From Acidobacteriota bacterium (lineage in GTDB: Bacteria; Acidobacteriota; UBA890; WLXD01), in the NCBI GenBank assembly GCA_965205505.1, contig CBDBHB010000006.1:192001-256000 (forward strand): a DNA stretch of 64,000 nt, written 5' to 3'. Both the position numbers and the translations under genes were made by a program. Below the pieces are notes generated by a model that was not told the DNA's origin, did no database searches, and saw only the letters and a list, made by a program, of their open reading frames with translations. Positions 1-64,000 of the stretch are shown in pieces (within the stretch, counting starts at the first letter, position 1; every line of letters starts with the position of its first letter).

Positions 1-758
1 CCCAAAGCGACCAACTGCTCGAGCGGCACGCTCTCGGTAAAGCCTACGACACGATAGTTACTCGGATGCACAGCCAACAGCAGCCCGGTCTCGGAGCCAA
101 TTGCCTGGCGGAAATCCTCGATACGCGTACGGTTCGTGGTGCCCACTTCGCGCAGACGGCAAAAACCCTTCTCCATTACCTCCGGGATGCGAAACGAGCC
201 GCCGATCTCGACCAACTGGCCACGCGATACCACCACCTCGCGCCCCTGAGCGAAGGTGTTGAGGACGAGCAGTACGGCGGCGGCGTTGTTGTTCACCACC
301 GCCACGTCTACACCAGGCAGCAAGCGCTCGAGCAAGCTGGCCACGGGGCGATCGCGCCCGCCGCGCGAACCGCCCGACAGGTCGTACTCGAGGTTCAGGT
401 AGGCGGTTGCCAGGTCTGCGACGCGGGCGGCGGCAGCTGCGCTCCAGGGCGATCGACCCAGGTTGGTGTGCACGACGACGCCGGTACCATTCACCACCCG
501 CCGCAAGCGCGTTCGCAGCATTGCTGCGCCCGTTTGCATCACGTCGTCGGCGACCGAGCCGAGCAGCACACCGAGCTCACCGCCGTCGAGGTCGCCGGCC
601 AAGATCTCGTTTCTCAGGCGATCGAGCAACGCGGCCGCGACCTGGCGGGCGAATCCCCGGCTCCAACCCTCTGCGGCAATACGACGTCGTACCTCCTCGT
701 CCTCCAGAACCGCGTTCATGCTCGGCAGACGACGAAGCAGCGCTTCAATTGGGCTCAT
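1..758 (-). CDS. selA: L-seryl-tRNA(Sec) selenium transferase, 5' part (runs off window)
   Basis: Manual minus-strand translation from ATG 758: MSPIEALLRRLPSM...RVVNGTGVVVHTNLGRSP...NLEYDL...VNNNAAAV...SRGQLVEIGGSFRIPEVM...EVGTTNRT...VHPSNY, all SelA motifs; absent from ORF track because there is no stop in the window. Confidence 0.93.
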   Translation of the reverse strand, partial: MSPIEALLRRLPSMNAVLEDEEVRRRIAAEGWSRGFARQVAAALLDRLRNEILAGDLDGGELGVLLGSVADDVMQTGAAMLRTRLRRVVNGTGVVVHTNLGRSPWSAAAAARVADLATAYLNLEYDLSGGSRGGRDRPVASLLERLLPGVDVAVVNNNAAAVLLVLNTFAQGREVVVSRGQLVEIGGSFRIPEVMEKGFCRLREVGTTNRTRIEDFRQAIGSETGLLLAVHPSNYRVVGFTESVPLEQLVAL

Positions 759-920
759 TGGATCCGTTCGAACTACGCTTGGAGCTCGCAGGCCCGGCAC
801 CGTGCCGGGGAAACTCAAGTTCAGCTCGCTGCAGTCCATCTACAAATCTGCCCGCGGGCTGGTAGCATCGTAGCGTGCAGCGTCGGCACGATGGGATTGA
901 ATCCCGGCTCAGGGTGACGA

Positions 921-1295
921 ATGTCGGAGGAAATCAGAAAACTGCTCCTCGAAAGCCTCGATGAAGAGAGCCTGCGGCTGCTCTTCCCGGATCGCTTCAG
1001 CGAGCCTACCCGAATCAGCCTCATGTACGCGCCGCTGCAAGGCGAGGAGGCGGAGCGCGAGCGCGAGTTGACCGCGCAAGCAGCCGAGTTCGAAGTCACT
1101 ACCGACGTGCGCGACGTGGACGATGAGCCTCGTCACCGGGCCACCTTCACTCTCGATCAGATCGAGCCGTTGTTTCAGCTCTTTCAGCTGATCGGCGAGG
1201 ACCCTTCAAGAGAGACCTACGCGCAGTTCAACGGGCGCCGACTGCCGATGACGATGGAGCTCTGGCTACCGCTTCTATGGGCAATGCGCTTCTAG
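921..1295 (+). CDS. hypothetical protein (124 aa)
   Basis: ORF with normal globular composition, divergent from selA; no family recognised. Confidence 0.7.
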   Translation: MSEEIRKLLLESLDEESLRLLFPDRFSEPTRISLMYAPLQGEEAERERELTAQAAEFEVTTDVRDVDDEPRHRATFTLDQIEPLFQLFQLIGEDPSRETYAQFNGRRLPMTMELWLPLLWAMRF

Positions 1296-1371
1296 CAGGG
1301 TGCTGAGCAGTGGTGCAACTCCCGTTCCTCGCGGCCCGCGGCCGGCGCGACCGGTATCACACCACCGCAGT

Positions 1372-1400
1372 TTGACAGCCCACCGGGCAACGGATAGAAA
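1372..1400 (+). promoter_or_regulatory. putative sigma70 promoter of nuo operon
   Basis: TTGACA-17 bp-TAGAAA ending 54 bp upstream of nuoA. Confidence 0.5.
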
Positions 1401-1454
1401 TGACCTCGCCCGCGCATCGGCGGGCGCAGCGACACAACCCCGGATCAGGGCTGT

Positions 1455-1811
1455 ATGGTCGTCTACCTTCCGATAGCGATTTTTCTGGCGGTCGCGATCG
1501 TCTTCGCGGTGCTCCCGCTCATCGTGGGTCGCTTCGTGCGGCCGACTCCGCCCGCAAGCGAGGGGAAGCTGGCTCCCTACGAATGCGGCGTCGAGCCCAT
1601 CCGTGACGCTCACAAACGCTTCCCGATCCGCTTCTACATCGTGGCGATGCTTTTCCTCGTCTTCGACGTCGAAACCGTGTTCATGTTCCCGTGGGCCATA
1701 CGATATCGGGCCTTGGCGTTGTTCGGGTTCATCGAAATGCTCATCTTCTTGGCGATCTTGATCCTGGGCTACGTTTACGCCTGGAAACGCGGGGCACTCG
1801 AATGGGTCTAG
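1455..1811 (+). CDS. nuoA: NADH-quinone oxidoreductase subunit A
   Basis: [20 protein letters not shown]; 3 TM helices. Confidence 0.97.
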
Positions 1812-2281
1812 TCGAGCATAAGCTCCCGGACAACGTCCTGACCACGACCGTCGATAGCATCATCAACTGGGGTCGCAAGTCGGCGATCTGGCCGCTTACC
1901 TTCGGCCTCGCGTGCTGCGCCATCGAAATGATCGTCACGACTTGCTCGCGTTTCGACATGGCACGTTTCGGCGCGGAGGTATTCCGCGCCACACCGCGCC
2001 AAGCCGATCTCATGATCGTCGCCGGCACGGTGACATTGAAGATGGCTCCTGTCATCAAGCGACTCTACGATCAGATGCCAGACCCGAAATGGGTGATGTC
2101 GATGGGATCGTGTGCTACTTGCGGCGGGCCCTATCCGACCTACAGCGTGCTCCAGGGGGTCGATCGAATTGTTCCGGTCGATGTGTACGTGCCCGGTTGC
2201 CCGCCGCGTCCGGAAGCCCTGCTCTACGGCCTATTGCGGCTGCAGGACAAGATCGACGAAATGAAGGTGGTGCGGAAGTAG
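1802..2281 (+). CDS. nuoB: NADH-quinone oxidoreductase subunit B
   Basis: [22 protein letters not shown] (N2 cluster ligands); start reset to ATG 1802. Confidence 0.97.
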
Positions 2282-2312
2282 ACCGCAACCAGCCGACCCG
2301 AGACCTGACTCG

Positions 2313-3140
2313 ATGGCAGACGAACCGCTCGACACCGACAAGACTGATGAGCCGCAGGCTCAGCCGGTCGAAGGCGAGTCCACTGAGGCTCAGTCAGCGG
2401 GGTCGGAAAAGGCGGTCGAGGCAGTCGAGCCACAGCCTGCGTCGGCAGAGGCAGACACGGCAGAGCCGGAACCCGAGCCCGAGCCCGAGCCACATCCGGT
2501 GGTGGCAGCGCTCACGGCTCGCTTCGGCGAAAAGATCACCGACGAGGGCGCCGACAAGCTCGGGACGCCGATCGCGCGCGTCGACGCCGGCGACCTCACC
2601 GAGGTATTGAACTGGCTGCGCGACGACGAGGCGATGGACTTCAACTACCTGTCGAGCGTCACGGCGATCGACTGGACCGATCGCGTTCCCCGCTTCGACG
2701 TGGTGTTCCATGTCTACTCCCTACCGAAGAATCACCGGCTGACCGTGAAGACCGGCTGCGCGGACGGCGAGGGGGTGCCTAGCGCGGTCGACGTGTGGCC
2801 GGCGGCCAATTGGTTGGAGCGCGAGACATACGACCTTTACGGCATCGAGTTTCTCGGCCACCCGGACCTACGCCGCATCTTCATGCCAGAGGACTGGGAG
2901 GGCTTCCCTCTACGCAAGGATTATCCCCTCGAAGGACCCAACCTCGAACTGCTGACCCGTCAGCAAGCGGCGTTTCGTGGGGGTCGCTTCGACCGCATCC
3001 GGGGCGAGTACGAGATCAACGAGCAGGAGCGCGAGATGGCTGGTCCCGGCGTTGTCGGGGCCCTGTGGACACCGCAGCCCGACGAGCCCCCCGACCCCGA
3101 GCCTGACGCAGCGCCAGGCGACGAACCCGGGTCACACTGA
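2313..3140 (+). CDS. nuoC: NADH-quinone oxidoreductase subunit C with acidic/Pro-rich extensions
   Basis: ERETYDLYGI.F.GHPDLRRI, GFPLRKDYP. Confidence 0.96.
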   Translation: MADEPLDTDKTDEPQAQPVEGESTEAQSAGSEKAVEAVEPQPASAEADTAEPEPEPEPEPHPVVAALTARFGEKITDEGADKLGTPIARVDAGDLTEVLNWLRDDEAMDFNYLSSVTAIDWTDRVPRFDVVFHVYSLPKNHRLTVKTGCADGEGVPSAVDVWPAANWLERETYDLYGIEFLGHPDLRRIFMPEDWEGFPLRKDYPLEGPNLELLTRQQAAFRGGRFDRIRGEYEINEQEREMAGPGVVGALWTPQPDEPPDPEPDAAPGDEPGSH

Positions 3141-3143
3141 GCC

Positions 3144-4244
3144 ATGCTGGAAACGAAGGAGTTCGAGCTCAACATGGGTCCCCAGCACCCGTCTACGCAC
3201 GGCGTGTTGCGACTGGTGCTGTATCTCGATGGGGAGACCATCGTCGACATCGAGACCGTCATGGGGTACCTGCATCGCGGTACCGAGAAGCTCTGCGAGA
3301 CACGCAACTACTACCAGAACGTGCCGTTCACCGACCGCACCGACTACCTGGCGGCGCCCTACAACAACCTGGGGTACGTCGAAACCGTCGAGCGCCTCGG
3401 GGGCTGGGAGGTATCGGAGCGCGCCCTCTACGCCCGTCTCGCAATTGTCGAGCTAAGTCGCATCGCCAGCCATCTCTTCTGGCTGGCGACCCACGCGCTC
3501 GATATTGGCGCGCAAACGATGCTCTTCTGGTGTACGCGCGAGCGCGAGGTGATTCTCGATTTCTTCGAGGCTGCGCTGGGAGACCGCCTGACCACTTCGG
3601 CGTTTCGCCCCGGCGGGCTGCGCCGCGACCTCCCCGAAGGTTGGACCGATGCGGTGCTCAACTTCTGCAGCAGCTTTCCGCAGCGCATCGAGGAATACGA
3701 AACGTTGCTGAGCGCCAACCGGATTTGGCTCGAGCGCACCGTCGGCGTCGGGGTAATCAGCGGCGAAGACGCCGCTGCGCTCGGACTCTCGGGGCCAATG
3801 ATTCGTGGCTCCGGAGTCGACTACGATATCCGCAAAGCACTGCCCTACGGCGGCTACGACCAGGTGGACTTTGATGTGCCGGTGTTCCCCGACGGGGACT
3901 CTTACGCGCGCTATCTCGTGCGCATGGAAGAGATGCGGCAGTCGGTGCGCATAGTCCAGCAAGCGCTCGCGAAGTTGCCCGAAGGGCCGATCACCGCGAA
4001 GGTGCCCAAGTCGATGCGGATCAAGGATTCGGTAGAGGCGTACCACATCGTCGAGAGCCCGCGTGGCGAGCTCGGCTACTACATCATCGGTGGCAACGGC
4101 GACACGCCCTACAAGTGCAAGATCCGGGCACCCAGCTTCTGCAACCTGCAGGCGATTGCTCCTCTGAGCAAGGGCCACCTGATCGCCGATGTCGTCACCA
4201 TCATCGGAAGCGTCGATATCGTGCTCGGAGACGTCGACCGATGA
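3144..4244 (+). CDS. nuoD: NADH-quinone oxidoreductase subunit D
   Basis: MGPQHPSTHGVLRL, GYLHRGTEK, ESPRGE, DIVLGDVDR; no NiFe CxxC motifs. Confidence 0.97.
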   Translation: MLETKEFELNMGPQHPSTHGVLRLVLYLDGETIVDIETVMGYLHRGTEKLCETRNYYQNVPFTDRTDYLAAPYNNLGYVETVERLGGWEVSERALYARLAIVELSRIASHLFWLATHALDIGAQTMLFWCTREREVILDFFEAALGDRLTTSAFRPGGLRRDLPEGWTDAVLNFCSSFPQRIEEYETLLSANRIWLERTVGVGVISGEDAAALGLSGPMIRGSGVDYDIRKALPYGGYDQVDFDVPVFPDGDSYARYLVRMEEMRQSVRIVQQALAKLPEGPITAKVPKSMRIKDSVEAYHIVESPRGELGYYIIGGNGDTPYKCKIRAPSFCNLQAIAPLSKGHLIADVVTIIGSVDIVLGDVDR

Positions 4245-5275
4245 GCGACTTCGTGATCGTCAACGTGCTCATCCCGCTCTTCCAGATCGGTGTCTTGCTG
4301 GGGATCCTCGGCCTGGCAACGGGCTACATCGTTCTTGCCGAGCGCAAGATTCTGGCCTTTATCCAGAGTCGCCTGGGGCCGATGCGGGTGGGGCCCCACG
4401 GACTCTTGCAGCCCATCGCCGACGTAGTCAAGTTGCTGCTCAAGGAAGACTTGATCCCCAGCGGGGTAAACAAGGCGATATTCCTGATCTCGCCGATCAT
4501 CGTGGTGGTCGCGGCCTTCACTACCTTGGCACTGGTGCCGTTCGGCGAAGGGATCACGCTTTTCGGATACCACATCCCGGGCGTGATCGCCGACGTCAAT
4601 GTCGGCATCCTGCTAGTTTTCGGGATCAGCGGCCTGGCCACTTACGGCGTCATCCTCGGCGGTTGGTCGAGCAACTCGAAGTACCCACTGCTGGGAGCGC
4701 TACGCGCCGCCGCACAGATGGTGTCGTACGAGATAGCGCTGACCTTTGCCGTGATATCGGGGTTAATGGTCGCCGGTACGCTGTCGATGGTGGGCATCGT
4801 TGAAGCACAGCGCGACATGGGGGTCTGGTTCGTGTTCGTGCAGCCGCTGGCCTGGGGAATCTTCACGATCGCCATGGTGGCCGAGACCAACCGAGCCCCG
4901 TTCGACATGGCGGAGGCCGATTCGGAGCTCGTCGCCGGGTTCTTCACCGAGTACTCCGGAATGCGTTGGGCGCTTTTCTTCCTTGGCGAGTACACGGCGA
5001 TGCTGGTGATGGCAGCGGCCAACGTGACGCTCTTCTGGGGCGGCTGGCTGCGACCGTTCCCGAGTGTCGAGGCGCTCGCCTTCCTCGATCTGGTCCCCAG
5101 CGGTGCCTGGTTCATTCTCAAGGTCGCCACGTTCCTGTTCGTCTACATCTGGATCCGCGGCACCTTCCCACGCTACCGCTACGATCAGCTGATGCGGCTG
5201 AACTGGAAGTCCCTTATCCCGCTGGCAATCGCAAATCTGCTCGTAACCGGGCTTGTCATACTTCTGGTAGGCTGA
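4241..5275 (+). CDS. nuoH: NADH-quinone oxidoreductase subunit H
   Basis: ERKILAFIQSRLGP, AETNRAPFDMAEA, PRYRYDQLM; ATGA overlap with nuoD. Confidence 0.97.
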   Translation: MSDFVIVNVLIPLFQIGVLLGILGLATGYIVLAERKILAFIQSRLGPMRVGPHGLLQPIADVVKLLLKEDLIPSGVNKAIFLISPIIVVVAAFTTLALVPFGEGITLFGYHIPGVIADVNVGILLVFGISGLATYGVILGGWSSNSKYPLLGALRAAAQMVSYEIALTFAVISGLMVAGTLSMVGIVEAQRDMGVWFVFVQPLAWGIFTIAMVAETNRAPFDMAEADSELVAGFFTEYSGMRWALFFLGEYTAMLVMAAANVTLFWGGWLRPFPSVEALAFLDLVPSGAWFILKVATFLFVYIWIRGTFPRYRYDQLMRLNWKSLIPLAIANLLVTGLVILLVG

Positions 5276-5763
5276 TGCCCGCTCACGATTCGTCACAGGC
5301 GGCAACCATGTCCTCGGCACCCAAGAAGAGCCTCCTGAGTAGCTTCCTGCTGGTGGAACTGCTCAAGGGAATGTGGCTCACGCTCAAGTACACGTTCCGC
5401 CCCAAGGTCACGGTGCAGTATCCGCTGGAGCGCGAGTCGGTCCATCCGAATTACCGCGGCATCCTGCGTGTCGACGAGTCCACCTGCATCGCCTGCTATC
5501 TGTGCGAGAAGATTTGCCCGGACAACTGCATCGTGCTCGACGGTGAGCGCGGCTACGTCAAGGGCAAGGGTGGTAAGTACGCCACCTTCTTCTACATCGA
5601 CCACGGGCGCTGTCTGTTCTGCGGCCTGTGCGAAGAGATTTGCCCGGTCGATTCGATCTACCACAGCAACGAGTTCGAGGCCGCGGTCTACAACCGCGCG
5701 GACTCGATTCACGATCTTCGCATCCTCGACAGCGGCCACCACATCGTGCACTACGAGCGTTAG
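5275..5763 (+). CDS. nuoI: NADH-quinone oxidoreductase subunit I (2x[4Fe-4S])
   Basis: TVQYP, CIACYLCEKICP and CLFCGLCEEICP; start 5275 or 5308. Confidence 0.95.
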   Translation: MPAHDSSQAATMSSAPKKSLLSSFLLVELLKGMWLTLKYTFRPKVTVQYPLERESVHPNYRGILRVDESTCIACYLCEKICPDNCIVLDGERGYVKGKGGKYATFFYIDHGRCLFCGLCEEICPVDSIYHSNEFEAAVYNRADSIHDLRILDSGHHIVHYER

Positions 5764-5771
5764 CCTGCCGT

Positions 5772-6287
5772 ATGGAAAGCATCGCCTTCTATATCATCGC
5801 CTCGATCGTGATCGTGAGCGCCCTGCTCATGGTCATGAGCCGCCAGTTGGTGCACTCCATCGTCTACATGGTGGTGTCGTTCATAGGCGTAGGCGCGCTG
5901 TTCATTCTGTTGCAGGCGGAGTTCGTGGCCGCGGTACAGATCTTGGTTTATGCCGGCGGCATCGTGGTGCTGTTCTTGTTCGTGGTCATGCTGGTGAACC
6001 TCAACGAGGTCAACGAGGGTGAGTATCTGCACCGGCAGTGGATGCCAGCCGGAGCGATGTTGTTGGTCTTGGTAGTGCAGATCGGCTACTTGCTCTGGGG
6101 CGGTGCCGGCGCGCTTACGGTAGCGCCCGAGCAGGCCGAGACCATTCTACGCGCCGTCGAACAGGGCAACACCGAGACGATCGGGATGACGCTCTACACC
6201 GACTATCTGTTGCCCTTCGAGATCGCATCGATGTTGCTGCTGGTGGCGATGATCGGCGCAATCTACTTGGCTCAGAAGCGAGTCTGA
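5772..6287 (+). CDS. nuoJ: NADH-quinone oxidoreductase subunit J
   Basis: QILVYAGGIVVLFLFVVML, LPFEIAS. Confidence 0.96.
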   Translation: MESIAFYIIASIVIVSALLMVMSRQLVHSIVYMVVSFIGVGALFILLQAEFVAAVQILVYAGGIVVLFLFVVMLVNLNEVNEGEYLHRQWMPAGAMLLVLVVQIGYLLWGGAGALTVAPEQAETILRAVEQGNTETIGMTLYTDYLLPFEIASMLLLVAMIGAIYLAQKRV

Positions 6288-6288
6288 C

Positions 6289-6597
6289 GTGGGTACGCTG
6301 GGGCTAGGCCACTACTTGCTGCTGTCGGCGGTGCTGTTCGGCATCGGCGTGATCGGCGTACTCGCACGCCGCAACGTCATCATGGTGTTGATGTGCCTCG
6401 AGCTGATCTTCAATGCCGCCAACATCAACCTGGTGGCCGTGGCCCGCTACCGACCGGATCTCGCCGGGCAGATCTTCACGATCTTCACGATCACCGTCGC
6501 CGCCGCCGAGGCGGCGATCGGGCTGGGCCTGGTGATCGCGATGTTCCGCAACGCGCAGACGGTGAACGTCGACGACGTACACCTGCTGGAGGGATAG
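6289..6597 (+). CDS. nuoK: NADH-quinone oxidoreductase subunit K
   Basis: RRNVIMVLMCLELI, VAAAEAAIGL. Confidence 0.96.
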   Translation: MGTLGLGHYLLLSAVLFGIGVIGVLARRNVIMVLMCLELIFNAANINLVAVARYRPDLAGQIFTIFTITVAAAEAAIGLGLVIAMFRNAQTVNVDDVHLLEG

Positions 6598-6604
6598 CGG
6601 CGCC

Positions 6605-8824
6605 GTGATCGAGTACTTCTGGCTCATCCCGCTTCTGCCACTTGCCGGCATGCTCGTTAACGGGCTGCTGGGGTCGCGTTTCATCCGCTCCGAGATAATC
6701 ACCGGCAGCCTTGCCAGCGTGTGCATGCTGCTGGCGTTCATCATCGGCGCCGGCTCGTTCCTCGGCCTCGCCGGTATGGAGCCCGCAGACCGCCACGTGG
6801 AGGTGGTCCTGTACGACTGGATAGACGCCTCGTGGGGCCACATGCACGACAACGACGCCGGGGTCGACGCGGCCCGGTTCGTGGTGCCCTTCGGTTTCCA
6901 GTTCGACCCGCTGTCGGCCCTCATGGTGCTGGTGATCACCGGGGTCGGCTTCTTGATCCATATCTACGCCATCGGATACATGGCGCATGATCCGCCCGAC
7001 CCGGGGTTCTACAGGTTCTTCACCTACCTGAACCTGTTCGCCGCCTTCATGCTGGTGCTCGTGCTGGGCAACTCCTACGCCATGATGTTCATCGGTTGGG
7101 AGGGCGTCGGGCTGTGCTCCTACTTGCTGATCGGCTACTACTACACCAAGAAGTCGGCCGGCGACGCTGCCAAGAAGGCGTTCGTGGTGAACCGCGTCGG
7201 CGATGCCGCTTTCCTGCTCGGCATGTTCACCATCTTCTTCACCTTCGGCACGCTCGACTACGACGACGTCTTCGAGCTCGCCTCCGCCAACTACGAGGTC
7301 GGGGCCGGGGTGATCACCTTCATCACCCTGATGCTGTTCATCGGCGCCACCGGCAAGAGCGCACAAATCCCACTGTTTACGTGGCTGCCTGACGCCATGG
7401 AGGGCCCGACACCGGTGTCGGCCCTGATCCACGCCGCGACGATGGTGACCGCGGGCGTTTACATGGTGGTGCGCTCCAACGTGCTGTTCTCGATGTCGCC
7501 AACGGTCATGACCATCGTGGCGGTCATCGGCGCGCTCACAGCACTATTTGCGGCCTCCATCGCAATGGTCCAGAACGACATCAAACGCGTGCTCGCCTAT
7601 TCCACGATCAGTCAGCTCGGGTACATGTTCCTGGCTTGCGGCGTCGGGGCGTACGCGGTCGGTGTGTTCCACCTGATGACGCACGCCTTCTTCAAGGCGC
7701 TGCTGTTCCTCGCGGCGGGCTCGGTGATGCATGCCCTGAGTGGCGAGCTCGACATGTGGAAGATGGGCAATGTCCGCAAGTACATGCCGGTAACCCACAA
7801 GACGTTCCTGGTAGGTACTCTGGCCATCGCCGGTATCCCGGGGTTGGCGGGCTTCTTCTCCAAGGACGAGGTGTTGTGGTACGCCTGGACCGGTCCCAAC
7901 GGCTCCCCCTGGCTCTGGGCCGTGGGGACGCTGGTCGCCGGCATGACCGCGTTCTACATGATGCGCATGCTGCTGGTGACGTTCTACGGGGAGTCGCGCA
8001 TGGACGAGCACGTCGAGGCGCACGCCCACGAGAGCTCGCGCCTGATCACCGTGCCGCTGGTAGCCCTGGCGGTACTAGCGGTCGTCGGTGGCTACGTGGG
8101 AATCCCTGCCAACCTGCAGGTCGGCCCGCTCGGAGCCTTGCACGACAGCATCGATATCGGGCGCTGGCTCGAGCCGATCACCGGTGGCCACGGCGAAGCC
8201 GATCACGGTGACTCTGCCGAAGTAGCCGAACACGCGGCGGCGATGGCGAATGCCGAGACACAAGTACTCGGAACGCTCGACGGCGACGGCCGCATCGTTG
8301 CCGCCAGTGCGGTGCTGGCCACCGAGGCATCGGCCGCCCAGGTGGCTGCGGAGGACGCGGAGGATCACACGAGGCTCGAGTGGATCTTGATGCTGACCTC
8401 TGTGGCGGTGGCGCTGGCGGGCATGGGGATTGCCTACCGGACGTACGGAGCCGGCGTGAGCCAGGAGCCGCTAGCTCGCTTCTCCGGGATCCACCGAACG
8501 CTGTGGAACAAGTACTGGGTCGACGAGCTCTATGACGCGCTGTTCGTCAACCGCACGAAGGACCTCGGGACCGGCCTGTGGGTGCTCGACGACGCAGTTG
8601 TCGACGGCATCGTCAACGGTGTCGCCGAGTCTACGAAACAGGCTGCAACTGCGGCGACCGAGTTCGACGATCGCGTCGTCGACGGCGCGGTCAACGGAGT
8701 CGGAAACACGTTCTGGGCAGGTTCGTGGATCTTCCGCACCCTGCAAACCGGTTACGTACAGAACTACGCGCTGGTCATCGCCCTCGGGCTGTTCGTGCTG
8801 GTCAGCGTCTACATGTTCTTGTAG
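6605..8824 (+). CDS. nuoL: NADH-quinone oxidoreductase subunit L (extended)
   Basis: GKSAQIPLFTWLPDAMEGPTPVSALIHAATMV, KRVLAYSTISQLGY, HAFFKALLFL. Confidence 0.97.
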   Translation: MIEYFWLIPLLPLAGMLVNGLLGSRFIRSEIITGSLASVCMLLAFIIGAGSFLGLAGMEPADRHVEVVLYDWIDASWGHMHDNDAGVDAARFVVPFGFQFDPLSALMVLVITGVGFLIHIYAIGYMAHDPPDPGFYRFFTYLNLFAAFMLVLVLGNSYAMMFIGWEGVGLCSYLLIGYYYTKKSAGDAAKKAFVVNRVGDAAFLLGMFTIFFTFGTLDYDDVFELASANYEVGAGVITFITLMLFIGATGKSAQIPLFTWLPDAMEGPTPVSALIHAATMVTAGVYMVVRSNVLFSMSPTVMTIVAVIGALTALFAASIAMVQNDIKRVLAYSTISQLGYMFLACGVGAYAVGVFHLMTHAFFKALLFLAAGSVMHALSGELDMWKMGNVRKYMPVTHKTFLVGTLAIAGIPGLAGFFSKDEVLWYAWTGPNGSPWLWAVGTLVAGMTAFYMMRMLLVTFYGESRMDEHVEAHAHESSRLITVPLVALAVLAVVGGYVGIPANLQVGPLGALHDSIDIGRWLEPITGGHGEADHGDSAEVAEHAAAMANAETQVLGTLDGDGRIVAASAVLATEASAAQVAAEDAEDHTRLEWILMLTSVAVALAGMGIAYRTYGAGVSQEPLARFSGIHRTLWNKYWVDELYDALFVNRTKDLGTGLWVLDDAVVDGIVNGVAESTKQAATAATEFDDRVVDGAVNGVGNTFWAGSWIFRTLQTGYVQNYALVIALGLFVLVSVYMFL

Positions 8825-8838
8825 AGAACGAGGCACCA

Positions 8839-10452
8839 ATGAGCGGAAATCTCCTCACCCTGGTCGTCTTCCTGCCGGCGGTGGGCGCGCTCGCGATCGC
8901 GCTCCTGCTTGGTAAGGAACGCGACAACGCCATCAAGTGGACCGCGAACATCGTCCTGTTCGTCGATTTCCTGCTCTCGTTGCTACTACTACAGGGCTTC
9001 GATTTCGGGACCGCCGAGTTGCAGCACGTAACGCGGTTGCCGTGGATCCCTTCGATCGGTGTGGAGTACTTCACCGGCATCGATGGCATCTCCCTGTGCC
9101 TCATTCTGCTGACGACGCTGCTCGGCTCGATCGCTTGCCTGTCATCGTGGAACTACATCGAGACGCGGAACAAGGAATATTACGCCTACTTGCTGGTCCT
9201 GCAGAGCGGCATGCTGGGCGTGTTCATCGCCTTCGACTTCTTCCTCTTCTATATCTTCTGGGAAGTCATGCTGGTGCCGATGTACTTCCTCATCGGTATC
9301 TGGGGCGACAAGAACCGTCTGTACGCGGCCATCAAGTTTTTCCTGTACACGTTGGCCGGCTCGGTGCTGATGCTGGTCGGTATCCTGGCGCTGTACTTCT
9401 ACAACCACAGCGTCACCGGTGAGTGGACCACCAACATCCTGGCCTACTACCAGCTGTCGGTACCCGCTGACATGCAGTGGTGGGTATTCCTGGGCTTCTT
9501 CCTCGCCTTCGCGATCAAGGTGCCGATGTGGCCCTTCCACACCTGGCTCCCCGACGCCCACGTGCAGGCCCCCACCGCCGCTTCGGTGATCCTGGCGGCC
9601 GTGCTGCTGAAGATGGGCGCCTACGGATTCGTACGCCTGTCGCTGCCGATCATGCCGCAGGCATCGGTGCAGTTCGCGCCGATGATCGCCGTGCTGTCGA
9701 TCATCGCGATCATCTACGGTGCCCTGGTGGCGCTGATGCAAAAGGACTGGAAGAGCCTGGTGGCGTATTCGTCGGTCTCGCACATGGGCTTCATCACGTT
9801 GGGGATCTTCGCCCTCAACCCGATCGGCGTGCAGGGCAGCGTTCTGCAGATGCTCAATCACGGAGTCTCCACCGGTGGGCTGTTCCTGATCGTGGGCTTG
9901 ATGTACGAACGCACGCACACACGAGAGATCGCCGCGTTCTCGGGGCTGGCCAAGGTCATGCCGGTGTTCACGGTGCTGTTCGCCATCATCGCGCTGTCGT
10001 CGATGGGCCTTCCGGGGCTCAACGGCTTCGTCGGCGAGTTCTTGATTCTGATCGGCGCGTTCGAGTGGAACCCGGTTTATGTCTATTGGTCGGTCTGGGG
10101 CATCGTGCTCGCCGCGGCCTACCTGCTGTGGCTCTTCCAACGAGTCATGTTCGGCGAAGTCAAAGACGACAAGATCGCCAACCTCAGCGACCTCAGCATG
10201 CGCGAGGTGGCCACGCTGGTGCCGCTAGTCGTCCTCGCGGTGTGGATGGGGCTGTACCCGACGCCGGTACTCAACACGCTCGAGCCGCCGGTCAACGCCA
10301 TCGTCGAGCGTGTACGACCCGGCTACTTCGAGGGCAGTGGGATTCCGACGCCCGCCTTGCCCAGCCTCGAGGCGCTGCGCATCGCCGACGGAATCGACGA
10401 CCTGGCGCGGATCGACGAGCCCGTTGCTCAGGCGGCGACCGAGGAACGCTAG
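8839..10452 (+). CDS. nuoM: NADH-quinone oxidoreductase subunit M
   Basis: FWEVMLVPMY, KVPMWPFHTWLPDAHVQAP, LKMGAYG; start reset to ATG 8839. Confidence 0.97.
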   Translation: MSGNLLTLVVFLPAVGALAIALLLGKERDNAIKWTANIVLFVDFLLSLLLLQGFDFGTAELQHVTRLPWIPSIGVEYFTGIDGISLCLILLTTLLGSIACLSSWNYIETRNKEYYAYLLVLQSGMLGVFIAFDFFLFYIFWEVMLVPMYFLIGIWGDKNRLYAAIKFFLYTLAGSVLMLVGILALYFYNHSVTGEWTTNILAYYQLSVPADMQWWVFLGFFLAFAIKVPMWPFHTWLPDAHVQAPTAASVILAAVLLKMGAYGFVRLSLPIMPQASVQFAPMIAVLSIIAIIYGALVALMQKDWKSLVAYSSVSHMGFITLGIFALNPIGVQGSVLQMLNHGVSTGGLFLIVGLMYERTHTREIAAFSGLAKVMPVFTVLFAIIALSSMGLPGLNGFVGEFLILIGAFEWNPVYVYWSVWGIVLAAAYLLWLFQRVMFGEVKDDKIANLSDLSMREVATLVPLVVLAVWMGLYPTPVLNTLEPPVNAIVERVRPGYFEGSGIPTPALPSLEALRIADGIDDLARIDEPVAQAATEER

Positions 10453-10455
10453 GGC

Positions 10456-11928
10456 ATGAACAGCTTCCCGATTTCGACCTCCGACCTGGCGTCGCTGAAC
10501 GCCGAGATAACCCTGACGATCGGATCGCTCGTCGTGTTGGTGTGGGGTGCCTGCGCGGCTCGAACACGGTCTACTGGGCGGATGTTCGCGTGGGTGACGC
10601 TGCTCACGGTGCTCGGCGCTCTCGCCGGGGTTGTCTTCGGGATATCGCCGCAGATCGAGCGGGGCGTTACCGCGGCGTTCTCCGGTCAGCTAGCCGTCGA
10701 CGCCTTCGGGAGCTTCTTCGCGGTGCTTTTTCTTGTAACCGCGGCCCTCACCATTGCCGCCTCGGCCCGATTCTTGGAAGACGAGGACGCACACCTTCCC
10801 GAGTACTACTTCTTCATGCTCGTAGCGCTCGTCGGCATGATGATCATGGCACGCGGCGCCGACCTGATCAGCATCTTTGTGGGGCTCGAGCTGCAGGCGT
10901 TGTCGGTCTACGTGCTGGTTGGCTACCTCAAGAAAGATAAGCGCTCGAACGAGGGAGGCCTGAAGTACTTCATCCTTGGCGGCCTGTCCTCGGGCATTTT
11001 CATCTATGCGCTCTCGCTGATCTACGCCGTCGTCGGGACGACGAGCCTCGCGGCAATCGGCGCCTCCGTGGCAAACGGCAACCTGGCAGGCGATCCGATC
11101 CTGCTGCTGGGCCTGATCCTGTTGATCGTCTCGCTGGGCTTCAAAGTCGCCGCGGTTCCTTTCCACCTGTGGGCGCCAGACGCTTACACGGGCGCCGCTA
11201 CCCCGGTCACCCTGTTTATCTCGGTAGCCTCCAAAGCGGCGGCGTTCGCCATGATGATCCGTATCCTGTTCGTGGCTTTTTCGCCAATGACAGCGTCGTG
11301 GACATCGTTGCTGGCACTGTTGGCCGCCGTCACGATGACGTTTGGCAACGTCGCCGCGTTATCGCAGAACAACGTCAAGCGGATGTTTGCCTACTCGAGC
11401 GTCGCCCACGCGGGATACGCGCTGGTCGGGGTGGCGGCGGGCACTTCGTACGGCATCGCCGCCACGATGTACTACCTCTTCGCCTACACGTTCATGAACG
11501 TGGGGGCCTGGTCGATGGTGATCATGCTGCGCCGCAACGGGCTCGCCGGCGAGAGCGTTGACGACCTCAACGGGCTGGTGCACCGGTCGGGTACCGCAAC
11601 TGCGGCCATGCTGATCTTCCTGCTGTCGTTGGGAGGGATTCCGCCGACGATCGGCTTCCTCGGCAAGTGGTACGTGTTCGGTGCCGCCATCGACGCCGGC
11701 TATGGCTGGCTGGCGGTTGTCGGTGCGATCAACGCCGCCATCTCGCTCTTCTACTACCTGCGGATCGCCAAGGCGATGCTCATGAGCGAGGCCGACGCCG
11801 AGGTAACGCTTGCCCGGTCGATTCCGTTGCAGATGGCGCTCGGTGTCTGTGCCTCGATCACCGTGGCGGGCATCATCTGGGCCACGCCGATGGTGAACTG
11901 GGTACAGCGCGCCGCCCTTCAATTCTGA
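10456..11928 (+). CDS. nuoN: NADH-quinone oxidoreductase subunit N
   Basis: EGGLKYFILG, FKVAAVPFHLWAPDAY, GIPPTIGFLGK. Confidence 0.97.
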   Translation: MNSFPISTSDLASLNAEITLTIGSLVVLVWGACAARTRSTGRMFAWVTLLTVLGALAGVVFGISPQIERGVTAAFSGQLAVDAFGSFFAVLFLVTAALTIAASARFLEDEDAHLPEYYFFMLVALVGMMIMARGADLISIFVGLELQALSVYVLVGYLKKDKRSNEGGLKYFILGGLSSGIFIYALSLIYAVVGTTSLAAIGASVANGNLAGDPILLLGLILLIVSLGFKVAAVPFHLWAPDAYTGAATPVTLFISVASKAAAFAMMIRILFVAFSPMTASWTSLLALLAAVTMTFGNVAALSQNNVKRMFAYSSVAHAGYALVGVAAGTSYGIAATMYYLFAYTFMNVGAWSMVIMLRRNGLAGESVDDLNGLVHRSGTATAAMLIFLLSLGGIPPTIGFLGKWYVFGAAIDAGYGWLAVVGAINAAISLFYYLRIAKAMLMSEADAEVTLARSIPLQMALGVCASITVAGIIWATPMVNWVQRAALQF

Positions 11929-11948
11929 ACCTCCTGGCCTGATTCGAG

Positions 11949-12224
11949 ATGGCCACCGCGCCGGAGCCGCAGCGAGACGACGCGAGCGGCTGGGCTCGAC
12001 AGCTCACCTTGGTGGGGCACGTCGGGGCGATGTTCCCGGTGGCGATCGGCCTCGGGTTCATGGGCGGCTACTGGCTCGACGGCCGTCTCGGCACGGCGCC
12101 GTGGCTGGCTCTACTGGGCTTCGGCCTCGGAGTCGTCGCCGCGATCCGCAATCTGCTGCGCTCGGTCGCCGCTCTCGAGGCGAGCGAGCGAAGCGAAGCG
12201 AGCGACGGGTCGGACGACATCTGA
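11949..12224 (+). CDS. atpZ: AtpZ/AtpI-family (ATPase gene 1) small membrane protein
   Basis: G..GYWLDGRLGTAPW motif with 2 TM helices, upstream of F0 genes. Confidence 0.8.
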   Translation: MATAPEPQRDDASGWARQLTLVGHVGAMFPVAIGLGFMGGYWLDGRLGTAPWLALLGFGLGVVAAIRNLLRSVAALEASERSEASDGSDDI

Positions 12225-12279
12225 TCAGCGCGGGGCGATACGTCGGCCGCGGACGTCCCGCTCGCCGCAGCTGAGGACG

Positions 12280-12475
12280 CTAGTGGTCTGTAACAGAGGT
12301 TCGTTGCATATTATGGTGCGCGCGACTGAGTCGAATCCAAGGAGGCTCGACGACGGCGATGCTGAGAGTATCGCAGAGGAGGGCCGACGCCGGAGGTGGC
12401 CAGTCCCGCGGCCGCCCGGAGGGCTGCTGGGTCGAGATGGGGCCAGATGTAGGACGGCCTGACGCAGGCGATGTC
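12280..12475 (+). mobile_element. degenerate arm of IS630-like MITE family plus a partial tandem copy
   Basis: CTAGTGGTCTGTAACAGAGGTTCGTTGCATAT matches the TIR at 14053/14330; subterminal hairpin motif at 12338 lies at the same 57-58 bp offset; 12425-12475 resembles 14085-14135. Confidence 0.75.
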
Positions 12476-12574
12476 CTGGCAGGCCGCTGGCTACGCCGGT
12501 CAGCTTGGATTCGTCGGCCGGCCCCGGCACCATTGCGCCGACACGCACGCACCGTTTCAACAGCCGGAGGCTGC

Positions 12575-14056
12575 ATGATCGCCCTGACCCCGGCTCGGCT
12601 TATCGACGTTGACGAGCTGGACGATCGCGGGCTGCAGCGTACCGCCGACGCCCTCGAGCTTGGCGACGACCGGCTGGTGACCGATCGCCACCGCTACCGG
12701 TATCAAGCACCCGACGGGCTCCCCGATCGGAGCGCGCGCACGCTGCATGTGGACGACTTTTCCTTGATCGCCCACGTGTGCGATATCAGCGGCATCGACT
12801 ACTACCCGAGCAGGGCATTCGTGCGTCAACGTGACGGCGATCTCGTCGCCGGGACGTTCTCGCCGATCGACGGGTACGCCGACTATCTGGATCAACAGCT
12901 CGGGTTGGGTCAGTCGCAGTACGTACGCGCGGCTCCAGCACCTGGTGCACCGGCCTACGCGGCGTTCGAGGCACTTCTCGGCGACGACGGCGCGCAGCAG
13001 CGGATCGCTACCGCAGCTCGAGAGGCACACGACAACTTCTGGATCCATCCATATATGGGGTTGGAGGCAGCCTGGGAGCTCGGAAGGCGGCTCGCCGAGC
13101 GCACTGAGCGCCGGGTCCGCGTGCTAGGGCCGCCGCCGCGCCTCACCGAGCTCGCTAACAACAAGGTGTGGTTCAGATCGGCCGTCGAGCGGGTCCTCGG
13201 GCGGGAGTGGACGCTCGACTCATACACTGGGACGTGCACCAGGGAGATCACCGAAGACCTGGCAAGGGTGGCGGCTGACGCACCTCGCGTGGCCATCAAG
13301 CTCGCCGATAGCGCCTCCGGCATGGGTACCGAGATCGTCGAGGGGGCAGATGTCCGGAATCGATCACAGGAGTCGCTCGAGGCGTTCGTCGCCGACTGGC
13401 TCGCCAGCCACGGCTGGCAGGCGGAGTCGCCACCTGTCTCGGTGGAGCCATGGCGAACGGATGTTGTCGGATCGCCCAGCATCCAACTTTGGATACCCCC
13501 ACTCGACGGCGGACCGCCGCTGTTGGAGGGAATCTTCGATCAACGTTTCTACCCCACACAAGAACAGGTGTTTCAAGGCAGCGTGCCCAGCCAGTTGCCG
13601 CACACCTTACAGCGACGCATCGGTGCCGCGGGTCTGCTCCTGGGACGGCTATTTCAGCTCCTTAACTACGTGGGGCGCTGTTCGTTCGACACCATCCTGT
13701 GCGGCTCGAACGTCTCGAATGCCACCATCAAGTTCACTGAGTGCAATGGGCGGTGGGGCGGGACCAGCACCCCCATGAGCCTGATGAATCGACTGTTCGG
13801 CGACTATCGCCGTCAGCCCTACGTAGCCGGCGTGTTGCACTACGATCGACTCAAGGGCATCGGCGTCGACGAGTTCGTACGACAGCTCGCGGATGTACTG
13901 TTCGATGCTCGTACGGGTAGCGGATGGGGCATCGTGTTGAACGTGGGATGCCTGCGGCCGGCCGGCAAGCTCGATGTGATCAGCCTCGGTGAGTCGCCGG
14001 CGATTGCGGAACGGCGGCAGGGCGAGTTCCTCGACATCGTGGCATCGCGCTTCTAG
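12575..14056 (+). CDS. pre-ATP-grasp + ATP-grasp ligase (PGM1-like peptide/amide ligase)
   Basis: GGAGG RBS before ATG 12575; ANNK, IKLADSASGMG, SPSIQ, GRCSFD, FTECNGRWGG ATP-grasp motifs; the ORF-track extension to 12359 runs through MITE DNA. Confidence 0.7.
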   Translation: MIALTPARLIDVDELDDRGLQRTADALELGDDRLVTDRHRYRYQAPDGLPDRSARTLHVDDFSLIAHVCDISGIDYYPSRAFVRQRDGDLVAGTFSPIDGYADYLDQQLGLGQSQYVRAAPAPGAPAYAAFEALLGDDGAQQRIATAAREAHDNFWIHPYMGLEAAWELGRRLAERTERRVRVLGPPPRLTELANNKVWFRSAVERVLGREWTLDSYTGTCTREITEDLARVAADAPRVAIKLADSASGMGTEIVEGADVRNRSQESLEAFVADWLASHGWQAESPPVSVEPWRTDVVGSPSIQLWIPPLDGGPPLLEGIFDQRFYPTQEQVFQGSVPSQLPHTLQRRIGAAGLLLGRLFQLLNYVGRCSFDTILCGSNVSNATIKFTECNGRWGGTSTPMSLMNRLFGDYRRQPYVAGVLHYDRLKGIGVDEFVRQLADVLFDARTGSGWGIVLNVGCLRPAGKLDVISLGESPAIAERRQGEFLDIVASRF

Positions 14057-14330
14057 TGGCCTGTAACAGATGATCGTTGCGTATCGTGGTGGCGAAATGG
14101 GTCCGGATGCCAGGCGCGACGACGAGACGATGTTTGCCCATCTTGGAGGAGGAGCAACGCCGCAGACGGGCCGATTTCGCCGCCATCCTGCGGACAGATG
14201 GGCAGTTGCGGGCGATATCGGCGTTGCGCCTCGTCGACGATGCCCAATGCATCGCCTTCCTCCCCGCGCCTTGATCTCACCCGCAAATCCCATCTGCGAT
14301 ATGCAACGATCATCTGTTACAGGCCACTAG
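14053..14330. mobile_element. 278-bp MITE with 34-bp terminal inverted repeats (IS630-like ends)
   Basis: 14053-14086 CTAGTGGCCTGTAACAGATGATCGTTGCGTATCG vs reverse complement of 14297-14330, 33/34 identical; CTAG at both ends; no transposase. Confidence 0.9.
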
Positions 14331-14339
14331 TGTCCTGAC

Positions 14340-14750
14340 ATGCTGATGCGCAGGCCACCCGCAACGGATGAAACGGACGCTCTGATTCGACGTCTGAGGC
14401 GCAACTCGATCAACGCTCTTGTCGCCCTCGCGATCGTTGTCGGGGCCATCACTTGGTCGCTCGCTCAAATCGCTGGGCTGCTCCTGTCTGGAGTCCTCAT
14501 TTTGTTGAATTTCAAGGGGTTAGTGGCCCTGACGGATGGCATCCTGGGGACCGATCGGGAAGCGCCCGGGGCACTCCAGGCGGCGCTACTGCTTGGCCGG
14601 TATGTGTTGCTGGGTATTGGACTCTATGCTATCGTCCAGCTACCAGGCGTGGGGCCGATTCCGGTCGCCCTGGGGCTCTCGATTCTGGTTATCGCGGTTC
14701 TTCTGGAAGCGATTTTCTACCTCTCCACCGGCGCTGATCGCCGCTCCTAA
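14340..14750 (+). CDS. atpI: ATP synthase subunit I (4 TM)
   Basis: Hydrophobic 136 aa protein directly upstream of atpB. Confidence 0.75.
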   Translation: MLMRRPPATDETDALIRRLRRNSINALVALAIVVGAITWSLAQIAGLLLSGVLILLNFKGLVALTDGILGTDREAPGALQAALLLGRYVLLGIGLYAIVQLPGVGPIPVALGLSILVIAVLLEAIFYLSTGADRRS

Positions 14751-14767
14751 CTCACCCAAATACGGTC

Positions 14768-15463
14768 ATGGAGCACGAGGTCTCTGCCCTTTACAACTGG
14801 CTGCACGGCGGTCTTGACGCCGCCTTCGGCGCCGGGTTCATCACCGATCAGACCGTCATGGCGTGGTTCGTCGTGACGCTGTCGCTGGTGACCCTACCCT
14901 TGCTGGCGCGGCGCTTCTCGATGTACAAGCCGAGCCCAGCACAGCAGATGCTCGAGATCGGCGTAGGGTCGATCAATACTATGTGCGACGCCTTCATCGG
15001 CGAGAACAGCCGCAAGTACGCCAGGGTGATGGGGCCCATCGCGCTGTTTATCCTGCTATCGAACTTAGTGGGTTTCGTCCCTGGGTTTCAGCCACCTACC
15101 GCGGATCTCAACACCACAGCGGCGCTCGGCATCTGCTCATTCCTCATCTACAACTTCGTCGGCATCCGAGCACAGGGAACACGCTACTTGCAGCAGTTCA
15201 TCGGCGATCCGGTATGGCTGTCGCCCTTGATGATCCCCATCGAGATCCTTAGTCATCTGTCGCGACCCATCTCTCTATCGATCCGACTTTTTGGAAACAT
15301 GTTTGCCGAGCACACCCTCGCCGGTGTTTTCTTCTTCCTGCTACCAATTGGCCTGCCGGTAATCTTCGCGCCGCTAGGCGTATTCGTGTCGTTCATGCAG
15401 ACGTTCGTCTTCGTGATGCTGTCGATGCTCTACATCGCCGGCTCGCTGGAGCACGGCCACTAG
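14768..15463 (+). CDS. atpB: F0F1 ATP synthase subunit a
   Basis: PPTADLN, RPISLSIRLFGNMFAEH (essential Arg), MQTFVFVMLSMLY. Confidence 0.97.
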   Translation: MEHEVSALYNWLHGGLDAAFGAGFITDQTVMAWFVVTLSLVTLPLLARRFSMYKPSPAQQMLEIGVGSINTMCDAFIGENSRKYARVMGPIALFILLSNLVGFVPGFQPPTADLNTTAALGICSFLIYNFVGIRAQGTRYLQQFIGDPVWLSPLMIPIEILSHLSRPISLSIRLFGNMFAEHTLAGVFFFLLPIGLPVIFAPLGVFVSFMQTFVFVMLSMLYIAGSLEHGH

Positions 15464-15512
15464 GCCGCAAGGGCTCGTCCGGCCCCAGCCCCCTCTGGAA
15501 AGGAGCATTCCG

Positions 15513-15842
15513 ATGTACAAGCGGCTCGCCTTCGTCGCGGCCAGCGCGTTCGCGCTACTCACCCCGAACCTCGCAATGGCGCAGGAAACCGCCAACAACT
15601 ACGACGTCGGCAGCTCGGTCGCGCTCGCAGCGGGCTTGGGTATGGCGATCGCCGCGGCTGGTTGCGGTATCGCCCAGAGCCGCGCCATCGCCGCCGCTCT
15701 CGAAGGCATTGCAAGAAACCCGAGCGCCGCGGGCCCCATCAGAGCTTCGATGATTTTCGGTCTCGTGCTCATCGAGTCACTGGCGATCTACGCGCTGTTG
15801 ATCGCCATCTTGTTGATCTTTCAGTTCGCACCGACCATGTAG
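15513..15842 (+). CDS. atpE: F0F1 ATP synthase subunit c with signal-peptide-like N-extension
   Basis: GIARNP loop, LIESLAIY carboxylate motif. Confidence 0.97.
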   Translation: MYKRLAFVAASAFALLTPNLAMAQETANNYDVGSSVALAAGLGMAIAAAGCGIAQSRAIAAALEGIARNPSAAGPIRASMIFGLVLIESLAIYALLIAILLIFQFAPTM

Positions 15843-15922
15843 GACGGCGGCGTTTACCGCTGGCCGCCGTCACCGGCCGGTAGCCGTCGCAGGAATGTAC
15901 CTGCGGCGGCTCGCCTCTTGTT
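15843..15922 (+). terminator. two GC-rich hairpins after atpE (probable terminator)
   Basis: GACGGCGGC..GCCGCCGTC (15843-15871) and AGCCGTCGCAGG..CCTGCGGCGGCT (15882-15911), weak U tract. Confidence 0.55.
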
Positions 15923-15951
15923 AGGCCATGATGCGCCCCTTGAGCACCCTG

Positions 15952-15977
15952 CTAGTGGCCTGTAACCAGGCGACTAG
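15952..15977. repeat. 26-bp collapsed element of the same TIR family
   Basis: CTAGTGGCCTG-TAAC-CAGGCGACTAG; first 15 nt identical to the MITE TIR. Confidence 0.75.
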
Positions 15978-16069
15978 GCTACGCCGGCCGCGGCAGCACC
16001 GCGTGCGCTGCTAAGATTACGCCGCGTTTCTGAACTCCTGGCGCGGCCCGCGGCCTCCTTGCGAACATC

Positions 16070-16564
16070 ATGTCCGACAACCACGGCTACGAGATCGACT
16101 ACGAGCACATCGACGTTGCTCGCTTGATGGAACAGGTGCGAGCCCGCGCAGCCGCGCGAGCCGGGAACGAGCCCACCCCCTCGATAGTCGATTCGCCGGA
16201 TCTACTGCGGCGGTTACGGGAAAACCTCGATCTCGACGACGAGCAACCCTACGAGCTGCAGCGAACACTACGACTGGCGGGCGATTGGAACATTGCTCCG
16301 GACGACCTGCGAGTGTCGCATGACGGCCCGATCGGTACGCTGATCAGTACCGTCCGCAGGCTGGCGCACCCCCTCGTGAAGGTGCTCGTCAACCTCGACG
16401 CGCCGCTACACAAGCAGTTCAAGATCAACCTCGGAATGGCGCACGCCATTCATGAGTTAACGCTCGAAAACGCCGCATTGCACTGCCGGGTGCAGGAGCT
16501 CTCGGAACGTATCGATGAGCTCGCGGAGCGCAGCAACGACGTGTCTACCGGCAGGTCTTGCTGA
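16070..16564 (+). CDS. hypothetical protein with C-terminal coiled coil, head of glycosyltransferase operon
   Basis: 164 aa ORF; heptad-like C-terminus; abuts first GT. Confidence 0.7.
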   Translation: MSDNHGYEIDYEHIDVARLMEQVRARAAARAGNEPTPSIVDSPDLLRRLRENLDLDDEQPYELQRTLRLAGDWNIAPDDLRVSHDGPIGTLISTVRRLAHPLVKVLVNLDAPLHKQFKINLGMAHAIHELTLENAALHCRVQELSERIDELAERSNDVSTGRSC

Positions 16565-16568
16565 ACAA

Positions 16569-17789
16569 TTGCGCCTCGCTATTGTTGTCCAGCGATACGG
16601 CGCGGAGATCTCAGGAGGCGCTGAGCTTCACGCTCGGCTAGTTGCCCAGCGGCTCGCTCGGAGCCACGACTTGGTGGTCGTAACCACCTGCGCGTCGGAC
16701 TACGTAACCTGGCGCAATCACTATCCGCGCGGCCTCTCGAGCATCGATGGCATCCCTGTCTACAGATTTCCGGTGCGGCGTCCTCGCGACCCACAGCGCT
16801 TCGGGCAGCTACAGGAGAGGGTCTTTCATCGTCAGCACGATGAGCGCACGGCGCACGCGTGGATGGATGCCCAAGGTCCATATACGCCCAGGATGCTTCG
16901 ATGGATCAAGCACCATCGCAACACGTTCGACTACTTCATTTGTTTCTCTTATCGGTATTGGACTACGTGGCGCGCAATGCAGGCGGTCGAGGGTAAGGGC
17001 GTGCTTGTCCCTACCGCCGAACCGGACCCCGCCATCGAGCTGCCTCTGTACCACGCCGTATTTCGGTCGGCGCGGGCGATCATGTACAACTCCCACGAGG
17101 AACGCGCCATGATCCACCGCCACTCTGGGAACGAGTCGGTGCCAGGCGTGGTGGTTGGGGTCGGGATCGTCGAGGCTCCACCTGTCGACGCTACGCGCTT
17201 CCGCGCCACGCGTGGGGTGGACGGACCGTTTCTGCTTTACGTCGGCCGCATCGACCACAACAAGGGTTGCACACAGCTGTTCGACTTTTACCTGCGGGCC
17301 TACGATCGCCTCCAAGAGGAAGGTGTGCGTCCTCCGCGGCTCGTGCTCGCCGGAAGCGCCATGATGCCGATACCGGAGCACCCGGCGATTATTCACCTCG
17401 GCCGCGTTTCCGAGCAAGAGAAGTACGATGCCCTCGCGGCCTCGACGGCGCTGGTGATGCCGTCGTTCTACGAGAGCCTCTCGATGGTCCTGTTAGAAGC
17501 GTGGGCCCTGTCGCGTCCGGTGGTGGTAAACGCCCACTGTGACGTGATCCGAGGTCAGACACGACGCAGCAACGGCGGACTGTGGTATCGGAATAGCGCC
17601 GAGTTCGCTGAATGCGTGCAACTGCTAGCCGAGGATCCGCCCCTCGGAATCAGCCTCGGAGAGCGCGGGCACGCTTACTACGCGGCGAATTACACTTGGC
17701 CGACGATCGACGACAAGTACGAGACCATGCTGGCCCGGCTCCATGCGGATGACTCGGCCCGGCGCGGTCCGCGGCAAAGTACGAGCTGA
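16569..17789 (+). CDS. glycosyltransferase family 4
   Basis: VVQRYG..GGAE, YVGRID.NKG, ESLSMVLLEAW (EX7E); probable TTG start 16569. Confidence 0.92.
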   Translation: MRLAIVVQRYGAEISGGAELHARLVAQRLARSHDLVVVTTCASDYVTWRNHYPRGLSSIDGIPVYRFPVRRPRDPQRFGQLQERVFHRQHDERTAHAWMDAQGPYTPRMLRWIKHHRNTFDYFICFSYRYWTTWRAMQAVEGKGVLVPTAEPDPAIELPLYHAVFRSARAIMYNSHEERAMIHRHSGNESVPGVVVGVGIVEAPPVDATRFRATRGVDGPFLLYVGRIDHNKGCTQLFDFYLRAYDRLQEEGVRPPRLVLAGSAMMPIPEHPAIIHLGRVSEQEKYDALAASTALVMPSFYESLSMVLLEAWALSRPVVVNAHCDVIRGQTRRSNGGLWYRNSAEFAECVQLLAEDPPLGISLGERGHAYYAANYTWPTIDDKYETMLARLHADDSARRGPRQSTS

Positions 17790-17817
17790 CGTGGGCGGAT
17801 CATCCAATACAGCCAGC

Positions 17818-18897
17818 ATGAAGCCCCGAGGCATTCATCAGCTCTCGATCTCCGCAGCGCGCGGCGACGCCATCGGCAACGACATGCACCAGATTCGCTC
17901 AGCGCTTCGAGCCGCCGGACACGAGTCAGAGATCTTCGTCGAGTTGCTCGACTCCAGTATGGGCTCCGACGTGCATCCCTACCTCGAGTACCGCGACATC
18001 GCGTCGCCCGACAACGTCATGCTGCTGCACTACTCGATGGCCTCTCCTGTATCGAGAATGGTGGCTGGGCTCGACGACCGCCTCGTGTTGATCTACCACA
18101 ACATCACGCCACCCGAGTGGTTCGCACCATACTCGTTAGGACTCGCGCACAACTGCGCTGCCGGTCGACTCCAGCTCGCCAAGCTACGCGGCCGCACTAC
18201 CCTCGCTCTTGGCGTGTCCGAGTACAATCGCCGGGAGCTTGAGGAGCTCGGCTTCGAGCGCACGGCAGTGGTCCCGCTCCTGCTCGACTTGGCGGCCCTC
18301 GATGGGGCAGCGAGCGAGATCGTACTCGACCGTTACGACGACGATTATCCGACCTGGCTGGCTGTTGGGCGCGTGGCGCCGAACAAATGTGTCGAGGAAA
18401 TTGTACGAGCGTTCACGTATTTCCAGCGCTACGTCGACAATCGGGCCCGGCTGCTGATCGTTGGGGAGCACCGCCACGTTCTTCCCTACTACTACGCCGT
18501 GCAGCGGTTTGCCAGGGAGATCGACTCAAAGAATATTCGCTTCGTCGGTCATGTCTCGGACGCTGAGCTCAACGCCTATTACCGGGTAGCCGATGTTCTG
18601 GTGTGCCTGTCGGAGCACGAGGGATTCTGTGTGCCGTTGTTCGAGGCTACCCAAAGCGGCCTGCCAGTGATCGCGTTGGCGGCGGCAGGCATCCCCTACT
18701 CCACCGGCGGCGGCATGCTGATGGTGGAGGACACGGACCCGGCGCTCGTCGCCGAGACCGTAGCGTGCGTGCTGGAGGACGAGAATCTGCGAGCGAAATT
18801 GCTGTCGCGACAACGCCGCGTGCTCGACGAGATCGCCGCGGAATGCGTCGTGCGGTCGCTTTTCAGCCACCTGCGAGACATCGGTGTCGAGGCATGA
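17818..18897 (+). CDS. glycosyltransferase family 4
   Basis: GDAIGN, YHNITP, VGRVAPNK, SEHEGFCVPLFE. Confidence 0.92.
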   Translation: MKPRGIHQLSISAARGDAIGNDMHQIRSALRAAGHESEIFVELLDSSMGSDVHPYLEYRDIASPDNVMLLHYSMASPVSRMVAGLDDRLVLIYHNITPPEWFAPYSLGLAHNCAAGRLQLAKLRGRTTLALGVSEYNRRELEELGFERTAVVPLLLDLAALDGAASEIVLDRYDDDYPTWLAVGRVAPNKCVEEIVRAFTYFQRYVDNRARLLIVGEHRHVLPYYYAVQRFAREIDSKNIRFVGHVSDAELNAYYRVADVLVCLSEHEGFCVPLFEATQSGLPVIALAAAGIPYSTGGGMLMVEDTDPALVAETVACVLEDENLRAKLLSRQRRVLDEIAAECVVRSLFSHLRDIGVEA

Positions 18898-18925
18898 CGG
18901 CGATGTGCCCGGGCAGAGTCGCCCG

Positions 18926-20005
18926 ATGAAGCCCGCAGCGATTCACCAGCTCTCGGTCTCCGCAACGTACGGTGATGCGATCGGCAACGAGGCTCTGCAG
19001 ATCCGCGATGCTCTTCGCGCGGCTGGACATGAGTCAGAGATATTTGTGGAGATCGTCGGTCCCCGCATGAACTTCGACGTACGACCGTACCGCGAGTATC
19101 GCGAGGTCGCGGCAGCAGACAACGTTGTATTGCTGCACTACTCGATGGGGTCCGCGGTCTCGCGGATGGCACGAGAGATCTCCGACCACCTTGTGCTCAT
19201 CTACCACAACATCACCCCGGCTGAATGGTTCGTGCCCTATCACTTGGGTATCGCGCACGCCTGCGCCGCCGGGCGTCTTCAGCTGGCCGCCTTACGCGAG
19301 CGAACGGCGCTGGCGCTGGGAGACTCCGAGTACAACCGCCGGGAGCTCGAGGAGCTGGGTTTCGATCCCACCGGCGTCTTGCCATTGTTGCTCGACCTCG
19401 ACAGCCTCGACGCGCATGCAGATCGCATGGTGCTCGAGCGGCACGAAGAAGATCGCACGACCTGGCTGTTCGTTGGACGCATCGTCCCCAACAAGCGCTT
19501 CGAAGACCTCATCCGCGCGTTCGTCTACTACCGACGCTACATCGACCACCGCGCTCAGCTGATCATGGTTGGCGATTACGGGCCGTTCGGCTACTACTAC
19601 TACGCGTTGCAGAGGTTCATGGAAGAGAATACCGGCAGCGACGTTCAATTCGTAGGCCACGTGCCCGAGGAGGAGCTTCGCGCCTACTACCGGATCGCTG
19701 ACATCTTCGTTTGTCTTTCGGAGCATGAGGGCTTCTGTGCGCCGTTGTTCGAGGCCATGCACTGTGAGATACCCGTGGTTGCATTCTCGGCGGCCGCGAT
19801 TCCCTACTCGACTGGTGGCGGCGTTCTCCTACTAGAGGACAAGGATCCCGCCATCGTGGGCGAGACAGTTGCCTGCATTCTGAGCGACGCCGGCCTGCGC
19901 CGGCGTCTGCTGGCGAGGCAACGACGGGTGCTCGAGCAGGTCGATCCAGCGCGTGTGCTCGAGACCTTGTTCGCACATCTGAACGGGATCGGGATCGAGG
20001 TATGA
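18926..20005 (+). CDS. glycosyltransferase family 4 (close paralog of preceding gene)
   Basis: GDAIGN, YHNITP, VGRIVPNK, SEHEGFCAPLFE. Confidence 0.92.
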   Translation: MKPAAIHQLSVSATYGDAIGNEALQIRDALRAAGHESEIFVEIVGPRMNFDVRPYREYREVAAADNVVLLHYSMGSAVSRMAREISDHLVLIYHNITPAEWFVPYHLGIAHACAAGRLQLAALRERTALALGDSEYNRRELEELGFDPTGVLPLLLDLDSLDAHADRMVLERHEEDRTTWLFVGRIVPNKRFEDLIRAFVYYRRYIDHRAQLIMVGDYGPFGYYYYALQRFMEENTGSDVQFVGHVPEEELRAYYRIADIFVCLSEHEGFCAPLFEAMHCEIPVVAFSAAAIPYSTGGGVLLLEDKDPAIVGETVACILSDAGLRRRLLARQRRVLEQVDPARVLETLFAHLNGIGIEV

Positions 20006-21129
20006 CTGCCAGGCGCATCCGTGTTGATCAGCTGCTACCGGCGGCGCACGTGCGCGACGCCACCGGCGACTCCGCGCTGCATCTCGCAGCGGGCCTTGAG
20101 CGTGCCGGGTTCGAGGCCGGAATCTATGCGCTGACCATCGACCGCGAGCTGGCCGGACGCGTGAAGCCACTGCGCGCGTTCGAGCCACCCGGAAGCACCG
20201 ACGTGACGATCCTCCACTATGCGCTGGCCTCGCCGCTCGACAACACCTTGCTGAATTGCGCCGGCAAGCGGGTGATCGTCTACCACAACCTCACACCGCC
20301 GGAGATGCTGCTTCCCCTGTGTCCGGAGGTTGCGCGCCTCACCAAGATAGGTCGCGATCAACTTGTCGAGCTAGCGCGGTCGGAAGGCGTCGACCTGGCG
20401 ATCGGCGTGTCCGAGTACAACACCGAGGACCTCCGCAGAGTGGGCTTCTCGAGGACGACGACGTTGCCCCTGCCGATCGACCTCCAACGCTATGACGTGG
20501 CGTCGAAGCCGGTCTTCGCCGAGCAGCTCGCCTGGCCCGGTGAGGTCTTCATGACCGTTGGGCGACTGTCGCCCAACAAGCGCCTCGAAGACTTCCTGCG
20601 AATCGCCGCCTACTACAACCACTACGTGCATCACTCGTCGCATTTCTACATCGTCGGCGGCGGGAAGGGCATGGAGGCCTATACGACGGCGCTGATGAAT
20701 CTGTTCTACGAGCTTGATCTGACCAACCGCGTCGTGTTTCTCGGGCGCGTGTCCCATCGGGATCTCGTAACACTGTACCGCGCCGCCGACGCCTACCTTT
20801 GCACGAGTGTCCACGAGGGCTTCTGCGCGCCATTGATCGAGGCCATGCACTTCGGCGTCCCGATTCTGGCGCGCCACGCAGCAGCGATACCGGAGACCCT
20901 CGGGGACGCTGGGGTGACCTACAGCGATGATGACCCGGCGCGGGTCGCCGAGGCACTGTGGATCTTGTGTCATGACCAGCCGATGCGAGCGCGCCTCCGG
21001 AACAACGCGCGCCGAAGGATCGCGCATTTCGCGCCCGGTACCGTGATCCCACGATGGATCTCCGCGCTTGCCGAGCTCGCCGGCGTACCGACCGACGCCG
21101 TCCCCGATGCCTCGGTGGGATCGTCGTGA
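20002..21129 (+). CDS. glycosyltransferase family 4
   Basis: YHNLTP, VGRLSPNK, SVHEGFCAPLIE. Confidence 0.92.
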   Translation: MTARRIRVDQLLPAAHVRDATGDSALHLAAGLERAGFEAGIYALTIDRELAGRVKPLRAFEPPGSTDVTILHYALASPLDNTLLNCAGKRVIVYHNLTPPEMLLPLCPEVARLTKIGRDQLVELARSEGVDLAIGVSEYNTEDLRRVGFSRTTTLPLPIDLQRYDVASKPVFAEQLAWPGEVFMTVGRLSPNKRLEDFLRIAAYYNHYVHHSSHFYIVGGGKGMEAYTTALMNLFYELDLTNRVVFLGRVSHRDLVTLYRAADAYLCTSVHEGFCAPLIEAMHFGVPILARHAAAIPETLGDAGVTYSDDDPARVAEALWILCHDQPMRARLRNNARRRIAHFAPGTVIPRWISALAELAGVPTDAVPDASVGSS

Positions 21130-22298
21130 AGCTGACCATGGTCGTGCAACGTTACGGCGTCGATGTGGTCGGCGGCGCCGAGCGCCTCTGTCGCGGGGTG
21201 GCAGAGGGGCTCGCGGAGCTGCACGACGTTCAGGTACTCACATCGTGCGCAATTTCCTACCGCACCTGGGCCAACCACTATCCAGCCGGCAGGGAGATGC
21301 TCAACGGCGTGCGGTTGCACCGCTTCCGCACCGAGCGCGAGCGCCAGATGCCGCACTTCAACAACCTGTCAGACAAGCTCTTCTCCGGCCCGTCCACCCC
21401 AGCCGACGAGATCGCATGGATCGACGCACAGGGACCGTTCGCGCCGACGCTCGTCGACTACCTACACGCCGGCAACGGCGACGCCGATGTCCTGCTGTTT
21501 TTCACCTACCTCTACTATCCGACCGTGCATGGCATCCACGTTGCCCCTGAGCGCAGCGTTCTCGTGCCCACCGCCCACGACGAGGCGCCCTTCTACCTCG
21601 ACACCTATGAGGCGGTGTTCAGGCTCCCGGCGGGGTTGGTATTCAACACCGAGGCCGAGGCCGAGCTGGTCAGACGACGCTTCCCAGATGCTCGGCAGCC
21701 GTCACGCGTTATCGGCGTCGGGGTCGAGGATCTGGATTTGCTCGAGGCTGCCGGCGCGGCTGTTGAGCCATCGCCGGGCGCGGCGACGTTGCTGTATGCC
21801 GGACGAATCGAAGAGGGCAAGGGGGTAGGTGAGCTCATCGCGTACGTGCGTCGCTACCGCTGCGATACCGGGCAGTCACCGACGTTGTGGCTGATGGGTG
21901 AAGTGGCTATGGAGTTGCCGGAAGAGTCGTGGATCAAGGCTCTTGGCTTCGTATCGCACGAGGAGAAACGTCGCCGGCTCGCTGAGGCGACGGTGCTGGT
22001 AGCCCCGTCAGCACTCGAAAGTTTCGGCATCGTGCTGCTGGAGGCGAACGCGGCCGGCACCCCGGTGCTGGCAAATGCGGCCAGCGGTGCCTACGTCGAA
22101 CATTGCCAGCGGGGTGGCGGTGGCCTTTGGTACCAGAACTTTGGAGAATTTCGCGAAGCTCTCGATCTGTTGCTGCGAGATACGGCGCTGGCCTCGTCGT
22201 TGGCGCGGCACGGGGGACAATACGCCCGCGACCGCTACTCCTGGAAAGCAATCGCGGCGAAGTACGAACGCTTCTTGACGGAGCTGCTGGGCCGTTGA
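21126..22298 (+). CDS. glycosyltransferase family 4 (paralog of 16569 gene)
   Basis: VVQRYG..GGAE, PTAHDE, ESFGIVLLEA; GTGA overlap start. Confidence 0.92.
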   Translation: MKLTMVVQRYGVDVVGGAERLCRGVAEGLAELHDVQVLTSCAISYRTWANHYPAGREMLNGVRLHRFRTERERQMPHFNNLSDKLFSGPSTPADEIAWIDAQGPFAPTLVDYLHAGNGDADVLLFFTYLYYPTVHGIHVAPERSVLVPTAHDEAPFYLDTYEAVFRLPAGLVFNTEAEAELVRRRFPDARQPSRVIGVGVEDLDLLEAAGAAVEPSPGAATLLYAGRIEEGKGVGELIAYVRRYRCDTGQSPTLWLMGEVAMELPEESWIKALGFVSHEEKRRRLAEATVLVAPSALESFGIVLLEANAAGTPVLANAASGAYVEHCQRGGGGLWYQNFGEFREALDLLLRDTALASSLARHGGQYARDRYSWKAIAAKYERFLTELLGR

Positions 22299-22308
22299 GC
22301 CTCGTAGA

Positions 22309-22725
22309 TCAGCGGCGCTCCAGCCATCGATCCAGCGTGGCCACGTCGTCGGCGCGTGGTGCCCACAGCAACATGAGCACCATCAGCGCCCGCGGCACCA
22401 CGTGGGTATGGAAAGCGTAGAGCGGCTCCGCCAGCAGGTGGCCGAAGGTCACGACCACGAGCACGCCAGCGAGCGTTAACAGCGCCAGCCGGACCCGGAG
22501 GCCGATGAGCAGCATCGCCCCGGCGACAAGCTCGACGAGGGGAATCGTGACGCCGACGATCCAGAGCGACCAGCTAGGCAGAAACGAATCAGCATACCCG
22601 CTTATGAAGAACTGACGAGCGTGCTCGATGGGCCCGAGGTCAAAGACCTTCCAGACGCCGGCCATGAAGAAGATCAATCCGAGCAGCACCCTGACGAAGA
22701 GCAGCGCCCAGGCACGATCGGGCAT
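22309..22725 (-). CDS. DoxX family membrane protein
   Basis: RVLLGLIFFMAGVWK, ELVAGAMLLIG; 4 TM helices. Confidence 0.85.
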   Translation of the reverse strand: MPDRAWALLFVRVLLGLIFFMAGVWKVFDLGPIEHARQFFISGYADSFLPSWSLWIVGVTIPLVELVAGAMLLIGLRVRLALLTLAGVLVVVTFGHLLAEPLYAFHTHVVPRALMVLMLLWAPRADDVATLDRWLERR

Positions 22726-22831
22726 CACCAATCCGGCAGCTTCCGGCGCTGCCAGTGCACGCCGAGAAATACGGCGCGGTCCCCGTGGGCCGCGCCCCTC
22801 AAAGTGAACGGTGTCGCGCCAGATTCGACCG

Positions 22832-23950
22832 TCAGCTTCCGGCCTGTTGGCGACGAATGCGCTCCTTGACGCGATCGATTGCCTCCGTCGTCTTGGTCTG
22901 TGCCGAGATTGCAACGGAGTCCTCGAGAGCCAAGAGCGCGTCCTCGAAGCTACCTACCTTCTCGTACATGAAGCCGAGATCGTACAGACAGTCGGCGCGG
23001 GTCGTACTGCCACCCTCGAGATACCTGAGGGCACTCGTATAGGAGGAGATCGACTGCGCGTCGTTCCCCGCGGCCCCGTATGCCTGCCCCAAGTTGTAGT
23101 GCGCGTTGCCGTTCGAGCTGCGAGCCTGAACAACCTGAGTCAGCTGTGCGATGGCATCGCTATAGCGGCTCGCTCCGAGATAGGCACGCCCCATCATGTT
23201 GCGAATCTGCATGTTCTGCGGATCGCTCTGCACAGCCTGCTCGAGGTAGCGCACGGCCTGGGACCAATCGGCTTCGTTCAAATAGAGGCGCCCGAGGTTC
23301 GTGATGGCGCTGACGTTACTGCGATCCAGCGTGAGCGTCTTCTCGAACCACGTACGCGCCTGGCCCACATCGCCGGCTTCCATGTGCGCACGGCCGAGCT
23401 TGCTGGCAACGTCGGCGTCGGTGTTACGAGTTGCGGCGGCGTCACTCAGATGCCGGACCGCATTGCGCCAGTCTCCTTTGAAATAGTAGGCCTGCCCAAG
23501 CGTTTTCGCGTGAACGGCTCGCTGGCCTGCGCTTGTGGCGTACTTGCCAGCCTCGTTCTCGGCCGCGATCGCGCGATCGTAGTCACCGGAGTTTCCGCGC
23601 GCGACGTATACCTGCGCCAGGCTGTTGTTGGCTGACCAGCGTTCTGAATCTTCGGAGATCAGCTCGAGCGCCGTCTGCAGCTCGGAAATCGCCTCGTCGC
23701 GCTGACCGCGCTGCCCGAGACAGACGCCGAGGACCATGTGCAGCCAACCCCAGCGGTCATACGCTTCGCCGCCAGCGCGGAGCGCGTTCTGCATGTTGTC
23801 GATGCAGCCTCGGAAGTCGTCGCTCTGGAAAGCCTGCTGTCCGGCCCGCCAAAGCGCATCCGGATCCTGCGCCAGCGCCGGAGACGGCCACGCCAGCGCA
23901 GCCATGATCATCAATATGGGTAGAGCTTGCGAGAATCTTCGAGTGTTCAT
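22832..23950 (-). CDS. exported tetratricopeptide-repeat protein
   Basis: Signal peptide (..PSPALA|QD), multiple TPR units. Confidence 0.88.
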   Translation of the reverse strand: MNTRRFSQALPILMIMAALAWPSPALAQDPDALWRAGQQAFQSDDFRGCIDNMQNALRAGGEAYDRWGWLHMVLGVCLGQRGQRDEAISELQTALELISEDSERWSANNSLAQVYVARGNSGDYDRAIAAENEAGKYATSAGQRAVHAKTLGQAYYFKGDWRNAVRHLSDAAATRNTDADVASKLGRAHMEAGDVGQARTWFEKTLTLDRSNVSAITNLGRLYLNEADWSQAVRYLEQAVQSDPQNMQIRNMMGRAYLGASRYSDAIAQLTQVVQARSSNGNAHYNLGQAYGAAGNDAQSISSYTSALRYLEGGSTTRADCLYDLGFMYEKVGSFEDALLALEDSVAISAQTKTTEAIDRVKERIRRQQAGS

Positions 23951-24042
23951 GGGTCACCTGCTACGGATCGGGCTCCTCGCTACCAGGGTCTCATTGTAGC
24001 GGGGAGCCCGTGTATCTAGCCAGGAATAGCCGCTTGGCGCGG

Positions 24043-24774
24043 CTACTGGAGCTGGAACTGCACCGTAACCGTCAGCAGAATCTCTACCGGACGGCCGTTA
24101 TAGAAGGTTGGTGTGTACTGCCACTCCGACACCGCTTTGACCGCGGACTCATCGAGTCCGAGTCCCAGTCCGCGCAGGATGTTTACATTCGTTACGGCCC
24201 CTTCGCGGTTGATCGTCGCCTCGAGGATGACCACGCCGGCGAGCCGAGCACGACGCGCCAGCTCGGGGTACTCAGGTGCGATGTAGTTGATACGCTCAGG
24301 GGCCTGAATGTCGCCTCCAACGCGCATCGGTCCTTGGTCGATGACCGGCGGACCGCCCACGGGCCCGCCCACCATGAAGTCCGTGTCGACGCGCTCTTCC
24401 TCCATCTCGATGTATTCGACCTCGGCCTCGACGATCGGCTCTGGATCATCGGGGGTCGGGTCGGGGATCGGCACACGCGCGGTCCTCTTCTTGACGATTT
24501 TCTTCTCGGGCTGCTGCTTGGGCGGCTCGGGCGGCTTGTAGCGCTTGATCACCACCGCTTCCCGCGCCTGCTCATTCGCCTCGCTCCCGCCGAACTCCGG
24601 GAAGACCACTACGAACAACAGGAAATGGATCAGGAACGCACCGATCCAAGCAGCCTTCATGGGTTGCGACGAATCCTCCTTGATCGACGCTTCAAGAGCC
24701 ATCGACTGCAGCGGGCTTTCGTCGGATGGTACGGGTGCCTTGGCTCCTTCAGCGGTCTTGCCTTCGTCGACCAT
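24043..24774 (-). CDS. tonB: energy transducer TonB
   Basis: TM helix with His (FLIHFLL), Pro-rich linker, PEYPELARRA..G.V..G.D..A..AV..W.Y.P C-domain. Confidence 0.9.
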   Translation of the reverse strand: MVDEGKTAEGAKAPVPSDESPLQSMALEASIKEDSSQPMKAAWIGAFLIHFLLFVVVFPEFGGSEANEQAREAVVIKRYKPPEPPKQQPEKKIVKKRTARVPIPDPTPDDPEPIVEAEVEYIEMEEERVDTDFMVGGPVGGPPVIDQGPMRVGGDIQAPERINYIAPEYPELARRARLAGVVILEATINREGAVTNVNILRGLGLGLDESAVKAVSEWQYTPTFYNGRPVEILLTVTVQFQLQ

Positions 24775-24788
24775 CGTCTTCCCCCCGC

Positions 24789-25223
24789 TCAGCGAATGTT
24801 GCCCCACGAGGCTTTTTCGGCCGCGGTGGGAATCGAGATGTTCTTGACCTGTGCCTGCTTGAGCTCGTCGAAGGCATGCACCATGCACTTGTACGGAGCC
24901 TCAGGATCCGGATCGATGATGACGAACTTGTTCGGATTCCTGGCCAGCTTGGGCTCGATATAGATCTGGATGTCGCTCAAGCTCATCTGCTCCCGATCGA
25001 CTTCGTAGACGCAGTCGGCGCCGGCTGGGATCACGTGAATGTGGATCGCCTCCTCCTGACTCGAATCAGGAGGCGTGTCCTGGTTCTTCGGCAGCTGAAA
25101 CTCCAGGCCCCGCGTTACCGAGAATACCGACGTGATCATGAAAAACACGATCAGCAAGAAGGCGATATCAGCCATCGAGGCGGTCGGGATTTCGACGTCG
25201 CTTCCCTTTTTCTTGAGCTTCAT
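24789..25223 (-). CDS. exbD: biopolymer transporter ExbD/TolR
   Basis: IPTASMADIAFLLIVFFMIT (conserved Asp). Confidence 0.92.
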   Translation of the reverse strand: MKLKKKGSDVEIPTASMADIAFLLIVFFMITSVFSVTRGLEFQLPKNQDTPPDSSQEEAIHIHVIPAGADCVYEVDREQMSLSDIQIYIEPKLARNPNKFVIIDPDPEAPYKCMVHAFDELKQAQVKNISIPTAAEKASWGNIR

Positions 25224-25235
25224 GACCTCCCCCTT

Positions 25236-25655
25236 TTATTCGACGCCTTCTTGCTGCGTCAGCATGGCGATGTTGCGGACAGATGCCTGCCGTAGCTGCT
25301 CCATCACCTGGTCGACGAACTGATACTGCGCATCGCCGTCGGCCTTGATGATGAACCACATGAGTGAGTTTTTCTCGATCACGAAAGCGGCCGCCGGCAG
25401 CACGTCGCTCATGTTGATCACGTGGCTCTGCTCGGTGCCGTCTGAGAAGTGCACTACGCCATCTCGCTCGACCGCAACCACAGCCGCGTCCTTCGGAACC
25501 TCGACTCTTTCGAGACTCGTCGGAAGGGCCACCGCGGTGCGATCGACCGTAATGCTGGTCGTGATCATGAAGAACACGATGAGCAGGAAAGCGATATCTG
25601 CCATCGATGCAGTCGGAATCAGGGAATCCGGCCGTTTCGACTGTTTTATTCGCAT
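25236..25655 (-). CDS. exbD: biopolymer transporter ExbD/TolR (second copy)
   Basis: Identical IPTASMADIAFLLIVFFMIT segment; IKAD...Y. Confidence 0.92.
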   Translation of the reverse strand: MRIKQSKRPDSLIPTASMADIAFLLIVFFMITTSITVDRTAVALPTSLERVEVPKDAAVVAVERDGVVHFSDGTEQSHVINMSDVLPAAAFVIEKNSLMWFIIKADGDAQYQFVDQVMEQLRQASVRNIAMLTQQEGVE

Positions 25656-25710
25656 AGGGTCACCTTGGCTCCGTCGCGCCTGAGGGGAAGCGCTATGTCC
25701 GAGTCGGAGC

Positions 25711-26346
25711 TTACTCCGAGTCCATCTCGGCGTAGGTCTCGAGCAGGACGTTTGCTGCCGTCTCCATCTCGAGCACGAACTTGCCGACCACACCCGTGAA
25801 GTAGTTGAACGCGATCAGCACGGGCACCGCAACCACGAGACCGCCGGCGGTCGTGATCAACGCCTCGGAAATACCCTTGGCGACCAGACCCGGGTTCGAC
25901 AGACCGGCACGCGCCAACGCGTCGAATGAGTTAATCATACCCGACACCGTACCCAGGAAGCCAACGAGCGGTGCGGTGTTGGCCACGGTGGCCAGCACGC
26001 CGAGACCACGCTCGAGCCGATGCAGCTCGTGGGCCGAGGCCGACTCGATAGTACGCTCGATCTCCTCCTGGGGACGACCGTGCTTGATCAGGCCCGCCTT
26101 CATGATGTTCGCGATGGGGCCCTGATACTCCTCGCATACCGTGATCGCTTCCTTCACGTTGCGTCGCTTTAGGAGTGCGGTACGGATTCTGCCGATGAAT
26201 TCCTGCGTGTTCACGCGGGCCTTCCACATAGCGTAGAAACGCTCGATGACGAACACCAAGCCAACCAGCGAGAACATGAGCAGCACGTGCATGAACGGGC
26301 CGCCCTGGTTGTATAGGCGGAACAGATTTCCCGCAGTGAAACTCAC
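25711..26346 (-). CDS. exbB: MotA/TolQ/ExbB proton channel protein
   Basis: APLVGFLGTVSGMI..F, GISEALITTAGGL; GTG start with GGAGG RBS. Confidence 0.93.
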   Translation of the reverse strand: MSFTAGNLFRLYNQGGPFMHVLLMFSLVGLVFVIERFYAMWKARVNTQEFIGRIRTALLKRRNVKEAITVCEEYQGPIANIMKAGLIKHGRPQEEIERTIESASAHELHRLERGLGVLATVANTAPLVGFLGTVSGMINSFDALARAGLSNPGLVAKGISEALITTAGGLVVAVPVLIAFNYFTGVVGKFVLEMETAANVLLETYAEMDSE

Positions 26347-26485
26347 GTCAGCTTCCTCCCGTTGAGATACTTCAACAGCCCGCGACAAGAGCGCGTGGCG
26401 AGCTAGGCTGTGGCGATTCGCCCCGAGGGCTCGCAGTGCCGCCTCGGCGCCTCCTCCACTGGGTCTACGTAGGTTTGGCCCGATG

Positions 26486-26515
26486 CTTTTAGCACGTAGC
26501 GGAAAACACTGTCAA
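26486..26515 (-). promoter_or_regulatory. putative sigma70 promoter of exbB-exbD-exbD-tonB
   Basis: TTGACA-18 bp-TAAAAG with extended TG. Confidence 0.5.
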
Positions 26516-26650
26516 CAACGAGCCCTCCTGCCAGAGACATCTGGCCAAGCGCAATCTCCGGTTTCTCACCCGATTTCGAGCGGGTCGGCCGTTAGAATCG
26601 ACCCGGCCCTGACTCCGTTGGAGGGCCACAGCCACCGCTCGGGTCAGCCC

Positions 26651-27913
26651 TCATTCGGCAAAGTACCCTGGACGCGACCTGACCTGTCTCGTCTTCTCTG
26701 ACCCGCGCGCCGCGAGGAGAACCTCGACACTCCGCCATTCGCCAGAGCCGCCGGCAGACTGCGGCTCGTAGGTGAGACGGTGCTGCTGGCGCAGGTCATC
26801 GGCGATGGTGTCGTAAACCTTCCGCGGATCGCCCAGAGTGCTCAGGTGCGACACTCGTCCGCCAGTCGCGACAGCCATCTTCTCGAGCACCCAGCGCTCG
26901 AAGAAGTAGCGCGCGCCGACGCCAACGCCGACTGGATAGATGGCGACCTCGGCGCGTTGCGCGGCGCGGATGGCATCGGCAAGCTCGGCGGTGCTGTTGG
27001 CATCGTGCCCATCGGTGAGTATCAGCAGGGCACGCCTCCCCGTGTGTCCATCGAACGCTTGCGACGCCGTGACGATGGAATCGTAGAGGCGCGTGTAGCG
27101 GCCGGCGGTGACCAGATCAAGCGACGCGGACAGTCGATCGACATCGTCGGTGAACTCCTGCAGCACCAACGGCACATCCGCAAACGACATCACGAACGCC
27201 TTGTCGTGCTGCTGCTGCATGAGTCGGTCGACGAACCCGCCGGCCGTCTCGAGGGCGTATCCCAGGCGCTCAATCATGCTGCCGCTACAGTCGATCAGCA
27301 GCCCGATCGAAAGCGGTAGATTGCTGCTATGCTCGACCGCGAGGATCAGCTGGTCGACACCCTCTTCGGTGATCAGAAAATCGCTCGAGTCCAACGGACG
27401 ATCGGGCAGATGCTTCTTGTTCACGTGCACGTACATCTCGACGCGCTCCACCCGGCTGGTGAACCCGCTCGTCCGGTCGACGTCAGGTGGCGCCGCGGTA
27501 TCGACGACATCCTCGACGATCTCTCCCGCCGACCCGTAGGCGCGCGCAACGATGCGATGTGGGACCAACTCCCGCGTCCGCCAAACCAGCTCATACGGTA
27601 CGGTGGCATCGGAGAACAGCAACTTGCCGTCGACCTCGAACTCGACGAACAGCACGGCCTCGGGTCGATCGACATCAACTTCTGCGCGGAGCTCGACCCG
27701 ACCCAGAACTTGCTCGCCGGATGCTGGAGCCGTGAGGCGAACGGCGAAGTCAGGTAGCAGCAAGGAGCGACCATGCGACCCATCCTGGATCGTCGCGCCC
27801 ACCGACACAGCGGCGCGAACAGGGTAAGCGCTCAGCGCCGCCAACGATATGTCCCCGGTGACCGCGAGGACCACGTAGGCCCACGCGAATCTCGATGGAC
27901 CAGCGTATCGCAA
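26651..27913 (-). CDS. Ig-like + VWA domain protein (acidobacterial VWFA type)
   Basis: Ig-like VEFEVDG..PYELVW; MIDAS DCSGS, TRLYDSI, LTDG; C-terminal RPGYF; start uncertain. Confidence 0.85.
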   Translation of the reverse strand: MRYAGPSRFAWAYVVLAVTGDISLAALSAYPVRAAVSVGATIQDGSHGRSLLLPDFAVRLTAPASGEQVLGRVELRAEVDVDRPEAVLFVEFEVDGKLLFSDATVPYELVWRTRELVPHRIVARAYGSAGEIVEDVVDTAAPPDVDRTSGFTSRVERVEMYVHVNKKHLPDRPLDSSDFLITEEGVDQLILAVEHSSNLPLSIGLLIDCSGSMIERLGYALETAGGFVDRLMQQQHDKAFVMSFADVPLVLQEFTDDVDRLSASLDLVTAGRYTRLYDSIVTASQAFDGHTGRRALLILTDGHDANSTAELADAIRAAQRAEVAIYPVGVGVGARYFFERWVLEKMAVATGGRVSHLSTLGDPRKVYDTIADDLRQQHRLTYEPQSAGGSGEWRSVEVLLAARGSEKTRQVRSRPGYFAE

Positions 27914-27975
27914 GATCGAATTCGCCTCCCATCCCTACGAACGACGCCGTGGGCAACGCGGCGCCCGGTAACTGG

Positions 27976-29127
27976 TCAGCGGATGCCGGTCTCTCGCTGG
28001 ACCGCCGCGCTAACGCGCTCGGCGTCCTCGAGGCGACCCAGCGCCCGATAGGCTCGCGCCAGGAGGTAACGCGGCTCCGCGTAGTCGTGCTTGAGTACAA
28101 TAGCGCGCTCGAACGACACGATAGACCCCGCGACGTCGCCTGACTGATACCTCGCCAGGCCCAGGTGATAGTGCACATACGGGTTGTTGCGTTGGACCTT
28201 GATGGCGCGCTCGTACCACTGCGTCGCAAGTTCGAACTCACCACGCCGCAGGTACAGGTTGCCCAGGTTGTGGCTTGCGGCCGCGATCGTATCGTCGGAC
28301 GCGAGCGCAGCCATGTACGCGCCCTCGGCTTGCGGATCGTCGCCGAGTCGGCTCAAGGCAACACCGCGGTTGTTCTCGGCACGTGCGAACCCGGGCATCA
28401 CCTGAACCGACATCTCAAAATCGCGCAGTGCCTGCGCCCAGGGAACCTCGTGGTCGGCTGTTTGGGCGACGCTAATCGTCTCGTAGCCACGGTTGTTGTA
28501 GAAGTGCGCCAGAGCTTCGAGATCGTCGATCACCCGGAAGGTGCGGTGGTTCGAGATCTCGCCGGTAAAATCGACCAGGGACCAGCCGCGATCAGTGTGC
28601 ACCGTGGCGGCGATGTGTCCGGTGTCGACGATCAGCTCGTCTTCCCGCAGCAAGGCATTGACGCGATCGGAGGCGTCAACATAATAGGCTGTGAGGCCGA
28701 CGGCGCGTGCGAGCCCCACGTACAGGGACGTCATCGACAGGCAGTTGCCGTGACCGTTGGCGAAGGTCTCCGGCGCCACCGTCGTGGTCACCCGTTCGTA
28801 GGTCAGGCCGAACTGGGCTCGATTGGTAATCGCCCGTACCAGCGCGTCGGCACGCAGGGAGGCGCTCGTCGTCCCCTCGACGTACTTCCTGGCTCGGGCG
28901 ACCATCTCCGGCGTCGGTTGGAAGGGCACGAGAATGTCATGTATCCGGTCGCTGCCGACGCGCGATGCAACCGCCCCCTTAAGCTCGTGCGGGGCGTAGG
29001 CAAAACGTCTGCTGTTGCCGCAGCCGGCCAGCAACAGCATCGCCACGACCGCGCCAACCGCGAAAGTTGCGCGGCGCACTGAGAGCAGTCGTCCGGCGAC
29101 GCGTAGGGCCATACGCCTGTCGAGCAT
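27976..29127 (-). CDS. lipoprotein with transglutaminase-like domain and TPRs
   Basis: Lipobox LLAGC; GNCLSM / GHI / VDF putative Cys-His-Asp triad; C-terminal TPRs; start reset to about 29127. Confidence 0.8.
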   Translation of the reverse strand: MLDRRMALRVAGRLLSVRRATFAVGAVVAMLLLAGCGNSRRFAYAPHELKGAVASRVGSDRIHDILVPFQPTPEMVARARKYVEGTTSASLRADALVRAITNRAQFGLTYERVTTTVAPETFANGHGNCLSMTSLYVGLARAVGLTAYYVDASDRVNALLREDELIVDTGHIAATVHTDRGWSLVDFTGEISNHRTFRVIDDLEALAHFYNNRGYETISVAQTADHEVPWAQALRDFEMSVQVMPGFARAENNRGVALSRLGDDPQAEGAYMAALASDDTIAAASHNLGNLYLRRGEFELATQWYERAIKVQRNNPYVHYHLGLARYQSGDVAGSIVSFERAIVLKHDYAEPRYLLARAYRALGRLEDAERVSAAVQRETGIR

Positions 29128-29208
29128 CGAAAGACTCTCCGGGGCTGCGCCACCACAGCGGCTTATGAGTAAGAGTACCGTGCCGAGGCCTCTCGGCGCC
29201 ACGGCGAC

Positions 29209-29256
29209 GGGTTGTCGGTAGTGGCTCAGTTCAAACTGAGCCACTACCGGGTTGTC
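29209..29256. mobile_element. 32-bp miniature element with 15-bp perfect TIRs and 8-bp flanking direct repeat
   Basis: GGGTTGTC [GGTAGTGGCTCAGTT-CA-AACTGAGCCACTACC] GGGTTGTC. Confidence 0.85.
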
Positions 29257-29330
29257 TCCAAGGTCCGGGGTACCTCGGATCCACGAAGAACCCAGACATG
29301 ATCCCATAGCCGGAGGGCGACATGACGGGG

Positions 29331-31316
29331 CTACTGGGATTCGCCGTCTTCGTTGGCCGGCTCGAGGTGGAACGGCGTCTGGACGATCCTCTCGACACCG
29401 CTCACCAGGTCCCTGACGATCACTTCGATTCGATAGTCGCGACCCGGCTCCAGGCGATTCACCTGGGCGAGCGGAATCTGCTGGCCGAGAACGTGGAAGT
29501 CGAGCACCTGAGGCGGGATTGTCGCCAGCGATCGGGTTCCTTCGAGGCCAGCAAGAAGGCGATACTGCACCTCGAGTCTCGGCTTGCCGGGCGCTCCCGG
29601 ATCGGAGCTCCACCCACTCGCCAGCAGAATCACGTCGACGATGTCGTCGCGACCGAAGTTACGGTCCAGGTCATCCTGCACCACCATACGGCCCAACCGC
29701 AATCCTTGGTAGATCGTGCGGGGGTCAATGGCCGTCTCGTCGGAGATGTGCGGAGGCCGCGCCATCAAGGGACGCGTGAGCGTCAGCTCGTCGACATCGA
29801 AGCTAGGCACCGTGAAACTCTCGTCGCGCGTCACGGCGTTGCCGCTGGTCTCGTCAAGAATTCCCCATGCCAGCCGGTATTCGCCGGGATAGAGGCTCAC
29901 ACCCAGCGACAGTGTCGGACTCTCCCGGTCGTCGCCCTCGGATTCGCCCAGACGATAAGGGATGACGAACCGGTGAATCGTGTCCTCGTTCCCGGGCTCT
30001 CCTTGGAGCACGGCGCCAAACAGCTTCAGGTGGGCATTGGGTTCTTTTGGCTCATCGGCATCCTCATCGTCAACGTCCTGATCATCAGCATCGTCTTCAT
30101 CGGCGACGTCTTGTTCATCGCCCGATTCATCGGGCTCAGCTTCCGAGACGAGCTCGTCCGCAATTGCGTCGGTCAGGAGATCGTCGCCCGTTTCCGAATC
30201 TACAGCTTCGTCGGTCGGTGTCTCGTTGTCGCTCCCGTCCGTCTCTTCCGCGTCGGCCTGGCCGTTCGCGTCGGTTTCGTCGTCCGGCTCGGTCCCGTCG
30301 TCCGCGTCAGCCTCGTCGTCCGGCTCGATCTCGTCGCTCGCGTCGGTCTCGTCATCCGGCTCGGTCTCGTCGGTCTCGTCTTCCTCTGGAATGACGAATG
30401 CCATCGATTCCTTTCCGATCTTGAACGACAGCACCGTATAGGTAGCATCCGAAGCTGGGAAGTAGTGGAAGCGATGCCGCAGTTTGAGCTCGTCGCGACT
30501 GATGCCACTGAAGACGAGCTGCATCCACACCTGCACTTCGGGCGAGACTCTGACCGGGGGAGGGCCGTCATCTTCGTCGTCGCTTTCCGCGGCGCCGTCG
30601 CCTTCCGTAGCGCCCTCGCCCTCTGCGGCGCCGTCGATCGCGGCAGACAGCTCATCATCCGTCTCTTCGCCGGCGTCATCTGGAAGATCATCGTCCTCGT
30701 CGGATTCCGCGTCGGGGTCGGCAATCGCCTCGTCGTACCCTCCCACGGACCGAGCCAGCTGCATGCGCAGCTCCGACTCAAGGCTGGCCAAAAACATCCG
30801 ATTATCGAGATCGACCACGGAAGACAGCAGGTACCCGTCGTCGACACGCTCGAACCCAACAACGCCGTCCTTCAGCAAAATGCCGTCGTTCAGCGGCTCC
30901 CGGTCGTACAACCACATGAGCTGCGGCTCGCCCTCGGTCGGCAGAGCGCGCATCTCCTGGGAATCCGGTAGCCCGAACACGATCATGACTCGCCCGCGGT
31001 CGGTGCTGTAGCCAGGGACGGCGCCCTCGGCGAACAGACGAGCGGCGCGCTCGGCGCGGCGCTCGAATATGCGCCGTACCTCGTTGGCTTCGGTGCCGGG
31101 GGTCGGGTCGCGTTCTTCCCAGAACACATTTGCGAACTCTTGCCGCTCAGCGTCGGTACGAAGGCCGGCCCAGGCAAGCAGCTCAGACTCCGACATCAGC
31201 ACCCCGATGAGATCATCGTAGGTTGCGAGCGGCGCGATCCGCTCCTGTGCGGCGGCGTGTGTAACAATCAGCAGCACTGCCAGGAGCGCGATCCAGAGAT
31301 ACTGCGGCCTGCTCAT
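29331..31316 (-). CDS. GWxTD-domain protein with long Asp/Glu-rich inserts
   Basis: Signal peptide; FWEERDPTPGTEANE, GYSTDRGRVMIVFGLPD. Confidence 0.88.
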   Translation of the reverse strand: MSRPQYLWIALLAVLLIVTHAAAQERIAPLATYDDLIGVLMSESELLAWAGLRTDAERQEFANVFWEERDPTPGTEANEVRRIFERRAERAARLFAEGAVPGYSTDRGRVMIVFGLPDSQEMRALPTEGEPQLMWLYDREPLNDGILLKDGVVGFERVDDGYLLSSVVDLDNRMFLASLESELRMQLARSVGGYDEAIADPDAESDEDDDLPDDAGEETDDELSAAIDGAAEGEGATEGDGAAESDDEDDGPPPVRVSPEVQVWMQLVFSGISRDELKLRHRFHYFPASDATYTVLSFKIGKESMAFVIPEEDETDETEPDDETDASDEIEPDDEADADDGTEPDDETDANGQADAEETDGSDNETPTDEAVDSETGDDLLTDAIADELVSEAEPDESGDEQDVADEDDADDQDVDDEDADEPKEPNAHLKLFGAVLQGEPGNEDTIHRFVIPYRLGESEGDDRESPTLSLGVSLYPGEYRLAWGILDETSGNAVTRDESFTVPSFDVDELTLTRPLMARPPHISDETAIDPRTIYQGLRLGRMVVQDDLDRNFGRDDIVDVILLASGWSSDPGAPGKPRLEVQYRLLAGLEGTRSLATIPPQVLDFHVLGQQIPLAQVNRLEPGRDYRIEVIVRDLVSGVERIVQTPFHLEPANEDGESQ

Positions 31317-31603
31317 CGGCTCGGGGGGGCTTCGGAAGGGCGATAAGATCACACCGAGCTGCGCCTCGGCGCGGCAGACCCCGAGTATAGTCCATACCCC
31401 TCGACCCGTAGACGGTTGCTGGCCGCGCCGGTTTCTAACAATGGCAAGAGCTTCCCTTCACGTGCTCCAGAATGGCGCTCTGCAGATGCGGCGAGAGCCG
31501 CAAAGCGCAGGCCGGCATAGGGTGGAGATGGCGAACCTGGATAACGACGGCGAGATCGCGCAGCCCCCAACGGACGACCCTTGTTTCGCGCCCTGAGTCG
31601 GCC

Positions 31604-33301
31604 ATGAGGCTTTCGGCGAGCACGCTTGTGGCGCTGATCGCGCTGGGCTCACCTCTAGGCGGAACTGGCATCCAGTTGCCGCTGCCGGTGGTGTTTTCCG
31701 ACGCTACGGCGGAGGTCGAGCTGCGCTTTCGCCACCACAACGGCGGGTTCGGTGAGCGCTACATGGTCGAGACCATGGGCTCAGGGCTGGCAGCGGCCGA
31801 TCTCGATGCCGATGGCTGGCTTGACGTGTACCTTGCGCAGGGCGCGCTTACCCCGGGCGGAGAATCGCCGCCGGTGGGTGGCAACATGCTGCTGAGGGGC
31901 CACCCGTCCGGCCGGTTCATCACTACGCCCCCGTCGACCGGCGTCGAAAGCGAGGCCTGGTCACTGGGCGTGGCTGCGGCCGACTACGACGACGATGGAT
32001 ACACCGATATCTACGTCACGAACCTCGGCCCCAATCAGCTCTTCCGCAACAACGGCGACGGCAGCTTCAGCGAGGTCGGCGCCGCCGTCGGGGTCGATGA
32101 CCAGCAGTGGGGGGCCTCAGCAGCGTGGGGTGACATCGACAACGATGGTCACCTCGATCTGTATGTAACCAACTACGTCGACTTCGCGTGGGACAACCAC
32201 AAGTTCTGCGGCAACCCGCAGCGCAACCTGCGCGCCTACTGCCACCCCGACGTCTACGGTGCCCTTGCGGATCGCCTGTACCTCAACCAAGGCGATGGCA
32301 ACTTCGTCGACATCGCGGCGCAGGCCGGGGTTGCCGATACGGTCGACGGCAAGGGACTGGGAGTCGTCTTCGGCGACCACGACGACGACGGAGACGTCGA
32401 CATCTACGTGGCCAATGACTCGACGCGCAACTTCCTCTACATCAACAACGGCGATGGCGTGTTTGGCGAGGATGGGCTGTTGGCCGGGGTGGCCTTCAGC
32501 GCCGACGGGCAAGCGGAGGGAGGCATGGGCACGGACTGGGGGGACTTCGATGGTGATCAGCGTCTCGACGTCGTAGTCACTAACCTCGACCTGGAGACCA
32601 ACTCGCTGTACCGGAACCTCGGCAGCGGAGTTTTTGCCGACGTGACCTTCGCCAAGGGCCTCGGGGAGCCCAGCCTGCGGCACGTGGGCTTCGGGACGAA
32701 CTGGGACGATTTTGACAACGATACCGATCTCGACCTGTTCGTAGCCAACGGCCACATCATCGACAACATCGCCGAATTTCGCGACAGCATCACCTACGCC
32801 CAACCCAATCATCTGTTCGTGAACGACGGAACCGGAGCGTTCACGGAGCGCAGCGCCGACGCAGGCAGCGGCTTCGAGATCGTTAAAGTGTCACGCGGTT
32901 CAGTTACGGGCGACTTCGACAACGATGGAGACCTCGACTTGATCGTCACCAACAACGATCAGACGACGGACTACCTACGCAACGATGGTGGAAACGAGGC
33001 CGGCAACTGGGTTCAGCTACGCTTCGTGGGCCGGCGTGCCAATCGAACCGGCGCTGGAACGCGCGTCGTCGTTTCCGAGGGAACCGATCGGCCCCTGCTA
33101 CGCGAGCTACGCATCGGATCTTCGTATTGCAGCTCCGGCCCGTCAACGATGCACATCGGGCTCGGTGCAGCAACCAGCGTGACCCTGTCAGTGCGCTGGC
33201 CCGGAGGCGACACCGAGGTGCTCGGCGGTATCGATGCCGGACGTGCGTACGTGATTCAGCAGGGTCGCGGCATTATCGCGAGCCGCGCGGCCGCGCGCTA
33301 G
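31604..33301 (+). CDS. CRTAC1-family protein (FG-GAP/VCBS repeats + ASPIC/UnbV domain)
   Basis: Repeated DxDxDGxxD motifs (ADLDADGWLD, DYDDDGYTD, DIDNDGHLD, DFDNDGDLD); C-terminal HIGLG..VRWPGG. Confidence 0.9.
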   Translation: MRLSASTLVALIALGSPLGGTGIQLPLPVVFSDATAEVELRFRHHNGGFGERYMVETMGSGLAAADLDADGWLDVYLAQGALTPGGESPPVGGNMLLRGHPSGRFITTPPSTGVESEAWSLGVAAADYDDDGYTDIYVTNLGPNQLFRNNGDGSFSEVGAAVGVDDQQWGASAAWGDIDNDGHLDLYVTNYVDFAWDNHKFCGNPQRNLRAYCHPDVYGALADRLYLNQGDGNFVDIAAQAGVADTVDGKGLGVVFGDHDDDGDVDIYVANDSTRNFLYINNGDGVFGEDGLLAGVAFSADGQAEGGMGTDWGDFDGDQRLDVVVTNLDLETNSLYRNLGSGVFADVTFAKGLGEPSLRHVGFGTNWDDFDNDTDLDLFVANGHIIDNIAEFRDSITYAQPNHLFVNDGTGAFTERSADAGSGFEIVKVSRGSVTGDFDNDGDLDLIVTNNDQTTDYLRNDGGNEAGNWVQLRFVGRRANRTGAGTRVVVSEGTDRPLLRELRIGSSYCSSGPSTMHIGLGAATSVTLSVRWPGGDTEVLGGIDAGRAYVIQQGRGIIASRAAAR

Positions 33302-33334
33302 CCAGACAGCCCGCTATGCTTCCAACGTGGCCTG

Positions 33335-35506
33335 CTAGCGCTCTTCGCCGGACGTAATTGCTTCGAGCAAGCGCTGCGTTTGCGGTTGGTCGGGATCGAT
33401 CTCGAGCGACTGCAGGAGCAGCTCGCGAGTGCGATCGACGCGACCGTCGGCGTAGTACTCGGACGCCAGCGCATTGAGCAGCGCGGGAGTCTCCTCTGCG
33501 CCGGCGATGCGGGCTCGCTCGTAGAAACGGATCGCGTCGTAGTGCTCGGCGAGCTGAGCGTTGACTTCACCCAGCAGAATCAACAGCTCGCTGTTGTTCG
33601 GATCGTTGGCAGTACGCGGCGTCAGCAGCGCGTTGAGCTCGCTGTAGCGTCCGGCGTCCTGGAGCAGCTCGATCTGTAGCTTCAATGCCGATTCCAAGTC
33701 GGGCTCCCGCCGTAACGCGTAGGCGAGCTCGGAGATCGCCTCATCCGTGCGGCCGACCGTGCGAAGCTGCTGAGCCCTCGCAACCCGAACCCGCGCGGCA
33801 GTGGCCGGCGGGTTAGGCAGCGAGTGCACGTGCGGCCGCTGGTACGACCCGGCATCGACGATCCGTAGCGGCATCGTCGAGCGTCGCTCGAGTCCCTCCA
33901 ACTCGGTCGTGAGCGAATAGGCTCCAGGAGGTAGCTGTCGCAGGCTGATCTCCGCAAAGTAGTTGATCACGCCGTGTTGATCGCGGCCGCCGGGATCGAC
34001 GCGGTCCACCTTCTCGATGAGCGTTTCCCCTCGGGCGCCATGCACTACCGTTCGCACCACGACAGGCTCGATTCGGTCCGGCGGCACGAACAACTGCCGG
34101 AAGACGGTCGCCGTGCCATCGGCAGGAAAGTCGTTGTCGATGGCCGGAACCATGCTGTGAGCGCCTACCTGGAACGCATAGTGCGCGCTGAAGGCATTGT
34201 AGGTATCAGGCGAGGTATTCACTTCGCGCACGAGCAACGGCTCGCCGGCCTCCAGGCGCTCGCCGCCGACTCCGGGAAACAGGAGCCTGATCTCGGCACG
34301 CCCGAACTCGCGAGTAACATTGTTCTCCACCATCAGCCCCAGCGTGTAGTCGCCGCTGATGGTCGGCAGCCGTTCCATGTAGGCCACCGGCCCACGGCGC
34401 AACCGGCGCGCCGTCTCGGCATCGATGTCGGCTTGCAAGGCTCGCGGTTCGCGACTGTGGAGGAACCGGGACTGGTCGTCACGAAGCGTGCTGCCGATCT
34501 CGAACGTGAAGTAGTACTTGTCCTCGTAGTTGGCCAGATTCAGTCGACTTCCCTCAGTGCGGAAGGCGTGATGAATAAACGGGATACCCGAGGGATCGAT
34601 GATGACGGCGGCGATAGCCTGCAGCGGCAGAGTTTCGAAGCGAACGTCGGACTCGGTCGACCCGGTAAGCACGTTGTAGGCCCATGTTGCCCGCGGCATC
34701 AGCTTGTCGGGGATCTCGAACACCTGCTGCAGGAGCATCTCTGATCGCAACGGCGAGACCACTCCTCCGAGGCCCTCCCCCGGCACCAGGCTGCGCGCGG
34801 CACTAGCCAGCTCCGCGTTTACCCCCTGCAGCATCCGAAGCGCCAGGCTGTCCTCGGTCGAAGCGAAGCCGCCTCGACCCCGGAACCGATCGGTATCGCC
34901 ACTCAAAACCTGCGACTGCACCGCGGGGTTCAGCAGCTTGACCAGTCCATCCATTGCCGGGCTCCACAGCCGATAGGCGCCGTAGCCACGCTCCTTGAAG
35001 AAAACAACGTAGAAGAACGGCGACGGGATGAGACCAGGATCAACGCTGTAGAACCACACCTCGGCGGGCACAGCGGCGTCGGTATTGGGCAATCGAGTAA
35101 CCCCCTGCGGCTTGCCCAACAGGATCCAGATTCGTCCCTGATCTGTCGACCATCCGGGCCTCGGTGTATCACGGCCGATGTTCCTGGCGATGTACTCGAG
35201 GCGCTCGTAATGCTGGTCGAAGTACTCGTTCTGCACTGTCCCCGGACTGGGATCTCGATGAGTCCAGAATTGTTCGATGAACCGGTCGCGGCGCGCGTCG
35301 GTGTCGAGTCGCTCGAAGACCTCGCGCTCGTCTTTGGTGATGATCCATACGACCTCCTCCTCGACCCACTCGCGATAACGCTCGTCGATATCGTCAAGGT
35401 CGTACTTCGGGAAACTGCGGAGGTCCACGTTCTGTGCGAACGCCGGTTGTGGGGCCATCGTGGCAGCAACTAGCAGGAGTATGAGTAAGGCGCGGTTTTG
35501 GGTCAT
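33335..35506 (-). CDS. GWxTD-domain protein with C-terminal TPRs
   Basis: Signal peptide; WVEEEVVWIIT..E, FWTHRDPSPGT..NE, GWSTDQGRIWILLGKP. Confidence 0.9.
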   Translation of the reverse strand: MTQNRALLILLLVAATMAPQPAFAQNVDLRSFPKYDLDDIDERYREWVEEEVVWIITKDEREVFERLDTDARRDRFIEQFWTHRDPSPGTVQNEYFDQHYERLEYIARNIGRDTPRPGWSTDQGRIWILLGKPQGVTRLPNTDAAVPAEVWFYSVDPGLIPSPFFYVVFFKERGYGAYRLWSPAMDGLVKLLNPAVQSQVLSGDTDRFRGRGGFASTEDSLALRMLQGVNAELASAARSLVPGEGLGGVVSPLRSEMLLQQVFEIPDKLMPRATWAYNVLTGSTESDVRFETLPLQAIAAVIIDPSGIPFIHHAFRTEGSRLNLANYEDKYYFTFEIGSTLRDDQSRFLHSREPRALQADIDAETARRLRRGPVAYMERLPTISGDYTLGLMVENNVTREFGRAEIRLLFPGVGGERLEAGEPLLVREVNTSPDTYNAFSAHYAFQVGAHSMVPAIDNDFPADGTATVFRQLFVPPDRIEPVVVRTVVHGARGETLIEKVDRVDPGGRDQHGVINYFAEISLRQLPPGAYSLTTELEGLERRSTMPLRIVDAGSYQRPHVHSLPNPPATAARVRVARAQQLRTVGRTDEAISELAYALRREPDLESALKLQIELLQDAGRYSELNALLTPRTANDPNNSELLILLGEVNAQLAEHYDAIRFYERARIAGAEETPALLNALASEYYADGRVDRTRELLLQSLEIDPDQPQTQRLLEAITSGEER

Positions 35507-35689
35507 CACAGGCCGGTCTTGTTTGGGCGATGCCGGTAGGGATCGCGCGATTAGGAATTATACGCCTCGAGACTACCGTGGCGCCGCGACTGGCCCGCTC
35601 GCGACGTAGGCTGGACCGATCTTTCCGCCTCCTGGCGGGTGCGGGCCAGACCCACCACACTTCCACCACGGCCTGCTAGGATTGCGCAG

Positions 35690-36190
35690 ATGGGCAACGA
35701 GGGCCTCACGCATCTGGACGAGCAAGGTCGAGCTCGGATGGTCGATGTGGGCGACAAGCCCGCGAGTGAGCGGCGCGCCGTGGCGTCGGGATGCCTGGTC
35801 ATGTCAGCGAGCACGCTGGATCTTGTCCTCGCTGGCGAGGTGCCCAAGGGGAACGTCGTCGAGGTCGCCCGCATTGCCGGGATCCAGGCAGCCAAGCGAA
35901 CCGCCGAGCTGATTCCTCTGTGCCACACGCTGCCGCTGTCTTACGTCGATGTTGAAGTCGAACCCGACGCCAACGGATTGCGCGTCACTGCGACGGCTGC
36001 CACCACCGCCGCCACCGGGGTAGAGATGGAGGCGCTAACCGCCGCCGCGGTCGCGTTGCTGACCCTGTACGACATGTGCAAGGCGATCGAGAAGGGCATG
36101 CGCGTTGTCGATTTGCGCCTGGAGGAGAAGACCGGTGGGCGCAGCGGCACATGGGCGCGAACGAAAACAGGGAACCGCGGTTCACAGTAG
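35690..36190 (+). CDS. moaC: cyclic pyranopterin monophosphate synthase
   Basis: LTHLD..G.ARMVDVG.K, LIPLCH, TGVEMEAL, YDMCKA; probably leaderless (TGcTAGGAT 7 nt upstream). Confidence 0.96.
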   Translation: MGNEGLTHLDEQGRARMVDVGDKPASERRAVASGCLVMSASTLDLVLAGEVPKGNVVEVARIAGIQAAKRTAELIPLCHTLPLSYVDVEVEPDANGLRVTATAATTAATGVEMEALTAAAVALLTLYDMCKAIEKGMRVVDLRLEEKTGGRSGTWARTKTGNRGSQ

Positions 36191-36206
36191 CGGAAAAGAT
36201 TTGCCC
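36170..36206. promoter_or_regulatory. tandem putative bEBP binding sites (UAS)
   Basis: GGGAAC-CGCG-GTTCAC and CGGAAA-AGAT-TTGCCC, 21 bp apart, about 95-130 bp upstream of a sigma54 promoter. Confidence 0.6.
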
Positions 36207-36298
36207 ACGGCGCGAGACTTCGTACTGAATGACGGCGGCCAGGCCCGGACATCCGGGGGCTGACCCGAGCGGCCAGCGTGCCGGGCCGCCGCCGCCGC

Positions 36299-36314
36299 TG
36301 GCACGCCCATTGCT
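36299..36314 (+). promoter_or_regulatory. sigma54 (-24/-12) promoter
   Basis: TGGCAC-GCCCA-TTGCT, consensus match, 60 bp upstream of ATG 36374. Confidence 0.85.
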
Positions 36315-36373
36315 CCAATTCGGGGTAGCTGTGTACTCGCTGCCAGCCTCACGGCAGCCACCCCCGAGGATCG

Positions 36374-37897
36374 ATGGTCCAGCTCTTCCAGCGCTACGTA
36401 CCCTACAGTAGCGTCGTTCATTTCATGGTTCAGAGCTTGCTTTGCCTGACCGCGTTCACGCTCGTCGTTCAGGTAGCCTGATACACGCAGCTCGATCCGA
36501 CCCTACCGTCGCTGGCGGGTGTGCGCCTCGGCCGTATCGCGACGACCGTGGCCACGTTGGTCAGCGTCTTCTATCTCACCGGATACTTCGAGCGGCGCAA
36601 CCATCTGAGCACGGCGCTGTTCGTGCCGCGTCTTATTCAGGCGGTGCCACTGTCGGCGGCGACGCTCGCCCTGTTGTACCAATTCGTACCGTCGGTGGCA
36701 CTGGGCTGGGAGGTGGCCGGAGCCGGGCTGGGGCTGATGGCCCTGATGATGATCGCGTGGCATTGCGTCGCCCCGAGCATGGTGAGCGAGGATACGCTGG
36801 CCGAGAACATCCTCTTGATCGGCGACGGCGAGCTTGCCTACCAGGTTGCTGATCGCGTCGGCAACGCCGCCCCGTGGGGCTTCCGCCTAATTGGCTACGT
36901 GCCGGTGGACGATGCCCCGCCGTACGATGCGGCGCCCCACGAGGCCCGGGCATCGCCCAGCGCCATCGCCCATCGGCTACGCGGCGGCGGCGCTGTTGGC
37001 AACACCGCCCTGGCGCTCGACGCAGACTCTCGTGTGCTGCCGTTCCCGGTCCCTTTGCGAATCGACGCGCCGGCGCTGGGGCGGCTCCAGGACCTCGATG
37101 CGATTCTCAGTGAGCGCGACGTCCACACGATCGTCGTGGCTCTGAGCGACCGCCGCGGCAAGCTGCCGCTGGCAGCACTGATCCGGGCGAAGCTTCGCGG
37201 TGTAGCCGTGTTCGACGCCATCGAGTTCTACGAGCGGCTTACGGGACGGCTGCTCGTATCGCGGATGCGACCCAGCACGATCATCTTCTCCGACGGTTTC
37301 GCGCCCGGTCGCATCAGCCGCGCCATGAAGCGATTCCTCGACGTGGCTGTGGCTTCGACGCTGCTGGTGATCAGCGCACCCGTGCAGCTGCTCGTTGCAA
37401 TCGCCGTGGCGCTTACCTCGCGCGGTCCGGTGCTCTTCCGGCAAGGGCGCACCGGTATTGCCGGGCTGCCCTTCACGATCCTCAAGTTCCGCACCATGCG
37501 GGTCGACGCCGAGAGTGAAGGCCCCCGTTGGGCAGCCGAAAACGATGATCGCATCACCTCGATCGGCCGCTTCCTGCGCACCTCGCGGCTCAATGAGCTG
37601 CCGCAACTCTGGAACATCCTCCTGGGGCACATGAGCTTCGTTGGCCCGCGGCCGGAGCAACCGGCTTTCGTAAGGATGCTGCGCAATCGAATCCCCTACT
37701 ACGACCAACGTCACGTGATTCGACCCGGCCTAACCGGATGGGCGCAGGTCAAGTATCCGTACGGTGCCAGCGTGGAGGAGACGGTGGAGAAGCTCGAATA
37801 CGACCTCTACTACATCAAGCACAGCTCGATCGCCTTCGACGTCACGATCATGTTCGAGACGGTGCGCGTGATGCTGACCGGCAAGGGTGCGCGATGA
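36374..37897 (+). pseudogene. priming sugar (phosphoglycosyl) transferase, XrtA/PEP-CTERM EPS type, with in-frame TGA at 36479-36481
   Basis: RBS + MVQLFQRYVP N-terminus in frame with the 36521 ORF; KFRTM, ELPQLWN..G.MSFVGPRPE, PGLTGWAQV, DLYYIK. Confidence 0.8.
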
Positions 37898-38060
37898 AGC
37901 CCGCTGCGCATACCAACTTGCTGACGATCGTCGTTGAGGACTATTTCCACGCTACCGGATTGGGCGGCACCAGCATACGGGACCGCTGGGATAAGCTGCC
38001 CGGCCGCGTCGAGTACAACACTCGCCGTCTGCTGCGAGTGCTCGACCGGCATACGCCTGC
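37894..38060 (+). pseudogene. polysaccharide deacetylase (XrtA-system type), N-terminal fragment only
   Basis: NLLTIVVEDYFH..RW...RVEYNTRRLL..LDRH, then similarity ends before the expected ATFF motif. Confidence 0.75.
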
Positions 38061-39080
38061 CGCGTCGCCGCGTCGCAGCCAACGAGGTCGTCCAGGTATC
38101 AATGGCGTCGGAGGATGAGAACCCAGGCGAGGCACCAGCGGTGCTCAGCGGATGGTTGCGCGCAAAGCCAAAGTGCCCAATCAGGTTCCAGCGGGCTGTC
38201 TGAGTGCCGATGCTGGCGGTGGCGCGATCACGGATCGTCGGGCGGCCGAGTCCGGTCGTGAATCCGACATCACGCTCTGCTAACAATCCGAGGGGAATTC
38301 GATCCAGCGTGTGGCTCAGGCGCGCGCTAGCAACGTAACCGGGCGAGCCGAGCGCGTCGGCAAACGCGACTCCGCCAGCTTCTTGCGTCTCCTGCAACCA
38401 CAACACGCCGCCTCGAAGGCGGAGCGTTGTGTGCCGCCGCACTTGATAGTCGAGTCCGCCGCTGGCGGATACCGTGCGGGCCTTCGACCCGCTATCGAAG
38501 CGACCGAGGCTGGCGCTGACACCGGCGAATAACGAGACGCGCTAGGTCACACCGTGACCGTAGCCGACGGACAACGAATAGCGATCGCTGCCAGCAAGCG
38601 TCTGATCGGTGCCCGCCTGATCGGGAAAGCGAAGACGGCGATATCGAGCCGTCATTGAAACACTGTCGCGGGGCGTTAGCTGATGCACGAGCGCAGCATC
38701 GACGTCGGCTCGCGCCTGTCGCGATCGCGGTACGATGATCTCGGTAGCATCGAGCCCACGCAGCTCGTTGGAAACATACGGCCCGACTGCTCGAAGCTAC
38801 TCGCTATCTGGCTGTCGCTGTAGCGCTGATAACCTGGCGTATAGCTGAAGTCGGCACTCCAGCGCGGTCCGCGGAGCCGGAACGGCAGATCCGCGCTCAC
38901 CGCCACGAACCCCGACTCGCGGGGATCACCGACGAGCCGTAGCGGGTTGCTGCTGAGGCTGCCTAGCAGGGTGAGCGAGGGCGCGAAGGTCGAGCGGCTT
39001 GTAGACTGCGCCAGCGCCACTCCGGACAGGCCCACCGTCACGAAGGCCATGAGCACGGCAACTAGCCGCGACACGGGCAC
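38060..39080 (-). pseudogene. outer-membrane beta-barrel protein, disrupted
   Basis: Signal peptide (..VALA|Q), alternating beta-strand pattern continuing across a frame change near 38780 and an in-frame TAG at 38542-38544; 3' end lost. Confidence 0.65.
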
Positions 39081-39105
39081 CTGCGCGAGGGCGCGACGGC
39101 CGCAA

Positions 39106-39143
39106 TTCGCTAGGGCACATATATTTCGCTAGGGCACATATAT
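39106..39143. repeat. perfect 19-bp tandem duplication spanning a stop codon
   Basis: TTCGCTAGGGCACATATAT x2. Confidence 0.95.
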
Positions 39144-40340
39144 GATGTCTCCCGACTGCAAGACGAACTCCCCGGCATCCGCGCGGCCCTTCATGACGTC
39201 GCCGTAGCGATACGGAATACGCACCCTCTGATTCTCGATGGTGCGGAGGATCGTGGTGCCGTTCTGGTCGGCGAACTCCGTCGGGCCGCCCGCCATGGAG
39301 ATCGCCTGCAGCACGGTGATGTTGCGATCGAGCGTCACCGGGCCTGGCGTGCCGACGCGGCCGAGCACATAGACCACCAGGCTCTTGATATCGGTGACCG
39401 TGACCGTAACGGTCGGCACCTGAACGAAGTCGCGCAGCAAGGTGGTGATCTCGGCCTCGACCTCTGCCGCTGTCTTTCCGGCCACAGCTAGCTCGCCCAC
39501 GAGCGGCAGCGAGATGTAACCATCGGGCCGCACCGGTACCCGGCGACTGAGCTGCGCGTTGCGCCACACGAACACGTCGACCTGGTCGCCGGGGCCGAGC
39601 CGGTAGTCGCCGCTACCGAACGACCGAGTGTGAGGCTGCCGCTCACCGAGTGATGAGCCGAATCCAACAAGCCGGTCGGGCGCCGGGTAGGAGCTCAGAG
39701 AAGGCTGCGCCGGCGACGGCGCCAACGCATTTCTCTGCGACTGTCCATGGCCTTGCGGTAGCTGACTTTGACCCCAGGCGGATCCGTTCATCGACGCGTG
39801 GCGCGGAAGCTGACGATTCCGGCTGGTCGACACCTGCGGTGGACCCGCCATCGTGGGTGTATCAGCTGCGTCACCAGTGGAGTCCGAAAGGTACGCGCGT
39901 ACGCCGGCCAGCTCAGCTACATCGGTCGACCGAGGACGCTCCACAATCGTCTGCTTGGACGGAGCAAGCCACTGCCCATCTTGCAGCGGAAGCCATGCCA
40001 CACCATCCTCGTCAATCGACGTCGTCTCACCACCCGGGAACGCGCCTGCGGTGGTGGCGTGAGACTCGACGGCAATTGCAGTCGGACGCACCGGAATGCT
40101 CGTCACCCGAGGCGATGCGGGCATGTTGGTAATGACGACGCCATCCCCACCGGCTCGAGTCGGAAGTTGCGCGGGAGCATCCGCCACATGCACAGTGATC
40201 GAGCTGTGCGAAGGCATCACGACGCGAATCGGGATTCGGGGACGATCGTGCTGCTGCGCTACGGCTGCTCCCGGGGCCATGATCAGGCCAATGAGACTCA
40301 GCAGCACGGCAGTGCGTCCAGTTCGGTGTTCGACTCGCAT
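39129..40340 (-). CDS. polysaccharide export protein (Wza-like Poly_export + SLBB) with disordered N-region
   Basis: YRLGPGD...VRPDGYISLPLVGE, VYVLGRV..PG, LQSGDIIYVP; ATG 40340 with GGAG RBS and signal peptide. Confidence 0.88.
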   Translation of the reverse strand: MRVEHRTGRTAVLLSLIGLIMAPGAAVAQQHDRPRIPIRVVMPSHSSITVHVADAPAQLPTRAGGDGVVITNMPASPRVTSIPVRPTAIAVESHATTAGAFPGGETTSIDEDGVAWLPLQDGQWLAPSKQTIVERPRSTDVAELAGVRAYLSDSTGDAADTPTMAGPPQVSTSRNRQLPRHASMNGSAWGQSQLPQGHGQSQRNALAPSPAQPSLSSYPAPDRLVGFGSSLGERQPHTRSFGSGDYRLGPGDQVDVFVWRNAQLSRRVPVRPDGYISLPLVGELAVAGKTAAEVEAEITTLLRDFVQVPTVTVTVTDIKSLVVYVLGRVGTPGPVTLDRNITVLQAISMAGGPTEFADQNGTTILRTIENQRVRIPYRYGDVMKGRADAGEFVLQSGDIIYVP

Positions 40341-40408
40341 CAATGTCTCCGTGGACGCGCCTCTCGGCGTCGCCCCGTTAGGGCTCCGGTTCAAGCGAGC
40401 ATTCCATG

Positions 40409-40424
40409 TGCAATCGGCGTGCCA
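40409..40424 (-). promoter_or_regulatory. sigma54 (-24/-12) promoter
   Basis: Minus strand TGGCAC-GCCGA-TTGCA upstream of the export gene. Confidence 0.85.
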
Positions 40425-40559
40425 CCCCGAGCTTCGGTCCTGACCCTGAACAGAATGACGCGGCGTTGCGCGAGTAGCTTTGATCATTGGATTTTCAACG
40501 CACACCGGCACGCGCCCTCCGGAGGCATCGGGGCCTCGTAGGCGAACCGTCCCGTGGAA

Positions 40560-40597
40560 GGGAAAAAAGCTTCCGGGCGTTGGGAAAAAGACTTCCA
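40560..40597. promoter_or_regulatory. tandem putative bEBP binding sites (UAS)
   Basis: GGGAAA-AAAG-CTTCCG and GGGAAA-AAGA-CTTCCA, 22 bp apart. Confidence 0.65.
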
Positions 40598-40601
40598 TCG
40601 C

Positions 40602-41525
40602 TCACCGCGCGGGGTGCAGGGACGCCATGGCCCGGAGCTTTGCAGACAGCGCCTTGTAGCTGATACCGAGCAGCGCCGCGGCGCGGTGTCGGTCACCCGC
40701 CACGAATTCGAGCGTACGAATCAGCCAGGAACTCTCGGCGTCGCGAACCACCAAACGACGCACCTCCTTGAGTCGCACCGACTGGCCTCGATGCAGCGCC
40801 TCGAGAGCAGCCATCTTCGGCTTCCTTCCCCAGTCGCCGGCAGCGGCGCCGGTAAGCCGACGGACCTCTTGGCGAGCCGCCACGCGTGCATTACGCTGGC
40901 GCACAGCGGCGGCGGCGAAGGAATCGATGTCGCCGAGCGCTGCCGGCCAACGATACCCACGCAGGTAAGTGAGCGCCCGCTCGATTCCCCAGGGCAAATC
41001 GAGCCGCTGATCACGAGAGTGCAGCTCCAAGTAGTGATCGAGAATCCTTGGAAGGTCTGCGTCCCTGGTGTGCAGCGGCGGAAGATCCACGGCGATCAGT
41101 CGATCATGGAGCGGGCGCCGCATCGGCCACTCGTCAGAGTCCGAGCTGACGACCAGGAAGCGCGTAGCGCAGCGTGATCTGAGGTCGATGCGCTCCGCCA
41201 CCTCGATCTGCACCGATGGCGCTAGGCGACCGGGCTCGTCGAGCAGGAGCGATCCACCTGCGGCCCGTTCGCAGGCAGCTCGAAGCTCCGCCCGCTGGTT
41301 CTCGGGTCCGCATTCCGTCAGCCGAGCTCCGTCGACTTCGACCAGCGGGGCGTTGGCTCGTCCGCCCCGATGTAAGGTCAACGCTACCCAGCGTCGGCCC
41401 CCTCCCGGCGCGCCCCTGAAGAGCACGGCGACGGGAAGGCCGGTCAGACGGGCGATCGTAAGCGCCAGAACGGAGTCGGGCGGCGCGGGGTATGCAACTC
41501 GTGAGCCATCTATCGGGGAACCCAT
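40602..41525 (-). CDS. degenerate sigma54-activator-like protein (AAA+ remnant + Fis-type HTH)
   Basis: Walker A altered (GAPGGGRR), no GAFTGA, keeps GGSLLLDE, LPPL, Y.WP and HTH AAALLGISYKAL. Confidence 0.7.
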   Translation of the reverse strand: MGSPIDGSRVAYPAPPDSVLALTIARLTGLPVAVLFRGAPGGGRRWVALTLHRGGRANAPLVEVDGARLTECGPENQRAELRAACERAAGGSLLLDEPGRLAPSVQIEVAERIDLRSRCATRFLVVSSDSDEWPMRRPLHDRLIAVDLPPLHTRDADLPRILDHYLELHSRDQRLDLPWGIERALTYLRGYRWPAALGDIDSFAAAAVRQRNARVAARQEVRRLTGAAAGDWGRKPKMAALEALHRGQSVRLKEVRRLVVRDAESSWLIRTLEFVAGDRHRAAALLGISYKALSAKLRAMASLHPAR

Positions 41526-41538
41526 GTGACGGTTGTGG

Positions 41539-41554
41539 TGCAAGCGATATGCCA
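41539..41554 (-). promoter_or_regulatory. sigma54 (-24/-12) promoter
   Basis: Minus strand TGGCAT-ATCGC-TTGCA. Confidence 0.75.
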
Positions 41555-41671
41555 CGTTCGACGGCGAAGCTCGGGGCTCAGCAGCGCGCCGATGGCGCGG
41601 CCCACGTCGCCTCCTGGCGGCGCCTGTCCAACCTGGTCAGAGGACCGAATCCGACGATGGAGCGACTACAA

Positions 41672-41708
41672 GGGAAAGATTTTTCCCGGTATGGGAACGC
41701 CGCGTACC
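41672..41708. promoter_or_regulatory. putative bEBP binding sites (UAS)
   Basis: Perfect palindrome GGGAAA-GATT-TTTCCC plus weak GGGAAC-GCCG-CGTACC 21 bp away. Confidence 0.65.
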
Positions 41709-41767
41709 GTCCGAGCCAATCGGCACCGTGGCGCACGAGCTGGAACGGCTGGCAGTCGCGCTCGCGA

Positions 41768-43117
41768 TCAGGCAGCGGTAATGCCGCAATTGCGGATCTT
41801 GTACAGCAACGCCTTGTAGCTGATATGAAGGAGATTGGCAGCCTTACGCCGGTTCCACCGCGTCTGCTCGAGCGCCCGGCGGATCAGCTCGCCCTCGACC
41901 TCTAGTGCCGCCAACCGCGACACTTCTTTGAGCGGCGGGATAGCGCCGGCGGTTCCAATCAACGCGTCGACATCGAGCCGGCCCGCGTTGGGGTCACGGT
42001 GCGACCCCAACGATTCGATGCTACCTTCGACATCTTCGAGCACTACCATGCGCCGGATCACGTTCTGCAGCTCGCGAACGTTGCCCGGCCATTCGTGGCG
42101 CGACAACGCGTCCAGGGTCTGCCGGGAGAGCAACCCCAGACTCCGCTCGTACTCGCGCTCGTAGCGGCGTACGAAATGTTGCGCCAGCAGCGGGATCTCG
42201 TCGCGCCGTTGGCACAACGGCGGCACCTCTACGCGAATCACGTTGACACGATAGAACAGGTCCTTACGGAACGAGCCCTCGGAGATCTCGCGCTCCAGGT
42301 CGCGGTTCGTCGAGGTCACGACACGGGCATCGATCTTGATCTCGCCTCTGCCACCGAGTCGGTAGAAGCTGCCGTCCTGCAGTACCTGAAGCAGTTTCGC
42401 CTGCGTACCGCCAGCGATCTCACCGATCTCGTCGAGCAAGATCGTGCCGCCGTTGGCGAGCTCGAACTTCCCCGGCTTGTCTCGATCAGCGCCGGTAAAG
42501 GCACCGCGCTCGTAGCCGAAGAGCTCCGATTCCAGCAGCTGATCGGGCAACGCCGCGCAGTTCACCTTCACGAAGGGGCCGGTCGAACGGCCGGAGACTC
42601 CGTGCAAGTGGCGTGCGACGACCTCTTTGCCAACACCACTGTCGCCGGTGATCAGCACGGGGACGTGGGTATCGGCCACCTGTCGAACCAGTTCGCGTAT
42701 GGCGCGCATCGGCGCCGAGCCGACAACCAGCTCGTCGGTATCAACTCCTCGGGCCGACTCGAGCAGCATGACCAAGGCTCGATCGATTGCCTCGGAAGCC
42801 CCAACGCGGGTGATTCCTTTCACACAGGGGCGCTCCAGGAGCATGCGAATGTTTGCGTCTTCGAGCTCGTCGCTCAGCAACAGCACCGGAATTGATGGCC
42901 CTGCCGCCTGCAACGCATCGAGGGCTTCCGTCAGTGGTCCCTCGCGCTGCTCACCCAGCACGATTGCTTGCGGTCGAAAGCCGTTGCGTAGCACATCGAT
43001 CGCCTCGTCCCGGCTGGCCGCAGCGACGACACGGTAGCCGCTTCCGAGCAACGTCGCCCGCAGACGATCACCGCCGGCGCTGCGGTCGACGAACAAGATC
43101 TTCTTGGGGTCGGGCAT
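41768..43117 (-). CDS. sigma54-dependent transcriptional activator with atypical receiver domain
   Basis: GDSGVGKE, ESELFGYERGAFTGA, LLDEIGE, WPGNVREL, HTH LHISYKALLYK. Confidence 0.93.
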   Translation of the reverse strand: MPDPKKILFVDRSAGGDRLRATLLGSGYRVVAAASRDEAIDVLRNGFRPQAIVLGEQREGPLTEALDALQAAGPSIPVLLLSDELEDANIRMLLERPCVKGITRVGASEAIDRALVMLLESARGVDTDELVVGSAPMRAIRELVRQVADTHVPVLITGDSGVGKEVVARHLHGVSGRSTGPFVKVNCAALPDQLLESELFGYERGAFTGADRDKPGKFELANGGTILLDEIGEIAGGTQAKLLQVLQDGSFYRLGGRGEIKIDARVVTSTNRDLEREISEGSFRKDLFYRVNVIRVEVPPLCQRRDEIPLLAQHFVRRYEREYERSLGLLSRQTLDALSRHEWPGNVRELQNVIRRMVVLEDVEGSIESLGSHRDPNAGRLDVDALIGTAGAIPPLKEVSRLAALEVEGELIRRALEQTRWNRRKAANLLHISYKALLYKIRNCGITAA

Positions 43118-43291
43118 CACGCCAGTCTCCCGGTACAAGGCGGCCAAGGTCGGCCGGCCCGAGGTGCGGACCGGTCGGTCGCAACTCAACCTATGGGAAT
43201 TGGATTGCTCACAGCAATCCAGAATGTTTCCCACCCTCGACACGGCCGCGATCGAGCGGACAGGAGTTGCGTTTGCTGTGCAGGCGTGCGC

Positions 43292-44332
43292 TCAGGCTGC
43301 GCCAGCGCCGCCAAGCAAACGCTCGACCACGCTCTCCCAGGAATGTCGCCGCGCTACCCCGAGGCCGGCTTCGCCCAGCCCCGCGGCCACCTCCGGTCGA
43401 GTCACTCGCTGTAGCGCGATTGCCACGGCGGCGGGCTCGGGCTGCACCACGAAACCGGTCTCGCCGTCGACCACCAGCTCGGCCGGCCCCCCCGAATCGA
43501 CGCAGGTGATCACGGGCTTGGCGGCGCTGAACGCCTCTAGCGTTACCAGGCCGTAGTCCTCGGCTTGGGCCCCATACCAGACCGCGGAGCATCGAGCGTA
43601 TTCGTCGACCAACTCTGCCTCGCTGAGGCGACCCAGGAACTTCACCCGATCGCCTATCTGCAGCGCCTCCGCCAACCCGCGTAGGCGTGCCGCCTCCGGC
43701 CCCTCACCAGCGATCCGCACCGCCAGGGTCGGCGCCTCAGCGACCCCCCTCAGCAGCAGCGCGTTGCGCTTTAGCGGCTGGAGACGCGCGACCGACAACA
43801 CCACACCGTCATAGCCGTCGCAGCGGTACGGACGCTGCGGGGCCGGTGGATGGAGAACTTCCGACTCGGTACCACCCCATCGCTGGAGTCGACCCCGGAT
43901 GGTTTCGGACTGCGCGAAGACCTTTTGACTGTTACCGAGGAAACGCCGGTCCAAGCTGTGTAGGACTCGCCGCCGCAACCCCTCCACGATACGACCGCGC
44001 AGCCCCAGACTAGCGCGGAAGGAATCCCACAGGTCGTAATACTCACGCATTCGGTGGTTGAGCCACACTACGTGATGCGGATGACGTACAGCGTAGGAGG
44101 GGAAGCGCAGGCTGACCACTACATCGACAGGCTTGCCGTCGCCGGTCATGCCGACATCGGTCAGCCAGGTGGCCAGGTAGGCGGAAAGCTGGCGTCCGAA
44201 GCGGTTCTGCGGCGTAGTCAACACCTCGGCGGCGTGACCCAGCTCGCGCAACGCGCGGACGAGCGACCGAGCAATGACACGGTGGCCGCCCTCGACCAAC
44301 GGTACGTCGGAAGTAACTACGAGGGCTCGCAA
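43292..44332 (-). CDS. glycosyltransferase family 4
   Basis: VEGGHR, ARLQPLKR, EDYGLVTLEAF, DSGGPAELV. Confidence 0.9.
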   Translation of the reverse strand: MRALVVTSDVPLVEGGHRVIARSLVRALRELGHAAEVLTTPQNRFGRQLSAYLATWLTDVGMTGDGKPVDVVVSLRFPSYAVRHPHHVVWLNHRMREYYDLWDSFRASLGLRGRIVEGLRRRVLHSLDRRFLGNSQKVFAQSETIRGRLQRWGGTESEVLHPPAPQRPYRCDGYDGVVLSVARLQPLKRNALLLRGVAEAPTLAVRIAGEGPEAARLRGLAEALQIGDRVKFLGRLSEAELVDEYARCSAVWYGAQAEDYGLVTLEAFSAAKPVITCVDSGGPAELVVDGETGFVVQPEPAAVAIALQRVTRPEVAAGLGEAGLGVARRHSWESVVERLLGGAGAA

Positions 44333-44379
44333 AGCAGTGTCCTGAAGCTAGCAGAAGTGTGGCCGGCCTGGTGGCGGAC

Positions 44380-44566
44380 TAAGTGTTTGATTTCGTTGCG
44401 TACCGCTTCCGCGCCGAGGCGATTGTTGCAGAAAAACCACACCTGCGCGGGTCGAAATGATGCAAAAATGCCACATATCGGCCTGACGACACGATGGACT
44501 CTTGGCCGAAGTCGCTGAAACCAAAGGGGTTCGTCAGTTCATAGCCATCTCGGCACGGAACTTGCT
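44380..44566 (+). promoter_or_regulatory. sigma54 promoter of lpxC with putative UAS pair and IHF-like site
   Basis: CGGCAC-GGAAC-TTGCT (44551-44566); TG(T/A)TGCA..AA..CCACA at 44424 and 44458; TAAGTGTTTGATT (IHF consensus) at 44380. Confidence 0.7.
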
Positions 44567-44598
44567 TGTTCATAGGCGGGATCCAATCGAGAGCGCTG

Positions 44599-45507
44599 AT
44601 GACTCTGACCCAGAAAACGATTCGACGCGAAGTGAGTTGCGCTGGCATTGGCCTGCACTGCGGCAAGCGCGTCGAGATGCGGCTGCTTCCCGCAGCGCCG
44701 GACACCGGGATCCGCTTTCGTCGAGTCGATTTTGACTCGCACGAGATCCCCGCTTCGATCGAGAACCTGCACCAGACGAGCTTCGCTACTCAGTTGAGCC
44801 TCGGCGACGCCTCGATCAACACTGTCGAACACGTATTGGCAGCCGCTAGCGGGCTCGGCGTGGACAACCTTGTCGTCGAGGTAGCGGGTGAAGAGGTGCC
44901 CATCATGGACGGGTCGGCGGCGCCGTTCGTCTATCTGCTGCACGAGGCGGGCCTGCGGCGCCAGCAAGCGCCGCGCAAATTCATAAAGCTCGTAGAGCCG
45001 CTGCGCATTGACGAGGACGACAAATTCATCGCTATCTATCCGGCGGAGCGACTGAAGGTCTCATATACGATCGATTTCGACCATCCCCTTATCGGAGTGC
45101 AGCGCGAAACGTTCGTCATCACACCGCGTGCCTTCACCGAGCAGGTCGCGCCGGCCCGCACCTTCGGTTTCCTGAGGGACGTCGAATCTATGCGCAGCCT
45201 CGGCCTTGCGCTGGGCGGTTCGATCGAGAATGCCGTCGTGGTCGGCGAGAACTCGATCCTGAACCCGCAGCTGCGGTTCCCAGACGAGTTCGTGCGACAC
45301 AAGATTCTCGACGTGATCGGCGACCTCACTCTGCTGGGCCGGCCGTTGCTCGGCTATGTAGTAGCGTACCGCGCCGGACATAGTCTGCATGCCGCGCTAG
45401 TGAACAAGATCCGCACGACGCCCGAGGCATCACAGGTCGTTACCTGGGACGACATCGTTTACGGTCTCGCCGCCCGGAGACAGGTGTCGGCAACGTCCCC
45501 CGCTTAA
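44599..45507 (+). CDS. lpxC: UDP-3-O-acyl-N-acetylglucosamine deacetylase
   Basis: QKTI..GIGLH.G, TVEHVLAA, PIMDGSA, ARTFGF, HKILDVIGD, AGHSLH. Confidence 0.97.
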   Translation: MTLTQKTIRREVSCAGIGLHCGKRVEMRLLPAAPDTGIRFRRVDFDSHEIPASIENLHQTSFATQLSLGDASINTVEHVLAAASGLGVDNLVVEVAGEEVPIMDGSAAPFVYLLHEAGLRRQQAPRKFIKLVEPLRIDEDDKFIAIYPAERLKVSYTIDFDHPLIGVQRETFVITPRAFTEQVAPARTFGFLRDVESMRSLGLALGGSIENAVVVGENSILNPQLRFPDEFVRHKILDVIGDLTLLGRPLLGYVVAYRAGHSLHAALVNKIRTTPEASQVVTWDDIVYGLAARRQVSATSPA

Positions 45508-45626
45508 GCAGCGCGCTCGTCCCCAAAGTTGCACCACGGCCTGCTAGCATTGGCGGGTACGATTCTGCAGCGACCCTCTTGCCGTAGACGGGCAGGCCTG
45601 CGCGCCGCCCCAGGTCCCACGACGCG

Positions 45627-47864
45627 ATGATTCACAGCACGCCAGCCGATCAACAACGTCGAGCGCGGCATCGCAACCTGATTGTTATCGGGCTGGTGCT
45701 GTTGGTGGCGACGTTCATCGCCATCGAGATCGCCCTGCAGCAATCTACCGATAGCTGGTTACCGGTGTCCAACAAGGTGCTGCTTCATGCGATTACGATA
45801 ATCAACATCGTCCTCGTGCTGGTGCTGCTGTTCGTGCTGGGTCGAAATCTCATCAAGCTGTACGTCGACCGCCGGCACCGGAAGCTGGGTTCCAGGTTCC
45901 AGACCAAGCTCATGGCCACCTATGTGGGTCTGTCGCTGGTGCCCACCATCATCCTCTTCTTGGTAGGCAGCGACTTCATCCAGAAAAGCGTTGATCGCTG
46001 GTTTTCCAAGGACGTGACGTCGGTCCACGAGCGCGCTCGCGACCTCGTGCGCGAGGCCTCCGAGGTCCAGCAACTGCAATTACTCGGGCTCGGTGCTGCG
46101 CTAGCCGCGGAGATCACCGAGGGACGCCTGTTCCCGAACGAGGCCTGGCAGCTCTTGAGCCGCGAGATGAGTCGCAAGCTCGAGCTCGGATACCTCGACG
46201 TCGACGCCGTGGCCGTCTATCGAGACCATGAGCAGCCACATGCACCGGTGCTGCGAATCGACAGCTTCCTGCAGGGGCGTGAGTACCTGCTCGACATACC
46301 GAGCACCTCGATTCTGATGGGCATGTCGGGACAGCCATTCCGCCACGACATGGAGATCGAAGGCGGCAATCGCCTGATCCTCGCAGGTGTACCCATTTAC
46401 GCGCCGGCGGACCGTGAGGTCGACGGCGTGCTGGTGGTAGCACGAGTAATCGACGGGGCGCTGGCAGCCGAGCTTGCCGCGGTGCTCGACATCTACGCCG
46501 ACTACACGCAGGGCATCGAGGAGAAGGAGCCGATCACCAACGCCTATATCCTGACCTTCCTGCTCTTGAGCTTGCTGATCGTGTTCGGGGCAGTGTGGCT
46601 GGGGCTCTATCTGGCGAAGGGCGTTACCGGGCCCATCCGGAGTCTGTCGGAAGGTACCCGCGCGGTGGCGGCAGGGAACCTCGACTATCGGGTCCAGGTC
46701 GAGAGCAACGACGAGCTCGGCTCGCTGGTGGAGTCGTTCAACCGAATGACCGAGGATCTCTCGGTCGGCCAGCGCAACCTGGAGCAGTCCCGAACGGAGT
46801 TAGAGGGCAGCATCTCCGAGCTCGAGGAACGACGCAGCTACATGGAATCAGTACTGGCGAACATCGCCACCGGGGTAGCCTCGATGAACGCCGAGGGGCA
46901 CATTACGACATTCAACCGAGCTACCGCCGACATGCTGGGCATCGACGCGGGCGCGGCCATCGGCAAACCGTATGGAGAGGTCTTTGCCGGCGATAACTTC
47001 GCTGAGCTGCGAACGCTCATACAGCACGCGCGTCCGCGGTTGGCAGCGCTGGAAGAAGAGCTGACGGTAGAGGCCGCCGGCCAGCGGCTGACGCTCGCCG
47101 TGCACTGCTCGAGCCTGCGCGACAAATCGAGTGGGTATCTCGGCACCGTCGTGGTGCTCGATGACCTCACCGGGCGAATCCGCGCCCAAAAGGTCGCTGC
47201 CTGGCGCGAGGTGGCACGCCGGATCGCCCACGAAATCCGCAATCCGCTCACTCCGATCCAGCTCTCGGCGCAGCGTATCGCCCGTCGCTACAAGCGCGCC
47301 GTCGGAGCCGAGGACGAGTACGCCGTAATCGACGAAGGGACCCGCACGATTCTGCAGGAGGTCGCCACGCTGAAGTCGCTGGTGGAAGAATTCAGCCGCT
47401 TCGCACGCATGCCGTCGGCCAAGCCTGTTTCGTCCGACCTTCACCGGATCCTCGAGGACAGTCTACGCCCGTATCCCGAGCTCCATCCGGAGCTCGAGAT
47501 CAAACGGAATTTGACCGCCGACGTACCGCCGTTGCAGCTTGACCCAGACCAAATGCGACGGGCGTTCACCAACCTGTTCGATAACGCGGTCAAAGCAATG
47601 CAAGGCAACGGGCGACTGAGCGTCACCACCGTGTTCGACTCTGATCTCGAGGTAGTTCGGGTGGAAGTCGCCGACAACGGCCCCGGAATCCGCCCGGAAG
47701 ACAAGGACCGGCTGTTCATTCCGTACTTCTCCCGAGAACACGACGGAACCGGGTTGGGCTTGGCAATCGTGCGGCAGATCGTCTCGGATCACCGTGGATA
47801 CATACGGGTCGTCGACAACGTGCCTCACGGCACTACCTTTGTCGTTGAGTTGCCGACAAGCTGA
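45627..47864 (+). CDS. ntrY: NtrY-like HAMP-PAS sensor histidine kinase
   Basis: TM region with GSRFQTKL, HAMP, PAS, AWREVARRIAHEIRNPLTPIQLSAQR, NA, DNGPG, GTGLGL. Confidence 0.9.
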   Translation: MIHSTPADQQRRARHRNLIVIGLVLLVATFIAIEIALQQSTDSWLPVSNKVLLHAITIINIVLVLVLLFVLGRNLIKLYVDRRHRKLGSRFQTKLMATYVGLSLVPTIILFLVGSDFIQKSVDRWFSKDVTSVHERARDLVREASEVQQLQLLGLGAALAAEITEGRLFPNEAWQLLSREMSRKLELGYLDVDAVAVYRDHEQPHAPVLRIDSFLQGREYLLDIPSTSILMGMSGQPFRHDMEIEGGNRLILAGVPIYAPADREVDGVLVVARVIDGALAAELAAVLDIYADYTQGIEEKEPITNAYILTFLLLSLLIVFGAVWLGLYLAKGVTGPIRSLSEGTRAVAAGNLDYRVQVESNDELGSLVESFNRMTEDLSVGQRNLEQSRTELEGSISELEERRSYMESVLANIATGVASMNAEGHITTFNRATADMLGIDAGAAIGKPYGEVFAGDNFAELRTLIQHARPRLAALEEELTVEAAGQRLTLAVHCSSLRDKSSGYLGTVVVLDDLTGRIRAQKVAAWREVARRIAHEIRNPLTPIQLSAQRIARRYKRAVGAEDEYAVIDEGTRTILQEVATLKSLVEEFSRFARMPSAKPVSSDLHRILEDSLRPYPELHPELEIKRNLTADVPPLQLDPDQMRRAFTNLFDNAVKAMQGNGRLSVTTVFDSDLEVVRVEVADNGPGIRPEDKDRLFIPYFSREHDGTGLGLAIVRQIVSDHRGYIRVVDNVPHGTTFVVELPTS

Positions 47865-47874
47865 GCGCGCGACG

Positions 47875-64000: not shown

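Follow-up and report, generated by a model that had tools for sequence, protein, structure and literature searches.

A conserved, catalytically degenerate relative of a sigma-54 activator as a candidate activator-induced modulator in an Acidobacteriota EPS locus

The window analysed here is a stretch of 64,000 nucleotides from an Acidobacteriota genome of 5.98 Mb. It contains an intact sigma-54 activator (bEBP), a shorter bEBP-like gene directly downstream of it (the dead copy), a polysaccharide export gene and a priming glycosyltransferase gene, together with promoters and UAS copies for the last three (Table 1). The activator ORF was found at 41768-43243(-); its frame reaches a GTG at 43243, and the ATG at 43117 is the probable start. 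An earlier note on this DNA had read an intact bEBP here, and this was confirmed by the GDSGVGKE and GAFTGA motifs and by Pfam matches to Sigma54_activat (1.7e-65), AAA_lid_14 (1.2e-20) and HTH_8 (1.4e-9). The receiver-like N-terminus gave no Response_reg Pfam match, and the phospho-acceptor Asp position is held by Gly in five of the six orthologs that cover it. Against TIGR02915 (PrsR-type regulator), the activator scored 301.6 bits, under the 502.6 cut-off. rpoN was found in the genome.

Table 1 Genes and regulatory elements of the locus, in window coordinates.
Feature	Position	Strand	Evidence or remark
Two UAS-like copies, 36170-36185 (3 mismatches) and 36191-36206 (2 mismatches)	36170..36206	.	
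-24/-12 promoter of priming glycosyltransferase	36299..36314	+	motif match; conserved in G002, G003
XrtA/PEP-CTERM-type priming glycosyltransferase (EpsB_2)	36521..37897	+	TIGR03013 423.2 bits, above the 393.35 cut-off
Wza/EpsE-like polysaccharide export gene	39129..40340	-	Poly_export 8.5e-25, SLBB
-24/-12 promoter of EPS export gene, TGGCACGCCGATTGCA	40409..40424	-	motif match
Two tandem UAS-like copies, 40560-40575 and 40582-40597	40560..40597	.	directly after dead-copy stop codon
Catalytically dead bEBP-like protein, 307 aa: AAA+ remnant without L1/L2, lid, long helix, HTH_8	40602..41525	-	Pfam, NCBIfam, BLASTP, AF2
-24/-12 (sigma-54) promoter of dead copy, TGGCATATCGCTTGCA	41539..41554	-	motif match; kept in 6/6 carriers
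Conserved block GGACAGG-N5-CCAGGA between UAS and promoter	41612..41629	-	alignment by eye; recognisable in 5/6 genomes
UAS, perfect palindrome GGGAAAGATTTTTCCC	41672..41687	.	133 bp upstream of dead-copy promoter
Intact sigma-54 activator (bEBP): pseudo-receiver, AAA+, HTH_8	41768..43117	-	motifs, Pfam

The dead copy lies in an open frame at 40602-41555(-). Since the GTG at 41555 falls within the promoter, the start was set at the conserved ATG at 41525. The product agrees with the uninterrupted frame of about 300 aa, with GAPGGGRR and no GAFTGA, that the earlier note had described. Its Walker A carries Arg in place of Lys and does not match GxxxxGK; across all six orthologous genomes this position is held by Arg or by Cys/other residues. 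Compared with the activator and 18 canonical bEBPs, the L1 loop (ESELFG/GAFTGA) and the pre-sensor-I L2 insertion are deleted. Also missing are sensor I and the Arg of sensor II, where ALGDI stands in place of NVREL. It is proposed that the dead copy can neither hydrolyse ATP nor touch sigma-54. The Walker B DE is kept in the G000 dead copy (LLLDEP), so some nucleotide binding may be possible in that species; P0004 and P0005 have AE/QE.

The fold-determining residues are retained in the dead copy, including the P-loop glycines, Q106, R122, PPL..R and WP. G38, G41, G43 and W46, which cover the P-loop glycines and the RW after them, are conserved throughout the twin-like clade, and the Walker A Lys is still present in its members P0017-P0019. 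Neither the sensor II Arg nor Walker B is conserved, and the R137/R142 Arg-finger region (R137..D141-R142) is retained within the genus only. The Pfam score for HTH_8 was 25.2 bits (1.3e-5; cut-off 22), and that for Sigma54_activat PF00158 was 20.2 bits, exactly equal to its cut-off of 20.2. Positions 149-461 of the NCBIfam ntrC model align with residues 33-308. The AF2 model has a pLDDT of 91.5, its top Foldseek matches were ZraR, NtrX, NtrC1 and PspF, and the AAA+ fold is recognisable (E 1e-10 to 1e-8 against ZraR, NtrC1 and PspF). Short bEBP-like clusters are common in the ESM Atlas, some of them recognised by the lid and HTH alone.

The earlier note had called this gene an ATPase-dead twin of its neighbour. 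The motif loss stands; the close kinship does not, as the two proteins are 28% identical (BLASTP, E 8e-17) and fall into separate clades in a quick tree. A recent tandem duplication of the neighbour was unsupported by this tree, which placed 13 of the 14 twin-like rows in a clade of their own (SH-aLRT 99), while an AU test failed to reject the activator and twin clades held together (p 0.384), with long branches affecting both analyses. P0033 ('MAG: sigma 54-interacting transcriptional regulator [Longimicrobiales bacterium]') fell outside the twin clade. No related loci were found for P0020 among genome contigs or for P0017 among metagenome contigs.

The HTH likeness that the earlier note had pointed out was verified within the genome. 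The HTH cores of the dead copy and the activator (AAALLGISYKALSAKLR and AANLLHISYKALLYKIR) are identical at 12 of 17 positions, against 6-8 of 17 for the other eight full bEBP ORFs (alignment counted by eye), and ISYKAL is confined to this pair among the bEBP ORFs of the genome. The HTH is also the most constrained domain of the dead copy in the genus (dN/dS 0.09-0.23). However, it is missing from the G007 ortholog and from the relatives P0014, P0015 and P0017, in all of which the AAA+ remnant and promoter persist and the gene still lies beside the activator. The earlier note had suggested a decoy on the same DNA sites or a poisoning of hexamers. Since the HTH is absent in sister genera, competition for DNA sites cannot be the general mechanism of the family; poisoning of hexamers, or another direct protein-protein partnership, would fit better.

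The promoter and UAS of the dead copy were both found where the earlier note had placed them. Three exact matches to TGGCAY-N5-TTGCW occur in the window, one of them before the dead copy, against 0.08 expected, and none of 100 shuffles reached three. The whole genome has ten strict -24/-12 sites, three of them in this locus. Only these three have a UAS within 260 bp upstream (at most 2 mismatches); 88 UAS-like words at the same tolerance occur genome-wide. The promoter/UAS pair precedes the dead copy and only two more genes, for EPS export and the priming glycosyltransferase. The UAS of the dead copy is the sole zero-mismatch copy of GGGAAA-N4-TTTCCC in the genome, and its form GGGAAAA[A/C]TCTTTCCC occurs in all four same-genus genomes. 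The dead-copy ATG lies exactly 13 nt past TTGCA, which leaves a leader of 0-3 nt, and the promoter with identical ATG spacing is found in all six carrier genomes, from three genera. This conserved promoter and the shared UAS support the wiring of the dead copy to the activator. The export-gene promoter is conserved in G001-G003 and in G006, G009 and G010, which have no dead copy; its tandem UAS-like copies are conserved in the genus, with variant copies in g3. The start of the export gene was taken as the Met before a signal-like segment, with GGAG 8 nt upstream, and the gene scored 137.7 bits against TIGR03027, under the cut-off of 180. Of the three models specific to XrtA/PEP-CTERM exopolysaccharide loci (glycosyltransferase, exporter and regulator), only the glycosyltransferase one was thus matched above its curated cut-off. 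A -24/-12-like word inside the dead-copy ORF (41493-41508) was dropped, as it is not conserved in G001. Rfam gave nothing above threshold across 40200-43500, with two sub-threshold chance matches.

Twin-type matches were limited to G000-G003, G007 and G008 among 301 genomes of the phylum. In all six, which are kin and not independent samples, the dead copy keeps an open frame and lies directly downstream of the activator ortholog, and it was never seen without the activator. All six lack the Walker A Lys and the sigma-54-contact loops, GAFTGA included, which argues against mere decay. The dN/dS of the dead copy is 0.18-0.23 for the whole gene and stays under 0.5 in each domain, compared with 0.12-0.16 for the activator and 0.07-0.12 for the export gene, at dS values of 0.6-1.2 that are near saturation. 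These data support the conclusion that the dead copy is a genuine gene maintained by selection and not a decaying one. G004 and G005 have neither the activator nor the dead copy. The dead copy is missing from G006, G009 and G010, which do carry the activator together with promoter and UAS; it would therefore be an accessory modulator, dispensable for activation.

The reading preferred here, with a probability of about 0.5, is that the dead copy, related to sigma-54 activators but non-catalytic, is functional and acts as a modulator of a three-promoter EPS regulon, induced by the activator. The activator, with its intact AAA+ domain, is probably not controlled by phosphorylation, because it has a pseudo-receiver. 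It would bind GGGAAA-N4-TTTCCC-type sites and drive the sigma-54 promoters of the glycosyltransferase, the export gene and the dead copy. The dead copy would then pair with the activator, via the C-terminal dimerisation helices and HTH in this genus and via the AAA+ ring interface more generally. The UAS-bound complexes would contain fewer working subunits, and output would therefore fall, as a negative feedback. That the effect is negative is purely our inference.

The physical pairing is suggested by structure prediction. The modelled complex of the activator and the dead copy gave an ipSAE of 0.66, against 0.01 for the best control; among solved complexes 116 of 157 attained this mark, and among mismatched pairs 2 of 215. 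The runs agree in at least 83% of contacts, with partner pLDDT of at least 78. In the model, the pre-HTH helices are joined (activator 393-432 with twin 232-288), and twin residues 137-147, in the Arg-finger region, face the P-loop and sensor II of the activator (160-161, 344-361). The model supports a heterodimer together with ring-type contacts. The HTH-less orthologs imply that part of this predicted interface is missing in sister genera, and the score may reflect only a resemblance to bEBP and Fis-type dimers and rings of solved structure.

A wider reading is quite unlikely. The clade of bEBP-derived pseudo-ATPases would be dedicated, self-induced anti-activators that enter the activator dimer or ring, with the Arg-finger face toward the ATP site and no sigma-54 contact. 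Their mRNA would be essentially leaderless and sigma-54-driven, with the start codon fixed 13 nt after the -12 element. The Lys-less P-loop GxxGxGRRW, with its conserved glycines, would sense a nucleotide messenger, and the EPS feedback would therefore be signal-dependent.

The opposite sign of effect is unlikely. In a positive feed-forward of the FleT type, the dead copy would be induced first, and a mixed complex would activate the structural promoters or aid assembly on two-site enhancers. Such wiring is described for FleQ and fleT, whose hetero-oligomer activates later promoters (PMC10084136, PMC7277832), so that the pair, as described there, is a precedent for an activator-induced partner with a positive effect. 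One perfect UAS at the dead-copy promoter and two imperfect ones at the structural promoters are compatible with a temporal hierarchy, and the Arg-finger region retained in the genus is modelled against the ATP site of the activator. However, G006, G009 and G010 have the activator and the export-gene UAS and promoter without the dead copy, and the activator can therefore do without it. The dead copy also lacks the sigma-54 loops and catalytic residues, losses which the cited accounts do not report for known positive partners.

It is rather unlikely that the dead copy acts without contacting the activator, as an independent atypical EBP like VpsR, TyrR or NtrX. It would then be an HTH-bound regulator of sigma-70-type promoters or a plain competitor for the UAS. 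As an EBP homolog without a functional GAFTGA, it shares a trait of this group, in which work with sigma-70 is documented, for VpsR on polysaccharide genes (PMC6158489), and VpsR is among its fold matches (rank 46). The strong constraint on the HTH and the common ISYKAL fit a DNA-bound regulator as well. Nevertheless, the HTH-less orthologs keep their remnant, promoter and position, no sigma-70 target was identified, and the dead copy has no sensory N-terminal domain.

A signal-sensing role is decidedly unlikely. The dead copy would then be a subunit whose degenerate GxxGxGRRW pocket takes up a nucleotide or second messenger, to which the pseudo-receiver activator would thereby respond. The pocket glycines and RW are conserved clade-wide, the Lys is kept in some members, and the activator itself has no phospho-acceptor. 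Control of EPS by c-di-GMP via the AAA+ domain of a bEBP is described for FleQ and VpsR (PMC6158489). Yet conservation does not extend to the sensor II Arg or to Walker B, and the activator of the twin-less g3 genomes has the same pseudo-receiver. Finally, a decaying, functionless duplicate is barely credible: every catalytic motif is lost and GC3 is slightly lower than that of the activator (0.72 against 0.74-0.78), but the pseudogene reading was rejected on the open frames, the dN/dS and the promoter and start spacing conserved across three genera, and the same motif losses run across a clade with SH-aLRT 99.

The locus was also compared with known systems, as far as the cited sources describe them. 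In FleQ/FleT of Rhodobacter (Cereibacter) sphaeroides, a master bEBP induces a shorter bEBP-like partner from a sigma-54 promoter and then forms a hetero-oligomer with it; like the G007-type orthologs, FleT has neither an N-terminal domain nor an HTH (PMC10084136, PMC7277832). However, those sources treat FleT as a second activator, with the hetero-oligomer as the active form, whereas the dead copy has lost L1, L2 and the Lys of Walker A, and its activator occurs without the partner in related genomes. HrpR/HrpS of Pseudomonas syringae are tandem bEBP paralogs without regulatory N-domains, partly degenerate, which form a hetero-hexamer with a contribution of the HTH region to oligomerisation (PMC3105312). 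In that account both contact sigma-54 and are co-dependent activators of 55-65% identity, unlike the 28% and the one dead partner here, and negative control is exerted by HrpV, an unrelated protein (PMC3105312). RedR1/RedR2 of Aromatoleum anaerobium are adjacent bEBPs that prefer hetero-oligomers, in which an inactive partner is reported to inhibit the active one (PMC10084136); poisoning by an inactive subunit has a direct precedent there. These two are described as nearly identical and both competent, with conditional inactivity, whereas that of the dead copy is hard-wired.

Atypical EBPs (VpsR, TyrR, HupR, PhhR, HsfA and NtrX) likewise have an altered GAFTGA and sometimes altered Walker motifs, and VpsR controls polysaccharide genes (PMC6158489). 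They are described as stand-alone proteins with sensory N-domains that act with sigma-70, and that description does not place them behind a sigma-54 promoter beside an intact bEBP with the same HTH motif. PexR was rejected as a close analogue, being reported as an ordinary ATP-binding bEBP (PMC12754779). In the proposed role, the dead copy resembles the anti-activators PspA, HrpV, FleN and NifL, which are described as binding an activator and lowering its output but have folds unrelated to bEBPs. It also resembles TrlR/TraR and CerN/CerM, where the antagonist is described as a crippled paralog, TrlR and CerN being of the LuxR family. The literature search found no bEBP-derived antagonist. The locus shares with hetero-oligomeric bEBP pairs the two adjoining bEBP-family genes in all six carriers and the common UAS and HTH motif; it departs from them in that only one of the two is a competent AAA+ activator.

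The usual restraint on a sigma-54 activator comes from its own sensory domain or from an unrelated anti-activator, for example PspA, HrpV, FleN or NifL. In this locus, a pseudo-receiver activator is paired with a conserved, hard-wired inactive member of its own family that is apparently induced by it. Should it prove to damp the activator, the dead copy would represent a pseudo-enzyme of bEBP descent serving as a feedback element and a natural counterpart of the in vitro experiments with mixed active and inactive rings. The system is small and well defined, with three promoters, one palindrome and two proteins, and the related genomes without the dead copy provide natural "minus" controls. The finding bears on exopolysaccharide control in Acidobacteria, in which regulation, to our knowledge, has been little studied.

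One further element was recognised in the promoter region of the dead copy. The conserved block between the UAS and the promoter may be a site for an architectural protein or a second regulator.

The gene for the dead copy, a bEBP-like protein without its catalytic motifs, lies downstream of an intact sigma-54 activator (bEBP) and beside exopolysaccharide genes. The longest open frame of the dead copy (40602-41555) begins with a GTG that falls within the promoter; every gene call in the databases (P0001-P0005, 303-307 aa) and every ortholog starts at the ATG instead. The activator matched Sigma54_activat (1.7e-65), AAA_lid_14 (1.2e-20), and HTH_8 (1.4e-9) in Pfam, and both GDSGVGKE and GAFTGA are present. 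This domain set marks it as a complete sigma-54 activator, as the earlier note had read it. The dead copy matched HTH_8 (1.3e-5) and Sigma54_activat at 20.2 bits, exactly the cut-off, and its residues 33-308 were aligned to positions 149-461 of the NCBIfam ntrC model.

Coordinates of the features in the window
Feature	Position	Strand	Remark
Activator gene	41768-43117	-	from ATG; open frame extends to GTG 43243; upstream member of two-gene stretch 40602-43243
Dead-copy gene	40602-41525	-	ATG 41525; 307 aa; downstream of activator
Promoter of dead copy	41539-41554	-	pattern match, TGGCAY-N5-TTGCW
Promoter of export gene	40409-40424	-	pattern match, TGGCAY-N5-TTGCW
Promoter of priming glycosyltransferase	36299	+	pattern match, TGGCAY-N5-TTGCW
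Start region of dead copy (-12 element to ATG)	41523-41543	-	
Internal -24/-12-like word	41493-41508	-	TGGCTCACGAGTTGCA; N-terminal coding region of dead copy
Block between dead-copy UAS and promoter	41612-41629	-	GGACAGG-N5-CCAGGA
Nested inverted repeat upstream of activator	43195-43232	-	GGGAAAC-N5-GGATTGCT-GTG-AGCAATCC-AA-TTCCC
Conserved non-coding block	43240-43275	-	GCAGCA[A/G]ACGCAACTCCTG[T/G]CCG; directly past glycosyltransferase stop codon
Histidine kinase and response regulator genes	45627-49251	+	2.4 kb from locus

The loss and retention of motifs were judged by aligning the dead copy and related proteins with the activator and 18 canonical bEBPs. The alignment bore out the claim of an AAA+ remnant without the Walker A Lys (GAPGGGRR in the dead copy) and GAFTGA. 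The dead-copy clade has lost the Walker A Lys, the L1 loop (the entire ESELFG...GAFTGA segment), the L2 insertion ahead of sensor I, the Thr/Asn of sensor I, and the Arg of sensor II (NVREL to ALGDI). The Walker B DE is kept in the source genome (LLLDEP); P0004 and P0005 have AE or QE in its place. The P-loop glycines G38, G41, and G43, residues A48, H52, Q106, and R122, and the PPL..R and WP lid motifs are retained in the clade, and the R137...D141-R142 Arg-finger segment is retained within the genus. The AF2 model was confident (pLDDT 91.5, pTM 0.79); its best PDB fold matches were ZraR, NtrX, NtrC1, and PspF (E 1e-10 to 1e-8), with VpsR lower. Judged from the alignment and the model, the dead copy is a bEBP fold without exactly the parts for ATP hydrolysis and sigma-54 contact.

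Selection was gauged by dN/dS ratios, calculated by the Nei-Gojobori method for the four same-genus sequences. The dN/dS was 0.18-0.23 for the whole dead copy, 0.12-0.16 for the activator, and 0.07-0.12 for the C-terminal domain of the export gene. By domain, as the earlier note had proposed to check, the dead copy gave 0.11-0.40 (N-terminus), 0.17-0.34 (AAA alpha/beta), 0.16-0.47 (lid), 0.09-0.28 (linker), and 0.09-0.23 (HTH). These ratios are approximate because dS was 0.6-1.2, near saturation, and they are still far from neutrality despite this.

The dead copy is not a close twin of its neighbor, contrary to the earlier wording: identity is 28% over 310 columns (BLASTP, E 8e-17). A quick ML tree of 51 rows placed 13 of the 14 twin-like proteins in one clade (SH-aLRT 99) apart from all canonical bEBPs, the activator clade included, with long branches weakening the result. 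Joining the two clades was not rejected by the AU test (p 0.384), a result weakened likewise, so an old duplication of the neighbor is neither shown nor excluded. The near-identical HTH claimed before holds for this genus, where the cores are identical at 12/17 positions, against 6-8/17 for the other bEBP ORFs of the genome (counted by eye), and, of all bEBP ORFs in the genome, just these two contain the ISYKAL hexapeptide. It is not universal: the G007 ortholog stops without an HTH, with no downstream remnant found by tblastn, and in the relatives P0014, P0015, and P0017 another short tail takes its place. What the family conserves throughout is therefore the AAA+ remnant with the lid and the helix after it, which points to a protein-protein rather than a protein-DNA function as the likely common denominator.

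The TGGCAY-N5-TTGCW pattern occurs three times in the window, against 0.08 expected by chance (0/100 shuffles reached 3), and ten times in the whole 5.98-Mb genome, which encodes rpoN (437.9 bits, above cut-off). Only the three locus promoters among these ten have a GGGAAA-N4-TTTCCC word (at most two mismatches) within 260 bp upstream. Genome-wide, one such word is perfect, 4 have one mismatch, and 83 have two. The sole perfect palindrome lies 133 bp upstream of the dead-copy promoter, in agreement with the claim that this gene has the best copy of a shared UAS. The promoters of the export gene (Wza/EpsE-type) and of the priming glycosyltransferase (XrtA/PEP-CTERM-type, TIGR03013 423 bits, above cut-off) each have two tandem imperfect UAS-like sites. 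A relaxed promoter pattern (753 candidates in the genome) gained just weak, unconvincing promoter/UAS pairs elsewhere, and the predicted activator regulon therefore looks restricted to this locus.

The dead-copy promoter, also claimed earlier, is well conserved. A strict -24/-12 element precedes the gene in all six carrier genomes (including loci L002-L005 and L009), and the UAS is GGGAAAA[A/C]TCTTTCCC in 4/4 same-genus genomes; the version in G007 and G008 is looser. Counted from the -12 TTGCA, the ATG follows at exactly 13 nt in 6/6 genomes, so that the start codon would fall around +1 to +4, and no Shine-Dalgarno sequence precedes it in any of the six; the export gene, by contrast, has GGAG 8 nt ahead of its ATG. 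This implies a sigma-54-driven mRNA that is probably leaderless or nearly so. The internal -24/-12-like word was rejected as it is not conserved in G001. The block between UAS and promoter is recognizable in 5/6 genomes. IHF-type bending sites usually occupy this position, and the block is unlike the IHF consensus.

The dead-copy protein was used as the query against 61 related genomes. Clear orthologs were found in G001, G002, and G003 of the same genus (69-76% identity). The matches in G008 (39%, residues 9-197) and G007 (29%, residues 2-231), which represent two further genera of the family, were weaker yet specific. A clade profile run against 301 phylum genomes, three of them unpublished and counted solely as negatives, gave E 1e-64 or better for the six carriers and 1e-43 or worse, the level of ordinary bEBPs, for all others. 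The dead copy is directly downstream of an activator ortholog in 6/6 carriers, and none was found without the activator in either genome set. G004 (same genus) and G005 (same family) have neither gene (best activator matches 39-42% identity). In G006, G009, and G010 of another genus, there is no dead copy: directly after the activator ortholog (60-61% identity) come UAS-like sites, the -24/-12 promoter, and the export gene. The activator can therefore, on this gene order, evidently drive the locus alone.

In the best-supported of the proposed mechanisms, the palindrome-bound activator would switch on the dead copy together with the two structural promoters. The dead copy would then join the activator, and the mixed complexes would have fewer functional subunits and would damp the output. 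The complex was modeled with activator residues 120-449 and the full dead copy. The ipSAE was 0.66 (runs 0.68, 0.64, 0.66) versus 0.01 for the best control, past a mark reached by 116/157 solved complexes and 2/215 mismatched pairs, although such a pass may reflect no more than likeness, as homologous homo-oligomers have been solved. The runs agreed in at least 83% of contacts, with partner pLDDT of at least 78. In one part of the modeled interface, the HTH and the helices before it form a Fis/NtrC-type dimer (activator 393-432 with twin 232-288). The other is a ring-type AAA+ contact, with twin 137-147 opposite activator residues 160-161 (P-loop) and 344-361 (sensor II region). The model supports an association without proving it. 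RedR1/RedR2 is a precedent for inactive partners poisoning mixed bEBP oligomers (PMC10084136). The negative sign of the effect is inferred, and FleQ/FleT shows that the same wiring can act positively. The observation of the earlier note is confirmed, and its interpretation is partly supported.

The dead copy mixes features of two known groups. As far as the accessible text goes, HrpR/HrpS, FleQ/FleT, and RedR1/RedR2 are hetero-oligomeric bEBP pairs in which both partners act as activators, and the atypical GAFTGA-less TyrR, HupR, HsfA, PhhR, NtrX, and VpsR are stand-alone sigma-70-type regulators (PMC6158489). Here, a fully dead, loop-less relative stands beside an intact bEBP with a common HTH motif, and is expressed from a sigma-54 promoter carrying the best putative binding site of that neighbor. 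No description of a bEBP-derived antagonist or of this acidobacterial system was found in the full text of the literature open without subscription.

The receiver-like N-terminal domain of the activator (~120 residues) gave no Response_reg match. Alignment with orthologs and canonical response regulators showed Gly at the phospho-acceptor Asp position in 5/6 orthologs covering that column, and no counterpart of the conserved Lys-Pro; this domain is probably a pseudo-receiver. The nested inverted repeat upstream of the activator is kept in the twin-less G006, G009, and G010, with substitutions preserving G.U pairs on the sense strand. It has no Rfam family and folds as RNA at -21 kcal/mol (z -2.45). 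Its outer arms look like half-sites of the UAS, and the repeat may serve as an operator or as a hairpin in the 5'-UTR. The adjacent non-coding block is common to the source genome and the same three genomes.

Near the locus, the gene for an AtoS/NtrY-like histidine kinase precedes that for a bEBP response regulator, which is complete and NtrX/AtoC-like. Further strict or near-strict -24/-12 sites in the source genome (C6:33589, C6:68409, C9:1720835, C5:1860) adjoin bEBP genes (C6_31782-33173, C6_66697-68226, C9_1720991-1722409, C5_3871-5379), which suggests several small bEBP-adjacent regulons. Two other bEBP ORFs, C6:414214-415776 and C6:521148-522710, scored equally against the activator and have identical C-termini on opposite strands, which points to a duplicated segment with copies about 107 kb apart.
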